Source: Verrucomicrobiota bacterium (GTDB lineage Bacteria > Verrucomicrobiota > Verrucomicrobiia > Verrucomicrobiales > DEV007). From it: a stretch of DNA of 64,000 nucleotides. Shown in pieces: positions 1 to 64,000 of the stretch (positions are counted from its first letter, which is position 1; every line of letters begins with the position of its first letter). The translations under genes and the position numbers were made by a program. The DNA is taken from positions 15,039-79,038 of the forward strand of contig JASFYY010000049.1 in the NCBI GenBank assembly GCA_045046875.1, given 5' to 3'. The notes beneath the pieces were generated by a model that saw nothing but the letters and a program-made list of their open reading frames with translations, was not told the DNA's origin and did not search any database.

Positions 1-1
1 G

Positions 2-577
2 GCGCAATCGGCGGGCCTGGGTGGTTTGGAGTGGATGGAGGGCATTCCGGGAAATGTGGGTGGGGCGATTCGCATGAATGCGGGAGCGATGGGGGCAGAA
101 ACTTTCGACCGGGTGGTCTGCGTGAGCTATGTGGATCAGCAGGGCGAGATACGTAAAAAGACGGTGCAAGAGATTGAACATCAATATCGTAATGTGCCCG
201 AGTTCTCGCAGAACTATGTGGTGTCGGTGATTTTCCGGGGCCAGCCGGAAGATACGGTATTAGTGGCTGAAAAAATCGAGCTGTCGAAGCAAAAGCGTAA
301 GGATGGTCAACCGGTGGCGGCGAGTGCGGGCTGTATTTTTAAAAATACCGACGAGGTGCCGGCGGGCAAGCTGGTCGATGAGCTGGGTTACAAAAACCGA
401 CGAGTGGGGCAGGCCAGGGTTTCGGAGGTGCATGGCAATTTTATTGTTAATGATGGCGGTGCGAAAGCGGCGGATGTGTTGCAGTTGATCGAGCAGATTC
501 AATTGGCGGCTAGGGAGCAGCGCGGTATTGAGTTGGAAACCGAGGTTCAGATCCTCGGCCAGCAGGAACCGGTTTGA
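2..577 (+). CDS. murB: UDP-N-acetylmuramate dehydrogenase MurB (5' truncated by window edge)
   Basis: Frame open from position 2; motifs GIPGNVGGAIRMNAGA, QP..SAGCIFKN, VSEVHGNFIVN, LETEV; dcw context. Confidence 0.93.
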   Translation, partial: AQSAGLGGLEWMEGIPGNVGGAIRMNAGAMGAETFDRVVCVSYVDQQGEIRKKTVQEIEHQYRNVPEFSQNYVVSVIFRGQPEDTVLVAEKIELSKQKRKDGQPVAASAGCIFKNTDEVPAGKLVDELGYKNRRVGQARVSEVHGNFIVNDGGAKAADVLQLIEQIQLAAREQRGIELETEVQILGQQEPV

Positions 578-584
578 GGGAAGT

Positions 585-619
585 ATTTGAGATTTTTAAT
601 TTAAGATTTGAGATTTGTG
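585..619 (+). repeat. Degenerate heptamer tandem repeat (ATTTGAG-like x5) between murB and ddl
   Basis: ATTTGAG ATTTTTA ATTTAAG ATTTGAG ATTTGTG directly before ATG at 620. Confidence 0.7.
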
Positions 620-1543
620 ATGAATATGAAAACGTTAAAGGTGGCGGTTCTCGGTGGTGGGCCGGGATCGGAGCGGGAGGTGTCGCTGGCTTCGGCGGCG
701 GCGGTGGTGAAGGCGCTGGAGGGGGAGGTTGCGGAGGTGACTCTGGTAGATGTAGCGGGGCCGGATTTTGTTTTGCCGCAGGCAGTGGATATTGCCTTTA
801 ATGTGATTCACGGGACTTACGGGGAGGACGGCGACTTACAGGCTGAGCTGGAACGCCGGGGTGTGGCTTATACGGGGGCGCGGGAGTTGAGCAGTCGATT
901 GGCTTTTGACAAGGTTAAAAGCAAACAAGTCTTTGTTGATAAAAACGTAAAAACTCCCATGGGTCGAACTTTAACAGCGTCTTGTGAAAAGCCGGAAGAG
1001 TTCCAATATCCTTGTGTGGTCAAGCCGCCGAGTGAGGGGTCAAGCGTGGGGGTGCATATCGTGCAGGGTGAGGATGAGTGGGTGGCGGCGCTGGCGGATG
1101 CGGCTAAGTATGGAGCGAGTGTTTTGCTGGAAGAGTATATTCGAGGCAAGGAGTTGACGGTAGGGGTGGTGGGTGACGAGGTTTTGCCAGTGATTCACAT
1201 TGAACCTCGCTCGGGTTTTTATGATATGAAAAACAAATATCCGTGGCTGCTGGATGATGGTGGCACGGACTATCATTGCCCGGCGGATTTGCCCAAAGAG
1301 GTCACGGAAGCGGTTCAGAGCCTGGCTTTGCAGGCTCACAGGGCTTTGGGGGTGGAGGTTTATTCACGAGTAGATTTGCTACTCGACGATAAAAACCAAT
1401 CCTATGTCCTTGAGCTTAATACAATTCCGGGAATGACCGAAAGCAGCCTGTTGCCCAAGGCGGCAAAAGAGGCGGGTTACACTTTTTCAGCTATATGCTT
1501 GAAAATTATTGAGTTTTCCTTAATAATACACAAAGACGTATGA
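620..1543 (+). CDS. ddl: D-alanine--D-alanine ligase
   Basis: GGPGSEREVSLAS, HGTYGEDG, VVKP..EGSSVGV, ELNTIPGMTESSLLP; start could be 620 or 626. Confidence 0.95.
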   Translation: MNMKTLKVAVLGGGPGSEREVSLASAAAVVKALEGEVAEVTLVDVAGPDFVLPQAVDIAFNVIHGTYGEDGDLQAELERRGVAYTGARELSSRLAFDKVKSKQVFVDKNVKTPMGRTLTASCEKPEEFQYPCVVKPPSEGSSVGVHIVQGEDEWVAALADAAKYGASVLLEEYIRGKELTVGVVGDEVLPVIHIEPRSGFYDMKNKYPWLLDDGGTDYHCPADLPKEVTEAVQSLALQAHRALGVEVYSRVDLLLDDKNQSYVLELNTIPGMTESSLLPKAAKEAGYTFSAICLKIIEFSLIIHKDV

Positions 1544-2574
1544 AATCCCAATCGTCATCACCCAAAGCTAGACGGAAAGCGGATCCGTTTGATTTGTCTC
1601 GACGGCGGGTGGTGGAATCGTTGCACGTGATGGATGTGATGGATACGAATCATCCGATTCATCAACTGGAGGCGCGTACGGGCGACCGCAAAAAGCGCAA
1701 GTTGAGACGTTCGCGTTGGGGCTTGCGTTTTTTAAAGGTGGCAGCGGTGGTGGTGTCGTTGATCAGTTTGACGGCTTTTGGGCAATGGGCTTACCAGCGG
1801 GCATTTTTTGAGAACCCTGATTTTTGTTTGAAGACGGTTGAGCTGGCCGTTCCTGAAGGTTTTTCTGCTACCAAGGTATTGGAGGTGGCCGGGGTAGAGC
1901 AGGGGATGAAGATGATGGGGATTGATCTGAAAGGCATGCGTGATCGTTTGAGCGAAATTCCGCTGGTTTCCAAAGTGGAGGTATCGCGTGAATTCCCTGA
2001 TAAGTTGATGATTGTCATCGAGGAGGCTCGCCCGATAGCTTGGTTGGCTTGTCCGGCTCAAGGGATTGAGCCCTATAAAGAGGGAAATGGATGGTTGATT
2101 GGTGAAAAGGGAGACTTGGTCAAGTGCGAGGCGGTGACGGCCCGGTTGGCGAGTTTGCCGGTGATCCAGGTGAATGATGTGTATGTGTCCGAGCAGGGCA
2201 CGATGACTGATTCGCCAATTATCAGAGCGGCGCTCGAGTTGATGGAGGTGAGTAGTTTGTTATTGAAGGGTGAGGGCTTGGAGATAGTGGAGGTGGTGGC
2301 TACTAATTCGTATTCATTGCAGGCTCGTTATAGCAATCGCATGGAAGTGGTGTTTGGGTTGTCGGATATGCAGGAGGCCTTGATGGACTTGCGCACTATT
2401 TTGGAGCGTACCCGGGCTGATGGAAAACTGTTGGCTACGGTGAATTTGCGGGTGAGAAGAAATATTCCGGTGACCTATTACCAGCCTCCGGTTGCCAAAC
2501 CGGTAGAGTTGGAAGGGGAGAGCGAGAGTGATGGAGAGGAAAAAACGAGCAAAAAGGAAGTAAAGAGAAGTTGA
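1540..2574 (+). CDS. ftsQ: Cell division protein FtsQ/DivIB (TM + POTRA)
   Basis: Basic N-terminus, single TM, POTRA-like ...VSKVEVSREFPDKLMIVIEE; lies between ddl and ftsA. Confidence 0.85.
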   Translation: MKSQSSSPKARRKADPFDLSRRRVVESLHVMDVMDTNHPIHQLEARTGDRKKRKLRRSRWGLRFLKVAAVVVSLISLTAFGQWAYQRAFFENPDFCLKTVELAVPEGFSATKVLEVAGVEQGMKMMGIDLKGMRDRLSEIPLVSKVEVSREFPDKLMIVIEEARPIAWLACPAQGIEPYKEGNGWLIGEKGDLVKCEAVTARLASLPVIQVNDVYVSEQGTMTDSPIIRAALELMEVSSLLLKGEGLEIVEVVATNSYSLQARYSNRMEVVFGLSDMQEALMDLRTILERTRADGKLLATVNLRVRRNIPVTYYQPPVAKPVELEGESESDGEEKTSKKEVKRS

Positions 2575-2636
2575 AGTATTGATACTTGCGCTGATCCGGT
2601 TATCGTCCCGTAATTAGGGTATGGCTGAGTAAGAGT

Positions 2637-3857
2637 ATGGCAAAGTCGAATATTTACGTTGGGCTCGAAATCGGGACTTCCAAGATCTGTGTGGTCGTGG
2701 GAGAAGTGCGCGGTGATGGCGCGATCAAAATTCTTGGAGTGGGGCAACACCCGTCGTCGGGGGTTCGCAAAGGAGAGATTGTCGACTTTGCCGCAGCTCA
2801 AACCTGCCTGCACGATGCTTTGGTGAATGCCGAGGATCGTAGTGACATGATGGTGGACGGGGTCTGTCTGGCAGTGACCGGATCACATATCGAGAGTCTG
2901 AGCAATTGTGGTTGTATTCGGGTGGCGGATGAGAACAGTGAGATCTCCAGTGTGGATTTGGAGGAAGTGAAAGAAATCGCGCGTGATGTTGCCATACCGG
3001 ATAAAAATGCGGTGGTGCATACCATCGTGCAGCATTATTACGTGGATGATCAAGACAAGGTGCTCAATCCCGTGGGCATGCTGGGGCAAAAACTGCAAGC
3101 GGATTATCATATCATCCACGGAGTGAAAAACCGCATTCAGAATACGATTCGTTGTGTGCGTGAGATACCGATGGAGGTGGAGGATATTGTATTTTCCCCC
3201 TTGGCAGCAGCGCAGGTGGTGCTCAACCGTGAGGCCAAACAACAGGGGGCGGTGTTGATTGACATCGGTGGTGGCACTGCGGATTATATTTTGTATCTCG
3301 ACGGGGCGGTGATGGCCTCGGGAAGTCTGGGATTGGGAGGGGATCACATCACCAATGATTTGTCGGTGGTATTAAAAGTGCCGATGTCCAAAGCGGAAAA
3401 GTTGAAACTGGAGGAAGGCAGTGTCGGGCATGGATCTGCGGAAGTCGAAGGGGTGGTGGATCTGGAGGCAGGCAGTCATTATGCCGGGGGCGAGGTTGAG
3501 AAGTCTTTGGTGAATCAAGTGATCACCATGCGCTTGAAGGAAATTTTGGAACTTATTTACAAACGACTGGGCAGCACAGGTTTTCTGCCGCGAGTGGGCA
3601 AAGGCATTTATTTGACTGGTGGCACCAGTTTGATGGATGGGATTGAAGAACTGACCGAGGATGTTTTCGGACTTCCAGTGCAAAGAGGCAGTGCGGCGAA
3701 GATGACAGGACCGGCGGCTATTTTTGAAAATCCCCAATACGCCACGCCGGTTGGCTTGGTTCGTTATGCGCAATTATTGGATGAACAACGGCCGCATAAG
3801 GGCAAAATCAGGGCATTGGGGCATACTTTGGCAGGAATATTTGGAGGGGGGCGTTGA
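2637..3857 (+). CDS. ftsA: Cell division protein FtsA
   Basis: GLEIGTSKI, IDIGGGT, GGDHITNDL, LTGGTS actin-fold motifs. Confidence 0.96.
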   Translation: MAKSNIYVGLEIGTSKICVVVGEVRGDGAIKILGVGQHPSSGVRKGEIVDFAAAQTCLHDALVNAEDRSDMMVDGVCLAVTGSHIESLSNCGCIRVADENSEISSVDLEEVKEIARDVAIPDKNAVVHTIVQHYYVDDQDKVLNPVGMLGQKLQADYHIIHGVKNRIQNTIRCVREIPMEVEDIVFSPLAAAQVVLNREAKQQGAVLIDIGGGTADYILYLDGAVMASGSLGLGGDHITNDLSVVLKVPMSKAEKLKLEEGSVGHGSAEVEGVVDLEAGSHYAGGEVEKSLVNQVITMRLKEILELIYKRLGSTGFLPRVGKGIYLTGGTSLMDGIEELTEDVFGLPVQRGSAAKMTGPAAIFENPQYATPVGLVRYAQLLDEQRPHKGKIRALGHTLAGIFGGGR

Positions 3858-3964
3858 ATAAGTCATTTGGGGAATTTTTTCTAATTGTGTAAAAAGGATA
3901 AAAAAGATTTGATCTATGGGCCAAGGCTCTGTTTGATTTGTGACGCAGAAAGGTAAAACGATTT

Positions 3965-6748
3965 ATGATAGAATATAACGTGAGTGAACAAACGGAGATT
4001 CCAGAGGCTAACGGCTTCTCCGTCAAAATAATCGGAGTGGGTGGATCCGGGGCCAATGTGCTGGATCGAATGGCTCTCGAAGGCAGTGAGGCCGGAGATC
4101 TGCTGACGATCAACACCGATGTTCGGGCACTCTCGACTTCTGTATCGAGCAATAAAATTCAACTGGGTAAAGAATTGCTGATGGGAATGGGCGCTGGTGG
4201 TGATCCTGAGCTGGGACGTGAGGCATCCTTGGAAGCTGAAGGTGAGATCCGCGATGCGGTGCGCGGCTACAGCATGGTTTTTGTTTGTGTCGGACTAGGC
4301 GGGGGAACGGGATCGGGTGCTGCGCCCGAGGTTTGCCGTATCGCCCGTGAAGAAGGCGCTTTTCTGGTGGCCTTCACTTCCTTGCCTTTTGGTTTTGAGG
4401 GAAAACGACGCATGGAGCAGGCGACCGACGCGCTCAAGGGGATCGGCGAATATGCCAATGCGGTGGTGACTTTTGAAAATGACCGCATGGGTGAGTTGCT
4501 GGTGGCCAAGGAGGGCATTCAGCAGGCTTTTGCCGCTGCGGATAAACTGATCAGTCAGAGTATTCTTGCGACAACCAACATGGTGACTCAGCCGGGTATC
4601 ATCCGTCTGGGCATGGATGACTTGCTGACGGCATTGCGCAACCGCGATTCCCGTTGTCTGTTTGGCTTCGGTTTGGCTAAAGGTGATAACCGCGCACAGG
4701 AAGCTCTGGCGCAGGCCTTGAAGAGTCCGTTGATTGATAAAACTTACTTGATGGATTCGGCTGAGAATGTGTTGATTCACATTTCCGGAGGCGATTCGTT
4801 GACGCTTTATGAAGTGGAGATCCTTATGGGCGAACTGGCCAAACATGTCAGTGATCAGGCTCAGATTCTATTCGGGGTGGGCACTGATAAAAAGCTAGGC
4901 AACAGTTTGGCGGTGACTTTGATCTCTTCGGTGTCGAGTGAAAAAATCGGCCCGAGCGGGAGCAGAAGAAAAAAGGAAGAGGATAAAAAAAAAGCCCTGA
5001 CGAAGGATGATTCGGGCAGTGATGACGATGGAGGCGATGATGATGGAGGAGGGGGAGGTTCGGCAAAGCCGGGAAAGTCATCAGCTAAGGTAGAGACAAA
5101 GGGGAGCGCTGGCGCCGCCCCGCCTCCGCCGGATGATTTGGAGTTGAATGCGGAGCCTGGAGCAGAGCTTCAGGTGGAGGACGATACCGATGGGGCGGAA
5201 GAATTAACGGACTCGGGTGTATCTGAAGAAATAGAAAAAACTGAAACAGTTGTCGGCGACGACGAAGAATCAGCAGAAATCTCATCAGCGGCTACTGCGG
5301 AAGCCGCTGATGAGATTTCTGCTGAGGAAGAGGTCGCTGAGGAAGAGGTCGCTGAGGAAGAGGTCGCTGAGGAAGAGGTCGCTGAGGAAGAGGAGCCTGG
5401 CCAGGACGAGGAGGAGATCGACGAAATTGATCCAGAGCCTGAATTGGAACAAGAGGTGTCGGCAGATCAGGAGTCGTTCAACGATGCCAACGATGAGCAA
5501 GAGGATGAAATCATCGCAGAAGAAGCTGAAGAGGTCGTCGAAGAGGAAGAAGTGGAGAGTGGGGTTGAACTTAAGGTGGATGCGGAGGACTTGCCATCTG
5601 GGTTGGAGGAAGAAATTTCGGAAATTGAAGCAGAACTCAAGAGCATCAATCAGCAAATTGAAGAATTTGATGAGGCGGAAGAGTCGGCTGCGGAGACCAT
5701 TGTTGAATCCGCGCAGGATTTGGATGATGAGCCAGAAGCGGCAGCGCCTGAGCCCGAGCCTGAAACTGATCCAGTTGATGAGGTAGAAGCGCCTGATTTG
5801 ATCGAGGAAGAAAGCGAGGATTCAGTTTCGGCGATAGAAGAAATTGATGAAGTCGAAGAGGAACCTGCGGTGGATGAGGTGCCGGAAGAAGCGGTGCCTG
5901 GTCAAGGCATGGCCAGCCTGTTAGGTTTGACTCCAGTGAATGTGGACGAAGGCTCCGATGAGGTTGCCTTGCCGACGGATGAACCGCTTGATGAGCAAGA
6001 AGACCTCGAACCTGAGGTTGAAGCGGACGTTGAACCTGAAGAAGCTGCAGCGGAGGTATCGCCATTTGAAATAGATGACGAAGAAGAGGATGACGAGGGG
6101 GCGGCAGAAGTAGCGGAGGAGCTTGCTGTTTCGATTGAAAAGGAGCAGCAGGTTGATGAACCGGAGGAGGAAGTTCCAGCGCAACAAGAGCAGAAGAAGC
6201 CGTCCTTGCCTATGTCAATTCGCGATTTGGCGAAAAAGAGCATGCAAGATCAGCAAGCGGGTCAGGCTGAGGATGAGTTGATCGTGCACGCTTTGGATGA
6301 GGTTGATGGCGATGACGAGGCGGATGAAGATGAGGAGGCGAGCATTTTTGATGTGGGTGATGAGGAAGAAGGAGATGAGGAAAAGGTGAACGTGGCCGAT
6401 GTGATTCTTTCTGCGGCAGCAGGTGACGATGGGGATCAAGAGATCACCCTGAGTCGGGTGGATGCGCCCGAAGACGAAGACGACGATGAGGAGGAGCTTG
6501 AAGAAGAGCTTGCGGATTCTGCTGAAGAGCAGACCGATGAAGATATTTCCCAATCCGATCCGGAGGATTTCCCCGATTTGGGAAAGGGTGAAAGCGGTGA
6601 TGAAAAACCAGGTAAAAGCGGCCCTCGGAAACAAGGGGTGTTGGAGCTTGAACCGACGGCAAAAGGTCGTTTTGCTAAAACCGATCCGACGATCGTGGAA
6701 GGGCAGGATTTGGATGTGCCCACTTTTTTGCGTGCTCGTAGGGACTAA
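3965..6748 (+). CDS. ftsZ: Cell division protein FtsZ with very long acidic linker (927 aa)
   Basis: IGVGGSG, GAGGDPELG, tubulin signature GGGTGSG, PFGFEG, C-terminal DLDVPTFLR peptide. Confidence 0.93.
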   Translation: MIEYNVSEQTEIPEANGFSVKIIGVGGSGANVLDRMALEGSEAGDLLTINTDVRALSTSVSSNKIQLGKELLMGMGAGGDPELGREASLEAEGEIRDAVRGYSMVFVCVGLGGGTGSGAAPEVCRIAREEGAFLVAFTSLPFGFEGKRRMEQATDALKGIGEYANAVVTFENDRMGELLVAKEGIQQAFAAADKLISQSILATTNMVTQPGIIRLGMDDLLTALRNRDSRCLFGFGLAKGDNRAQEALAQALKSPLIDKTYLMDSAENVLIHISGGDSLTLYEVEILMGELAKHVSDQAQILFGVGTDKKLGNSLAVTLISSVSSEKIGPSGSRRKKEEDKKKALTKDDSGSDDDGGDDDGGGGGSAKPGKSSAKVETKGSAGAAPPPPDDLELNAEPGAELQVEDDTDGAEELTDSGVSEEIEKTETVVGDDEESAEISSAATAEAADEISAEEEVAEEEVAEEEVAEEEVAEEEEPGQDEEEIDEIDPEPELEQEVSADQESFNDANDEQEDEIIAEEAEEVVEEEEVESGVELKVDAEDLPSGLEEEISEIEAELKSINQQIEEFDEAEESAAETIVESAQDLDDEPEAAAPEPEPETDPVDEVEAPDLIEEESEDSVSAIEEIDEVEEEPAVDEVPEEAVPGQGMASLLGLTPVNVDEGSDEVALPTDEPLDEQEDLEPEVEADVEPEEAAAEVSPFEIDDEEEDDEGAAEVAEELAVSIEKEQQVDEPEEEVPAQQEQKKPSLPMSIRDLAKKSMQDQQAGQAEDELIVHALDEVDGDDEADEDEEASIFDVGDEEEGDEEKVNVADVILSAAAGDDGDQEITLSRVDAPEDEDDDEEELEEELADSAEEQTDEDISQSDPEDFPDLGKGESGDEKPGKSGPRKQGVLELEPTAKGRFAKTDPTIVEGQDLDVPTFLRARRD
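5321..5393 (+). repeat. 15-bp in-frame tandem repeat (GCTGAGGAAGAGGTC, 4 full + 13 nt) encoding AEEEV in the FtsZ linker
   Basis: Perfect units at 5321, 5336, 5351, 5366 and a partial unit at 5381. Confidence 0.95.
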
Positions 6749-6906
6749 GCTGATATGTGAAGGCTGGGATGGATAAATAGAGTGTATGCATGGGTTGGTC
6801 GCTGGCACTATAAGATGAAAAATTATAAACACTGATTTCACTGATAGTGAAAAAATATCCTCAATTTAGAAATGCCCTGTAGTGTGAAATCTTCGATAGA
6901 ATTGAT

Positions 6907-8229
6907 ATGAAAAAATTACTCAAAACTTCCCATGTGCTCGTCGCTGCAAGTCTGGCGCTTACTTTCACGGCTGCCGCTGAGAATTGGCCGAATTGGCGTG
7001 GTCCTAACAATAACGGTTCGACCAGTGAAAAAGGATTTCCCGATAAGTTTTCTAAGACTGAAAATCTGTTATGGGAAGTTGATTTGCCGGGTGACGGGGC
7101 ATCGGCACCGATTGTGTGGCAGGATGGCATTTATCTGACATCGATCGACGAATCGGTGGATGGAGTGGTGGCGATGAAGTTGGATCGCAAGACGGGCAAA
7201 GTGCTTTGGAAAAAACCTTTTGGCAAAGGCATGCGTCAGGATGACCGCAGCACTTACGCGGCTCCTTCGGCAGTGACCGATGGCAAGACGGTGTTCTTTT
7301 TCTCCGGCACGGGGGATTTGGTTGCTTATGATTTGGATGGCAAGGAAATCTGGGCTCGTAACATTCAGAAGGACTATGGCACCTTTGCTTTTGGGTGGAC
7401 TTTCTCGACCAGCCCGGTGTTGTGGGATGGCACTTTGTATCTCCAGGTTTTGCAGCGCGATGTGGCGGTGGATGACAAAGGTTTTAAGGATCGCATCAAC
7501 GAGTCCTACCTTCTGGCGATGGATCCGGCAACGGGTAAGGAAAAATGGCGGCACATCCGCCAGACTCCGGCTTTGATGGAATCACGCGAAGCCTTTTCGA
7601 CTCCGGTGCCCAGTGAGCATAACGGACGCAAGGAATTGTTGGTGGTGGGGGGCGATTACCTGACCAGTCATGATCCGCAGACCGGTAAAGAGTTGTGGCG
7701 TTGGGGCACCTGGAATCCGGATAAGGAAAAATATTGGCGCTTGGTGCCTTCGCCGGTTTATGGTGATGGCACGGTTTTGGTTTGTGGACCTAAAAGTGCA
7801 CAGGCCTATGGGATCAAGGCAGGGGGATCGGGCACTTTGGGAGACGACGCGATTGCTTGGAAAAGCGAGGGTAAGTTGGTGGCGGCGGATGTGCCGACTC
7901 CTTTATATTATCAGGGACGTTTTTATCTGCTCAACGGGCGTAAAAAAGTGATCAGCTGTATCGAACCCAAAAGCGGCAAAGTGCTGTGGAGTGAGAAGTT
8001 GAATGCCAAAGTGAAACTGGAAGCTTCGCCGACTGGTGCGGATGGGAAAATCTATATCATCAGTCATTTGGGTGAGGTGTTTGTGGTGAAAGCGGGTGAC
8101 CAGTTTGAGTTGATCAGCGAGTCGAACATGGGCGTGGCTCAGAGCACTTACATCCGTTCGCCGATTGTGGCAGCGCAGGGAAATTTGTTTATCCGCGCTA
8201 ATAACAAACTGTTTTGCGTGGGCAAGTGA
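6907..8229 (+). CDS. Secreted PQQ-binding-like (BamB-like) beta-propeller protein
   Basis: Signal peptide, NWPNWRGP start, repeated D..TGK..W blades. Confidence 0.85.
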   Translation: MKKLLKTSHVLVAASLALTFTAAAENWPNWRGPNNNGSTSEKGFPDKFSKTENLLWEVDLPGDGASAPIVWQDGIYLTSIDESVDGVVAMKLDRKTGKVLWKKPFGKGMRQDDRSTYAAPSAVTDGKTVFFFSGTGDLVAYDLDGKEIWARNIQKDYGTFAFGWTFSTSPVLWDGTLYLQVLQRDVAVDDKGFKDRINESYLLAMDPATGKEKWRHIRQTPALMESREAFSTPVPSEHNGRKELLVVGGDYLTSHDPQTGKELWRWGTWNPDKEKYWRLVPSPVYGDGTVLVCGPKSAQAYGIKAGGSGTLGDDAIAWKSEGKLVAADVPTPLYYQGRFYLLNGRKKVISCIEPKSGKVLWSEKLNAKVKLEASPTGADGKIYIISHLGEVFVVKAGDQFELISESNMGVAQSTYIRSPIVAAQGNLFIRANNKLFCVGK

Positions 8230-8993
8230 TGAGCTTTGGGCGAGCGTTCCAAGCGGTGGTCCTAGTGGCTGCCGCTTATGTGATTTGCTCTGGTTCGGCT
8301 TTTGCTCAAGCAGCGGAGGGACAGGCGGACGTCTATGCGGGCAAGGTCATAAAGGATTTTAAATTTGGTCAGGGATTGATTCTGGACCGGATGAAAAATG
8401 CGCCCCGACTGGGCGAGGTCGCTCCGGATTTTATTCTCAAGGATGCGACGAGTGGCAAGATCCTGCAGTTGAGCCAACTGTGCAAGAACAAGCCGGTGGT
8501 GCTGATGTTCGGCAGTTCAACCTGCAATGAAACCGGACGATCGATTGAGCCGATATCCAGATTATCGGAAAAGTTTAAAAATAAAGTGCAATTTGTTTTG
8601 GTTTATATCCGGGAGGCCCATGCCCAGGACGGCTTGAACTTTGGCATGACGGGTAACATCGATGATCCGAAAACATATGCCGAGCGATCGTCAGTGGCTG
8701 CTGCTTGGAAAAAAAACAAACAGATCCCATTTCCCGTGCTGGTTGATGGTATAGGTGACCCTATGGCGGTGCGTTGGGCGGGGTGGCCGGTGCGTTTGTA
8801 TGTGATCGATCAACAACAGAAGATCGTTTATGCCGGTCAGCAGGGGCCGTGGTTTTATAATCCTGGCAAGTGGTATGAGCATAGCGGCAAGGTGAATATT
8901 GTCTCCGATGCTGATCGGATTGGATTGAGTAAGGGCAGTTTGGAGGAGTTTTTGGAGGGTTTTGAAGCGGTGGGCGATAGCTCGAAGAAATGA
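8229..8993 (+). CDS. Iodothyronine deiodinase-like thioredoxin-fold protein (Cys form), secreted
   Basis: APDF.L, PVVLMFGSSTC, VYIREAH, WP.RLYVID; ATG overlaps upstream TGA. Confidence 0.7.
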   Translation: MSFGRAFQAVVLVAAAYVICSGSAFAQAAEGQADVYAGKVIKDFKFGQGLILDRMKNAPRLGEVAPDFILKDATSGKILQLSQLCKNKPVVLMFGSSTCNETGRSIEPISRLSEKFKNKVQFVLVYIREAHAQDGLNFGMTGNIDDPKTYAERSSVAAAWKKNKQIPFPVLVDGIGDPMAVRWAGWPVRLYVIDQQQKIVYAGQQGPWFYNPGKWYEHSGKVNIVSDADRIGLSKGSLEEFLEGFEAVGDSSKK

Positions 8994-9014
8994 GCGGGTA
9001 GGCGATCAAGCTTG

Positions 9015-10619
9015 TCAGGGCTTGGGTGAGGCGTAACTGAGTTGTTTTGCTTGGCGATTAAAGCCGGGAAGTGAGTGCAGAGCGGCCCAGTGACGGTATT
9101 GCCAGGATCTCCAGTCCTTGTTTTCCATTTGTTTTTGTTCGTCACGGCTGACTTTGAGTATTTGTTTCCGGGCTTGTCTGGCGGCGGCACCAAAATGCTT
9201 TTGATTGTTGGCGATGAGCTGCAGGGTGGGCCAGGCGGGTGGGCCGAGCTTGGTCAGGTAGGGGATATCGATCCGGTGGTTTTGTTTGTCAGCTTGCAGG
9301 GCTTGTTGATAGTTGTAGCGCGCGACAAAAGCATGATCATCTGGGCCTTGCACAATAAAGAACAACAGGAAAACAGCGAACAGGTTGGCGTTCACCAGCC
9401 AGGAAAATTTGCGTTGTTGGTGGATTTTGATGGCCAGCAAGACAAAACCTACGACGACGAGAATCAGGAAAAAGGCGACGTAGAGTCGCAGTAGGGAGAG
9501 GTGGTAGGTGTCGACGTAGAGTTTCAGTCTGAGCAGCACACTGCTGACGAGCAGGAAGTTCTGTGCGATCCAAATGTGGGCGAGAATTTTTTGGCCCGGC
9601 GCATTGGTGACTTGTTTGTCCTGCTGGAAAATGATGAGCAATACGCTGGCGGCTAGGGCGACACAGGCAATTAGATTGTAAACACCTTGATGCACATACT
9701 CACTGAAGTTGACGTCACTTGGCAATGCAGTTTCCATCCAAAGGTAAAAAACGTCGAGGGTGTTGGCGGAGAAAAAGATCACATTAACGGCGATGAGCAA
9801 AAGTCGGCTGCTCCAAATACTGGCGTTCAGGTCGTTTGGGCTGGCCCATGTTAAGGGCAGTTTTTTTCTCAAGCGAATGAGGTCGAGGGAGAGCGGGGAG
9901 CGGCTCAATAACGAGAGCAATAAAAAGCCACTGCCGATCCAGAAAAGAATGCGCAGGATGGAGGGGAATTGAAAGGTGCCGATCCAAGAGAACAAGGTTG
10001 TGAATAGGTTTTTGATTCCATCTCCCATGATGGCGTTTCCGTTGGAGAATAGAATGAGAAAAATGAGGGTGAGCAAGCTGGTAGGTAAAACGATTTTCGC
10101 CCAGCGACGGGTTTTTTTCAGGTTATTATTAAAAGTGGAAGTCCGGGTTGAGTGGGCAGTTTCCTGCATGATGCGTTTGAGGTGATAGCAGGTCAGATAA
10201 ATATCGAACAGCCCGAATAAACCTTCCAATGCACGTCGCCAGTAGGGAGCGATCTGACGGTGGAGGAAATGACCGGAGGCGTAGATGGTGAGTATAAATA
10301 TAACCAGCCAGTTAGAGAATGAACTTTCAATGGAGGCTTGGATGGCAGTTGCTGCCATCAAAAAATAGAGCAACAGGTCTTTCCAATCGGTAGGACGGGC
10401 GGGGCGATTGATGCGTAGGGCAAACCAGATGAGACCACAAAGCAGAGTGACTCCTGCCCCAAGAGTGATGCCAAAGGTGAGGAAATCCGCAGCCAGAATC
10501 AGTAGAAAAATGGAGAGCCGAAGTTTGACCTGCGAGTTTAATGCCTGTGGCGTTTTTTGTGGATGCGGATCAGTGGTAGCTGACGCAGGTAGTTTCGAAG
10601 GGTAAAGTGGTGAGTCCAT
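9015..10619 (-). CDS. DUF4173/DUF4153-family polytopic membrane protein
   Basis: Many TM segments; FSEYVHQG, RLKLYVDTYHLSLLRL, IDIPYL, DWRSW. Confidence 0.75.
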   Translation of the reverse strand: MDSPLYPSKLPASATTDPHPQKTPQALNSQVKLRLSIFLLILAADFLTFGITLGAGVTLLCGLIWFALRINRPARPTDWKDLLLYFLMAATAIQASIESSFSNWLVIFILTIYASGHFLHRQIAPYWRRALEGLFGLFDIYLTCYHLKRIMQETAHSTRTSTFNNNLKKTRRWAKIVLPTSLLTLIFLILFSNGNAIMGDGIKNLFTTLFSWIGTFQFPSILRILFWIGSGFLLLSLLSRSPLSLDLIRLRKKLPLTWASPNDLNASIWSSRLLLIAVNVIFFSANTLDVFYLWMETALPSDVNFSEYVHQGVYNLIACVALAASVLLIIFQQDKQVTNAPGQKILAHIWIAQNFLLVSSVLLRLKLYVDTYHLSLLRLYVAFFLILVVVGFVLLAIKIHQQRKFSWLVNANLFAVFLLFFIVQGPDDHAFVARYNYQQALQADKQNHRIDIPYLTKLGPPAWPTLQLIANNQKHFGAAARQARKQILKVSRDEQKQMENKDWRSWQYRHWAALHSLPGFNRQAKQLSYASPKP

Positions 10620-10641
10620 GTTCCTACCTTGGGCGACTGAT

Positions 10642-10679
10642 GTGAAAGTGGTGTGAAGTTTGTGTGAAAAAGAGATGAA
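10642..10679 (-). promoter_or_regulatory. TTCAC-N6 direct-repeat array (cre-tag/blr-tag-like response regulator site)
   Basis: GTGAA at 10642, 10653, 10664 and ATGAA at 10675; exact 11-bp period, just upstream of the DUF4173 gene. Confidence 0.65.
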
Positions 10680-10735
10680 AAGGCAGCGGTTAACGATGGG
10701 CTTGTTTTTAAAATAGGAGAGGTTAGTATAGCTCC

Positions 10736-11947
10736 ATGAAATTAAACTCCCTTCTTTTTATTGGCATGGCTTTTGCCGTTATTGGAAATCTACAGCCGCT
10801 TGCCGAGGCGGCGCCAAAGGTCAAATTGCAGCGTGTTTATGAGAGCCTGGCAGTGGAGCGTCCGGTGTCTATAGTGATCCCCCCTGATGGCAGCAAACGG
10901 CAGTTTTTGGTCGAGCAGACGGGTAAGGTGAAAATCATGCCGAGCGATGACAAAGGTAATGAGTCCAAGGTGTTCCTCGACTTGTCTGATCGTAAGATGG
11001 CGGAGAAGGATTTTGAAGAAGGTCTGCTGGGCTTGGCTTTCCATTCGAAATTTGCGGAGAACGGCAAGTTTTATGTGAGTTATTCGCAGCAGGGTCCGAA
11101 GCGCACCCGGATCAGTGAATTCAAGAGCGCCGATGGTCAGACGGTAGATTTGTCGAGTGAACGTATTCTGATGGAGATTCAGCAACCGGAGTGGAACCAC
11201 AATTCGGGTAATTTGTTGTTCAATCCGAAAGACGGTTTTTTATATATTTGTGTTGGTGACGGGGGACTCAAAAACGGGGTTTTCATGCTGCCGCAGAAGT
11301 TGACCCGTTGGAATGGCAAAGTGTTGAGAATTGATGTTGATGGGAAATCACCAGGACGTGAGTATGCTATTCCCAAGGATAATCCGTTTGTGGATGTGCC
11401 TAACGCCTGTCCGGAGATTTATGCTTTTGGTTTCCGCAATCCCTGGGGATCGTGGATCGATCCCGAGACCGGTATTTTCTGGCTGGCTGATGTGGGGCAG
11501 GATCTGTGGGAGGAAATTGATTGGGTTGAAAAAGGAGGCAACTACGGTTGGGAGTATATGGAGGGAACGCACCCACAAGTGTTCCGTAAGGAGTTGATGA
11601 AACTGTTGATGCGCAAAGCGAATCCTCCGCGCGGTACGCAGTTCATTGATCCAGTGTATGAATATTCGCATGCGGATGGATTGAGCATCACTGGTGGTTT
11701 TGTCTATCGAGGTGAGAAGATCCCGGCGCTGCAAGGCTATTACGTTTATGGTGACTGGAAGCTGGGAACGGTCTGGGCATTGAAGATTGATGAAAAGAGC
11801 AAGAAGGTGATCGACCATGTGGTGCTGTTCAAAGCGAAGGACAATGCCGAGGAGAAATTCAACTGGACGGCTTTTGCTGCTGATAAGGATGGTGAAGTGT
11901 TATTGCTGAACTGGGACGGACGGATTTTCAGGATGGTGGGGGAGTGA
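10736..11947 (+). CDS. PQQ-dependent sugar (glucose/sorbosone) dehydrogenase family
   Basis: EEGLLGLAFH, NHN.G, GKVLRID, IPKDNPF, GFRNPW, DVGQD..EEI, SITGG.VYRG. Confidence 0.88.
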   Translation: MKLNSLLFIGMAFAVIGNLQPLAEAAPKVKLQRVYESLAVERPVSIVIPPDGSKRQFLVEQTGKVKIMPSDDKGNESKVFLDLSDRKMAEKDFEEGLLGLAFHSKFAENGKFYVSYSQQGPKRTRISEFKSADGQTVDLSSERILMEIQQPEWNHNSGNLLFNPKDGFLYICVGDGGLKNGVFMLPQKLTRWNGKVLRIDVDGKSPGREYAIPKDNPFVDVPNACPEIYAFGFRNPWGSWIDPETGIFWLADVGQDLWEEIDWVEKGGNYGWEYMEGTHPQVFRKELMKLLMRKANPPRGTQFIDPVYEYSHADGLSITGGFVYRGEKIPALQGYYVYGDWKLGTVWALKIDEKSKKVIDHVVLFKAKDNAEEKFNWTAFAADKDGEVLLLNWDGRIFRMVGE

Positions 11948-12008
11948 GCGGTGATGGGGATGATCTGGAATACTTGGTGAGATCGTCTTTGGATGAAGAA
12001 ATTTTTAG

Positions 12009-12036
12009 ACCACGGATGTCACGGATAGCGCGGATG
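12009..12036 (+). repeat. REP-like (CGGAT)x3 intergenic repeat, copy 1
   Basis: accacggatgtcacggatagcgcggatg; similar to copies at 15670, 27444, 27565, 58434. Confidence 0.7.
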
Positions 12037-12047
12037 GGAGAAGAGTT

Positions 12048-13490
12048 TTGAGAATAAGAGGGGGATCACGAAGAAGTATAAAACTGCTTTTTTTTGCAGC
12101 ATGTTTGGCGGTGGTGTTTTTGAATAAGCTTGCTCCGGGATGTTTTGCTAGGGAAGCGGGTAAGTTGAATGTGCTGTTCATCGCGGTTGATGACCTGAAC
12201 TGTCGCTTGGGATGTTATGGTTTTAAGCATATCAAGTCTCCGAATATCGATCGACTGGCGAAGCAGGGATTGCGTTTTGACCGTGCTTATTGTCAGTTTC
12301 CTTCCTGCGGTCCGAGTCGGGCTTCGGTATTAACCGGGCTGAGGCCGAACAGCACAGGGGTTCTTCATAACCGGATTCGTTTCCGCGATGTCAGTCCGGA
12401 TGTGATCACTTTGCCGCAACTGTTTCGACAGAATGATTATCATGTGGCGCGGGTGGGGAAAATTTTCCACCAATCCGTGCCCACGGACATCGGAACCAGT
12501 GGGCCGGATGATGAACGGTCCTGGGATGAAGTGGTGAACCCTCGTGGGCGTGATAAGGAGGAAGAACATCTGCTCACCGTTTATACTCCGGATTTGCCTT
12601 TGCCTGATCAGATGTGTTATCTCAAGGCTGAGGGCAGTGATTTGGAGCAAACCGATGGTAAGGGCATCAGTGAGGCGATCCGCTTGCTTGAAGCGAATCA
12701 GCAGCGTCCGTTTTTCATCGCGGTGGGTTTATACCGTCCACATATTCCCTACATCGCACCGAAGAAATATTTTGATCTGTATGATTTTAATAAAACGGTG
12801 CTCCCTGTATTACCTGTGAATTATCGTGATCGCGTTCCGCAAGCAGCCTTGGCTTCCACTCCGGTGTGGCCTAATTTTGGCACCACGGATAGAGAAGCCC
12901 GCGAATGTGTTCTTGCTTACGACGCCTGTGTTTCTTTTGTGGATGCACAGGTGGGGCGTCTGCTCACAGCGCTGGATCGGTTGAAATTGCGCGAACGGAC
13001 TTTGATTGTCCTGTGGGGTGATCATGGTTACCACTTGGGCGAACACGGTTTGTGGAGAAAAAATTCACTTTATGAAGAGTCGGCGCGGGCACCGCTTATT
13101 TTTGCCGGAGCAGGGATCAAGGCAAATGCCGAGGGATGTTCGCGGCGAGTGGAGTTCGTTGATATTTACCCAACGATTGCCGACTTGGCCGGGTTGAAAG
13201 CTCCTGATAACTTGGAGGGAGTCAGTTTGCGCCCTTTGTTGGATAACCCGTCAGCAGAATGGAAACGACCCGCTTATACTCAAGTGCAGTTTCGTGAGAC
13301 TCCGGGTTATGCGGTGCGCTCCGGGCCTTGGAATTATGTTGAATGGGGAGAGGGCGGTCGTGCGGGGCGGGAACTGTATGATCAAGTCAATGATCCCCGG
13401 GAATTGAAAAATCTGATCGATAACCCTGAGCATGCACAGGTTCAGGTGCAATTGAAATTATTGCTGAGGAAGAAGTTCGGCGGTGAGTGA
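12048..13490 (+). CDS. Sulfatase (iduronate/choline-sulfatase-like, FGly-dependent)
   Basis: NVLFIAVDDL, CGPSRAS (CxPxR), GKIFH, GDHGYHLGEH; TTG start uncertain. Confidence 0.9.
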   Translation: MRIRGGSRRSIKLLFFAACLAVVFLNKLAPGCFAREAGKLNVLFIAVDDLNCRLGCYGFKHIKSPNIDRLAKQGLRFDRAYCQFPSCGPSRASVLTGLRPNSTGVLHNRIRFRDVSPDVITLPQLFRQNDYHVARVGKIFHQSVPTDIGTSGPDDERSWDEVVNPRGRDKEEEHLLTVYTPDLPLPDQMCYLKAEGSDLEQTDGKGISEAIRLLEANQQRPFFIAVGLYRPHIPYIAPKKYFDLYDFNKTVLPVLPVNYRDRVPQAALASTPVWPNFGTTDREARECVLAYDACVSFVDAQVGRLLTALDRLKLRERTLIVLWGDHGYHLGEHGLWRKNSLYEESARAPLIFAGAGIKANAEGCSRRVEFVDIYPTIADLAGLKAPDNLEGVSLRPLLDNPSAEWKRPAYTQVQFRETPGYAVRSGPWNYVEWGEGGRAGRELYDQVNDPRELKNLIDNPEHAQVQVQLKLLLRKKFGGE

Positions 13491-13564
13491 GGGTATTTTT
13501 TTTGGGAGAAAGTTGTCCTACATTATTACTGCAACTTTTACAGCGCACATCTGTTTCATTGATT

Positions 13565-14632
13565 ATGAAAATACCCCTTAATGCTTTGTTGGCCAGTTTA
13601 TTGCTGTTTGCTCTGTTGCCGGCCGCCTACGCTCAGAACCAGGGGGGTGATGAGCGCTTGCGGCAGGTTTTGAAAAGATTCCCAGAAGCGGATCTTAATA
13701 AGGATGGCAAGCTCGAGCGTGAGGAGTTGGAGCAGTATAAAAAAAAGAGGCAGGGAACCCGGACGGGGGAACGAAACAATGCTTCAGCGCAGTTGGCACC
13801 CACTCATCAGGATGTGAAATACGGGAAACATGAAAAGCAGGATTTTGATATCTGGTTGGCCAAATCGAAAGACGGCAAAAAAACGCCTTTGGTGATATAT
13901 ATTCATGGTGGAGGATTCCGGGGCGGCGACAAAAAGAGGGTGAATGCTACTTGGGTGAAATCTTATTTGGAGCAGGGTATTTCCTTTGCTTCGATGAATT
14001 ACCGTCTCAGCGATGTGGGGGCTTATCCGATGATGATGAATGACGCAGCGCGGGGTTTGCAGTTGATTCGCTCAAAAGAGGACGAGTGGAATTTGGACTC
14101 AAAACGCATCGCTTGTTTCGGGGGCTCGGCGGGAGCGGGGATTTCCCTGTGGCTGGCTTTTCACGATGATCTGGTAGACGAAAAAAGTGAGGATCCGGTG
14201 GCTCGTCAATCGACCCGGATTGTCGCTGCCGCTACGTTGAGTGGTCAGTCTACTTACGACTTGAGAACCTTCAGGGAATGGTTTGAGGTTCCGAATTTGA
14301 AACCGCACCCGGCGATGGATGCCTTTTATGGGTTGAGGGATCAGGAGGACTGGAAATCCGATCGGGTGATAAAGCTGATGGAGGATGCTTCAGCGATCAC
14401 TCATTTGGACAAAGATGACGTGCCGGTTTTCATGACTTACGGCAAAGGGGATTCGCCGGTTGATGAAAATACCAATCCGAGCGTGTGGGTGCATCATGTG
14501 CGCCTGGGGATGAAGCTCAAGCAGGCGATGGATAAATTGGGAGTGGAAAACCACTTAAGCTGGCGGGATCACCCGAGTAAAGAATACAAAGATCTGCACG
14601 CTTTTTTGAGTGAAAAGGTGCTAGCCGATTGA
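13565..14632 (+). CDS. Secreted alpha/beta hydrolase (esterase) with EF-hand-like segment
   Basis: Signal peptide, DLNKDGKL, IHGGGF, GGSAGA nucleophile elbow. Confidence 0.85.
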   Translation: MKIPLNALLASLLLFALLPAAYAQNQGGDERLRQVLKRFPEADLNKDGKLEREELEQYKKKRQGTRTGERNNASAQLAPTHQDVKYGKHEKQDFDIWLAKSKDGKKTPLVIYIHGGGFRGGDKKRVNATWVKSYLEQGISFASMNYRLSDVGAYPMMMNDAARGLQLIRSKEDEWNLDSKRIACFGGSAGAGISLWLAFHDDLVDEKSEDPVARQSTRIVAAATLSGQSTYDLRTFREWFEVPNLKPHPAMDAFYGLRDQEDWKSDRVIKLMEDASAITHLDKDDVPVFMTYGKGDSPVDENTNPSVWVHHVRLGMKLKQAMDKLGVENHLSWRDHPSKEYKDLHAFLSEKVLAD

Positions 14633-14646
14633 TGGGCACATTTTTA

Positions 14647-15537
14647 TTAAGCCAGTTCCGCTTCAAGCAAGCCATATAGCCGGTCGACTTCGGCAGCGGT
14701 TTCTGGATCGAGGTGAAAGCTGACCGGGCCACGGGTGAGGGTGTTTTTGAAGATGCCTTGTTTTTTGAGTAGGTATTTTTCCACCGCAAGGAATCCGTCG
14801 AGACTGGTTTGCAGGGAGATGAGCGAGGCGATGGGGGTGGATAGTCGGTAGGCACTTGCGTCATCTCCGGCTTCGAGCGCATTCCACAACGCGACTTGGG
14901 CTTTGATGATTTCTGCGCCGGGCATGGTGCCGGCGATGCCGCGGCGATAACTATCGACCAGGCAGATGCCGCCCGAGCCTTCGAAGATGACAGCTTGTCC
15001 ATCGGTGGCGTCACGTAGGGCTGAGAGGTTGGGGCCGATGGGGGTGGCTTCGGGTTTGAAAAATACCCGATCGGCACCGAAGTCCTTGAGCAGCTGGGCT
15101 TGGGTTTGAATGGGCAGGGGTTTTCCTACATAACCACTGGCGTCTTGAACGATCAGGGGAATGGAAATCGCTTCGATGATGGAGGTGAAGTAGGCGACTA
15201 CTTCGGCATTGCTGAGTGCGGTGGCGATCGGTGGAATGACCATGACGGCAGCAGCTCCAGCGGCTTCCGCATGGCGGGCGTGGCGGACGGCGGTGTGGGT
15301 GGATTCGGCACCGACGCTGATGACGGCTCCGCCGCGGTCGCCGGTGAATTCACAAGCCTTGCTGGCGAGCTCGTCGCGTTCTTCGCTGGAGAGACGCAGG
15401 GTTTCCGAAACCATCGCCATGGTGATGCCTTGCGCACCGTTTTCAAACAGCCAGTCGATTTCACTAGAGAGAGTATCAAAGTCGATCGACAGATCGTTGT
15501 GGTAAGGAGTTTGGAAAACGGGGTAGAGACCTTTCAT
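14647..15537 (-). CDS. Dihydrodipicolinate synthase (DapA/NanA) family aldolase
   Basis: GLYPVFQTPY, SE...LS.EER, FKPE Schiff-base Lys. Confidence 0.85.
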   Translation of the reverse strand: MKGLYPVFQTPYHNDLSIDFDTLSSEIDWLFENGAQGITMAMVSETLRLSSEERDELASKACEFTGDRGGAVISVGAESTHTAVRHARHAEAAGAAAVMVIPPIATALSNAEVVAYFTSIIEAISIPLIVQDASGYVGKPLPIQTQAQLLKDFGADRVFFKPEATPIGPNLSALRDATDGQAVIFEGSGGICLVDSYRRGIAGTMPGAEIIKAQVALWNALEAGDDASAYRLSTPIASLISLQTSLDGFLAVEKYLLKKQGIFKNTLTRGPVSFHLDPETAAEVDRLYGLLEAELA

Positions 15538-15669
15538 GGGTGGAGGGGTAGGGGGTAAAGCGGAATTATGAAGCAGTTTTGACAGGGATGCAAATGAGAC
15601 TTTTGAGGAGAAGGTGAATGTAGGGTTATGTTGGGTTTAAAGTGCGAGCGTAGCTAATTACTTTTTCAT

Positions 15670-15697
15670 ATCCACGTGATCCGTGTCATCCTCGGTT
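15670..15697 (-). repeat. REP-like (CGGAT)x3 repeat, copy 2 (inverted)
   Basis: Reverse complement aaccgaggatgacacggatcacgtggat. Confidence 0.65.
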
Positions 15698-15834
15698 AAA
15701 TTTTTAATTGTTTTTCCTGCCGTGGATCGTGTTGGGAGTGGGGGTAAGAGCTTTTTTTGATGGTTATTTACATTTTTTTCAAAATATGCCCTGATGGATT
15801 GGGAGTTTTGGCTATTACCTTGTGAAGAGCGTTT

Positions 15835-16377
15835 ATGTCTGAAGAAAAAAACAGTGCCTGTGAGGAGGAGTTTGTGATGTTGATCACTCGGCATCAGGCA
15901 GCTTTGACGGGTTTTTTGTGTAGTTTGCTGGGTAACCGCACGGCGGGGGACGAGGTGTTGCAGGAGACTAATCTGGTATTGTGGAAAAAGAGGGAGAATT
16001 TCGAACTGGGCACTAATTTTAAGGCCTGGGCCTTTAAGATCGCGCGTTTCCAGAGTTTGGCTTTTTTGAAACGGGAAAAACGACGTCCGGAATTTACTTT
16101 TGATGAAGAGGTGATCGCTAAGTTGGCGGTGGAGGCGGAAGTTACTTTTGCGCTTAATGATGAGCGGGAGCAAGCTTTGGACACTTGTTTGGAAAAGCTG
16201 CCGGATGAGGACCGGGCATTGATTCGTGATCACTACTACAGTGGTCTGTCGATGAACGATCACGCTGCGCAGGCGGGGCGGACGGTGGGGGCTTTGCGAC
16301 AGGTGTTGTACCGGATCCGCAATTCGCTGCGGCTTTGCATTGGACAGAACATAGTGAGCGGGGAGGTGGAAGCATGA
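15835..16377 (+). CDS. ECF sigma-70 factor (Rhodopirellula/Verrucomicrobium type)
   Basis: DEVLQETNLVLWKK, FKAWAFKIARFQ, CLEKLP, LYRIRNSLRLC. Confidence 0.92.
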   Translation: MSEEKNSACEEEFVMLITRHQAALTGFLCSLLGNRTAGDEVLQETNLVLWKKRENFELGTNFKAWAFKIARFQSLAFLKREKRRPEFTFDEEVIAKLAVEAEVTFALNDEREQALDTCLEKLPDEDRALIRDHYYSGLSMNDHAAQAGRTVGALRQVLYRIRNSLRLCIGQNIVSGEVEA

Positions 16378-17927
16378 CGACGGTGGACCGGGAAGAAGTG
16401 GTTGTTTTGACTGAAGCTTTGATCGACGGGACGATCAGCGTTGAGGAATTTGCCTGCCTTGAGAGCTGGTTGAAAAATGACCCTACCGCCAGAGACCTGT
16501 ATTTGCAGCACCGTTCGCTGGATGCCAGTTTGCGTTGGCGCTGGCAGTCGGAGACGAGTGCGCTGAAGGTGAGCGGTGATCAGGATGATGAAACGCAGAA
16601 GGTAGTGTTTTTTCCGGCGTGGAAGAGTGTGGGGCGGGTGGCTCTGGCTGTGGCAGCGGTTGTGGCAATGTTGTTGACGGCGGTGATGTTTTTGTCTGAT
16701 GAGGGTGGCGAGGGGGGAAGCTTTGCTACAGTGAGTGCAGAGCAAGGGAGTCAGTGGCGAGTGGTAAGCGGTGAGGGTGATTCGAAAGGGGCACAGACTT
16801 TGCTGGTAACAGAAGGTTCGCTTGAAGTGGTTTTTGCCAGTGGCGCGCAGGCGACGGTGACGGGGCCTTCTTTGTTTGAGATTCGTGGGGCGAATGAGGC
16901 GGTTATGGAATGGGGCAAGGGGAAATTTTATGTTCCCGAGCAGGCAGTGGGTTATTCGGTGGACACTCCCTGGGGCAAGGTGATTGATTTGGGGACGGCG
17001 TTTGATTTGAATGTGAGCAATGATGGTTTGGCTGAGGTTTCGGTGACAGAGGGCCGGGTCAGGCTTTTATCCAATGGAGAGCAGCGGGATTTGAAAATGG
17101 GAGAAAGCCTGGTAATGAGTCGAACGGGGCTGGGTGATGGAAAAAACCGGCACACTGCAGCAAGGCGACAGCAAAGCGTTTACAGTGAAATGATCCGTGC
17201 GTCGCAGCCGGTCGCCTATTGGCCTTTTGATGGTAAGGTGGGGGATTCTATTTCAGAGAAAGGGATTGTGAAATTGGTAGAGGGTCCGCGTCCGCCGTTT
17301 TCCCCTTTATTTGCTAAAACGAATACGGCAGCGTTTTTTGGAGATCAGGGAATTTTGAGAAAACAGGATCTCGGAGCGCAGAGTGGTTTCGATTTTGATA
17401 ACGGAGACGAGATCAGCATTGAGGCCTGGGTGAATCCAGCAGGGCAGATGAAAGAGGGCGGAATCGTTTATATTGTGGGTAAGGGGCGAACCAATAACCT
17501 GAGTTTCATTAAGGATAATCAGAATTTTTCACTGCGCTTGTGGAATAAGCAGGGGCAAATGAAAGTGAGCTTTTTGTTCCGCAGTGCCCCTGACGGAGAT
17601 TGGGAAGGGGACTACCATCGTTGGACGGCGTTGAGCGGATTTGTTGCGGGTGATGGCTGGCATCACATCGCAGTGACTTACCGTTATGGGGATCCAGATA
17701 GTATTCGCACTTATCAGGACGGCGCTCCGGTGACTGGAGAGTGGGATATGGGAGGTGCTACCACGCGGCGTCCAGTGGTGGATGATGATGAGCTTTGGTT
17801 AGGATCTGCCAGAGGTGGTGGAAGGGGTAATAAGTTCACCGGCATGGTGGATGAGGTGGCTATTTATCGTCAGGTGCTGACCGCGGAGCAAGTCAGCAGG
17901 CGGGTGAAACGAGGGCAGCAGAAATAG
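16374..17927 (+). CDS. FecR-like anti-sigma factor with C-terminal LamG-like domain
   Basis: Coupled to sigma (ATGA overlap); TM; VDTPWGKVIDLGTAF..V.EGRV; IEAWV, WHHIAVT, DEVAIY. Confidence 0.85.
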   Translation: MTTVDREEVVVLTEALIDGTISVEEFACLESWLKNDPTARDLYLQHRSLDASLRWRWQSETSALKVSGDQDDETQKVVFFPAWKSVGRVALAVAAVVAMLLTAVMFLSDEGGEGGSFATVSAEQGSQWRVVSGEGDSKGAQTLLVTEGSLEVVFASGAQATVTGPSLFEIRGANEAVMEWGKGKFYVPEQAVGYSVDTPWGKVIDLGTAFDLNVSNDGLAEVSVTEGRVRLLSNGEQRDLKMGESLVMSRTGLGDGKNRHTAARRQQSVYSEMIRASQPVAYWPFDGKVGDSISEKGIVKLVEGPRPPFSPLFAKTNTAAFFGDQGILRKQDLGAQSGFDFDNGDEISIEAWVNPAGQMKEGGIVYIVGKGRTNNLSFIKDNQNFSLRLWNKQGQMKVSFLFRSAPDGDWEGDYHRWTALSGFVAGDGWHHIAVTYRYGDPDSIRTYQDGAPVTGEWDMGGATTRRPVVDDDELWLGSARGGGRGNKFTGMVDEVAIYRQVLTAEQVSRRVKRGQQK

Positions 17928-17957
17928 AATAATTTTAACAGAAAATAAAAAATCCTT

Positions 17958-20900
17958 ATGAAAATACAGAGCATCCTTATCCTGGGTCTGAGCATTGGTT
18001 TGTCCCATGCGGCTGAAAAAAAGGCGGTGACTTATCACCAGCAAGTGCGTAGCGAGCTGCCGGTGGCGCATTGGACTTTTGATGGAGGGCGTGTTGATCT
18101 GGGAACGATGAAGGGGAAAGTGAAATTGGGGCAGGCGGGGCCGGGGAAAAAGGATTCCAAGATGCTGCATGAGGGCAACCTGGCAGCGAAGCTGGAGGCC
18201 AGCAAGGGCGGTAGTTATGTGAAAGTGCAGGATCCGGGGCCGGGCAGTCAGTTTGATTTTGACAACGGGGATCCGATCACGATCGAAGCCTGGGTCAAAC
18301 CTGAAAAAAGCGGTGGAGCGATGGTGATTTTGAGCAAGGGGCGTACGGGTAATCCGGGCGTGGCAGGTAGTAATCAGAACTACGCTTTCAGGGTGGTTGG
18401 TGGAGGCAAGAGTTATCACCTGGGATTTTTGTTTCGTAGTCGCAAGGATAAGGAAAAAGCGGAGGGCTGGCATCGTTGGACTTCGAGCGGGGATTTGATC
18501 GCCGACGGACGTTGGCACCATGTGGCCTTGAGCTATACTTTTGGTAATCCCAAAAGCATCGTGGGATTCATCGATGGCGAAGCGACGCAGGGCAAGTGGG
18601 ACATGGATGGGGCCACTACCCGGCCACCGGTGGTGGATGATGATGAATTATGGCTGGGATCAGCGCAAAAGGGAGCGGAGAGCGCTAGTTACAAAGGTCT
18701 GCTCGACGAGGTGGCCTTGTATCGCCGGACTTTTACCGAAGAGCAGTTGGCCTCACGTTATTCGGTGGAGCCTTATCAGCCCAAGGTGGATCGTTCTACC
18801 TTGAAAGCTGGAAAAGTGAAGGTGGAATTAGTTGAGAGTTTGAGCAAGGGCAATAGTTGGCCACGTTTTTTTCCGAAAGCTTCGATGGTCTATGACGAAG
18901 AGGCTTTTGCCTTTTTTCAGATCCCGCACAAATACAATCAACAGGGATTGCGGGGGGATTGGAAGACTCCTTTGCTGTTTCGCGCAACAGCCGAGATTGT
19001 GCTGAAACCGGGAGACAATCGCATTTTGTTGAGAACACGGGGAGCGGGGCGTTTGTGGATGGATGGCAAAAAAATTGCTGAAACGGCTTTTGCTAAAACC
19101 GGTGGAGGGGCACACAACGAAGTGATGGAGATGCCCAAAGCGGTGTCCGCCAATTTGCGTCGCATGGCGATGGGGGATCGTCAAAACCTGGTCACTATCA
19201 AGGGGGATGGCAAGCCGCATTTGTTTGTATTGGAGATGATCATGGGCAGTGGAGGGCGTCGACCCACCACTGGTGAGACGACGGTGAGTATTTCCCATGG
19301 CAATAAAAACCTGACGCTGATGAGTCCGGAGACGAAGATTCAGATGGAGCTGGGGGATGCGGGTTGGAAGTCATTCCGTCGCGACCGGGAGGAATACTAC
19401 CGTTACCTGGATACCCGAAATCGTCAGGCCCAGAAGGGTAATGACCAGGTTTACTGGAAACGCCGTCATGATCTGGCCAAGCAGGTGATCACTAAAAAGA
19501 AAAGTGCCGGGCCAGGCGATAAAGTGGGCAAGTTTCCTATCAACAATGATATCGATCGCTTTTTGGCGGTGAAGTGGACCAAGCAGATGGAGGGCGCAAA
19601 GAAAAAGGTGTCGGCGGATGCGGTGAATTATACCAAGGATGTGAAGCCTATCCTAGCGGATCAATGTTTTCGTTGTCATGCCAAAAAGACCAAAGGGGGA
19701 TTGCGTTTGGATGACCGGGTGGCGGCGCTGAAAGGTGGCGATTCGGAATACCCTGCTTTTGTGCCGGGCAAACCGGAGAAAAGTTATCTACTGGAATTGA
19801 TCGATCCGAAAATCGCCGAGGATGACATCATGCCGCCCAAGGGAGAGCCTTTGACAGAGCAGCAGCGTGGTGTGCTGAAAAAGTGGATCGCCCAGGGAGC
19901 GGATTATTCATCGGGCAGTGGCAAGGTTGAATTGAGTGAGGATACCAGTGACCTTGAGTTTTTGCGTCGGGTCAGTCTGGATACGATTGGCTTGATTCCT
20001 TCAGCGGATGAAATCAGTGCTTTTCTGAAAGTGCCATCATCCGAGCGTAGAGCCCAGGTGATAGATCGCTTGTTGGCCGATGAACGTTGGGCGGATCATT
20101 GGGTTTCTTACTGGCAGGATGTGCTGGCAGAGAATCCGAACATTCTCAAGGGGAAATTGAATAATACCGGGGCTTTCCGCTATTGGATTCATGAAGCACT
20201 GCAGGACAATCTGCCGATGGATCGTTTTGTGACCGAGTTGGTGATGATGGAAGGTAGTCTGATGGAAGGTGGGCCGGCAGGGTTTGCCATGGCTTCGCAG
20301 AATGATTCTCCGATGGCAGCCAAGACCCACGTTTTAGGCACCGCTTTCCTGGGAATCGAAATGAAGTGTGCGCGTTGTCACGACGCTCCGTATCATGAGA
20401 CCAAACAGATGCAGCTGTTCGAGATGGCGGCGATGTTGAACCGGGGCACGCTGACCCTACCAAAAACATCGACGGTGCCGGCTTCCACTTTTGCCGGGCG
20501 CAAACCTTTGATCGTATCGGCAATGAAACCGGGTGATAAAATTGATCCGGCCTGGTCTTTTTCGGACGTGATAAAAGAGAAAAGTCTCGCCGATTGGGTG
20601 GTGGCGGATGGCAAGGACTCGAGGGCTCGTTTGGCTGCTTTGATCACTTCTCCACATAACGAGCGTTTTGCCCAGGTCATGGTGAACCGGATGTGGAAAA
20701 GTTTGATGGGCGCCGGTTTTGTGGAGCCTGTGGATGACTGGGAGGCAACGCCGCCGGTGTACCCCGAGCTGTTGAGCTGGTTGGCTGATGGGTTTGTTAG
20801 CAGTGGTTATGACTTGAAGGCACTGACACGCCTGATTTTAAACTCCAAGGCTTACCAACGAAAAGCACGCGCTTTGGAGACGGGTGAGTCGCCTAATTTT

Positions 20901-21641
20901 GCAGCTCCGGTGCAGCGACGGATGGAAGCGGAACAGGTGGTCGATTCACTGTTGGTCGCGGCGGGCAAGGAGATGGATACGGAAGAACTCACGTTTGATG
21001 CGGATGGCACCCAGCAGGCAAAAGTCATGATCAGTCTGGGGTATCCACGTCGGGCTTGGGAATTTGCTTCTCTTTCCAATGAACGTGATCGTCCGAGTCT
21101 GGCTTTGCCTAAGGCGCAAGGGGTGGTGGACGTATTGAAAAACTTCGGTTGGACCGGAGCGCGTCAGGGACCTCATTCGGTCAGGGATCAGGAAGCTAAT
21201 GTTCGTCAGCCAGCTATTCTAGCTAATGGGTCGTTGGGGAAACGCGCAACCACCTTGAGTGAGAACAGCGCGGTGACTGATCTGGTGGTGAAAGAGGGAA
21301 TGAGTGTGGCTGAGGTGGTGGATGCGGTGTTCTTGCGGGTATTGACACGCAAACCTTCGGCTGAAGAGAAAAAACTCTACGTGACTTTGTTGAACGAAGG
21401 GTTTGAGCAGCGGGTGATTCCTGCCAAGCAGAGAAAAACCCCATTGGTGCGCAAGGCTCTGGGTCGAGTGTCATGGTCGAATCATTTATCGGCTGAAGCT
21501 AACAGTATTATGCTGGAGATGGAGAAACGAGCCAAGGAAGGGGATCCGCCGACGGTGAAACTTCGGCCTGAGTGGCGTGAGAGAATGGAGGACATGCTGT
21601 GGGCGATGATGAATTCGCCTGAGTTCATCTACCTGCCATAA
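17958..21641 (+). CDS. LamG + planctomycete cytochrome c + DUF1549/DUF1553 protein
   Basis: CFRCH, GGLRLD, MPP, FLRRVSLD, CARCHD, VNRMW, PELLSWLA, RRMEAEQVVD, NSPEF. Confidence 0.9.
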   Translation: MKIQSILILGLSIGLSHAAEKKAVTYHQQVRSELPVAHWTFDGGRVDLGTMKGKVKLGQAGPGKKDSKMLHEGNLAAKLEASKGGSYVKVQDPGPGSQFDFDNGDPITIEAWVKPEKSGGAMVILSKGRTGNPGVAGSNQNYAFRVVGGGKSYHLGFLFRSRKDKEKAEGWHRWTSSGDLIADGRWHHVALSYTFGNPKSIVGFIDGEATQGKWDMDGATTRPPVVDDDELWLGSAQKGAESASYKGLLDEVALYRRTFTEEQLASRYSVEPYQPKVDRSTLKAGKVKVELVESLSKGNSWPRFFPKASMVYDEEAFAFFQIPHKYNQQGLRGDWKTPLLFRATAEIVLKPGDNRILLRTRGAGRLWMDGKKIAETAFAKTGGGAHNEVMEMPKAVSANLRRMAMGDRQNLVTIKGDGKPHLFVLEMIMGSGGRRPTTGETTVSISHGNKNLTLMSPETKIQMELGDAGWKSFRRDREEYYRYLDTRNRQAQKGNDQVYWKRRHDLAKQVITKKKSAGPGDKVGKFPINNDIDRFLAVKWTKQMEGAKKKVSADAVNYTKDVKPILADQCFRCHAKKTKGGLRLDDRVAALKGGDSEYPAFVPGKPEKSYLLELIDPKIAEDDIMPPKGEPLTEQQRGVLKKWIAQGADYSSGSGKVELSEDTSDLEFLRRVSLDTIGLIPSADEISAFLKVPSSERRAQVIDRLLADERWADHWVSYWQDVLAENPNILKGKLNNTGAFRYWIHEALQDNLPMDRFVTELVMMEGSLMEGGPAGFAMASQNDSPMAAKTHVLGTAFLGIEMKCARCHDAPYHETKQMQLFEMAAMLNRGTLTLPKTSTVPASTFAGRKPLIVSAMKPGDKIDPAWSFSDVIKEKSLADWVVADGKDSRARLAALITSPHNERFAQVMVNRMWKSLMGAGFVEPVDDWEATPPVYPELLSWLADGFVSSGYDLKALTRLILNSKAYQRKARALETGESPNFAAPVQRRMEAEQVVDSLLVAAGKEMDTEELTFDADGTQQAKVMISLGYPRRAWEFASLSNERDRPSLALPKAQGVVDVLKNFGWTGARQGPHSVRDQEANVRQPAILANGSLGKRATTLSENSAVTDLVVKEGMSVAEVVDAVFLRVLTRKPSAEEKKLYVTLLNEGFEQRVIPAKQRKTPLVRKALGRVSWSNHLSAEANSIMLEMEKRAKEGDPPTVKLRPEWRERMEDMLWAMMNSPEFIYLP

Positions 21642-21696
21642 CAAGTTGGATAGAGTTTTAAAAATAGTGGATTAACATATTACGAAAGATAGAATC

Positions 21697-23007
21697 ATGA
21701 ATAGAAGAGACTTTTTCAGAACAGCGGGGATGGGTGGCGTAGCGGGAACGGTGGCGGCGAGCATGCCACAAATATTGAATGCTGAAGGGGGATCGTCGAT
21801 CCCAGTTACTTTTCCGAAGGGCAAGGTTGAGCATTGCATTCATATTTGGCTGGGCGGCGGTGCGGCTCATATTGACACCTGGGATCCTAAAGCGATGGGT
21901 GATGCCAAGGCGACCAAGAAAAAAGCGGGCTCGTATTACAAGTCGATCGATACGGCGGTGCCAGGGGTGAAAGTTTGTGAACATCTGGGACGCTGTGCTG
22001 GTTTGATGGATCGCATGACCGCAGTTAGAACAGTGAATCATGATGTGATCGATGAACACGCGGCGGCGGTGAATCGTATGCACACCGGTCGTCCAGTGAG
22101 CGGCACGACGGTGTATCCATCCCTGGGTTCGGTGGTTGCGCATGAGAGAGGGGCAGTGGCCGAGGATGTGCCCGCCTATGTGGTGATCGGCTATCCGAGT
22201 TCGTCGCGGGCGCCGGGTTTTCTGGGATCCAAAGCGGGCTTTTTGTATTTGTTGGATACCGATTCGGGGCCGGAGGGGTTCAAGCGCCCTGATGGCATCA
22301 CTTTGAATCGTCACATGAGACGTAGCGATTTACTGCGCAGGATGCGCGAGGGTGCAGCCGCGCAACGCGGCAAGGCGGTGGTGGGAGAATACGATGCAGC
22401 GATCGAGGAAAGTTTGCGCCTGTCGGGGGAAAAGTTTATGAAGGTGTTCGACCTGAAAGAAGAAGGTGCCAATTTGCGCGAATCCTTTGGTGGTGAATTT
22501 GGTCAGCGTTGTCTGTTGGCACGCCGTTTGATTCAACGCGGGGTGAGGTTCATCGAAGTGGCGCATAACTTGAATTTTGTCAACGGCACCGGGTGGGACA
22601 CTCATAACCAGGGGCAGTTGAACCAACATGTTTTGATCGAAGAACTGGATCGCGCTTTATCGACGATGATTCTGGATTTGGAGAAACATAAGTTGTTGGA
22701 TAAAACTCTGATTGTGGTGAATACGGAGTTCGGTCGCCCGGCTGCTTTTGATGGAGGAGGGGGGCGTGGACATCAGAGCACGGCCTTTTCGGTTTTGCTG
22801 GCTGGCGGTGGGTTGAACCACAAGGGCGCTTATGGAGTGACGGATGATTTGGCCAAAAAAGTGGTCGAGAATCCAGTGAGCGTGCCCGATTTGTTCGCCA
22901 CCATTCATGCGTCGATGGGGATCAATCCTGCCAAGGAATTGTCAGATGGCGACCGGCCGGTTCCAATCACGGATATGGGCAAGCCAATTGAGGCTTTGTT
23001 GACTTAA
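21697..23007 (+). CDS. DUF1501 domain protein (Tat signal)
   Basis: NRRDFF Tat motif, [26 protein letters not shown]. Confidence 0.92.
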
Positions 23008-23016
23008 TGAAGGATC

Positions 23017-24495
23017 GTGGGAACACTGTCCTACGTGTGGTGGGAATATCTCTCAGATAAGATTGCTTTTGGTGCAATCATAGTCATCGTCGCCGAGGTA
23101 TTGGCGGTGATCAGTATCGCGCATGCCATCATGCGGGTGCGCACGGCGCAGGGTACTTGGGCATGGGCCTTTGCTTTGATTGGTCTGCCTATGCTTGCGG
23201 TGCCACTTTACTGGATTTTCGGACGGCGGACTTTTAATGGTTACAAACAGGCTTTAAAAAAAGCAGAGCAGGAGCATAGGGAAATTTTGGAACAAGCCAT
23301 TGAGGGGGTGAGTGCCCATCGTTCTCCCCTGGTGAGTGAAAAACACGAATATGGAACGGTGCTGGAAAAACTCAGTCGTTACCGTTTCACCAAAGATAAC
23401 CAGGTGGACCTTTTGGTGGATGGAGAGGCTACTTTTGGTGCTATTTTTTCAGCAATCGAGGCAGCTGAAAATTATGTGCTGGTGCAGTTTTTTATTATCA
23501 AGGATGATGAACTGGGCAGAGAGTTGAAAGCGCTCTTATTAAGAAAGGCGGCGCAAGGATTGCGCATTTATGTGCTGTATGATGAGGTGGGTAGTCATAA
23601 GCTGAAACACCGACAGTATAAAAAAGAATTGCGTGAGGGAGGCATCCAGGTAACTGAATTTCAGACCACCCGAGGCAAGAGCAATCGTTTTCAAGTGAAC
23701 TTTCGTAATCACCGCAAGGTGGTGGTGGTTGATGGCAAAACGGCTTTTGTCGGCGGGCACAACGTGGGGAACGAATACATGGGGCGAAGTGAGCGTTTTG
23801 GTCGCTGGCGGGACACCCATGTGAGAATCAACGGGCCAGCAGCCCTGGTTTCTCAGTTGGTGTTTTTATCCGACTGGTACTGGGCGGTGCGCGAGGTGCC
23901 GGATTTGAATTGGACGATAGAAAATGATGTACAGCAAGAAGGTGAGGGGATGATGGTATTGCCTTTGCCGACCGGGCCGATTGACAAAGTTGAAGGGGGG
24001 ACCCTGTTTTTTCTCAATACGATCAATCGGGCAAAAGAACGACTGTGGATCGCCAGTCCCTATTTTGTCCCGGATGAGTCGGTGGGCAACGCTTTGCGCT
24101 TGGCGGCGATGCGAGGGGTGGATGTGCGTATCATGATTCCGCAAAAACCGGATCATAAAATGGTCTATCTGGCTGGCTTCTCTTATCTCGAAGCGATGTC
24201 AAAAGCGGGGGTGAAAATGTTTCGTTATGACGATGGTTTTTTGCATCAAAAAGTGATGCTGGCGGACCATCAATTGGCTTCTGTTGGCACCATGAATATC
24301 GATAACCGTTCGCTGCGCTTGAATTTTGAAATCAGTGTGGTGGTGCTTGATGCGGGATTCTGTAAAGAGGTGGAGAAAATGCTGCAAGAGGATTTTCGTC
24401 ATTGCCATGCGGTTGATGGATGTGACTACACCTGCCGCAGTCTGCCGTTTCGCGCGGCGGTGAGAGTGGCGAGGATGTTTGCGCCTGTATTGTGA
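23017..24495 (+). CDS. cls: Cardiolipin synthase
   Basis: Two N-terminal TMs; two HKD motifs (NHRKVVVVD, LHQKVMLAD); SPYFVP; RSLRLNFE. Confidence 0.92.
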   Translation: MGTLSYVWWEYLSDKIAFGAIIVIVAEVLAVISIAHAIMRVRTAQGTWAWAFALIGLPMLAVPLYWIFGRRTFNGYKQALKKAEQEHREILEQAIEGVSAHRSPLVSEKHEYGTVLEKLSRYRFTKDNQVDLLVDGEATFGAIFSAIEAAENYVLVQFFIIKDDELGRELKALLLRKAAQGLRIYVLYDEVGSHKLKHRQYKKELREGGIQVTEFQTTRGKSNRFQVNFRNHRKVVVVDGKTAFVGGHNVGNEYMGRSERFGRWRDTHVRINGPAALVSQLVFLSDWYWAVREVPDLNWTIENDVQQEGEGMMVLPLPTGPIDKVEGGTLFFLNTINRAKERLWIASPYFVPDESVGNALRLAAMRGVDVRIMIPQKPDHKMVYLAGFSYLEAMSKAGVKMFRYDDGFLHQKVMLADHQLASVGTMNIDNRSLRLNFEISVVVLDAGFCKEVEKMLQEDFRHCHAVDGCDYTCRSLPFRAAVRVARMFAPVL

Positions 24496-24614
24496 GGAAG
24501 ACTGTAGCGGTTTAGAGGATTAGCTTTTTAGGGCATCACGGTTCATTTGCTATAGCTCGACATTACGGAGACGTTTGAATAGTTTTTTAGGCCTAGAAAG
24601 CTAAATGTTTTCGC

Positions 24615-25340
24615 CTACCAAATGCCTTGTTCGATCAGTTGGCGTTCTGCGGCTTGGCTCCAACCGCGGTTGGCGGCGGGACTAGCGGGGCTGGGGTGCA
24701 GGACCTTGCCGATTTTGACTGATAGCGATTTTTCTTTGTCGAGGCGCTGCAGGCATTGTTGGGCAAAACCTCCGATGCCGACTGCCCATTCGGGTTGTAG
24801 GATTTTCAAAGCTTGGCGCAGATGTTGGTCGCAGGCGGCAAAAAGAGGGGCTTTTTCTGTGGCTTTTAATTTATCAGGAGTGACGTTTTTACCGCCTTCT
24901 TCCATGAAAACCAGGGGGCAGTAGTTTAGCACAAAGTGTTCCTTAAAGAAGTTTTCTGCGGTGTCAAAACGTTCCTCCATCAGACCCCAAAGGCGACGAC
25001 CGCTCACTTCGGAGCGGGTGCAGGCAAAACCGCTGATCGGGCGTTTGGGATTCTCCAGGGTGGGGCGGTCAACCGGGCTTTCGATTTTCATCCAATCGCG
25101 GACGGCGGCGATTTCGCCAAAAGGCACTCCGGTTTGTGCCATGCCGTAAGGGCCGGGATTCATGCCGAGGAAAACGACTCGTTTGTGATCATTGGCGTAG
25201 CGTTTGATAAATTGTTTGTGGGAACGAAGAGCGTAGTTGAGCGGGTTATAAACATGTGTCACCGGCGGGGAGAAAGAAAGCTCATCCACCACGTGTGAAA
25301 GTTCACTGGAGGCCTTGAGAAGGGATTGGCTGAGGTTCAT
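24615..25340 (-). CDS. SMUG1-family uracil-DNA glycosylase
   Basis: VYNPL.YA, GMNPGPYGMAQTGVPFG, SEVSGRR, NYCPL, HPSP. Confidence 0.92.
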   Translation of the reverse strand: MNLSQSLLKASSELSHVVDELSFSPPVTHVYNPLNYALRSHKQFIKRYANDHKRVVFLGMNPGPYGMAQTGVPFGEIAAVRDWMKIESPVDRPTLENPKRPISGFACTRSEVSGRRLWGLMEERFDTAENFFKEHFVLNYCPLVFMEEGGKNVTPDKLKATEKAPLFAACDQHLRQALKILQPEWAVGIGGFAQQCLQRLDKEKSLSVKIGKVLHPSPASPAANRGWSQAAERQLIEQGIW

Positions 25341-25638
25341 GGGGATTGGCTAAGCCCGCGACAGGCTTTCGTCAATTATTTGCTTGGGAGATTTTGTTTG
25401 GATGATGAAACCGGGCTACGCGTTTATTGCGATTTCCTTACGCAAAGTCTTGTATAGAGAGGCATGGCTATGGTAGATTGACAGCAGATGAAAGAAGGAA
25501 AAAAATCTCTGTGGGACTACTTTCACCATCGTCACACGCATGTGGGGTTGTTGATTGTTCTGGTGATTGCTCTGTTATGGTTTTTGTCGAAATTGGCGAC
25601 TTGATTCGCCTGGTCTCGCAATTGATTGGAAACAGATC

Positions 25639-26475
25639 ATGATTAAACGAATATTGACCCCATTGGACGTTTCGCCTTACACCACTGCAGCGGTAGCGCG
25701 GGCTTGTGCCTTGGCCGAGTTGGCGGAGGCTGAGATCACCGGGATGGTGGTGCTGGATACTCCGGGCATAGAAAAAAGTGTGCAATTGCCCTTCAGGGCT
25801 GACCTTCGTGATTACTCGGAGGAGGCGATCATTGAATGTGAACTGGAGGCGGCAGCGAAGTTGCAAGCCGTGGTGAAAGGCTTTGAAAAAACGCTTGAGC
25901 GGAGCGGCCTTCGCTCAAGGTTGTCCAAATCCGAGGGGCGTCCCAGTCAGCAGATTCTGGCGGCTTCCTGTTTCCATGATTTGTTGATCATGGGCTTGCA
26001 GAGTTTTTATCATTTTGAAACTAAACGAGGGCCGGGAGATACGCTCGACAAGGTTCTGAAAAGCGCAGTGATTCCAGTGATGGCAGTTCCAGCGAGAGAG
26101 CCAGATTCTATTAAGTCAGCTTTGATTCTTTTTGATGGTTCGCCGGCATCTGCGCGGGCTCTACACGTTTTTGCTGAGCTGTGGCCCTATGAACGTCCCG
26201 CCGTCCGTTTGTTGGCAGCAGATGTTTCACAGGATTTTGGGGATAATTTATTGAAAGAGGCTGCGTTGTTTTTGCAAGCCCACGGGGTCGAATCGGTAGA
26301 GCAGGTGGTTGAAGGCGGTGGTGTTATCCGCGCGGTGGAGGATCATCATTTGGAATGGTCGGATTTGATTGTGTTGGGCGTGCATTCGAGGCATTCGGTG
26401 AAAGATCTGATCGTGGGTTCGGTGGCCCGTCATTTGATCGGACACGGACACCGGACTTTACTTTTTTCCCAGTGA
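25639..26475 (+). CDS. Universal stress protein (tandem Usp domains)
   Basis: IKRILTPLD.S, DLLIMG, FDGSPAS.RA, DLIVLG..., GSVARHL. Confidence 0.88.
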   Translation: MIKRILTPLDVSPYTTAAVARACALAELAEAEITGMVVLDTPGIEKSVQLPFRADLRDYSEEAIIECELEAAAKLQAVVKGFEKTLERSGLRSRLSKSEGRPSQQILAASCFHDLLIMGLQSFYHFETKRGPGDTLDKVLKSAVIPVMAVPAREPDSIKSALILFDGSPASARALHVFAELWPYERPAVRLLAADVSQDFGDNLLKEAALFLQAHGVESVEQVVEGGGVIRAVEDHHLEWSDLIVLGVHSRHSVKDLIVGSVARHLIGHGHRTLLFSQ

Positions 26476-26485
26476 GCTTGAGATG

Positions 26486-26704
26486 TTAAGCGTTTTTGGA
26501 GTGGGAGAAGTGCCAACATAATCCGCTTAACAAACCTGAAAATCCGCTGCCTATGGAGAGGCTCAATCCGAGCGGTGGGGACAGATTCAAGTATAACAAG
26601 AAGCCGATCACTCCACCGCTGATGATGGGCAGGCAGAGTCGCCATGAGAATATAAAATTTCCAAATTCACCCAGAGCACTGATTAGATCCAATAAGTCGT
26701 CCAT
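26486..26704 (-). CDS. Small hypothetical membrane protein (72 aa)
   Basis: Fills the gap between genes; two hydrophobic segments. Confidence 0.4.
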   Translation of the reverse strand: MDDLLDLISALGEFGNFIFSWRLCLPIISGGVIGFLLYLNLSPPLGLSLSIGSGFSGLLSGLCWHFSHSKNA

Positions 26705-26773
26705 GCAGGAAGGTAGGGCAATGGAACCCGGCAGCCGATTATAAAATGCGGTGCATTTTGCAATGGCTGAGCA

Positions 26774-27313
26774 TCAGTCTTTTAAAATAGACCAATGCTT
26801 TGTTAGTTTTCTTCCGCTTCGCCAGTTTTTCTTAAATATTTTCAAGGCATCAGATTCATTGCCGGAATGATAGGCTATGACGGTGTGTTTCACTGGGAAC
26901 CCGCTTCCCCACCAGAAAAATGCAACTTTATGACCGGTTTCTGTATTATTGTAGGACACGGGAATGTCGTTCCAATAGATGCGATCCTTAGATTTTTCCT
27001 CGGGCAAGCCTTTTACAAATTCAGTCAACTCGGGAAGATAATGGTGAAAATACATTTCTCTAACTTTGTGGCCGACGAATGGTCCACTGAAAAATGCCAG
27101 AATAGGAAGGATCACAGCGATATAGTTTTGCAATTTAAAGAACGCTTTCTGACAAATTATAATTGTTAGAACAGCGATAGTGGTGAAGCATGATATGAAA
27201 AAAAATCCGATTGATAATAGCTGAAGTAGAGGGGTTTCTCTGAAGGCGAAAAGGGCGAATGCTAGAAAGGAGCTTGTGGCTACAATATAAGCTATGATGT
27301 TAGTTTTTCGCAT
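26774..27313 (-). CDS. Hypothetical membrane protein (AT-rich)
   Basis: 179-aa ORF with three hydrophobic segments; visibly more AT-rich than flanks. Confidence 0.6.
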   Translation of the reverse strand: MRKTNIIAYIVATSSFLAFALFAFRETPLLQLLSIGFFFISCFTTIAVLTIIICQKAFFKLQNYIAVILPILAFFSGPFVGHKVREMYFHHYLPELTEFVKGLPEEKSKDRIYWNDIPVSYNNTETGHKVAFFWWGSGFPVKHTVIAYHSGNESDALKIFKKNWRSGRKLTKHWSILKD

Positions 27314-27443
27314 ACTGTTTGTTAGTGTGCCCTTAATTTACTATACTATTGAGTTTTTGCCAGATAGGACTGCCCCCCCCCTTCCTCTATGCCTCTAAAT
27401 TTATTGTTTTATTGTGAATATTCAGGTCTATTTAAAAGAAACT

Positions 27444-27610
27444 AACCGCGGATTGCGCGGATGGACGCGGATAAGAAAATAAAAAATAATGCAGATTTAG
27501 AAACAACTCCTCACATCCCATTGATTCTTAAGACTTAAAACAAACCAGCTATACAAAGTATCCCATCCGCGTTAATCCGCGCTATTTGCCTTCGGATAGT
27601 ATGCTGCGGT
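27444..27610. repeat. Inverted pair of REP-like (CGGAT)x3 repeats around an AT-rich spacer; right arm interrupted by an 18-nt insert
   Basis: Left aaccgcggattgcgcggatggacgcggat (27444-27472); right atccgcgttaatccgcgctat[ttgccttcggatagtatg]ctgcggt (27565-27610). Confidence 0.75.
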
Positions 27611-27662
27611 CTATTCTAATTTTTTTTTGAGGCAGTCTGAAGAACACCTGAATGGTTGCGTT

Positions 27663-28886
27663 TTATTTATCCCATCCCACCGGTTGGGTCCAGGCTTGTT
27701 TTTTTTGTCCTTGGTAGGAGGGGTTTTGGTGATCTGCGCTGGAGGTGATGGTGATGCGGGCGTAGAGCACGTTGTCAGGGACAGCAAATGTGATGGACTT
27801 TCCTTTTTTGCTGGCGAGGATTTCGCCGATGCCGGTTTTGCCTTTTTCTGCGTTGGCTTGATAGTTTTTACGGGTGCCAATCAGTTCAGCGGTGAATGTG
27901 CTGTCACTGTCGGCTTGAATTTCCAGAGTGATTTTCCGGGTTTTTTTGTTCCATGAAATCTGATTGAGATAGACGCCTGAGCTAGCGTAGAAATCGCCTT
28001 TTCTCATTGAGGTGATTAGTGATTTGGGGTCGAGGCGTTTGGCGCGAACCATGACCCAGCCACGGCCCGGGGTGTTGGGACCGCCGTGATAGTTGTGGGA
28101 GTCATCGGTGGCCACTCCCATCAAGGGAGCTTGTTTGAGTTCGGCGATGCGGATGGTATTGGCGATGTCCCAGATTTCTTCATCGCCAGGACGGGTGTCA
28201 TCACCGTGGTGATTGATGCCGGGGTGGCCGTTGTAAACTTCGAAGAATTTTTCCTCAATCACATGCGCCAGATCCTCGGCGGTGATCGACCAACGGAAGT
28301 TGGGGTGGTTGAGGTGGGCAAGGATGGGTTCGCCACTGGATTTTTCCTGTTCGGCAACTGCCTGCAGGTTGTTGCTCATGACTTGGCGAAGAGAGTCACC
28401 TTTACGTGGCGTGATCAGTTGCTGGATGTTGACCGCATTGATGTGGACAGCTTTTTTTTCGAAGCTGGTGGTGATTTCTTCTGCTTTGATGATTAGGAAT
28501 TCGCCGCGTTTCTCAAGTAGCGAGCGGTATTCGGCTAGTTTTTTGAGTCGCACTTCTTTAATGCCATTGTTGTCACGGGTTTCGATCCAATCGGTACCCG
28601 CGTAACGTTTGAGGTATTTTTCCATTGCCGAGGGTCCCTGGCCTTTTTGGCGCTTTTTGATGGTGTCGAGTGACACCCATTTCTCGTTGTCGGCGAGGAT
28701 ATTGTGATCGCTTAAAGCCATGAAGTCGTATCCATTGCGCAGATACCATTCGGTGATCATTTCCGGGAAGTCGTTGCCGTCACTCCAGAGGGAGTGGGTG
28801 TGGGTATTGCCTCGATACCAGGTTTGAGCGTTGGCATTGGAGATGGCAAAGAGAAACAGCAGAAAGGATAGAAGTGAATTTTTCAT
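27663..28886 (-). CDS. Secreted PHP-domain metallohydrolase (CehA/McbA-like)
   Basis: WYRGNTHTHSLWSDG, LSDHN, NHPN, FEVYNGH, TDDSH. Confidence 0.85.
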   Translation of the reverse strand: MKNSLLSFLLFLFAISNANAQTWYRGNTHTHSLWSDGNDFPEMITEWYLRNGYDFMALSDHNILADNEKWVSLDTIKKRQKGQGPSAMEKYLKRYAGTDWIETRDNNGIKEVRLKKLAEYRSLLEKRGEFLIIKAEEITTSFEKKAVHINAVNIQQLITPRKGDSLRQVMSNNLQAVAEQEKSSGEPILAHLNHPNFRWSITAEDLAHVIEEKFFEVYNGHPGINHHGDDTRPGDEEIWDIANTIRIAELKQAPLMGVATDDSHNYHGGPNTPGRGWVMVRAKRLDPKSLITSMRKGDFYASSGVYLNQISWNKKTRKITLEIQADSDSTFTAELIGTRKNYQANAEKGKTGIGEILASKKGKSITFAVPDNVLYARITITSSADHQNPSYQGQKKQAWTQPVGWDK

Positions 28887-28908
28887 AAATGGGTGAGTAG
28901 GAAGGTCG

Positions 28909-31900
28909 TTATTTATCTGTTTTTTGAGGGGATAGGGCGATGATGGCAAAAGCACGCGAGGGAAGGGTTATTTTAAATCCCTGTTCGGTGGGGGTGATGG
29001 GTGATTTCACGTATTCTGAAGTCAGGGCATTTTGTGAGGCTTGACCCAAATTGATGAGAGCCGTTTGTTGTTTTTTTGATACGTTACCGACAATGATCAG
29101 TTTTTGCTCATTCTGGCAAGTGTAATAACTGATTTTGACGGCACGATTGTCGCTGACCATTTCTTTTTGTTGATCATGAAAATGCATCTCGGCGTTATCG
29201 AGATCGTATTTAAGCGCGATGCCCCACCAACGGTCGATCACAGCACCATCGCAGTAGGCCATCGACACAGGAATGTCGTTGAGCAGGAGTTTGGTCAGCA
29301 TGGCTTCGGTTTGTTCGGTGGTGCCGTAGCTTTTGTCGGCACGGCTTAAATTGGGCAGGAAGAGGATACCGCTGCCGTGGGCATGCATGTTGAGTTCACT
29401 TCGAAAAACGGCATCGGGGATGTCGTCGGAATAGATGTAAGGGCTGTTTTTTCTCAGTAGAGCAGAGGCGTACTGCTCGCCGGGGTACCAGTAGTCGGCG
29501 AAGCTGTGGCATACAGGATTGTAGTAGGAGTGGGCGTGGTAAATGGTGTTGCGTCCTCGGTCGTGACTGTACTGCATCGTGCGGCGCAGGTGTTGGCGCA
29601 GACCGAGAAGTATCATTCGTTGAATGGGACGCTCGAATCGGTCTTTGAACGCGCAGCCGTGAAGAGCATTCGAGCAGGAGGTGTTGCCTGATAGATCATA
29701 ATAGATCGCGCTGACTCGTTGTTTGGGGTGATCAAACAGAAGGCGAATGTTGTTGAGGATGTAATCACTGTAAGCGGTGTGCGGGCAGGTATTGGTTTGC
29801 AGGCATTTGATCTCGTGGTGTTTGCGCTTGTCGTGAAAGGGCACAATAGGACCGCCGGGCAGTTCCCAGTAACGGGCAAAATATTTGCCTTCAGGTTCGT
29901 AGTTATTCAAGGCGGTGGCGCCGCCATAGATGGCGAGGTGGTCCATGGTGGCGAGGGGATTGGGTAGCCATTTTCTCGCAGCGAGCTTGTCCATGTAGTC
30001 GCCAAAATCCTTGTCGGGTTTGAAGGTGAATACAGAGGTTAAACCTGCGCCTTGATGGGAGACCAGGGCGACATCGAGGTTTTTGTATTTCACGCCGCCG
30101 CCACTACCGAGGCGATAGGTGCGTGAGCGTTTGGGCAGGGGGCGAGAAGGAGTGGCAATGAAGAGAGCATGATAGGGGACGTCGTCCGGGAGTTGAGTGC
30201 TGTGGGAAATCATTTCGACTTCACAGTGTCCTTGTTTTGTTTTTGGATCGATGGTGACCCGCAGGGGGCGATCGGTTTTGTTGTAGATCCAGTTGGCGTC
30301 GTGTTCGAGTGTCCAGCAGAAGCCTTTTTTATCCGAGGTCAGCCATAGTTGGGAAACATTGCGGCGATCATTCAAATTGAGGGGGAAGGTGAATTTTCCA
30401 TCATCGCTGGTTTTCAGCAGTGGGCTGAGTAGGTATTTAGAATACGGGGGGGCGACATCCCAGACAAGTTTCATCGATTCGATGAGGGGTTTGCCTTTGA
30501 CGACAAAATCGTAACGGATCAGGCCATCGAATTCGATTCGGGTTGTGCAATCAAGGGTGAAGTTTGCTGATTCAGCTGTTCCCTTGATATCAATAAAAGT
30601 ATTTTTTTTAGTGATCGATTTGCGGGTGTATTTGATGAGGGCTTCACCTGCGGGAGTTCGGATGATAAGTTTGGGGCCTGAAACAAGCAACGAGTCTCCG
30701 TGGTGGAGGATTTTTTCAGGTAGTGGCGAATTTCCGAAATGGTATTCACGTCCCCACATTTTGATAATGTTCTTTTTGTCGATGGAAAGAGGGGTCCATG
30801 GCGCAGGCACCCGGTCTTCCAAGCCCAGGGTATTGTCGTGCCATTGGGTAGTTGGGCGTTGGAATTCCCGCTTGAGTTTTTTCTGTTCACCTGCGGAATT
30901 GGTGAGCGTGAGTTCGAGGTGATGTTTCCCGGCTTGGGTGATGTTATTGAAAATTCGATGGGTTTGCAACTTTGTCAGTTTCCAATCACCACTCTGTTGG
31001 GAGGAGTCGGGCAGGGTGAGTTGGTAGTTGAGTTTGAGTTTTTTTTGTTCGAGCTCTTTGCGCCAGTTTTGTGGTAAGGATGCGAAGTCCAGGGAAACAT
31101 CGAGGCGATCAAGCGGGCCTTGAGCGTCGTCCACCCCGTCGATGCTCAGATCAAAAGGAGGCAGCTCCACGGTGGTTATAGAATCAACCAGAGCATGGTA
31201 TTGACGTTTGATTTCCAGTGCGGTGAGTGGGCGCCGATAAATAGCCATGTCATCGATAGCTGTTTTGCCTGATTCCTCAGCTCCTGTCCACATCATTTGG
31301 CGGATGCCTAACCAGGAGCGTTTGGCTTCAGGAATGAGCTCTTGGGTTTCGGCGACCACTGCGGGTAAAGGCACTGTCGATTGGATTTCACCATTGAGAT
31401 ATACTTTTATTTTTTTCTCATCCCAAGTGGCGGCCAGTTGAAACCATTGCCCGGCTTTGATTCCGGTGAGTGGCGCCGAAGCAATGGTAAGGACGCCCTT
31501 CTCCGTCTCGGAACTTTGCCAGTAAAAATTCGCAGTGGGACTGGTGAAATATTGATAGAAAAAAAGGGTCACCCATTTTTTGCCCTGATAGAATCGGGCG
31601 AAAACATAGGGTTTGTGTGTCTTGATTGGATCACTGACACTGACCGCTTCTGGGTCATAGTCCTGGGCCATAACCCAGAAAGTCATCGTGCCTTGACGGT
31701 GGTCTATATTGCCGTCAACCGGGTAGTGGAGCTTTTCTTCATCATTTCTGCTGAAGGCATTTTGTCCGTCAAAGCCGGGAACGATGCGGAACTCCAAATT
31801 GCCGTCTCCAAAGGTGGAGCTGTCCGGATTGCCAAGAGCCCGGTCAGCCGCGACGGATTTCCCATCAAATGTGAGCAAAAAAGAAAGGTCGGGGTGCTTT

Positions 31901-32034
31901 GCTTTTTCCGCAGTCGGGATCTGTTTATAAAGTGTCTGTTGGTCCTGTGCGTAAGATTCTGCAAGGGGAGTCGTAAGCAGCAGTAGCAGCGTAAAATAAT
32001 AAAGTTGCTGAAAAAGTCGAATGGGCGGTGCCAT
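28909..32034 (-). CDS. Large secreted LamG + putative glycoside hydrolase (DUF6067-like) protein
   Basis: Signal peptide; LamG motifs (WFQLAATWD, IDDMAIY); VPAPWTP; IYYD; YPGEQ. Confidence 0.6.
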   Translation of the reverse strand: MAPPIRLFQQLYYFTLLLLLTTPLAESYAQDQQTLYKQIPTAEKAKHPDLSFLLTFDGKSVAADRALGNPDSSTFGDGNLEFRIVPGFDGQNAFSRNDEEKLHYPVDGNIDHRQGTMTFWVMAQDYDPEAVSVSDPIKTHKPYVFARFYQGKKWVTLFFYQYFTSPTANFYWQSSETEKGVLTIASAPLTGIKAGQWFQLAATWDEKKIKVYLNGEIQSTVPLPAVVAETQELIPEAKRSWLGIRQMMWTGAEESGKTAIDDMAIYRRPLTALEIKRQYHALVDSITTVELPPFDLSIDGVDDAQGPLDRLDVSLDFASLPQNWRKELEQKKLKLNYQLTLPDSSQQSGDWKLTKLQTHRIFNNITQAGKHHLELTLTNSAGEQKKLKREFQRPTTQWHDNTLGLEDRVPAPWTPLSIDKKNIIKMWGREYHFGNSPLPEKILHHGDSLLVSGPKLIIRTPAGEALIKYTRKSITKKNTFIDIKGTAESANFTLDCTTRIEFDGLIRYDFVVKGKPLIESMKLVWDVAPPYSKYLLSPLLKTSDDGKFTFPLNLNDRRNVSQLWLTSDKKGFCWTLEHDANWIYNKTDRPLRVTIDPKTKQGHCEVEMISHSTQLPDDVPYHALFIATPSRPLPKRSRTYRLGSGGGVKYKNLDVALVSHQGAGLTSVFTFKPDKDFGDYMDKLAARKWLPNPLATMDHLAIYGGATALNNYEPEGKYFARYWELPGGPIVPFHDKRKHHEIKCLQTNTCPHTAYSDYILNNIRLLFDHPKQRVSAIYYDLSGNTSCSNALHGCAFKDRFERPIQRMILLGLRQHLRRTMQYSHDRGRNTIYHAHSYYNPVCHSFADYWYPGEQYASALLRKNSPYIYSDDIPDAVFRSELNMHAHGSGILFLPNLSRADKSYGTTEQTEAMLTKLLLNDIPVSMAYCDGAVIDRWWGIALKYDLDNAEMHFHDQQKEMVSDNRAVKISYYTCQNEQKLIIVGNVSKKQQTALINLGQASQNALTSEYVKSPITPTEQGFKITLPSRAFAIIALSPQKTDK

Positions 32035-32071
32035 GTCAAAATGGGGTCAGGCAACAAATCTTGACAAACTG

Positions 32072-33451
32072 TTACTTGGCGGTTTTTTCGGCCTTCCAGA
32101 TTGGGGCGTCACGCGGGATGCGTGAGGGGAAATCGCCGAGTCCTGCCCAGATGTGAGGGGTGGTGAGATCGACTTCGCTGACGATGACTTGTCCCTGGTG
32201 ATCGGCGGTTTCGATGCGGCGTCCTTCACGATCCCAGATGGCGGTTTTGATCCATTTGTGTTTGGGGTCGGTGTAGGTGGAGGAGACGATGTAAACGCCG
32301 TTTTCTGCGCAGCGGGCTGTGACCAGTTCGGGGTTGCAGCCCCACACGGGCAGGGCGATGATCTCGGCTCCGTTGAGGGCGAGGCGGCGGGCGACTTCGG
32401 GAAAAAATGCGTCGTAACAAACCATCATGCCAAGTTTGCCAAATTTGGTGTCAAAGACAGGATAGGAATCGCCAGGCACCATACCGCTGATATTTTCACC
32501 GCGTGGCAGGGAGGTCTTGCGATATTTGCCCGCCACTTTGCCATCGGGATCGATCAACACGGCGACGTTGTAAACAAGATTGGTTTTGGCTTCTTTTTCC
32601 ATCAGGCCGACAACGATGTAGAGGTCGTGTTTTTTTGCCAAGGTGCCGAAATAGTCGGTCGAGGGCCCTGGGATGGCTTCGGCGACTTCGGGGTAAGATC
32701 GGCGGGGTTTGATGCCGGCAACGGTGATGGTTTCTCCTAATACCACTAGGTCGGCTTTTTTCTCTGCTGCTTCGGCTACAAAAGGGGCAAATTGTTTGCA
32801 TACCTCCAAGGCGGTCGATGCACCTTTGGGGTAGTAATGCACTGCCGCGAGCCGGACCTTGCGAGGTGCGGGTGGGTCACTGGCCGCAAAGGAAACCTTG
32901 CGCCAGCTAAGTGTGCCTTCCGGAGCCCAGCGGAAACGCAGGGTGACGATGGCTTGGGTGGCTTTGTCGGGAGCGAGGTAACTGTCGTTGACGCTGGTCC
33001 AGCCGTCGTTGCTGGTTTCCTTGTCCCTTGGGTAGTCAGGGCGGGCGCGCGAAGTGGTTTCGCCGAAGTATTCCGGATTGACCGCATGGGGGGAGGTGAC
33101 GGAGCTGCCTTTGTCGTTCTGCCATTCGATTTCCACCACGGTGCTGCGGCGTGGATAAGGCACGTTCTGGGTGTGGCGTTCGGCCTCGAAATGGTAATAC
33201 TCGCCACCTTTGACAGGGAAGGTTTTTCTCCAAAAACCGTGCACGCCTTTGCTTTTTCCTGCCTGGCTACTGAATTGTTTTTTGTCTTTATCGTAGGAGA
33301 AGCTTGGAGCAAGGTCGGGCAGGGGGGCCCCGGTAGTCCAACCGTCGGGGGTGTTGGCCGGAGGGGGGAGCAAAGTGTCCTTCTGAGGGCCGGCAGAAAG
33401 TTGCAGCAGCGACAGGCTGAAAAGAACGAGGGTGATGACTAGAGGTTTCAT
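32072..33451 (-). CDS. Secreted carbon-nitrogen hydrolase (nitrilase family) with N-terminal beta-sandwich domain
   Basis: DLVVLGE, YRK, VCYD triad motifs; signal peptide. Confidence 0.88.
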   Translation of the reverse strand: MKPLVITLVLFSLSLLQLSAGPQKDTLLPPPANTPDGWTTGAPLPDLAPSFSYDKDKKQFSSQAGKSKGVHGFWRKTFPVKGGEYYHFEAERHTQNVPYPRRSTVVEIEWQNDKGSSVTSPHAVNPEYFGETTSRARPDYPRDKETSNDGWTSVNDSYLAPDKATQAIVTLRFRWAPEGTLSWRKVSFAASDPPAPRKVRLAAVHYYPKGASTALEVCKQFAPFVAEAAEKKADLVVLGETITVAGIKPRRSYPEVAEAIPGPSTDYFGTLAKKHDLYIVVGLMEKEAKTNLVYNVAVLIDPDGKVAGKYRKTSLPRGENISGMVPGDSYPVFDTKFGKLGMMVCYDAFFPEVARRLALNGAEIIALPVWGCNPELVTARCAENGVYIVSSTYTDPKHKWIKTAIWDREGRRIETADHQGQVIVSEVDLTTPHIWAGLGDFPSRIPRDAPIWKAEKTAK

Positions 33452-33557
33452 GAGGGGAATGTCAGGGACATCGGTGGGTTTGGCAATAATTGGTTTCCGT
33501 AAGTGCCACAAGGTAAAAGGAACTTGTTTGGGCTTTGAATTTTGGTATGATTTACGC

Positions 33558-34340
33558 ATGACGGGCGAGGAGGATTACCGAGAGTTTCAGCAGGATTTTT
33601 TTGACCGGATGGGAGAGGCGCGGAGTTTGGCCAGTTTGTTTGACTTTGTACCGGATGTTTATTTTTATCTAAAGGATGAGCAGAGTCGATTCATCAAAGT
33701 GAATGAGCCGATGCTCAGGACGCATGGTTTGAAGCATGAGTCGGAGATGCTGGGTAAAAATGATTTTGATTTCCATCTGCCGTTGTTGGCGGCTCAGTAT
33801 ATTGATGAAGACCGGCGGGTGAGGGAGAGTGGCAAAGCTTTGCCGAATCAAGTGTGGCTGGTTCCCAACTCATCGGGTATGTTGTTTTGGTATTTATCCA
33901 GCAAGGTGCCGGTTTTTGACAAAACGGGCAAGGTGATTGGCATTGCGGGCGCGATGGTGCGGATGGATCAGGTGGGGTCGGTGGTCGAACCTTACCGGGA
34001 AATGACCCCATCGGTGGCTTATGTGATGAATCACTATGCGGAGCGTATTTCGATCCGTGGACTGGCGGAGATGACGGGTTTGTCTTTGAGTCAGTTTGAC
34101 CGTCGTTTCAAGGATTTGTTTCAGATGACCCCTTCGGATTATATCCATCGGGTGCGGGTGAACGCGGCACGCAGTTTGTTGGAGAAATCAGGTGACAGTA
34201 TCGGAGAGATCGCTATCGATTGTGGTTTTTACGATCAGAGCCATTTCACCAAACGGTTCAAGCGGGTGCTTGGGATGAGTCCGAGTGCGTATCGGAAGCG
34301 TTATGCTAAGAAGGGCTTCGCGGGGGGTGGGGAATGTTGA
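33558..34340 (+). CDS. PAS-domain AraC-family transcriptional regulator
   Basis: FYLKDEQSRF PAS; C-terminal CGFYDQSHFTKRFK.V.GMSP; divergent from the CN hydrolase. Confidence 0.9.
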   Translation: MTGEEDYREFQQDFFDRMGEARSLASLFDFVPDVYFYLKDEQSRFIKVNEPMLRTHGLKHESEMLGKNDFDFHLPLLAAQYIDEDRRVRESGKALPNQVWLVPNSSGMLFWYLSSKVPVFDKTGKVIGIAGAMVRMDQVGSVVEPYREMTPSVAYVMNHYAERISIRGLAEMTGLSLSQFDRRFKDLFQMTPSDYIHRVRVNAARSLLEKSGDSIGEIAIDCGFYDQSHFTKRFKRVLGMSPSAYRKRYAKKGFAGGGEC

Positions 34341-34439
34341 GCCGAGTTTGCGAGACAGCTGGAGGATGCCCCCGAAAGCAGTATTGAACAAGGAACAGGG
34401 GAATGATGAAGTGAAGAGGGAGGGATTGTTCTTCAATCC

Positions 34440-35837
34440 CTACTTTTTCTTTGGTTTTACCGTGCGGGATTTCATTTTGAAAATCAGAGGTAGACCGATC
34501 AACGGAATTTCGGCACGGATTTTTTTCTCTAGATAACGCTCGTAGGTGCGGGTGAGCAGGTTGGCGTAGTTGACAAAGAGGATGTATTCCGGGCTGGGGA
34601 TAAGCATGGGTTGATCGTGACGGCGCTGGGTGCAGTAGAGTAATTTGAGGCGTTTGCCACCTTTGCGAGGTGGCGGGGTGGCCTCGATGGCTTCGCGTAG
34701 CAGTCGATTGAGATTGCCGGTGCCGATCGGTTTGCTGGCAGTTTTTTTGATCCGGCGGATCGATTTAAAAATCTGATTGAGGAATTCGCCTTCTAAGGCC
34801 GATACGGCGATCAGCGGAGCGTAGTCGAGAAAAAACAGATCTTGGCGGATCGATTCTTCGAGGTTTTCAATACGGTCGCGGAATTTGCCTTCAGGGTGGT
34901 AGAGGTCAAATTTGTTGAGCACGATGATGCAGGGTTTTTCGGTCTCCATGATCATGCGTGCGATGCGTCGATCCTGGGCGACAACGCCTTTGGCGCAGTC
35001 GATGGTGAGCAGGCAGATGTCGGCACGGCGAATGCTGCGTTCGGCGCGCATGGCGCTGAAGACCTCGACCGAGCTGTCACGGCGGGTTTTTCTGCGCATG
35101 CCAGCGGTATCGATTAGTAGGTAGGGATCGTCACCTCGGGTATAAGGCACGTCGATGGCATCGCGGGTGGTGCCGGCCACGTCACTGACGATGGTGCGTT
35201 CGTCTTTGAGGATGGCATTGATGAGAGAGGATTTGCCGACGTTGGGACGACCGACGATGGCGACTTTGACCGGTTCTTCTTTTTTCTCATCTTCGGCTTC
35301 GGCTTCGGCGGTGATCGGGGAAAAGCCCAGGGCGTCCAAGTGTTGGTCGACGGTTTGTATGAGTTGGTCAAAATGGCGTCCGTGGGCGGCACTGACAGAA
35401 ATGGCCTGATCAAATCCAAGGGCAGAAAAAACGGCTGCGTTGTTGTCCACTTTGACATCGTCGATTTTATTGACGATCAGCAGCACGGGGGTATTGGAAC
35501 GGTGCAAGTGCTGGGCCAGGTCGTGGTCGATCGGGGTGAGATCTTCACGTCCATCGACGACAAAGAGGATGAGATCCGAGGATTCCATGGCGATATCGGC
35601 CTCAGTGCGGATCTGGGCGGAAAAGGCGTCATCCAAAAAGGCGCCAATACCGCCGGTGTCCGTGACTTCGAAGGTGATGTCGCCTTGTTTGCACTCGGCG
35701 GCGATGCGGTCGCGGGTGATGCCAGGTTCGTCGTGCACAATAGAGATTCTCCGTCCGGCGAGACGGTTGAATAAGGCTGATTTTCCGACATTAGGTCTGC
35801 CGACGATAGCCACACGGGCTTGGTGCAAAGTTTTCAA
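34440..35837 (-). CDS. der: Ribosome biogenesis GTPase Der (EngA)
   Basis: Two GRPNVGKS G-domains, GITRD/GTTRD, DTGG/DTAG, NKID/NKFD. Confidence 0.97.
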   Translation of the reverse strand: MKTLHQARVAIVGRPNVGKSALFNRLAGRRISIVHDEPGITRDRIAAECKQGDITFEVTDTGGIGAFLDDAFSAQIRTEADIAMESSDLILFVVDGREDLTPIDHDLAQHLHRSNTPVLLIVNKIDDVKVDNNAAVFSALGFDQAISVSAAHGRHFDQLIQTVDQHLDALGFSPITAEAEAEDEKKEEPVKVAIVGRPNVGKSSLINAILKDERTIVSDVAGTTRDAIDVPYTRGDDPYLLIDTAGMRRKTRRDSSVEVFSAMRAERSIRRADICLLTIDCAKGVVAQDRRIARMIMETEKPCIIVLNKFDLYHPEGKFRDRIENLEESIRQDLFFLDYAPLIAVSALEGEFLNQIFKSIRRIKKTASKPIGTGNLNRLLREAIEATPPPRKGGKRLKLLYCTQRRHDQPMLIPSPEYILFVNYANLLTRTYERYLEKKIRAEIPLIGLPLIFKMKSRTVKPKKK

Positions 35838-35940
35838 AATAACTGGATGTCCCTAGTGAATAATAAGGGGGCGAAGTGCGGAGAGTGTTTCCCATAGCAC
35901 TTATTTGGGAGCTTTCAAGTGAATGGGCTTGAAATTAGGG

Positions 35941-36006
35941 ATTTGAGATTTGAGCCGGAGCGAAGTCCAGACAGCCGGAAGGATACGGCTCGAAGGCCAA
36001 TTTGAG
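35941..36006 (+). repeat. ATTTGAG heptamer array interrupted by a 45-nt hairpin insert
   Basis: ATTTGAG ATTTGAG [ccggagcgaagtccagacagccggaaggatacggctcgaaggcca] ATTTGAG. Confidence 0.65.
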
Positions 36007-36020
36007 AGGATTTTCGGCGG

Positions 36021-37013
36021 TCACATGAAGTCATCGATGTAGGTATCAATGATTTGCATCAGGGTCGATGGCGGTGGGACGCCGATTTTGAGGGCTCGGG
36101 CACCGTCGGTGGCGGTGGGCCAGGTGGCGACGATACGGCGAATGGTTTCATCCGGGCTGTCAATAATGGGGCCGAGGGTGATGTTGCGGCTGGCAGCAGC
36201 TTCTTCGAGGTTCTCGATCATCTCGGCCACGCTGTGTTGGATGCTTGGCAGGCCGTAGGCTCGGTCGTCACCAAGGACATCCGGCTTGGCTTCGTGCAGG
36301 GCGATGAAGGAATCGATCACATCACGGTAACCTAACACAGGCATCAGTTGAGCGCGGTCGACGGGCAGTTCACAGGTTTGACCGGCGAGGGGCTCGCGCA
36401 AAACACCGCTGGCAAAACTGGAGGCGGCGGTATTGGGTTTGCCTGGCCGGATGATGATGGTCGGCAGGCGGGCGGAGCGACCGTCGATGAAACCTTTGCG
36501 GCTGTAGTCGTTGATCAAAAGTTCGCCAATCACTTTGGTCATTCCGTAAGTGGTTTGTGGGGTGCGTTTGGTGCTGTCAGACACAGTCTCCGGCATGACT
36601 TCGCCTCCAAAGGCGGCGATGCTGCTGGTGAAAACCAAACGCGGGGTGCTGATGCGGGCGCGACAGGCTTCCAGTAGATGGCGTTGACCGTCGAGGTTGA
36701 TGTTGATGGCGTCATCGAAGCGGACTTCGCATTCACCACTGACCATCGAAGCGAGGTGGAAGACCGAAATGTCATCGCGATCGATGAGGGAGCTTACCTG
36801 GTCCCGGTCTGAAATATCACCGGTGACCCAGCTCATTTGTGGATGATCCTCGAGGCCGCTTTTGGCGGCATCGGAAAGGTGGGTATCAAACAGCAGGATT
36901 TCGTCGATCACTGTGGCTTGCCCTGACGGCGCGGTTAACTCACCACGTTTGATGAGTTGACGGGCGAGTTGATTGCCGAGGAAACCTCCTCCTCCTGTGA
37001 TAACAACTTTCAT
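36021..37013 (-). CDS. NAD-dependent epimerase/dehydratase, D-erythronate dehydrogenase-like
   Basis: ITGGGGFLG, YGMTK, DYSRKGFIDGR..RLPT..RPGKPN.AASSF.S. Confidence 0.8.
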   Translation of the reverse strand: MKVVITGGGGFLGNQLARQLIKRGELTAPSGQATVIDEILLFDTHLSDAAKSGLEDHPQMSWVTGDISDRDQVSSLIDRDDISVFHLASMVSGECEVRFDDAININLDGQRHLLEACRARISTPRLVFTSSIAAFGGEVMPETVSDSTKRTPQTTYGMTKVIGELLINDYSRKGFIDGRSARLPTIIIRPGKPNTAASSFASGVLREPLAGQTCELPVDRAQLMPVLGYRDVIDSFIALHEAKPDVLGDDRAYGLPSIQHSVAEMIENLEEAAASRNITLGPIIDSPDETIRRIVATWPTATDGARALKIGVPPPSTLMQIIDTYIDDFM

Positions 37014-37088
37014 GAACGTGGATCTAATGCCTGTTGGGCTATGGTCGACATGAAAATAAGGTAACAGCTTTGAAGGTTGAATCAAGCA

Positions 37089-38630
37089 TTAGGACTCGGC
37101 GTGTTTATGGTCAGAGCGCGACAGCAGGTAACTCACGGCCAGGCCTACGATGAGGTTGACGAGTAGGGCGGCGGGGCCGGTCCATTGAAAGCTGATGGGG
37201 TCGTAACCGGTTTTTGGGTTCACTCCAAAGATCGAGCCAGAGAAGGCGATCAGGATGGCGGTGATCAGGCCACAGATCCAGCCTGCCCAGACGCCTGCGG
37301 GTTTGGAAAATTTCACAAACAGGGCGAAGAAAAACAGACAGAAGATGAGCGGGACAAAGAGGTTGACGGTTCTCTGGGTCATTCCGGTGATGTTGCCCGG
37401 GATTTTACTCATGAAGGGACTGGCGGCGATGAGGACAATGATTGCACCTACGCTGAAAGCAATAATTCTCGCCATTCGAACATGACCTTTTTCGTCTTTC
37501 GGGCTGCGTCCAAATCGATCAAGGAGGTCGGTGGTGACGACAGCGGTGATGGAATTGACTCCGGAATCAACGCTGGACATTGCCGCAGCAAACATGGCCG
37601 CGATGACGATCCCTGATACACCCGGAGGAAGATGGTAAGCGATGAATTGAGGAAAGATTTCATCCGCATTTTTTTTGAGATTCATTCCCTCGGGCAAGGC
37701 TTCGGGATTGGTTTGAAAATAACCGAGCAGGGCAACGCCGACAAAGCCAAGAGTGATACCAACGAGGGCACCTACAATCAGCTGGGTGGCAAAGGCCTTG
37801 CGTGCTGCTTTGACGTCGGTGGTTGCCATGAAGCGTTGGATCGAAACCTGGTCGCCGCCAGAGGTGCAGACGTACCAGACAAAAACACTGAGCACTGTTC
37901 CGAAGACTGTCACCCTTTCGGAAGGATCCCAGCTGAACAAGGGCTGTTGATCCCAATTTGAATGCCATTCAGTGGGAATCCAGCCGAAACCTCCAAAGTC
38001 AATGGTGACCATGATGATGACCAGTAAAGCTCCTCCAAAAAGTAGTATAGTCTGGATGAGGTCGGTGACAACGACAGCTCTCAGGCCTCCTAGTGTGGTG
38101 TAGGTAACTGAGACAATGCCTGTAAAGAGTATGATGTAGGGAATCCAATCATCATTGCCCCCGATCATGACAATCATGGCTTTGGATGCGAGAAAAATGA
38201 GCAAAGACATCCAGATCAGGCGTAGGGCAAGGAACATGGTGACGCCAAGCAAACGAATACTGAGTCCTAATTTTTCTTCTAGAAGTTCGTAAGCACTGGT
38301 GACCCGATGTTTCATGTAAACGGGCAGTAATACAAATGCGACTACCACAAAGATGAATGGATATGCGAGCATGGCCGTTATGTAAATGGGGCCTTTTCCG
38401 ATTACTTCGCCAGGAGTAGACAAATAGCTGATGGTGCTGAGTAGGGTAGCAAAGAGCGAGACACCGATCAGCATCCAGTTCATATTGCCACTGCCAGTGA
38501 AATACTCCTTGGTGCTTTCCTGTTTGCGTCCAAACCACCAACCAAGCACAATGGTGGAGGTAGCGTAAATCGCGACGATCACCCAGTCGATGATGGCGAG
38601 ACCGGAGGAAGCGGGGGTAGTGGCTAACAT
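37089..38630 (-). CDS. Sodium:solute symporter family transporter
   Basis: SLFATLLST.SY, SAYELLE, GGLRAVVVTD, DQV.IQRF, AAAMSSVDS. Confidence 0.92.
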   Translation of the reverse strand: MLATTPASSGLAIIDWVIVAIYATSTIVLGWWFGRKQESTKEYFTGSGNMNWMLIGVSLFATLLSTISYLSTPGEVIGKGPIYITAMLAYPFIFVVVAFVLLPVYMKHRVTSAYELLEEKLGLSIRLLGVTMFLALRLIWMSLLIFLASKAMIVMIGGNDDWIPYIILFTGIVSVTYTTLGGLRAVVVTDLIQTILLFGGALLVIIMVTIDFGGFGWIPTEWHSNWDQQPLFSWDPSERVTVFGTVLSVFVWYVCTSGGDQVSIQRFMATTDVKAARKAFATQLIVGALVGITLGFVGVALLGYFQTNPEALPEGMNLKKNADEIFPQFIAYHLPPGVSGIVIAAMFAAAMSSVDSGVNSITAVVTTDLLDRFGRSPKDEKGHVRMARIIAFSVGAIIVLIAASPFMSKIPGNITGMTQRTVNLFVPLIFCLFFFALFVKFSKPAGVWAGWICGLITAILIAFSGSIFGVNPKTGYDPISFQWTGPAALLVNLIVGLAVSYLLSRSDHKHAES

Positions 38631-38653
38631 GGTTGTAGGATAGGGGTAGGAGT

Positions 38654-40588
38654 TTATTGGTAAAATGCAGCGATGGGCAGGGAGCGGAAACGGGAGGAGA
38701 TTTGTTTGTTTTTTTCGTCGCGCACGTAGTAGCTCATGATGGCGCGGCCATGCATGAAGGTCAGGCTGATGTAGGAGTAGGTGTGCTGTTTGCTGGTTTC
38801 GAGATTGATTTTGTTGTGCCACGTTTTGCCTTCGTCGGATGAAATGGCGGCGGTAAGAGGGCTGCGTTTGCCGCTGTGCCCGGCTCCCTTTTCATAGTTG
38901 TCATTCCAGATCAACAACAGGTCACCGGTGGAGGGGATGCGGCGGATGGTGGCCGGAGCTTCGGGTGAACGCACGTTCCAGGACGCTGGTTTGGACCAGG
39001 TTTCACCACGGTCTTTGCTGTAGCTGATAGCGATGTGCCCGGACTGGGTGCGGATCAGCATGCCGATGCTGCCATCCTTGAATTCGATGAATTCGGGTTC
39101 CATCGCGCCGCGTTTGGAGTAGTCCACGATCTGCTGGCTTTTTTTCCAGCTTTTGCCCTGGTCATCAGAAAACAGGCAGTAGGATTTGATGTGGCTGATT
39201 TTTTTGATGTCCGGGCTGAACCACATAGGGGCTAACAGTCGTCCGTCACGCAGGCGGGTGATGCGGTCATTATTCATTCCCTGGTATCCGGCTTCATCGG
39301 TGAGGCTGTGTTGTTCGCCAAATTTCAGTGGCTCTTTAGCGGACGAGGTCCGCATATAGGGATGCATGTCGTTGAGAGAGTTTTTTCTTAGATAGAAAAA
39401 TCCGATCCGGGTATCTTCGCCCAGTGGAGAAGTCAGATAACGCAGGGTGACCGACATGATGTTTTTGTCTTTTTCCGGGCTTTGCAGAACGATGGTATCA
39501 CCCCAACTGCGTCCTGCGTTGGGTGAAGTCCGAGCGATGATGCGGGCTTCAGCATGATCGGAACCGCTGCCGACAAATTCGGTGGTGGCGTAGAGTAGGC
39601 TGCCGTCCGGCATGGGCAGAATAGAGCCCTCGCTGTAACGCGGGTTTTTCTTGGTGGCGGGGAAAACTTCGCGGGAAATGTTTTCGTTGCTGTCAGGCGG
39701 CACGTCTTGGGAAAGCACAAACAGTGCTTGCGCGGCTCTCACCCGGACGTCAATATTTTCATCATCGAGCAAGGGGATCAGGCGATCCTTGGCGGAGGTG
39801 ATGCGCGCCTCGCCAGCGAAGGTGGCGGAGTAAGTTCTGATAGCGGGATCGTCGGAGCGAAGGTTGCGCAGTACCGCAGTTATGCCGCGAGGGTCACCGA
39901 GCAGGGCAAGGGAGTTCTCGAAGTAGGCGCGAATCAGGGGATCTTTTTGTTTGCTCAGACCTGCCCGCAGTCCGGGTAGATCAGTACGGGCATCGCCAAT
40001 ACGGCCGAGCACCCAGGCGACAATGCGCACAATGTCCTGATCTTCATCGTCGAGATGATCACGTAAGAACTTCATCGCCTGAGGGTTGCCTTGGCGACCG
40101 AGGGCAGCGGCGGCCATCAGCGCTTGTTTGATGTTTTTGCTTTTGAGCGCGGCGCGCATCAGTTGACCGTCGGCGATCTCGTTGACCTTGTAGAGGCTTT
40201 CGCAGGCGTGCACATGGCCGTGGGGATCTTTTCCTGCGAGGATGTCGAACATGATAGCCGCCTTGCTGCGGTCGCCGGCACGAACCAGTTCGCGCGCCAG
40301 GCCGACCCGGTGTTGATCGTCTTTTTCTGTTTTGAGTTTGGGGGTGAGGAATTTGGTGACTTCATTCCCGTGACCAGCCAGTGTCAGAGCTTCGCAAGCA
40401 TGGATCGATGGCCAGAAATTGTCCGGGCCTTGTGCTCGAATACCGTCACGCAGAATTTTCAAGCCTTTGGCGCTGGTCTTGGCATCCAGATGGATCGTGC
40501 CGGGTGCAGGAGGCGTCGAGTCTGCCGCCTGGATTTGCGCGTTGGGGATCAGTAGGGCGAGCGCTGCGCCAAGTGCGTAGCGAAACAT
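38654..40588 (-). CDS. HEAT-repeat + BNR/Asp-box sialidase-like protein, secreted
   Basis: HEAT-like helices (DENIDVRVRAAQAL) followed by Asp boxes SDDQGKSW, SKDRGETW, SSDEGKTW; start 40588 or 40609. Confidence 0.8.
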   Translation of the reverse strand: MFRYALGAALALLIPNAQIQAADSTPPAPGTIHLDAKTSAKGLKILRDGIRAQGPDNFWPSIHACEALTLAGHGNEVTKFLTPKLKTEKDDQHRVGLARELVRAGDRSKAAIMFDILAGKDPHGHVHACESLYKVNEIADGQLMRAALKSKNIKQALMAAAALGRQGNPQAMKFLRDHLDDEDQDIVRIVAWVLGRIGDARTDLPGLRAGLSKQKDPLIRAYFENSLALLGDPRGITAVLRNLRSDDPAIRTYSATFAGEARITSAKDRLIPLLDDENIDVRVRAAQALFVLSQDVPPDSNENISREVFPATKKNPRYSEGSILPMPDGSLLYATTEFVGSGSDHAEARIIARTSPNAGRSWGDTIVLQSPEKDKNIMSVTLRYLTSPLGEDTRIGFFYLRKNSLNDMHPYMRTSSAKEPLKFGEQHSLTDEAGYQGMNNDRITRLRDGRLLAPMWFSPDIKKISHIKSYCLFSDDQGKSWKKSQQIVDYSKRGAMEPEFIEFKDGSIGMLIRTQSGHIAISYSKDRGETWSKPASWNVRSPEAPATIRRIPSTGDLLLIWNDNYEKGAGHSGKRSPLTAAISSDEGKTWHNKINLETSKQHTYSYISLTFMHGRAIMSYYVRDEKNKQISSRFRSLPIAAFYQ

Positions 40589-40765
40589 GAAGGGGGGATT
40601 TTTTGTCATCACAATTTTGAAAGGGGTAATATCAGCATTAGCAGGGTGAATATGCAAGGATTGTGTTTGATTCGGTTGAGAATGAGCCGGGCAGCCGTCT
40701 TGTGTTATTTTATAAAACAATGATGGGATATTATAAGTATCTCTTGTTATAATGAATTTGAGCAA

Positions 40766-43700
40766 ATGAAAAAATCCCCCGTATTTTTAAAACCCTTGCT
40801 GCTGCTTGCCTTGTGCAGCGCTGCGGCAAAGCAGAGTCAGGCGCAATCGACGCCCAAGGAGCGACGCATCACACATCGTGAGCAGTCGCTCAAATCCTAC
40901 AATCCGTTCACTGCGGATGAGATGTGGAAACATATCAAGATACCGCCCGCTCCACCTCTGACCCCTGAACAAGCTTTGGCTTCTTTTAAAATGGCGCCGG
41001 GATTTAAGGTGGAGTGTGTGGCGTCCGAGCCTCTGGTGGTGGACCCGGTGATGTTCGAATTTGATCCTGATGGTCGGATCTGGGTGGTGGAGATGCGCGG
41101 TTGGATGCGTGACCTCGAAGGTTCGGGTGAGGGCGATCCGATTGGCAAGGTGGTGGTGCTCGAGGATACGGACGGGGATACGATCATGGACAAGTCGACG
41201 GTTTTTCTTGATCAACTGGTGATGCCACGCACGGTTGCTTTTGTGCAGGGTGGGGTGTTGATCGCTGAGCCGCCTTTTTTGTGGTTTTGCGAAGATACCG
41301 ATGGTGACCTGAAGTGTGATCGTAAAACCAAAGTGGCTGACTGGGGACGGGCGGGCAATCCCGAGCACACCGAGAACGGTCTGATGCACGCGATTGATAA
41401 CTGGATGTATAATGCCAAGTCCACCGAGCGGCACAAGTTCATCGATGGAAAACTGATTGCAGAAAAAACGATCTTTCGCGGTCAGTGGGGAGTGACCCAG
41501 GATGACTACGGGCGTTTGTTTTACAATTATGAAAACTCATCGCTGCATGCGGATTTGTTGCCGGCGGAGTATGTGTTGCGCAATCGTCACACCGGTGGAC
41601 GTTCGTCTTACGGGTTGAATGTCAAAGTCGCTGCCAAGGCGCAGGAGGTGTTTCCGGTTCGGGTGACGCCGGGCATTACTCTGGGAGGAACCGAATTGCG
41701 CAAGGATGGCACTTTGCGCACTTTTACGATTGCCTGTGGCCCGTCTATTTATCGAGGCACTCAGTTTCCGGCTAAATTTAATGGTTATGCGGTGATCCCG
41801 GAGGCGGCGGGGAACTTGGTGAGACTGGACCGGGTGTTTGGGGACGGGGCGGAGTTGGAAACGCAGAATGCTTTTGATCAGCGCGAGTTGCTGGCTTCGA
41901 CTGATGAGCGATTCCGGCCTGTCTGTAGTCGCACCGGACCGGATGGCGCGCTCTACATTGGTGATCTCTACCGCGGTATTATTGAGCATGTGATTTTCAT
42001 GATGCCTTATTTGAAAAACCAAATTCAGTCACGCGGGCTCGATAAACCGGTGGGCTTAGGGCGGATTTACCGGATCACTCATGAGGGCAAAACTTTGGAG
42101 AAAGTGCCACGCATGTCCGGGCAGAGTTCAGCAGAACTGGTCGCGTATCTTTCGCATGCCAATGGTTGGTGGCGCGATACGGCGCAACGATTGTTGGTCG
42201 AGCGCAAAGCGGTGGAGGTGGCGGATCAGCTTAAAGAGTTGGTGACGGGTGGAGAGAATGCTCTCGCCCGTTTGCATGCTTTGTGGACTTTGCAGGGTAT
42301 CGGTAAGTTGGACTGGAAAATTGTGAATGAGGGAATGGGGGATGAAGATCAGATGGTCAGAGCGACGGCGATTCGGCTGAGTGAAGCATTTATCGGAACT
42401 AAGCGGGAGCGGGAGCAAGTGTTCGAGGATTTGAGTGGTGTTTTTAAAATCGACCAACCGATGGTTCAATTGCAACTGCAGTTGACCCTGGGGAACATAA
42501 AGACAAGTGCCGCTGAAGCACAAATGGTTCAGATTTTGAATCGGAATCCCAGCCGGCTCTTTGCCACGGCTACGATCAGCGGGCTTGCTGGACGTGAATT
42601 GGAATTCATCACTCGTTTGTTAGAGGGGGGAGAGTGGTCGAGGGAAAAAGAAAATCATAGTCTTGTTTTGAAAACCCTGGCCAGTGCGGTGGTGAATGAA
42701 GGGACGGGCGAGCGAGTAGGCAGCTTGCTTGAACTGGCAGCCGTGCAAGATGGAGAGCAGGAATGGAGAGGGCGCTCTATATTAACTGGAATATTAGAAT
42801 CTAATCGAGCCAAAGAGAAATGGCCGACCCCTTTTGAGTTAACAGTCAAACCGCAGATTCTGGATAAACTTGGAGCATCGTCGAAATTTGACCGGGCAAA
42901 AATGTTGCCTGCGCTGCAACGGATCGTGACCTGGCCGGGCGATGAATTTTCCCACCCGGAACGGCCGGTTCCCAAAGCGCTGACGGAGGTCCAGGAGCAA
43001 CGGCGTATTGCTGGAGAAGCGGTATACAATGCTACCTGTTTTGCTTGTCATAAAGGTAATGGACGGGGCTTGATCGGGCAGGCGCCGCAGCTGGCAGATT
43101 CAGGCTGGGTGAACGGTCCGGCGGATAGGATCGTGCGCATTGCGTTGAACGGGGTGCAGGGGCCGATTGAGGTGAATGGAACGGTATGGAATCATACCAT
43201 GCCGGGTCTGGGCAGCAGTCCGATTTTGAATGACGAACGCCTGGCGGCGGTATTGACCTATATCCGCCGGGCCTGGGGGAATTACGGAGATGCGGTGGAG
43301 CCCGAGTTGGTTGCTGCGATCAGAAAGGAGTCGGCTGGCCGGAGTATTCCCTGGCTGGTGGAAGAACTGTTGGATCCGGCAGTGAGAGCCAAGTCGCAGC
43401 CAGCGGCACCGCTTGACCCTTTGGCAAAATATCGTGATGTTTTGAAAAACGGCGATGCCGATCGTGGCAAAGAGATTTTCCACACTAACCTTTTTTTGCG
43501 TTGCAACGCTTGCCATAAGGTGGGGAAATCCGGCGGTGGTTTTATTGGTCCGGATTTGAGTGATGTGGGTGGTCGGGCGAGCAGCAATGAATACTTGTTG
43601 GAATCGCTGATCGTGCCGAACGCGAAGATTGTGGAAGGTTATCAGACGATGGTGATCACCACCAGGGACGGCAAATTCCAAGCGGGGACTTTGGTGTCGG

Positions 43701-43885
43701 AGGATGAAAAAAATGTTATATTAGCCCAAATGACTGGCGGGGAGATCCGTGTGCCGGTGGCTGATATCAAGGAGCGGGTGCTGTCTCCGATTTCGACGAT
43801 GCCGCCGGTGGGGGCGATTTTTTCTGTTCAAGAAATTGCAGACCTGGTTGCCTATTTGAGTTCGCTGAAGGTGGCTGGAAAATAA
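40766..43885 (+). CDS. PVC-type membrane-bound dehydrogenase-domain / heme-binding protein with two CxxCH
   Basis: LEDTDGD propeller, FRPV...GPDGALY, WWRDTAQRLL, CFACH and CNACH, GPDLS. Confidence 0.88.
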   Translation: MKKSPVFLKPLLLLALCSAAAKQSQAQSTPKERRITHREQSLKSYNPFTADEMWKHIKIPPAPPLTPEQALASFKMAPGFKVECVASEPLVVDPVMFEFDPDGRIWVVEMRGWMRDLEGSGEGDPIGKVVVLEDTDGDTIMDKSTVFLDQLVMPRTVAFVQGGVLIAEPPFLWFCEDTDGDLKCDRKTKVADWGRAGNPEHTENGLMHAIDNWMYNAKSTERHKFIDGKLIAEKTIFRGQWGVTQDDYGRLFYNYENSSLHADLLPAEYVLRNRHTGGRSSYGLNVKVAAKAQEVFPVRVTPGITLGGTELRKDGTLRTFTIACGPSIYRGTQFPAKFNGYAVIPEAAGNLVRLDRVFGDGAELETQNAFDQRELLASTDERFRPVCSRTGPDGALYIGDLYRGIIEHVIFMMPYLKNQIQSRGLDKPVGLGRIYRITHEGKTLEKVPRMSGQSSAELVAYLSHANGWWRDTAQRLLVERKAVEVADQLKELVTGGENALARLHALWTLQGIGKLDWKIVNEGMGDEDQMVRATAIRLSEAFIGTKREREQVFEDLSGVFKIDQPMVQLQLQLTLGNIKTSAAEAQMVQILNRNPSRLFATATISGLAGRELEFITRLLEGGEWSREKENHSLVLKTLASAVVNEGTGERVGSLLELAAVQDGEQEWRGRSILTGILESNRAKEKWPTPFELTVKPQILDKLGASSKFDRAKMLPALQRIVTWPGDEFSHPERPVPKALTEVQEQRRIAGEAVYNATCFACHKGNGRGLIGQAPQLADSGWVNGPADRIVRIALNGVQGPIEVNGTVWNHTMPGLGSSPILNDERLAAVLTYIRRAWGNYGDAVEPELVAAIRKESAGRSIPWLVEELLDPAVRAKSQPAAPLDPLAKYRDVLKNGDADRGKEIFHTNLFLRCNACHKVGKSGGGFIGPDLSDVGGRASSNEYLLESLIVPNAKIVEGYQTMVITTRDGKFQAGTLVSEDEKNVILAQMTGGEIRVPVADIKERVLSPISTMPPVGAIFSVQEIADLVAYLSSLKVAGK

Positions 43886-43905
43886 ATGCACATTGATAAT
43901 CCCAC

Positions 43906-45384
43906 ATGAAACGAATTTTTACAGGCTTGATCCCGGTGTTGCTTGCATTGTCAGGCTCGCTACTGGGGGGAGAAAAAACGGATCGGCGACCGAATGTGGT
44001 TATCATTCTTGCTGATGATATGGCTTGGGCGGATGTGGCTTGTTACGGGGCGAAATTTCACGAAACTCCGAGCCTTGACCGGTTGGCTGCCGAGGGCATG
44101 CGTTTCACTAACGGCTACGCGGCGCACATGAGTTGTTCGCCGTCGCGGGCAGCCCTGTTGACCGGACGTTATCCGGCGCGGTTAAAAATCACCGCTTATA
44201 TTCCCGGTCCGAAATTGAGTGGCAAATACCTGCCGGCGGAAATGCGGATGCAGTTGCCTTTTGAAGAAGTGACGCTGGCCGAGGTACTGAAGGAGGAGGG
44301 CTACTCGACTCTGTTTGTGGGTAAGTGGCATTTGGGTGACAAACCTTATCTGCCTGAAAAACAGGGTTTTGATGTGAACATCGGCGGCAATCGTTCCGGT
44401 GCGCCCGGAAGTTATTTCTGGCCATATGGACGGGATAAAAAAAGAAGGGGCTATCATGGCACCGAAGTTCCTGGTTTGGCCGAAGCAGGAAAAAAGGGCG
44501 AGCACTTAGGGGATCGATTGACGAGTGAAGCGCTCAAGTTGATCGAAGCCCACAAGGACAAACCGTTTTTTCTCTACCTGCCTTTTTATGATGTGCATAC
44601 CCCGATTCAGGCCAAGGCGGACTTGGTCGAAAAGTACCGTAAAAAAGCAAAACTGATAGGATTGCCGGAAGAAAAAAAGGCGCAATTCAAACAGGACGGA
44701 ACAGTGGCGAGAGGAACCCGGGCCGGGCTTAAACAGAACAGGGCTCGGCAGGAACAGAATCATCCGGCTTATGCGGCGATGGTGGAAACTTTGGATGCGA
44801 ATGTGGGGCGCATTCTTGACGGATTGAAAACAATGGGGCTTGAAGAGAATACCATCGTGATTTTCACTTCCGATAATGGGGGTTACCCTCCTATAGCCAG
44901 TAATCTGCCTTTTCGTGGAGGCAAGGGCTGGGCGTATGAGGGAGGGGTTCGTGAACCTTGGTTGGTGAAATGGCCGGGAGTGACCCAGGCGGGAAGTGTG
45001 TGTGATGTGCCGGTGATTTTCACCGATATTTTCCCTACGGTTTTGGATATGGTCGGCTTGCCACTTCGTCCTGAGCTGCATTTGGATGGAACCAGTATCA
45101 CTTCACTCTTAAAAGGGAAAGGGGAGCCTGTGCATGATGCTTTGTTCTGGCATTACCCTCATTATGCCAGTTATGGCTGCGGGCCCTACAGCGCAATTCG
45201 CGAGGGGGATTGGACCTTGATTGAGTGGCTTGAGGATGAATCGGTGGATTTGTTTAATCTGGCGGAGGATGTCGGGCAACAAAACAATCTTGCCAGCGCT
45301 TACCCGGACAAGGTGAATCGGTTACGAAAAAAACTCCATCAGTGGAGGAAAGATGTGGATGCCAATATGCCGCGGGCAAAATGA
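43906..45384 (+). CDS. Sulfatase (arylsulfatase-like)
   Basis: NVVIILADD, CSPSRAALLTG, GKWHLG, SDNGG, YEGGVREP. Confidence 0.93.
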   Translation: MKRIFTGLIPVLLALSGSLLGGEKTDRRPNVVIILADDMAWADVACYGAKFHETPSLDRLAAEGMRFTNGYAAHMSCSPSRAALLTGRYPARLKITAYIPGPKLSGKYLPAEMRMQLPFEEVTLAEVLKEEGYSTLFVGKWHLGDKPYLPEKQGFDVNIGGNRSGAPGSYFWPYGRDKKRRGYHGTEVPGLAEAGKKGEHLGDRLTSEALKLIEAHKDKPFFLYLPFYDVHTPIQAKADLVEKYRKKAKLIGLPEEKKAQFKQDGTVARGTRAGLKQNRARQEQNHPAYAAMVETLDANVGRILDGLKTMGLEENTIVIFTSDNGGYPPIASNLPFRGGKGWAYEGGVREPWLVKWPGVTQAGSVCDVPVIFTDIFPTVLDMVGLPLRPELHLDGTSITSLLKGKGEPVHDALFWHYPHYASYGCGPYSAIREGDWTLIEWLEDESVDLFNLAEDVGQQNNLASAYPDKVNRLRKKLHQWRKDVDANMPRAK

Positions 45385-46265
45385 GAATACTTTTAAAAAA
45401 CAGAATGATGAAACGATACACACTGATTGCTTTGGGATGGATAGGTTGCTGCTGCCTCCAGATGGCTTTGCCGGAGGTTTGGTGCGCGGATAATAAACCG
45501 ATAGAAAAACAGGCCTTGGTTTTTGTGATCACCGGAGAGAGCAATTCGGGAGGGGTGGGTAGGAACTCCAATGCGTCGCCGAAGGAAATGGCGCCTAGGC
45601 CCGCTGTTCAGATCATGAATTTGACAGATGGCAAGTTTGGCTTTGAGGCTCTGCAGCTGGGGGTGAATAATTTGCGGGATCATTTCGGTTTACAGAATCG
45701 TTATGAAGACCGGCATGGTTTTGAAAATGAATTGGCGAACGCGGTTGAGCGGGGTGGTTTCTCTGGGCGGAAACAGGTGCATTTGATTAAAACGGGCCAT
45801 GGGGGTTCGATGATTGGTCAGTGGAGCGAGGTTAATGCCTCGGGTTATTGGAAGAAGTTTCTCCAGCGTATCGAGGCAGGAAAAAAACAGGTGCCTGCGA
45901 ATGCGCAGTGGGTGGTGTGGTTCAGCTTGGGCATCAATGATGCCATTGATAAAACCCCGATTGAGCTGTGGGAGAAAGAAACCCGGGCGCATATCAAAAA
46001 AATTCAGGCGACGCTGCCGGGTGCCATTGTGGTTATGACTCAGTTTCAAGCGATGGGAACTGACAAAAAGAAAGGTATTTATCCGCAAACCGATGCGGCG
46101 ATCGCTCGAATCGCTGCAGATGAAAAAGGGGTTTATGCGGTGGATTCAACAGGGGCGAAGTTGGTGGATAAAAATCACTGGAGTTACGAAGGCTTGAAAA
46201 CGGTGGTGCAGCGGATGGTGAAGATCACTCAACAAGCGATTCTCAGACATCCTTTACTAGATTGA
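45381..46265 (+). CDS. Sialate O-acetylesterase (SASA)/SGNH-like carbohydrate esterase
   Basis: VFVITGESN (GQSN-like), DKNH catalytic-like motif; ATGA coupling with the sulfatase. Confidence 0.6.
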   Translation: MRILLKNRMMKRYTLIALGWIGCCCLQMALPEVWCADNKPIEKQALVFVITGESNSGGVGRNSNASPKEMAPRPAVQIMNLTDGKFGFEALQLGVNNLRDHFGLQNRYEDRHGFENELANAVERGGFSGRKQVHLIKTGHGGSMIGQWSEVNASGYWKKFLQRIEAGKKQVPANAQWVVWFSLGINDAIDKTPIELWEKETRAHIKKIQATLPGAIVVMTQFQAMGTDKKKGIYPQTDAAIARIAADEKGVYAVDSTGAKLVDKNHWSYEGLKTVVQRMVKITQQAILRHPLLD

Positions 46266-46277
46266 GCGAATGTCGTT

Positions 46278-47939
46278 TTAGGGTTTGGCTTTGGTAAGCA
46301 GGATGCTATGTGGACGAATTTGCATTTCGTAGTTGGCAGTTTGCGCCGTGATCAATAACACTTCACCGAGTGATATATTGCGTAGGTTCAAGGTTATTTT
46401 TTTATCGTCTTTGGATTTTTTGAGAACCAGGTTTATCCCTTTTTGATTGACGGGGGATTGGCTGTCCAGGTCTACGGAGCGTTGCTGTAAGTAGGCGAGA
46501 GCATCATTTATTGGAGTGCCTTTGAACTCAACAGAAGGTAGGATGATGTTTTTTAATTTGTTTTGAATAGCGGATGATTCTTTTTCTTTGACCACAGAGG
46601 TGTGAAAATTCTGTGGAACCAAGGCGATGGCATGGGGCATTTTTTTCAAGTCGGCGTCTGCCAAGTCGGCGATTACTCGGAGAGCTTCCCCGAGAGGGAT
46701 GTTCGATAGCCTTAGAGTAAGCTTCACATCAGACAAGGCTTGGTATGAGATAATGTTGACGCCTTTGTCAGCGGGGTTCTTCTCGGAGGTGTCGAGCTCT
46801 CTGCTTCGATGAACTATGAAGTTGATAGCATCTGGCAAAGAGGTATCCGCAAATTCGATCAATGGGATTATGATGGACTCGAGTTTATCTTCATGCAGTT
46901 GTGCAAGTTGATCCTTTCCGCTGTTTTGTTTGGCAATAGCGAGAGTGCTGACAAAGAGGGCGAGCGCGCTAAATAAGACGGTGATACTTGTGTTGTAGAG
47001 ACGGGTAGGTAGGTTTTTTTCCGGAGTTTTCATGATGTTTTTGATTCGGGTTTCCAGGGTGTGGGTTTTTGAGATAGCGAGTGAAAAGGTTCGGTCAGGG
47101 AGATCAGGGCGAGCCATGCGAACTAGAAATTCGGCGTATTGAACTGGACATGACCCGGCATGTAAAACCAACTGGTCACAGGCTTCTTCGCACAGCGTAT
47201 CGAGTTTGCGGCAAAGTGCCCAGGCGATAGGGTTGAACCAGTGGATCGAAAGTAGAATTTTACTTAGAAATAGTGATAGAATATCGTGGCGAGATACATG
47301 AGCTAGTTCATGGAGTAAAACGAGACGTAGCTGTTCTGGGCTCCACTGGATAGAGTTGTGGGGTAATACGATGGCCGGGCGTAGAAAGCCACCTGTAAAT
47401 GGAGTGTTTATTCCAGAAGCTAGAACGAGAGAAATTTTTTGTGAATGATGATTTTGGAGAAGTAACTGTTCGAAGGTTTTTTTGAAGGCAGTGGGTGCAG
47501 GTTTGGATTTTTTTGTTAAACGAGCAAACAGTAGAATGCCTGCCGCATAGTATGTAAGATAAGAAAGCGCACCTAGTAGCCAGATTGTTAGAACGATTGT
47601 ATAGGCAGGGATGGTGATTAATGGGGGAGAAAAATGGTCAGGGTTTGGAATGTTCTCAGAGAGGCTGGTAAAGGACGATGAGTGGTGAGGGGCTGGGGTA
47701 ATTAAAGAAGGGGGTGTTTGATTTGATAGAGAGGCGTACTGGGGAAGTATTTCCCATTGCAAGTGGGGATGTTGAAGTATGGGCATGAGGAGAATAAAGA
47801 GGATGGCTATCATGCCGAGCTTATGAGAAAAGTTGGGACTTAGAGAAAGTTTCCGAGCTGCTATCATAAAGATCAGGCTGATCAACAGCAGCAAGCTACT
47901 CCGTAGCGCGTATTCAGTGATGAAGTCGATTGCGGTCAT
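46278..47939 (-). CDS. BlaR1/MecR1-like M56 peptidase with duplicated C-terminal periplasmic domain
   Basis: HELAH, WFNP..W, EEACD, LETRI; two repeats of KL..II.P..EF..T...DA. Confidence 0.85.
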   Translation of the reverse strand: MTAIDFITEYALRSSLLLLISLIFMIAARKLSLSPNFSHKLGMIAILFILLMPILQHPHLQWEILPQYASLSNQTPPSLITPAPHHSSSFTSLSENIPNPDHFSPPLITIPAYTIVLTIWLLGALSYLTYYAAGILLFARLTKKSKPAPTAFKKTFEQLLLQNHHSQKISLVLASGINTPFTGGFLRPAIVLPHNSIQWSPEQLRLVLLHELAHVSRHDILSLFLSKILLSIHWFNPIAWALCRKLDTLCEEACDQLVLHAGSCPVQYAEFLVRMARPDLPDRTFSLAISKTHTLETRIKNIMKTPEKNLPTRLYNTSITVLFSALALFVSTLAIAKQNSGKDQLAQLHEDKLESIIIPLIEFADTSLPDAINFIVHRSRELDTSEKNPADKGVNIISYQALSDVKLTLRLSNIPLGEALRVIADLADADLKKMPHAIALVPQNFHTSVVKEKESSAIQNKLKNIILPSVEFKGTPINDALAYLQQRSVDLDSQSPVNQKGINLVLKKSKDDKKITLNLRNISLGEVLLITAQTANYEMQIRPHSILLTKAKP

Positions 47940-47943
47940 GGTA

Positions 47944-48330
47944 TTAATTTTGAGGGTCTTGTTTGGCTTCGGCAATCAGGTTTTCTATACGTTGCAGCTG
48001 TTCATCACTGAGAGGAAGCTTCGAGTGCCCCAATAGACCAGAGATGGCTTGTTCGATGGAACCTTGGAAAAAAGTGTTTACCAAGTGTATCATCATTGTG
48101 TCACCGGCTTTTTGTCGGGACAATACGGGTTGATAAATCAAAGCAGCGCCGTGTTTTTTTTGTTTCACTACTTTTTTGTCGACCAAAATGCTAAGGAGTT
48201 TTCGAATAGTCGAGTAACTGCAATCTTCGCCAAGATCCCGCCATACGTCTCGTGCCGTGGCTTGTTCGCGACGGAATAAGATGTCTAAGATTTGGCGCTC
48301 GCGGCGACTGGGGTGATGATTACTTGCCAT
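47944..48330 (-). CDS. BlaI/MecI/CopY-family repressor
   Basis: SRRERQILDIL, YSTIRKLL, FFQGS; adjacent to the M56 gene. Confidence 0.9.
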   Translation of the reverse strand: MASNHHPSRRERQILDILFRREQATARDVWRDLGEDCSYSTIRKLLSILVDKKVVKQKKHGAALIYQPVLSRQKAGDTMMIHLVNTFFQGSIEQAISGLLGHSKLPLSDEQLQRIENLIAEAKQDPQN

Positions 48331-48473
48331 GTGCGAATTTTTTAGCATTACGACAAAAGAGTCAAGCTTTAAGTGCGATTTTTTTCGCACTTGGTGGGAT
48401 TACTGCAGGGAAAGGTTATCTGGGATTGCGTTTTACGGTTTGATTAGACCATAGCATGCGGCATGTTCTGGAT

Positions 48474-50369
48474 ATGAAATTCACATGGATCACGATGGCT
48501 TGTTTGGCGAGCTTTGCTTGGGTGGGGGGTGTTGCTGCAGCGGAAAATGAATTGCCCAAGAGTGTGGAAGTCACTCCTGGTAGGATCAACTCGGTCAGAA
48601 TCGAACGTAAAGGCAAAGAGCTGCTGGTTTATGGTTCGGATGCAAGTGGCAAAAAAGCGGAATGGGTTTTGTTGACTCATGGTCGTCGCCAGTTGCTTGA
48701 TTTTGCTGCCGATTCGGCTGGAGCTGGAGCCAAGGTGGTGGCACCTGCCGGGGTGCAGGAATTGGTCGAACAGCCGCAGAAATTTTGGGATGATTTTTGG
48801 ACGGCGCGTTTTGACTATTATCAACAACAAGTGACCAAGGTGCCGGTCACGGCTTTGCCGGTGGCTAAGGCGGTGAAGGGTGGTGAGTCGCTGGAGTGGG
48901 GCGGCTTGAAGTTCGAGGTCATTGATACTCCTGGATACACTCGGGATGGGGTGAGCTATTTGTTGGAGATTGATGGCAAGCGGGTGCTGTTTTCTGGTGA
49001 GTTGCTACGAGCAGGAGGGAAGGTGGCGGATATCTACAGTTTTCAGGATGCGATTCCAGATGCTAAGATTGGCGGGTATCATGGTTATGGTGGACGTTTT
49101 GCTTTGTGGATCGAGAGTTTGCGTAAGGTGGCGGCGCTGAAGCCTGACGTGATGGTTCCTTCACGGGGAGCGGTGATTGAGGATCCGCAGGCGGATATTA
49201 AGTCTGCGATTGATCGGGTACAGGCGATCTACCGCAACTATCAATCGACTAATGCGGTGAGTTGGTATTTCAAAGAGGCGAGATTGAAAATTTGTTTGGA
49301 AAAGGTGTTGGGTGAGGGGGCGACTTACGAGTTGATGCCCTACGCGGAGCACATCGATCTACCCGAGTGGTGCAAACATATCGGCACGACGAAATTATTG
49401 ATATCGGATGATGGTCATGGTTTTGCGCTCGATGTGGGTTCGCCTAAAATGATGGAGACCTTAAAAAAGGCGTTGGAGGAGGGATTGATCAAATCGATTG
49501 AGGGGATTTTTGCCACCCATGCGCACAATGATCATACGGCGTATGTGGCGGCGGCGGCTAAAGAATTTGGTTGCCCCGTTTATACGATAGAAGAGGTGGC
49601 GGATGTATTGCAGAACCCAGGTTCGTGGTTTTTGCCCGGAGTAACGCCGAATGCGGTGGAGAAGGTGGTGGTGAAAAAGGATGGTGAGAAAATGAAGTGG
49701 CGGGGTTTTGATTTGACCTTCCAATTTTATCCAGGGCAGATGTATAATCACGGTGCTTTGTTGGTGGAAAAACCAGACCATGCCCCGGTATTTTTTATTG
49801 GGGATTCGTTTTCGCCATCAGGGATTGATGATTACTGTTTGATGAATCGCAATTTGATGCGCGAGGATACGGGTTATTTGTATTGTTTTAAAAAAGTGAG
49901 AGAGCTTCCCAAGGGGGCGTGGTTGGTGAATCAGCATATTCCGCACCTGTTTCGTTTCAGTGATTCGGAGATGGACTATCTGGAAGGGCGCTATCGGGAA
50001 CGGATGAAGATGTTGAGCGAGCTGGTGGCTTGGGATGATGTGAACTACGGGATTGATGAACAGTGGGCGTGGTTTTATCCTTATGGCAGTGAAGCGAAGG
50101 CTGGAGATAAAGTTGAGTTTGAGCTGAGGTTTTGGAATCACTCGAAAAAAGAACGGACATTTGAGGTCAAGCTGAATGCCGGGGGCATACTGCAAAATGT
50201 CAAAACCTTGCAGCCGATCACTTTGAAAGCGAGAAGCAATGGCGTGGTGAAGATCACTGGTGAACTGGCGGACGGGATTAAAGCGGGAGTGCACGTGGTG
50301 ACAGCGGATATCAAAAGCGAAGGTATGGATTTGCGCCAATGGTGTGAGGCTCTGATTAAGGTGAATTAG
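48474..50369 (+). CDS. Secreted tandem MBL-fold metallohydrolase
   Basis: Degenerate first domain (LTHGRR, TPGYT) and intact THAHNDH in the second. Confidence 0.75.
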   Translation: MKFTWITMACLASFAWVGGVAAAENELPKSVEVTPGRINSVRIERKGKELLVYGSDASGKKAEWVLLTHGRRQLLDFAADSAGAGAKVVAPAGVQELVEQPQKFWDDFWTARFDYYQQQVTKVPVTALPVAKAVKGGESLEWGGLKFEVIDTPGYTRDGVSYLLEIDGKRVLFSGELLRAGGKVADIYSFQDAIPDAKIGGYHGYGGRFALWIESLRKVAALKPDVMVPSRGAVIEDPQADIKSAIDRVQAIYRNYQSTNAVSWYFKEARLKICLEKVLGEGATYELMPYAEHIDLPEWCKHIGTTKLLISDDGHGFALDVGSPKMMETLKKALEEGLIKSIEGIFATHAHNDHTAYVAAAAKEFGCPVYTIEEVADVLQNPGSWFLPGVTPNAVEKVVVKKDGEKMKWRGFDLTFQFYPGQMYNHGALLVEKPDHAPVFFIGDSFSPSGIDDYCLMNRNLMREDTGYLYCFKKVRELPKGAWLVNQHIPHLFRFSDSEMDYLEGRYRERMKMLSELVAWDDVNYGIDEQWAWFYPYGSEAKAGDKVEFELRFWNHSKKERTFEVKLNAGGILQNVKTLQPITLKARSNGVVKITGELADGIKAGVHVVTADIKSEGMDLRQWCEALIKVN

Positions 50370-50380
50370 GAAGTAAGTAG

Positions 50381-50409
50381 ATAGGAGATAGGAGATAGGA
50401 CAATAGGAA
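50381..50409 (+). repeat. Short ATAGGAG-like heptamer tandem repeat
   Basis: ataggag ataggag ataggac a ataggaa just before ATG at 50415. Confidence 0.6.
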
Positions 50410-50414
50410 TAAGT

Positions 50415-51962
50415 ATGTTTTGGATAGGCTTGGCAGTTTTGGTTGGGGTTTCGCTTTTGGTTTTGGTGATCTATGATTTGACTCAGCGTAAACACGCTAT
50501 CTTGAGGAATTTCCCGATCGTCGGACATCTGCGCTATTTTTTGGAAGCCATTGGGCCGGAATTGCGGCAGTATATTGTCACTGACAATGATTCCGAACGT
50601 CCTTTTAGTCGTGACGAGCGACGTTGGGTTTATGCTTCTTCAAAAAAGGAGAACAACTATTTTGGTTTTGGAACGGATAATGATTTGGAGACGGCACCGA
50701 ATTATTTGATCGTCAAACACAGCGCTTTTCCCCTTGATACGTCGCATGCCGGACAGCTGGGTTATGATGCGGATTATCAGATTCCCTGTGCAAAAGTTCT
50801 AGGTGCAGCACGTGGACGGAAAAAGGCCTTTCGCCCACGGTCAGTGGTGAATGTATCGGGCATGAGTTTTGGATCTTTGGGACGCACAGCAGTCGAGGCA
50901 CTGAATCGCGGCTGTGATTTGGCGGGTTGTTTGCACAATACTGGAGAGGGCGGGGTATCCAAATATCATTTGCACGGGGCGGATTTGGTTTTGCAAATTG
51001 GCACGGCGTATTTTGCCTGTCGGGATAAAAATGGCGATTTTAGTTTGCCTGCTTTGATTGAGACGGTGGAAAAACATCCGCAGATCAAAGTTTTGGAGAT
51101 TAAGTTGAGTCAGGGAGCCAAGCCGGGTATCGGCGGTTTGTTGCCCAAGGAAAAAGTTACTGCTGAGATCGCTGAAGCTCGCGGGATTCCCATGGGGGAG
51201 GATTGCATCAGTCCTGCCACGCATAAGGAGTTCAGTGATGTGGAGGGTTTACTGGATTTTGTCGAGAAGATAGCAGCGGCGACCGGGTTGCCTGTGGGGA
51301 TCAAATCAGCGGTGGGTGAGTCGAAATTCTGGCAGGATTTGGCCAGGCAGATGGCGGAGACGAATCGGGGGGTGGATTATATTTGCATTGATGGAGGGGA
51401 GGGAGGCACAGGAGCGGGGCCTTTGGCTTACACCGATCACGTGGCTTTGCCTTTTAAACTGGGTTTTCCACGGGTGTATGGTGAATTTGTCAAACAGGGC
51501 ATTCAGGATCAGGTGGTTTTCATCGGTTCCGCCAAGCTGGGCTTTCCGGTGCCGGCTTTATTAGCCTTTGCGATGGGTTGTGATATGGTGAATATCGCCC
51601 GCGAAGCGATGCTTTCGATTGGCTGTATTCAGGCCCAGCGTTGCCATTCCGGACACTGTCCGGCAGGTGTGGCGACTCACAACCGTTGGCTGATGCGGGG
51701 ATTGGATCCCGGTTTAAAGTCGGTGAGGTTGGGCAATTTTGTGGTGACATTACGTCAGGAACTGCTTAAACTTTCGCATACCTGTGGGGTGGAGCATCCG
51801 TCTTTGATCACGCCAGATCATTTTGAGATACTGGATGGAAATCTAACGGGCATTTCGTCAGAGACTCTTTTTCCGGAGGGAGGGGTTTTGCCGCGGCCCA
51901 GTGAAGATGAATATAAGAGGGCCAAGGAGATGATGGAAGCGGTGGTGCTTGGCGAAGGCTGA
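50415..51962 (+). CDS. FMN-binding glutamate synthase family protein
   Basis: MSFGSL, NTGEGG, EIKLSQGAKPG.GG, DGGEGGTGA, CIQAQRCHSGHCPAGVAT. Confidence 0.92.
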   Translation: MFWIGLAVLVGVSLLVLVIYDLTQRKHAILRNFPIVGHLRYFLEAIGPELRQYIVTDNDSERPFSRDERRWVYASSKKENNYFGFGTDNDLETAPNYLIVKHSAFPLDTSHAGQLGYDADYQIPCAKVLGAARGRKKAFRPRSVVNVSGMSFGSLGRTAVEALNRGCDLAGCLHNTGEGGVSKYHLHGADLVLQIGTAYFACRDKNGDFSLPALIETVEKHPQIKVLEIKLSQGAKPGIGGLLPKEKVTAEIAEARGIPMGEDCISPATHKEFSDVEGLLDFVEKIAAATGLPVGIKSAVGESKFWQDLARQMAETNRGVDYICIDGGEGGTGAGPLAYTDHVALPFKLGFPRVYGEFVKQGIQDQVVFIGSAKLGFPVPALLAFAMGCDMVNIAREAMLSIGCIQAQRCHSGHCPAGVATHNRWLMRGLDPGLKSVRLGNFVVTLRQELLKLSHTCGVEHPSLITPDHFEILDGNLTGISSETLFPEGGVLPRPSEDEYKRAKEMMEAVVLGEG

Positions 51963-51999
51963 ATTAATTTATTTCAAATAACAAACTAGATAGCTAAAG

Positions 52000-53355
52000 A
52001 TGAATAAAACTCTCCGCCTGAGCATCCTATTCACCAGGGTTTCAATTTTAAGTTTATTGTTGTTCTTTTTTATGGGGTTAGCCAGTGAGGTGCTGGCTCA
52101 TAAAGTCACGGCAGTTTCGGTGGTTTCGAGATTCAATACCAAGGGGCTTAAATATCGTATTGAGTTGGCGATGGATATTTACCCTTCGAAAGATCCTGCT
52201 ATGAACGACAAGGTGTCCCCACAGCAGGCCGCTAATTTTTTCTCGAATGAGGCCCTGATACTATTTTTTGACGACAAACAAGTGAAATCAGAATCCAGGA
52301 CCGAATTGATCAAAGACCCCGATGCTGATCCTGAAATCGAGGAGCAAAAAGTGAAAGTGATGGTGACCTTGTTTGGAGAGATCCCTAAAGACGCCGAGCA
52401 TTTTTCATTGCGGGTTTCCCCTGAGACAACAGCTGCTGTGGTGATGGTCACCTTCAAAGACGGTAAACCCGGACGTAGGGCTGAGGTGTTGTATCCTGGT
52501 GAGTTCAGTTCACCTGTTAGTATGGCGACAGTTATTGCCGGAGACCCTTTTGGGAAGGCTATGGAGGGTAAGGGTAAGGGTGACGGTAAAGGCGAAGAGG
52601 AAAATCTGGGGAAAATGGGGGGAGTGATGGATGGTGACATCATGGGTAATCTGGAAAAGATTCAAGCTAGTCGTAAGGGCCTGGGATCCAAGGGTGGTGG
52701 CAACGGATCCGGTGCAGGGAAGAGTATGTGGGATAAGGCGAAATCCATATTTGCAGGTGGCTCTGCGCCTGTGGATGATTCAGTGGATGAGGGGATTGCG
52801 TCATTAGGGCATTACACGGAAATCGGGGTGAGAAGTTTTTTCTCTGGTCATTTTGAAGGATTGCTGTTGGTGCTTTGCATCTTTTTCTTTAGTAAAAAAT
52901 CGGTTATCATATTACGACAGGTGGTGGTGTTCACCGTAGCTTATTCGATGGGTTTGCTGTTGGCTGTATTTGCGATAAAGAGCTTGTCCGGCATGCTGGG
53001 AGTGACTGGTTTAGTAATGACCTGGGGGCTTCCTCTGGGGATCGTGTTTCTGGCGAGTGAAAATTTATTTACCGATGAACTGAAGTGGTGGAGACAGGGT
53101 GTTATTGCGATCTCAGGTTTTTTGTTGGGGATAGTGTTTTCAGTGACCCTTAGTATATCTGGCATGCAGGCCGAATCTGCAGCAATTGCTTTTGGCGGTT
53201 TTTATTTAGGGTTGGGGTTGGCTCAATTACTCGTCTTGGTATTGTGCAGTGTGTTGGCGGGTGTTTTTTGGAGGAGGTCGTGGTATAGATCTGCCATTGC
53301 GATGCCAGTTTCGATGGTATGTGCCGGTTTGGCTGTGTATTGGATGATTATGTGA
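52000..53355 (+). CDS. HupE/UreJ-like membrane protein (divergent) with periplasmic N-domain
   Basis: Signal peptide + AH; C-terminal TMs with FTVAYS, ASENL, GLGLAQL resembling HupE_UreJ_2. Confidence 0.6.
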   Translation: MNKTLRLSILFTRVSILSLLLFFFMGLASEVLAHKVTAVSVVSRFNTKGLKYRIELAMDIYPSKDPAMNDKVSPQQAANFFSNEALILFFDDKQVKSESRTELIKDPDADPEIEEQKVKVMVTLFGEIPKDAEHFSLRVSPETTAAVVMVTFKDGKPGRRAEVLYPGEFSSPVSMATVIAGDPFGKAMEGKGKGDGKGEEENLGKMGGVMDGDIMGNLEKIQASRKGLGSKGGGNGSGAGKSMWDKAKSIFAGGSAPVDDSVDEGIASLGHYTEIGVRSFFSGHFEGLLLVLCIFFFSKKSVIILRQVVVFTVAYSMGLLLAVFAIKSLSGMLGVTGLVMTWGLPLGIVFLASENLFTDELKWWRQGVIAISGFLLGIVFSVTLSISGMQAESAAIAFGGFYLGLGLAQLLVLVLCSVLAGVFWRRSWYRSAIAMPVSMVCAGLAVYWMIM

Positions 53356-53380
53356 TTTTTTTGTAACCGAAGGCGGATTA

Positions 53381-54853
53381 ATGGCGACTACCTTGAGTGT
53401 GAATATCAAAAAAACAGCTTTGGCTAGGATAATAGGCTTAATCGTATGTGCTTACGGGGTAAGCCTGTCAGCCGCAGACCAGAAACCGCAAGATAAAGAG
53501 GCTCTCAACGGGGACTGGGTGGGGGAGATGGATTTTGGAGGAAAGCAGTTCCGCTTTTTGTTTCATTTTGAGCAAAGCAAAAGCGGACGGATCAGCGGGG
53601 TGTTTCGAGCTCCTGATATCAGTCCAGCACCGATGCCGATGACGGATGTTCGTTTGAAAGGGCGCGATATTTACCTTTCGATCAAAACCGTGGGCAGTTA
53701 TCGAGGTAAGGTTTCTTTGAAAAGCGGTCGCATGTCGGGAGACTGGATGGGGGAAGATGGCAACCAACTGGCTTTGGATTTGAAGCGCTCCAAAGAGAAA
53801 TGGACTTACGATCGTCCGCAGACTCCGAAAGCACCTTTTTCATATCAGATACGAGAAGTGGAGATACCCAATAAGTTGGGAGATAATCGCCTTGCCGGGA
53901 CTTTGACGGTCCCTAAAGGGAGAGGGCCGTTTGCTGCCGTGGTATTGGTTTCAGACTTTGGTCCGCAGGATCGTGATGGAACGATCCATGATCACAAACC
54001 CTTGGCGGTGATAGCGGATTATCTGGCAAAAAAGGGGATTGCGAGTTTGCGTTACGATGATAGGGGGATCGGAAAATCCACCGGAACGTATGAATTTGCG
54101 ACTACCATGGATCTGGCCACCGATGCGGCGGCGGCCTTTGAGTTTTTAAAAAAGCAGCAAGCGGTGGATGCTGGCAAGGTGGGGATCATTGGACATGGTG
54201 AAGGAGGATTGATCGCACCTATTGTGGCAGACAAAAGAAAAGGGGTAGCATTTATGGTCTTGCTCGCGGCTCCGGGGGTGAGGGGGGATCAGATGTTATT
54301 GATGCAGAATGAGGCGCTAGGTCGTGCGACTGGATTGGATGATGCCATGTTGGATCTTACCCGGCGCTTCATGAGCTCGGTTTACAAATTATTGACTCAG
54401 AACCCACCGGATTTAAAAAAGGCGGAGAAAATGTGGATGGAATTTGAAGAGAAAACAAAATCCCTGCCACCGGAAGAAGGCGCAAAATTAATGGAACTAG
54501 GAGGACAGCTCGAATGGCAGCTTGCACAAGTGAAAGCGCAATCGCCATGGCTCTCATGGATTCTGGCTTATGATCCCGGACGGGTTTTAGCGAAAGTGAA
54601 AGTTCCGGTTTTGGTTTTGAATGGGGAAAAGGATCTTCAGATTCTAGCTGATATCAATTTGCCAACCATCAAACGTCATTTGTTGGCGGCAGGAAATCGA
54701 CAGGTTGAAGTTGAGAAAATGCGGGGTTTGAATCATTTGTTTCAGAAAGCAGAGACGGGATTGCCGGGCGAATATGCTCTGATTGAACAGACTTTTTCGA
54801 CTTCGGCTTTGAAACAGATCGCAGGATGGCTTATTAAAACGTCGGACAAGTGA
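53381..54853 (+). CDS. Secreted alpha/beta hydrolase-fold protein, nucleophile Ser apparently replaced (GHGEGG)
   Basis: RPQTP, LAGTLT.P, GPQDRD, RYDDRG.GKS, GEKDLQ, LNHLFQ. Confidence 0.85.
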   Translation: MATTLSVNIKKTALARIIGLIVCAYGVSLSAADQKPQDKEALNGDWVGEMDFGGKQFRFLFHFEQSKSGRISGVFRAPDISPAPMPMTDVRLKGRDIYLSIKTVGSYRGKVSLKSGRMSGDWMGEDGNQLALDLKRSKEKWTYDRPQTPKAPFSYQIREVEIPNKLGDNRLAGTLTVPKGRGPFAAVVLVSDFGPQDRDGTIHDHKPLAVIADYLAKKGIASLRYDDRGIGKSTGTYEFATTMDLATDAAAAFEFLKKQQAVDAGKVGIIGHGEGGLIAPIVADKRKGVAFMVLLAAPGVRGDQMLLMQNEALGRATGLDDAMLDLTRRFMSSVYKLLTQNPPDLKKAEKMWMEFEEKTKSLPPEEGAKLMELGGQLEWQLAQVKAQSPWLSWILAYDPGRVLAKVKVPVLVLNGEKDLQILADINLPTIKRHLLAAGNRQVEVEKMRGLNHLFQKAETGLPGEYALIEQTFSTSALKQIAGWLIKTSDK

Positions 54854-54905
54854 GGGAATGCTCCCGCTTTGTCGTTTTAATTGAAGTATCTGACTGATTC
54901 TGCTT

Positions 54906-57404
54906 ATGAAAGACGAAGAAAAATCCTGTTGTGGGCATGAGGGGGAAGATGATGCGGAGGCAGCGAAAAATGTGGAAAAGAAGAGCTGTTGCTCAAGTGA
55001 AGAACCCGCGGCGGAAAGTGAGACAAAGGATTGTTGCTCGGGTGATGAAAAAGCTGAAGCCGCCGAGCCGGTGAAAAAGGACTGTTGCTCGTCCAAGCCA
55101 GAGCCGGAGCCCGAAGAAAAAAAATCCTGCTGTGGCGGGGGAGAGGGGCATCATCATGCGACGGTGGTTCCTTCGGCTGGTGCGGCGTATTTTTGTCCGA
55201 TGTGTCCGGGACAGGAAAGTGATAAACCCGGCACCTGCAAGATGTGCGGCATGGCGCTGGAATCAGCGGGTTTGCCACAATCAGGCAGTCGCACAATTTA
55301 CACTTGCCCGATGCACCCGGAGATCGAACGGGATGAGCCTGGTGACTGCCCTAAATGCGGCATGGCGCTCGAGGCGAAGAGTGTGGAAATGGAGGAGGAC
55401 AATTCCGAGCTAATAGATATGCAGCGGCGCTTTAAGTTGTCGTTGATTTTCAGTCTGCCTGTGTTGCTGATAGCGATGGGGGATATGTTGCCCGGACGAC
55501 CATTGTCGGCAGTGGCATCACCGCATATTTGGAATTGGGTGATGTTGTTTTTGAGTGCGCCTGCTGTTTGGTGGGCGGGTTGGCCTTTGTTGAAACGTGG
55601 AGTGGATTCGGTGCGTCATCGCAGTTTGAATATGTTCACTTTGATCGCTTTGGGGGTGACGGTGGCTTGGGTTTATAGTTTGATCGCGACTTTGCTGCCG
55701 GGGATTTTTCCTCCTTCATTTCGTGGAGCGAGTGGTGAGGTGGCGGTTTATTTTGAGGCTGCGGCGGTGATCGTGACCTTGGTTTTATTAGGGCAAGTGC
55801 TGGAGCTGAAAGCTCGCAGTCAGACCGGGGCAGCGATCAAGGCACTGCTGGATCTGGCACCTAAAACAGCGCGTAGGATTGCCGCTGATGGCAGCGAGCA
55901 GGAAGTGCCACTGGATCAGATTCGGGTGGGGGATCAGTTGCGGGTGAAGCCTGGGGAAAAAATGCCGGTGGATGGTCAGGTTCTGGAAGGCGGCAGCACG
56001 GTGGATGAATCGATGATGACCGGAGAGCCAATGCCGGTGAAAAAGAAGGTCGGCGATCAAGTGACAGGAGCGACCATCAATGGCACCGGCTCGCTGGTGG
56101 TGCGGGCGGATAAAGTGGGCGGTGATACCCTGCTGTCGCAGATCGTGCACATGGTGGCCGAGGCGCAGCGCAGTCGGGCGCCGATCCAGAAACTGGTGGA
56201 TCAGGTGGCGGGCTGGTTTGTGCCGGTGGTGATCGCCTGCTCGCTGATCGCATTTGTGGTGTGGGCTTTGGTGGGGCCCGATCCGAGATTAGCTCATGCG
56301 CTGCTGGCAGCCGTGGCGGTTTTGATCATTGCCTGCCCTTGTGCATTAGGTTTGGCGACGCCGATGTCGATTATGGTGGCTACCGGCAAAGGGGCTTTGA
56401 ACGGGGTATTGTTCAAAAATGCCGAGGCGATCGAGGTGATGCGCAGCGTGGATACTTTGGTGGTTGATAAAACTGGAACTTTGACCGAGGGGCAACCTAA
56501 GTTGGTTTCGATACAAGTATCAAAAAGCATCGAAGAAGAAGAGCTGTTGATGCTTTTGGCAAGTTTGGAGCAAGGCAGTGAACATCCGCTGGCGGAGGCG
56601 GTGGTATCCGCAGCTGAGGGGCGTGGAATTTCTTTGCAAAAAGTAGAAGGCTTTGATTCGGTAACTGGCAAGGGGGTAACCGGTCAGGTGGCCGGACGCA
56701 AGGTGGCGGTGGGCAATGCGGACTTGTTGAATGACATGGGAGTGGAGCCGGGTGGTTTTCCCGGAGTGGCGGAAAATTTACGCAAGGAAGGCCAGACCGT
56801 GGTGCTGGCGGTCGTGGATGGTCGTTATGCGGGATCGCTGGCGGTGGCGGATCCGATTAAGGAGGACGCCCAACATGCGATTGACGAATTGAAAAAAGAA
56901 GGTCTGCGAATTGTGATGCTGACCGGGGATCATAAAGGAACCGCGCAAGCAGTGGGGGGAAAACTGGGCATTGACGAGGTGGTGGCCGGGGTGTTGCCAG
57001 ACGGTAAGGCGGATGTGGTGAAAAAGCTGCAGAGCGAGGGGCGTATCGTAGCGATGGCAGGAGATGGCATCAATGATGCTCCGGCTTTGGCGCAGGCGCA
57101 GGTGGGTATAGCGATGGGAACCGGCACGGATGTGGCGATCGAGAGTGCTGGGATCACTTTGGTGCGGGGAGATTTGCGTGGTATTGTGCGTGCGCGGCGT
57201 TTGAGTCAGGCAACGATGAAGAATATCCGCCAGAACTTGCTTTTCGCTTTTGGATACAATGCGCTGGGGGTGCCGATTGCGGCGGGCATTTTGTATCCGC
57301 TTACGGGACTGCTGCTCAGCCCAATGATCGCAGCGGCGGCGATGAGCTTCAGCTCGGTTTCGGTGATCGTGAACGCTCTTCGATTGAAGAAAACGGAGAT
57401 TTGA
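54906..57404 (+). CDS. copA: Copper-translocating P1B-type ATPase
   Basis: [38 protein letters not shown]...P, MSFSS; YTCPMHP metal-binding domains. Confidence 0.93.
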
Positions 57405-57409
57405 GGCGT

Positions 57410-57462
57410 AAAAAAAGGGACGGCGTTGGTTTCAAGATGCCCCCATTAACCAACACCGCCCC
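57410..57462 (-). terminator. Intrinsic terminator on the minus strand (hairpin + T7), possibly also acting on copA
   Basis: Minus strand ggggcggtgttggtt...aaccaacgccgtccc followed by ttttttt. Confidence 0.6.
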
Positions 57463-57648
57463 AAACCCCTTCAACACAAGGGAAAAAAGTGTTCCCGCAT
57501 TCAGAGAACAACGGGAACGACAGGATTGTATCCTATAATTTTAATAAATAAAAGTAAAAAGTAAGGTTTTCTTAACTTTCTATATTTTCTGGAAAGTGGC
57601 GGAGAAAAACGCAGTGCTTTTTCAAATGGTGGAGATAGGTTAAATTCA

Positions 57649-58407
57649 ATGCAGAGTGAAGAGGATAGTTTTTTGGCTGAAAGAGGCTTGGGGCCATTGC
57701 GGGTGTGGTGCGATGAACAGCCACGCTCGGCGGCTTTGAACATGGCTATTGATGAGGTGTTGCTGCGTGAAATGCATGAATCCGCGGGCAAGGTGCCGAT
57801 ACTGCGTTATTACGATTGGCTGCGACCGTCGGTATCGATTGGCTATTTCCAGCGTTGGCGGGAAACGATGGATATTTGCGAACTTGAGAGCTTGGATGTG
57901 ATCCGGCGTTGGACTGGAGGTGGCAAGGTGGATCACCGTAAGGATCAGACTTATACCTTGGTGGTTTCCCGCGATCATCCGTTTTATTATCTGCCTCCGG
58001 CGAAAAATTATCGCTGGGTGCATCGGCAGGTGGTGGCAGCTTTGCAACAAATCGGGACGCAGGCCCTGGTGACGGATCGTGTTGATTCATTTTCGCCGCG
58101 TGGAGATCATTCCCCCAATTGTTTTGATCGCCCAGTGCAGTTTGATGTGGTGGATGATGATGGGGGAAAGGTGGCCGGAGCGGCTCAACGGCGAACCCGC
58201 TGGGGATTGTTGCATCAGGGCAGTGTGGTGGAAGACGGCTTGAGCGGGGATGAAAACAAGCGGGCCTGGCAGGTGTCTTTGGCGGGATTGTTGAGCGGCA
58301 AGCGCAGTGGCGTGATCGACTGGCAGCCGCCGGAGCAGTGGTTGCAGCAGGCGCAACGCTTGGCTGAAGAGAAATATGCGCCAAAGTCCTGGTTGGAAAA
58401 ATTTTGA
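57649..58407 (+). CDS. Lipoate-protein ligase A / octanoyltransferase (LipM-like) family
   Basis: NMAIDEVLL, LRYY.W..P.VSIGYFQ, RRWTGGG.V.H, KVAGAAQRR, LHQGS. Confidence 0.88.
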   Translation: MQSEEDSFLAERGLGPLRVWCDEQPRSAALNMAIDEVLLREMHESAGKVPILRYYDWLRPSVSIGYFQRWRETMDICELESLDVIRRWTGGGKVDHRKDQTYTLVVSRDHPFYYLPPAKNYRWVHRQVVAALQQIGTQALVTDRVDSFSPRGDHSPNCFDRPVQFDVVDDDGGKVAGAAQRRTRWGLLHQGSVVEDGLSGDENKRAWQVSLAGLLSGKRSGVIDWQPPEQWLQQAQRLAEEKYAPKSWLEKF

Positions 58408-58433
58408 TGGGGAGATTTGAGCGGTTGATTTTT

Positions 58434-58461
58434 ACCACGGATTGCCCGGATGAACACGGAT
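58434..58461 (+). repeat. REP-like (CGGAT)x3 repeat, copy 5
   Basis: accacggattgcccggatgaacacggat. Confidence 0.7.
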
Positions 58462-58542
58462 AAAAAAAGAGATTGAGTTGCTATCCGCCTGCTGGGAGCA
58501 GTGAGAGTGAGGCTTGCAGGTTATTTTCATCAACTTGAGAGC

Positions 58543-58570
58543 TTGAATACTGGAGCTTTCGGGCTAGGGT
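58543..58570 (+). promoter_or_regulatory. Putative sigma70 promoter of the interrupted tRNA copy
   Basis: TTGAAT-16-TAGGGT; homologous to 58800-58827 at the same distance from the tRNA start. Confidence 0.5.
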
Positions 58571-58605
58571 GCACGACTTGCAGGGAATATTCATTTCGGC
58601 ATAAA

Positions 58606-58778
58606 GGAAGGATGGCTGAGTCTGGTCGAAGGCGCTCGATTCGAAATCGAGTGTAGTGCAAGCTACCGTGGGTTCGAGTGCTCATCGTCTCGCAAGGCGA
58701 GACTGAAGGTTTACGAGCGAAGCGAGCAAGAAGCACAGATGGAGTTTCGCGGCTGCGAAACGGAATCAATCCCACTCC
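58606..58778 (+). pseudogene. Interrupted tRNA-Ser(CGA) copy: 72 nt identical 5' body + 91-nt T-loop insert + ATCCCACTCC, lacking the final TTCCGCCA
   Basis: 58606-58677 identical to 58863-58934; insert 58678-58768; 58769-58778 matches 58935-58944. Confidence 0.85.
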
Positions 58779-58799
58779 GATTTTGATTCACTTGTAGGC

Positions 58800-58827
58800 T
58801 TGAAACTTGGATGGATTGAGCTAAGGT
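58800..58827 (+). promoter_or_regulatory. Putative sigma70 promoter of the intact tRNA-Ser
   Basis: TTGAAA-16-TAAGGT. Confidence 0.55.
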
Positions 58828-58862
58828 TCGCCACCCGAGTGCTGAGACACTTATAGGTAACA

Positions 58863-58952
58863 GGAAGGATGGCTGAGTCTGGTCGAAGGCGCTCGATTCG
58901 AAATCGAGTGTAGTGCAAGCTACCGTGGGTTCGAATCCCACTCCTTCCGCCA
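58863..58952 (+). tRNA. tRNA-Ser(CGA), 90 nt, CCA encoded
   Basis: Acceptor GGAAGGA/TCCTTCC, anticodon arm CTCGA-TTCGAAA-TCGAG, long variable arm, T arm GTGGG-TTCGAAT-CCCAC, G discriminator + CCA. Confidence 0.97.
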
Positions 58953-59043
58953 AATTTTCTGTAAGGGGTTAAGGGTCATGTAACTCGTTTATTATCAAAG
59001 GCTGCAAATTGCGCCATGTACGTTTTTGATGTAAGTTATACGA

Positions 59044-60933
59044 GTGAAAGAGATGCGAAAACACCCAGGTTTGCGAAGGCGAGAGAATGTATTTTTTATT
59101 GGTCGCGCCATCCCAATAGACCTCAGAGGAAAGGGCCCCTATGTCACCAAGACGGGGAAGCCTAAAAGTGAAGTTGTGCGAACGCTCGGCACATCCGATT
59201 ACAAACAGGCAGCAAGGAGGGTCTATGAGGAGTGGGCACGATTTGATCAGGAATTCGAGCGTGAGCGGTTCAAGCTGAGTCGCCCTGATCTTAGAGGTTC
59301 AGAGCTCACGGGGCGACTGGAGGCTCTGGATCGAGTGGGGTTCAAGTCGATGGCGGCCAAGGAGCTTGATGCAGAGGATCATGCAATGAGGTATTTCGTA
59401 CAGCTTGAAAAACAGGCAGAGGAGGAGATTCCTGATTTGGTTGCCTCTCTTTCTGAGGATGAGCTGGCGGAGCTTGTTCTCGATTGGCGGAAGGATGCGG
59501 ATGCTTTGCGTGGCGAAGGAAGGCCACAGTATCATGATGATGGTTCAAGCTACGCATTAGACTATTTTGAGACTCAAGGAATTTTGCTGGAACCCGATTG
59601 TGAAGGTTTGCAAAAAATTGCAAACCTGTTTCGACGGGTGCGCTTGGAGAATGTTGTGCGGAATATTGAGAGGATCAGTGGCAATCCGCCTAAAGGAGAT
59701 GATCCGCTTTTTTGTGATCTGAACGGTTTTTCACCAGTGCCCTCTTTGCGAAGTGATAGCGCGAACGCAAAAGGGGAGACAGTGGGAGGAGTAGTGGACG
59801 GATTTCTGGATGACTTGAGGAAGGCGAACCGATCAGAGGGGACTCTTCGGACTTACCAGATTCCGGTTCGGATATTGAAACAGTATTTTGGAGTAAAAAA
59901 ACCTATCGCTGAAATCACTCGTGCGGACATATCTGAGTTGTTAGATGTTCTTCTGAGGTATCCAAAAAATGCCATGCAGAGATATCCAGGCAAGTCGATA
60001 CAAGAGGCAATCCGGATAGCGGAGGCGACCAAGGGCTATGAGAGGATAGGGGGCGTTACCTTGAGGAACTATTTTAACAACATTGCGACCATTTTTAAAC
60101 GCGCTGAAAAGATGGGATGGATTACTACCAACCCAACCAATGATCCATTTTTCCGAACACGATTCAAGGTGGTGAAAAAATCCAAAGCGCAGTTTTCAAT
60201 CGAGAAATTGAACCGCATATTCCAAGCGCCACTCTATACGGGCTGCCAGAATGACAAAATGGGTTGCAATCGACCTGGTCCCAATAAGCCAAGACGAGGC
60301 CGGTTTTGGGTTCCTTTGTTAGGTTTATTTCAAGGCATGCGGCTGAACGAGTGTTGTCAGCTTTGGGCTTCTGATATTTGCGAAGCGGACGGGGTGGCTG
60401 TGATTCGGGTTTGGCTTGGTGAGACGGAAGAGGAGATGGGGCAGAAGCGATTGAAAAAAGAAACAACTGCTCGATTCATTCCGATCCATCCTGAACTTTT
60501 AAAGATGGGTTTTTTGGATTTCGTCGAACAGCATCGTGAGCAATCCGGGGAGCCACGTTTATTCCCTGATCTGAAAGCCAGTAAAGCTGGATACTATAGC
60601 GATGCATTTAGTAAATGGTTCTCTCGCTTTGTGGTGGCAGTGGCAGGTAAAGATTGTCAGGCTACGTTCCACAGCTTTCGGCATATGTTCAGGGATGCCC
60701 TGAGAGAGGCTGACGTGAGTTTGGAGAGGGTTGATGCTTTGGGCGGTTGGCAATCCACTCAGGGGATGCAGGCGCATTACGGACAGGGTTTCAAGATGCC
60801 CACGCTCTATGAGGAAATTAGGAAGGTGGAATATAAGGGGCTGGATCTTTCCCCTCTCTACCGCGAACAAACAGATGAAGAGATGATGGGGGGAAGCTTT
60901 GCAAAAATTTGCAAGAGGCGAAGATCTGGTTGA
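59044..60933 (+). CDS. Tyrosine recombinase / site-specific integrase with long N-terminal (DUF6538-like) region
   Basis: R.IP.DL...EVVRTLGTSD...A N-terminus; GMRLNE, RFIPIHPEL, FHSFRH, LGGW, HYG catalytic residues. Confidence 0.9.
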   Translation: MKEMRKHPGLRRRENVFFIGRAIPIDLRGKGPYVTKTGKPKSEVVRTLGTSDYKQAARRVYEEWARFDQEFERERFKLSRPDLRGSELTGRLEALDRVGFKSMAAKELDAEDHAMRYFVQLEKQAEEEIPDLVASLSEDELAELVLDWRKDADALRGEGRPQYHDDGSSYALDYFETQGILLEPDCEGLQKIANLFRRVRLENVVRNIERISGNPPKGDDPLFCDLNGFSPVPSLRSDSANAKGETVGGVVDGFLDDLRKANRSEGTLRTYQIPVRILKQYFGVKKPIAEITRADISELLDVLLRYPKNAMQRYPGKSIQEAIRIAEATKGYERIGGVTLRNYFNNIATIFKRAEKMGWITTNPTNDPFFRTRFKVVKKSKAQFSIEKLNRIFQAPLYTGCQNDKMGCNRPGPNKPRRGRFWVPLLGLFQGMRLNECCQLWASDICEADGVAVIRVWLGETEEEMGQKRLKKETTARFIPIHPELLKMGFLDFVEQHREQSGEPRLFPDLKASKAGYYSDAFSKWFSRFVVAVAGKDCQATFHSFRHMFRDALREADVSLERVDALGGWQSTQGMQAHYGQGFKMPTLYEEIRKVEYKGLDLSPLYREQTDEEMMGGSFAKICKRRRSG

Positions 60934-60956
60934 AAAATTCGGGTTCTCTTTGGTCA

Positions 60957-61196
60957 TTAACTTTCTTTATCTTCGACCTGTTTGCATATTTCGCTCAGCG
61001 GCACATCCAACGCGCTGGCAATGGCTTGAAAAACGAACAGTGTGCCGTTGATACTTTTTGATTCAACACGGCTTACCGTTGAGCGATGAATTCCCGCTTT
61101 CTCTGCTACAGTCTCGTGTGACAGCCCAAGCTCTTTGCGCCGAGCCTTGAGAGCGTCGGTGATTTTTCCCACAAATTCTTTCGGGTCGGCAGACAT
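60957..61196 (-). CDS. XRE-family HTH transcriptional regulator
   Basis: LKARRKELGLSHETVAEKAGIHRSTVSRVE..IASALDV. Confidence 0.88.
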   Translation of the reverse strand: MSADPKEFVGKITDALKARRKELGLSHETVAEKAGIHRSTVSRVESKSINGTLFVFQAIASALDVPLSEICKQVEDKES

Positions 61197-61374
61197 TATT
61201 GAAAAATAGTGTTGCCATGGGACGATGAATACGTGCATATATGCACTTGTGAGATATGGGTAAAAATTTAAGGCGTTCTTGTGGCAATCGAATAGTGAGC
61301 TTAGAGGGTGTTTATACTAACTTATTAGATAGGTTTTTAAGAGAATAAATTAAAAGGTCAAAAAAGGAATAGCT

Positions 61375-62181
61375 ATGAAAAAAATATTTGGATGCATTGG
61401 AATAATGGTTATTGGCTCAATTATCCTTGTTGCTCTCGGTGCGATATTTACAGGAATGAAAGTAAATGATGGTGTTGACGGTGAGCAGGGGGCAAGTTCG
61501 AGTGTGGCGGCAACAGTCAAGCCTGTTACGCCAGGAGGAAAGCCTAATGGAACCCCCCAAGTTGATGGGGCGGAAAATCAGAGGGCGAAGGGAGCGAGTA
61601 AGGAGATTCTGAGGATTGCGGGGAATCGTAATCTGTGGCCCAAGCAAGTTACTTTGAAGGAATCAGTGGAGATGCCAATTATTTCCGAAGGTAAGCAGAT
61701 TGGATCTATGAAAATTGCTGTCGGCCAACGGTTAGATCTCATTAATGTCACGAGTGAGAAAGTTGAAGTCGGTAGGGATGAGGGACGTGTCTTGGTTGAT
61801 GTAAACGTAACGGACTTGGTAGCACAGTCGCACGCTGCTCAAGATAAGAAAAAAGCAGACGCTATTGCGAAGAAAAAAAATCATGAAGCTATGTCGGCGG
61901 CGAAGCAGAAGGGAATAGATAAGTCTTTCATGCAGAGTTCCCTAGATGCTAATTGGGTGACATACATTGAGCAGAATGACGATCCTGATTTGGCCTATCA
62001 TTTTTATGTGCGACTTCCCTCGGTAAAATATACGACAAAGGAAAACGTCAAAAATATTGCTGAGCATATTGCTCGGTCTTATGTGATGCAAAGCAAGAAT
62101 AAGGGAGGCACTGCCACCAAGGCTACTATTCATGTGTTCCAAGGCGATAAGGTGCTAGTGCGAGGAACCTATCGTGAGTAA
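61375..62181 (+). CDS. Hypothetical protein with N-terminal membrane anchor
   Basis: 268-aa ORF with SD-like AAGGA upstream and an N-terminal hydrophobic helix. Confidence 0.7.
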   Translation: MKKIFGCIGIMVIGSIILVALGAIFTGMKVNDGVDGEQGASSSVAATVKPVTPGGKPNGTPQVDGAENQRAKGASKEILRIAGNRNLWPKQVTLKESVEMPIISEGKQIGSMKIAVGQRLDLINVTSEKVEVGRDEGRVLVDVNVTDLVAQSHAAQDKKKADAIAKKKNHEAMSAAKQKGIDKSFMQSSLDANWVTYIEQNDDPDLAYHFYVRLPSVKYTTKENVKNIAEHIARSYVMQSKNKGGTATKATIHVFQGDKVLVRGTYRE

Positions 62182-62694
62182 GGTGTCAAGATTTTGCCGC
62201 CTATAGATTAGCTGATTGTGAAGGTCTTCCATTTTCCAACTTAGATGGAAATAGATCTCCGTGGGCCAAGGTGTTTCTGGCTCCCTTCCATGCATCTACC
62301 GATTTTTCAAATTGACCATTCCAAATCAAATGGAGAACGAACTCTAGGACAGCTTTATTTTTGCTGCATCGGTTTGAGTAATGCAGAAAGTGCATCAAAT
62401 GATTATGGATCTAATTTAAGTTGCCGACAGATGAGGCTTTTTTCGATTCGAATCAGTGCCTCGATTTCCCTTCAGCATTGGTAGAGTGGGGATTAGAGCC
62501 AATCGGCGATGTTTAGTAAATTGCCGAAAAAACGTGGGCAAGAATTTTATATTATCCGTTCACTTTGTGGCTAAGTAAGGAGCGAAGGGGGAAATAGTTC
62601 AATTGGAGAATTGCTTGAGAGGGGGGGGGATTTGGCTTTATCAGTGAAAAAGACGTTGAAATTGGTTGTTATAATTATTATTATATAAACCAAT

Positions 62695-63717
62695 ATGAAA
62701 GCTGAAACTTCTTTGCAAAAATTTGCAAATCCTGTCGCAGATGAGCGTGAATTGGCTCGCCTGTGCTCCAGTCCCACCTATCAGACGCTCACGCTCAATC
62801 CGGCCGCAGTTTATCTGGAATCATTAGGCAGTGATGTTTCACGGCGGGTCATCAAAAGTTCTTTGAATTCGGTAGCTCGTCATATCAATCCGGCTTCTGT
62901 TGTGAGGGATGCTTGGCAGATGGTAAGGTGGGATAAATTGACAGCTCCTTCAGTGAGGCTGCTTCTTGCAAAGACAAAGGGCAGCCCTGCTACCCGTAAC
63001 AAAATGTTATCGGCTTTGAAAGGGGTGACTCGGATGGCTTGGGAAATGCGATTGCTCGATACCGACGAACTGGAGCGCATCCGTGCCATTAAAGGGGACT
63101 CTGGAACGAGGGAACTGAGCGGACGGTGTATCCCCGAAGGGGAAATAAGTGCCTTGCTCAATGCTTGTGGCAGAGATCCTTCTGCTGCCGGAGCTAGAGA
63201 TGGCGCTATGATTTCATTGGCTGCCGTGACTGGGGCGAGAAGGGCCGAAATTGCTGGACTGGATGCGGGCCGGATGAAAATTGAGGAAGACGATACGATT
63301 ACGCTGAAGGTGATAGGGAAGCGGAATCGAGAACGCACCCTCTTTGTAAGGGGTAACGCTTATCGTGCTCTTAAAGATTGGTTGAAGGTTAGGGGGGGCG
63401 ACGAGGGAGCAATATTCTGTATGATTGGAAAGGGGGGGCGTATAGATACTTCTCATTTTGTCAGTCCCGTGGCTCTCGACAAGACCCTCGGAAAACGGAG
63501 CAGGGAAGCTGGGATTGAGAAGGTGAAGTGGCATGATTTTAGGCGCACCACTGCCAGTAGTTTTCTCGATGCCGGAGCGGATATTGCCACAGTCGCCAAA
63601 ATCATGGGGCACGCTAATGTTCAAACTACCGCTAGGTATGATCGGAGAGGGGAGAGGGCTCAGAAAAAAGCGGCGGGGCTTTTGTCGGTGCCTTATTTCA
63701 AAAGGTATGCAAATTAA
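62695..63717 (+). CDS. Second tyrosine recombinase (XerC/Cre-like resolvase)
   Basis: RDGA, TGARRAE, GKRNRER, HDFRRT, MGHANVQTTARYD. Confidence 0.92.
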   Translation: MKAETSLQKFANPVADERELARLCSSPTYQTLTLNPAAVYLESLGSDVSRRVIKSSLNSVARHINPASVVRDAWQMVRWDKLTAPSVRLLLAKTKGSPATRNKMLSALKGVTRMAWEMRLLDTDELERIRAIKGDSGTRELSGRCIPEGEISALLNACGRDPSAAGARDGAMISLAAVTGARRAEIAGLDAGRMKIEEDDTITLKVIGKRNRERTLFVRGNAYRALKDWLKVRGGDEGAIFCMIGKGGRIDTSHFVSPVALDKTLGKRSREAGIEKVKWHDFRRTTASSFLDAGADIATVAKIMGHANVQTTARYDRRGERAQKKAAGLLSVPYFKRYAN

Positions 63718-63858
63718 AGGAATAGAGGTAACCTGATTCCTATTAATTATGTTACCCTTTTTTCGGCATGTGGGAGCGAGATTGGGTAAAGTATGGTATA
63801 TTATTCACTGTGAGTAATGTGGATGAAAACTATCTGATGATAGGTGAATTTACTGCTA

Positions 63859-64000
63859 ATGAATAAATATCTTAATAAAAAAATGGAATATTTCGAGAGC
63901 CTAAAAATACTGCGTCAGCGGCTCGTCCCGATGAGCTGCCAGGCCCAGGCGGTCGCGTTCTTTATCTTTGGTCGCACGGCGTCGTGGAAAAAAGAATGGG
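63859..64000 (+). CDS. 3'-truncated ORF, possible phage/plasmid replication-initiator (lambda O-like) N-terminus
   Basis: Open to the window end: MNKYLNKKMEYFESLKILRQRLVPMSCQAQAVAFFIFGRTASWKKEW. Confidence 0.4.
   Translation, partial: MNKYLNKKMEYFESLKILRQRLVPMSCQAQAVAFFIFGRTASWKKEW

Follow-up and report, generated by a model that had tools for sequence, protein, structure and literature searches.

Islands integrated at tRNA genes leave attL/attR scars, and a class of them that uses the T-loop exists. The described repeats closest to the locus reported here are the tRNA-linked repeats (TLRs) of Escherichia coli, of which K-12 has 22, defined by an 18-19-bp tail; those in tRNA operons have no known function, and, in the excerpted text of PMC8144298, neither an origin nor a general function is known for TLRs as a group. 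Their transcription and processing yield defined RNAs, which interact with Hfq and CsrA (PMC8144298, excerpt). In the literature searched, which lay mostly outside the subscription journals, TLRs were treated only in that paper and, judging by its listing, in an editorial (PMC9245011), and a treatment of TLR cores fused into a T-loop was not found.

The locus lies in the window, by which we mean the whole 64,000-nt stretch of DNA analyzed; coordinates refer to it, all of the features given lie on its + strand, and its genome is referred to as G000. Behind an lplA-like gene of the lipoate-protein ligase family (57649..58407; Pfam PF21948/PF03099), an upstream chromosomal anchor that also precedes the split copy in the relatives G005 and G001, come a promoter-like region with a leader (P1, 58521..58605), recognized by sequence and homologous to P2 below, and copy 1 of a tRNA-Ser(CGA) body, which runs from base 1 to the T-loop motif GGGTTCGA (58606..58677) and is identical to copy 2. 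A TLR-family core follows (58678..58769, placed by alignment, covariation, and matches to our model R1, with the right boundary taken from G59 tRNAs), then a truncated copy of the tRNA 3' tail, made of a T-stem strand and three acceptor bases without CCA (58770..58778), a second promoter-like region with a leader (P2, 58779..58862), and the intact copy 2 (58863..58952), which is the one tRNA gene called by ARAGORN in the window and the sole tRNA-Ser(CGA) in the assembly. The original prediction had described two units 257 bp apart with identical tRNA bodies, the upstream one interrupted by a 91-nt insert, resuming as a tail and lacking a 3' end. All of this was reproduced: the bodies agree at 73/73 positions (58605-58677 versus 58862-58934), copy 1 breaks after GGGTTCGA at 58677 and resumes with ATCCCACTCC after the insert at 58678-58768, and GATTTT stands in the place of TTCCGCCA. 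The reading that we prefer, and consider reasonably probable, is that of a tandem promoter-plus-tRNA-Ser(CGA) duplicate, in which a likely dead upstream copy has been split by a TLR core that likely spread as folded single-stranded DNA and relied on an enzyme encoded outside itself.

An assembly artefact might have been expected, given a short repeat in a fragmented assembly of 163 contigs, yet this reading, to which we assign practically no probability, is already refuted. The whole stretch recurs at 98% in G005, from the same genus, and the same structure is present in contigs from three runs of three studies (X1, X2, and X3, with 0, 0, and 1 differences over 58648-58891; the window itself may come from the sample of one of these runs), with a diverged form in G001 and in the X20 contig. 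At tRNA-Ser(CGA), the split arrangement was seen in 3/401 genomes of the order; five more candidates for it proved to be ordinary tRNAs with a TTCGACT loop.

The insert also occurs beyond this locus, as the hairpin core shared by a family of repeats that usually lie downstream of a tRNA. In the window, a 4-bp closing helix (GTGC/GCAC) encloses two hairpins, one of them with a GCGAAGC triloop cap flanked by GA/GA, and is followed by an AGA linker, a third hairpin, and the right end TCAA. The insert had been described as structured, which holds at the level of the family and much less for the single sequence, as it folds only modestly better than its shuffles when taken alone (z of -1.55 sense and -2.53 antisense). 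Across 15 aligned cores, 90.7% of the cells of the common fold are paired and 9/16 pairs have changed on both sides (0/500 shuffles as high; slid controls 19-43% paired), figures that overstate certainty, the controls being lenient, because the cores are related and the structure was drawn from the same sequences. The X20 contig, which was outside the alignment, shows a compensatory replacement of C-G by T-A in its first hairpin. None of the Rfam families searched matched the insert. A pattern for its subfamily found 4 loci in the genome collection, all in contigs of the genus, and 0 in viral contigs; its single metagenome match is a unit downstream of tRNA-Ser(GGA).

The model R1, built from the 15 aligned cores (all non-E. 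coli), matched 117 places in 46/131 genomes of the bacterial family, where the tRNAs upstream of cores are of at least 19 types. Rescoring of 99 loci gave 126 matches, and 124 cores remained after two duplicates were dropped. Both automatic classifiers of core context made errors, and unusual cases were read by eye; a pattern test placed an antisense arm before 98 cores and found it absent at 24, with 2 at contig edges, and as it erred both ways, a fair figure is ~100/124. A like number, ~100/124, lie downstream of a tRNA with neither a promoter nor a 5' tRNA part. The usual build is a tRNA, a spacer, an inverted T-arm copy, GTTCGA, and the core, after which come AA, TCC, and another tRNA tail, a full one in some related units (e.g., L032). 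In G000 itself, tRNA-Arg(ACG) and tRNA-Asp(GTC) each have related sequence behind them, and two serine tRNAs have similar units behind their displaced 3' ends.

Ten cores, counted by eye, are fused directly into a T-loop. They are those at the tRNA-Ser(CGA) locus of the window, G005, and G001, others in T-arm scars (G003, G315, and G273) or in whole tRNAs of arrays (one in G381 and two in G315), and a split tRNA-Glu copy in G346, where an intact copy follows 29 nt later, which repeats the window's layout at another tRNA and in another genus. Other cores sit at a D-arm site (L213), after an anticodon stem (L218), in a coding frame (L263), or in one case between genes (L200); the G297 core, in a duplicated 5' piece of tRNA-Ser(CGA), and the G315 core after the anticodon stem both have a similar motif. 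Near-identical cores carry different tRNA tails, and in G003 (L057), two tandem units with the same flanks hold different cores. These tandem units, together with the variety of sites, indicate that the core moves or is exchanged apart from the tail. We note separately that the coding case (L263:487-573, on G017 C163) is translated in frame in a DUF1549/DUF1553-type protein (labeled by eye) and lies beside a short tandem repeat, and that L218 (G315 C251), L230 (G381 C64), and L256 (G346 C56) are large arrays whose tRNA genes are atypical, several of them with a core.

How closely, then, does this family resemble the E. coli repeats? Both share GTTCGA, a multi-hairpin core with C-GNA-G loops, AA followed by TCC, and a copy of the tRNA tail. 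The antisense T-arm build of the downstream relatives of the window's core is also that of the tyrT-tyrV (RtT, RF00391) and serX repeats, and tyrT-TLR-tyrV places a repeat between two tRNA copies, as at the window locus, where the core lies behind the body of copy 1 and before copy 2, in keeping with the definition of a TLR (PMC8144298, excerpt). The window differs in the fusion of its core to the tRNA body, in lacking an antisense arm, and in having a second promoter-like region behind the unit; its repeated tail (ATCCCACTCC) is only 10 nt long, or 9-10 nt depending on the boundary, against 18-19 in E. coli. RF00391 had no match at E<=10 in 58400-59100 and none at its gathering score in L060 or L057, whereas it matches the E. 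coli tyr and serX units. Conversely, R1 gave two matches in K-12 at E<=1, both of them serX repeats (22.7 bits, E 0.4; 4 candidates scored), which are RtT by Rfam, and missed the tyr units. The link to the E. coli repeats thus appears strong in layout and weak in score, and since the core is TLR-like but falls short in tail length and in the RF00391 tests, we file it as a TLR variant.

Whether copy 1 can still yield a tRNA bears on the suggestion that the insert is an intron-like element of the T-loop, with copy 1 spliced to a tRNA. Removal of the core does restore a 7-nt T-loop, and in silico removal gives a relaxed-score ARAGORN call at 4/124 places, among them the whole array tRNA-Arg(TCG) and tRNA-Asn with intact CCA, as well as the G005 copy. 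For the window's copy, however, ARAGORN gives no call after removal, and the acceptor stem cannot be rebuilt: it pairs as GT, GT, AA, AG, GC, GC, AT, and then TTGA, which amounts to two mismatches, two G-U pairs, and no CCA. Lesions are found in three relatives, with U8 changed to G in G005 and the closing base of the variable stem changed in G001 and the X20 contig. A 58677-58769 splice joint was not seen in four runs, one of them RNA, searched as contigs that are unable to prove absence; the insert matches no Rfam intron family; and the cores at the D-arm site, after the anticodon stem, and in the coding frame do not fit a T-loop intron. Further, in the Asn case of G315 (the one compared among its Asn, Pro, and Gly cases), the genome has another, ordinary tRNA-Asn arm at a different place, and behind G59 tRNAs the base at the junction is the core's A, not the tRNA's G. 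No split copy found anywhere was shown to be its genome's sole copy of a needed tRNA. Because copy 1 is without an acceptor end and carries lesions in relatives, we regard the intron reading as very improbable and copy 1 as likely a dead gene; in annotation, such split copies may pass for intron-bearing tRNAs.

Three explanations had been offered for an invariant tRNA body between diverged flanks, namely selection, gene conversion, and recent capture, and gene conversion fits best. The variable-arm variant GTAGTGCAAGCTAC occurs only in G000 and G005, and there in both copies, the relatives, including the X20 unit, having the commoner form; the 84-nt upstream regions of the two copies are only 57% identical, albeit with 0/1000 shuffles scoring as high. 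From these comparisons, homogenization is the better reading of why the two bodies agree. The duplication of a promoter, in turn, stands in part: the 24/37 alignment was reproduced, with TTGAAT (58543-58548) and TAGGGT (58565-58570) separated by 16 nt and followed by a weak leader hairpin in P1, and TTGAAA (58800-58805) and TAAGGT (58822-58827), again 16 nt apart and followed by a leader hairpin, in P2, yet the boxes fail a sigma-70 consensus scan. Because that scan gave 0 sites, the label "promoter" rests on position and conservation. A scan for terminators likewise found 0 sites. P2 likely drives the working tRNA-Ser(CGA) gene. All of the tRNA-Ser(CGA) leaders compared (the window, L034, L035, and L036) have a hairpin after the -10-like box and before the tRNA, with differing sequences.

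The conservation of these parts is also what could suggest that copy 1 and its core form a functional RNA, either as a 5' tRNA fragment with an RtT/RrB-like small RNA or through read-through tuning of tRNA-Ser(CGA). Between the window and G005, core, tail, and P2 show 0/185 differences (tail and P2 alone, 0/94), core and P2 are nearly invariant across X1, X2, and X3 as well, and where X20 and X3 do differ, stem pairing is retained through G-U or compensatory pairs. A relative is represented by a metatranscriptome contig that covers 58605-58891, and the E. coli precedent of defined Hfq- and CsrA-binding RNAs (PMC8144298, excerpt) points the same way. Against this, a nearby 244-nt intergenic stretch is likewise invariant between the two genomes (0/244), so the invariance of core, tail, and P2 no more than hints at selection or at a younger unit, and P1, from which such an RNA would start, is the most variable part (9/85 sites). 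The RNA contig runs through P2 without a change in depth and may derive from DNA, the loops belong to a DNA type rather than to GNRA, and the rarity of the split arrangement in the order also counts against this reading. We therefore consider a functional RNA improbable here.

A further alternative takes the 257-bp unit (core, tail, P2, and the 5' part of the tRNA) as a mini integrative element, whose circle would enter at the T-loop and rebuild the gene. It draws on the shuffling of promoter types across the genus: a P2-type promoter adjoins lplA, as the first promoter, in G001 (34/42 identical from the -10 box on, by hand count), and a P1-type leader is core-adjacent in G003 (28/36 identical). 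A candidate hybrid of P1 and P2 in the first promoter of G001 was unsupported, its distal parts matching at 14/28 and 16/28. G003 also holds two core-promoter-5' tRNA units in different contexts, and the unit assembles as a 286-287-nt loop in X3 and X20. A tandem repeat yields the same loop, however, and the unit-to-flank depth ratios of the contigs (2x, 0.6x, and 1.4x) are not copy numbers. Moreover, the G346 duplicate has no promoter between its copies, no integrase travels with the unit (G005 lacks an adjacent one), the subfamily pattern is missing from the viral contigs, and, because ~100/124 cores stand downstream of a tRNA without a promoter, a promoter duplication lies outside the core's usual build. 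What survives of the original mini-element idea is a small element that targets a T-loop motif; that it brought its own promoter and 5' tRNA half was not shown, and we hold the integrative unit to be unlikely.

The preferred reading, of a core that likely spread as single-stranded DNA, draws on its loops and its right end, besides the covariation and the cores at non-T-loop sites and inside a gene. In 16 cores, C-GNA-G triloops occur 30 times on the sense (tRNA) strand and 0 times on the antisense strand, against a mean of 4.95 and a maximum of 12 in 500 shuffles; these cores were picked by tail or antisense arm, three of them via likeness to the window's insert and three from E. coli. GNRA tetraloops, by comparison, are not enriched (5 versus 5.6 in shuffles). 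GCGNAGC is a very stable DNA mini-hairpin, with a Tm of 70-76 C, while the related GCGAAAGC is much less stable as RNA and then melts at 39 C, and such hairpins are found at single-strand origins and at the N4 promoter (PMC13037366, excerpt). For the right boundary, a search with the antisense arm of G59 tRNAs, in which the right end was left free, returned 34 matches, 30 as loci, of which 7 were first units behind a tRNA T-loop. All 7/7 end AA|TCC (one read by eye and three from one genus), and because they do, the A before TCC belongs to the core; the window's insert accordingly ends, probably, at 58769, one base later than the 58768 of the original prediction. The right end is most commonly TCAA, in 57/124 cores, and ends in AA in 106/124, as found with a model biased to TCAA, and TCAA is the right cleavage site of IS608 (PMC3201880, excerpt).

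Taken together, the triloops and the right end would agree with the handling of the element as a single, folded strand of DNA, comparable with IS200/IS605 ends and REP/BIME. These systems, the latter with TnpA-REP (RAYT), likewise have strand-specific hairpins and a right end that is often TCAA, insert 3' of a short motif without target duplication, and amplify in tandem (PMC3201880 and PMC3333891, excerpts). The cores differ from them in having no adjacent transposase gene, in often replacing one target base, and in their strong tie to tRNA T-arms. Ssn nucleases with their NTS/SRM repeats offer another parallel, as small hairpin repeats recognized as single-stranded DNA, with tRNA going unmentioned in the main text of the excerpted paper (PMC11893778). 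The published SRM pattern found no match in the window unit or among 15 cores. Frame, motif, and genome searches gave no support to GIY-YIG/Ssn or RAYT enzymes as mobilizers: neither a Y1 transposase nor a GIY-YIG protein was found among 114 frames downstream of 42 cores examined, the only GIY-YIG match in G000 sits in a 539-aa frame, with no small GIY-YIG gene found in that genome, and none of its 15 Y1 matches lies at its three core places found.

As a separate observation, these 15 places represent an expanded family of ~330-aa Y1-transposase-like proteins, with at least 12 close copies and a common short upstream motif. Elsewhere in G000, triloop-rich modules like the core's middle hairpin occur, on one strand, inside other dispersed palindromic repeats (contigs C6, C10, C37, C40, and C50, and further C67, C78, C83, C137, and C146); these modules and the cores may share a mechanism.

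Two routes to copy 1 can be envisaged. First, it could have formed by collapse at a tRNA with its downstream repeat. At an island end common to G007 and G315, G315 is without exactly the 66 nt that lie between two GGTTCGA motifs in G007, where a T-arm, tail, antisense arm, and core stand in order, and this clean 66-nt deletion leaves a T-loop-fused core; the same collapse at the window locus would produce copy 1. Second, a core inserted directly after GTTCGA would lead to copy 1 as well, and cores in arrays and in a coding frame suggest that direct insertion happens. At the window locus, the data are compatible with collapse and with direct insertion alike. By either route, the change would be tolerable solely through copy 2, which provides the tRNA with P2 as its promoter-like region, and recombination would then keep the tRNA bodies identical while the promoters drift and are exchanged. 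For the joining step itself, we predict a hairpin-recognizing single-strand enzyme, for which HUH/Y1 is the nearest model, that would join the right end of the core, usually NNAA and often TCAA, to the target TCC.

Extending this account, TLRs, unexplained since 1978, might be non-autonomous single-stranded DNA mini-elements that home to the T-loop GTTCGA, with the antisense T-arm, as found in the usual downstream unit, for a self-encoded DNA guide and spare copies that may shield the working gene. We offer this generalization tentatively and think it, on present evidence, rather unlikely than likely. The spare promoter-plus-tRNA copies would then be where direct hits survive, possibly as sacrificial landing pads. 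The locus, a likely dead copy, has value as a test case that, with its relatives, makes the origin of TLRs testable, through three handles: the core moves apart from the tail, its loops are strand-specific and of a DNA type, and its right end supplies the base of T-loop position 59. Should these three hold, widespread bacterial repeats would be a mobile-element family with an enzyme that recognizes tRNA genes and is maybe retargetable.

Copy 2 is also the 3' integration site of genomic islands, as its 3' scars on C40 attest, and an ordinary 3' genomic island with a DUF6538 and tyrosine integrase (59044..60933, by Pfam) directly follows it. The locus thus resembles tRNA-integrated islands in its duplicated tRNA pieces and in lying at a real island site, but island scars are 17-19-nt 3' pieces, and the split copy is a 5' body, upstream, and present in the island-less G005. 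The original prediction that this is not the usual attR scar is upheld by the true scars of this tRNA on C40, which number two, the flank after the last one (8891) matching the flank after copy 2 in G005. Because G005 has the split copy with no integrase there, the split copy is independent of the adjacent island; the adjacent integrase was ruled out as its maker, and the one at 59044..60933 is probably unrelated to it.

Several minor observations concern the surroundings. A short repeat at 58428-58467, dispersed in G000 and its relatives, resembles those beside GxxExxY genes, and one strain in X2 is without 58408-58540. Two valine tRNAs of G000 (C9:47232 and C14:9298) are followed by a different hairpin repeat, and on C14 the 3' end occurs twice together with its flank, at a distance of 185 nt and with no core of the TLR-like family. 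In G003, whose assembly contains no whole tRNA-Ser(CGA), the loci L031 and L035 (C27 and C61) and L116 show two copies of a core end, a promoter, and the first 65 nt of tRNA-Ser(CGA). The same non-tRNA sequence follows both 65-nt pieces, and the region is bordered by type I secretion operons that are paralogous; the candidate explanation that these 5' fragments are ends of integrase islands found no integrase evident in the long frames of the flanks, as judged by eye. Finally, window 59044-64000 and G000 C40:8891-12867 represent a tandem pair of islands that occupy the 3' end of tRNA-Ser(CGA) and whose arms are near-identical. Another tyrosine recombinase, the second, is found at 62695-63717, and the inner 2.4-kb island, which begins with a tRNA-linked repeat, contains a 581-aa frame that is autotransporter-like by eye.
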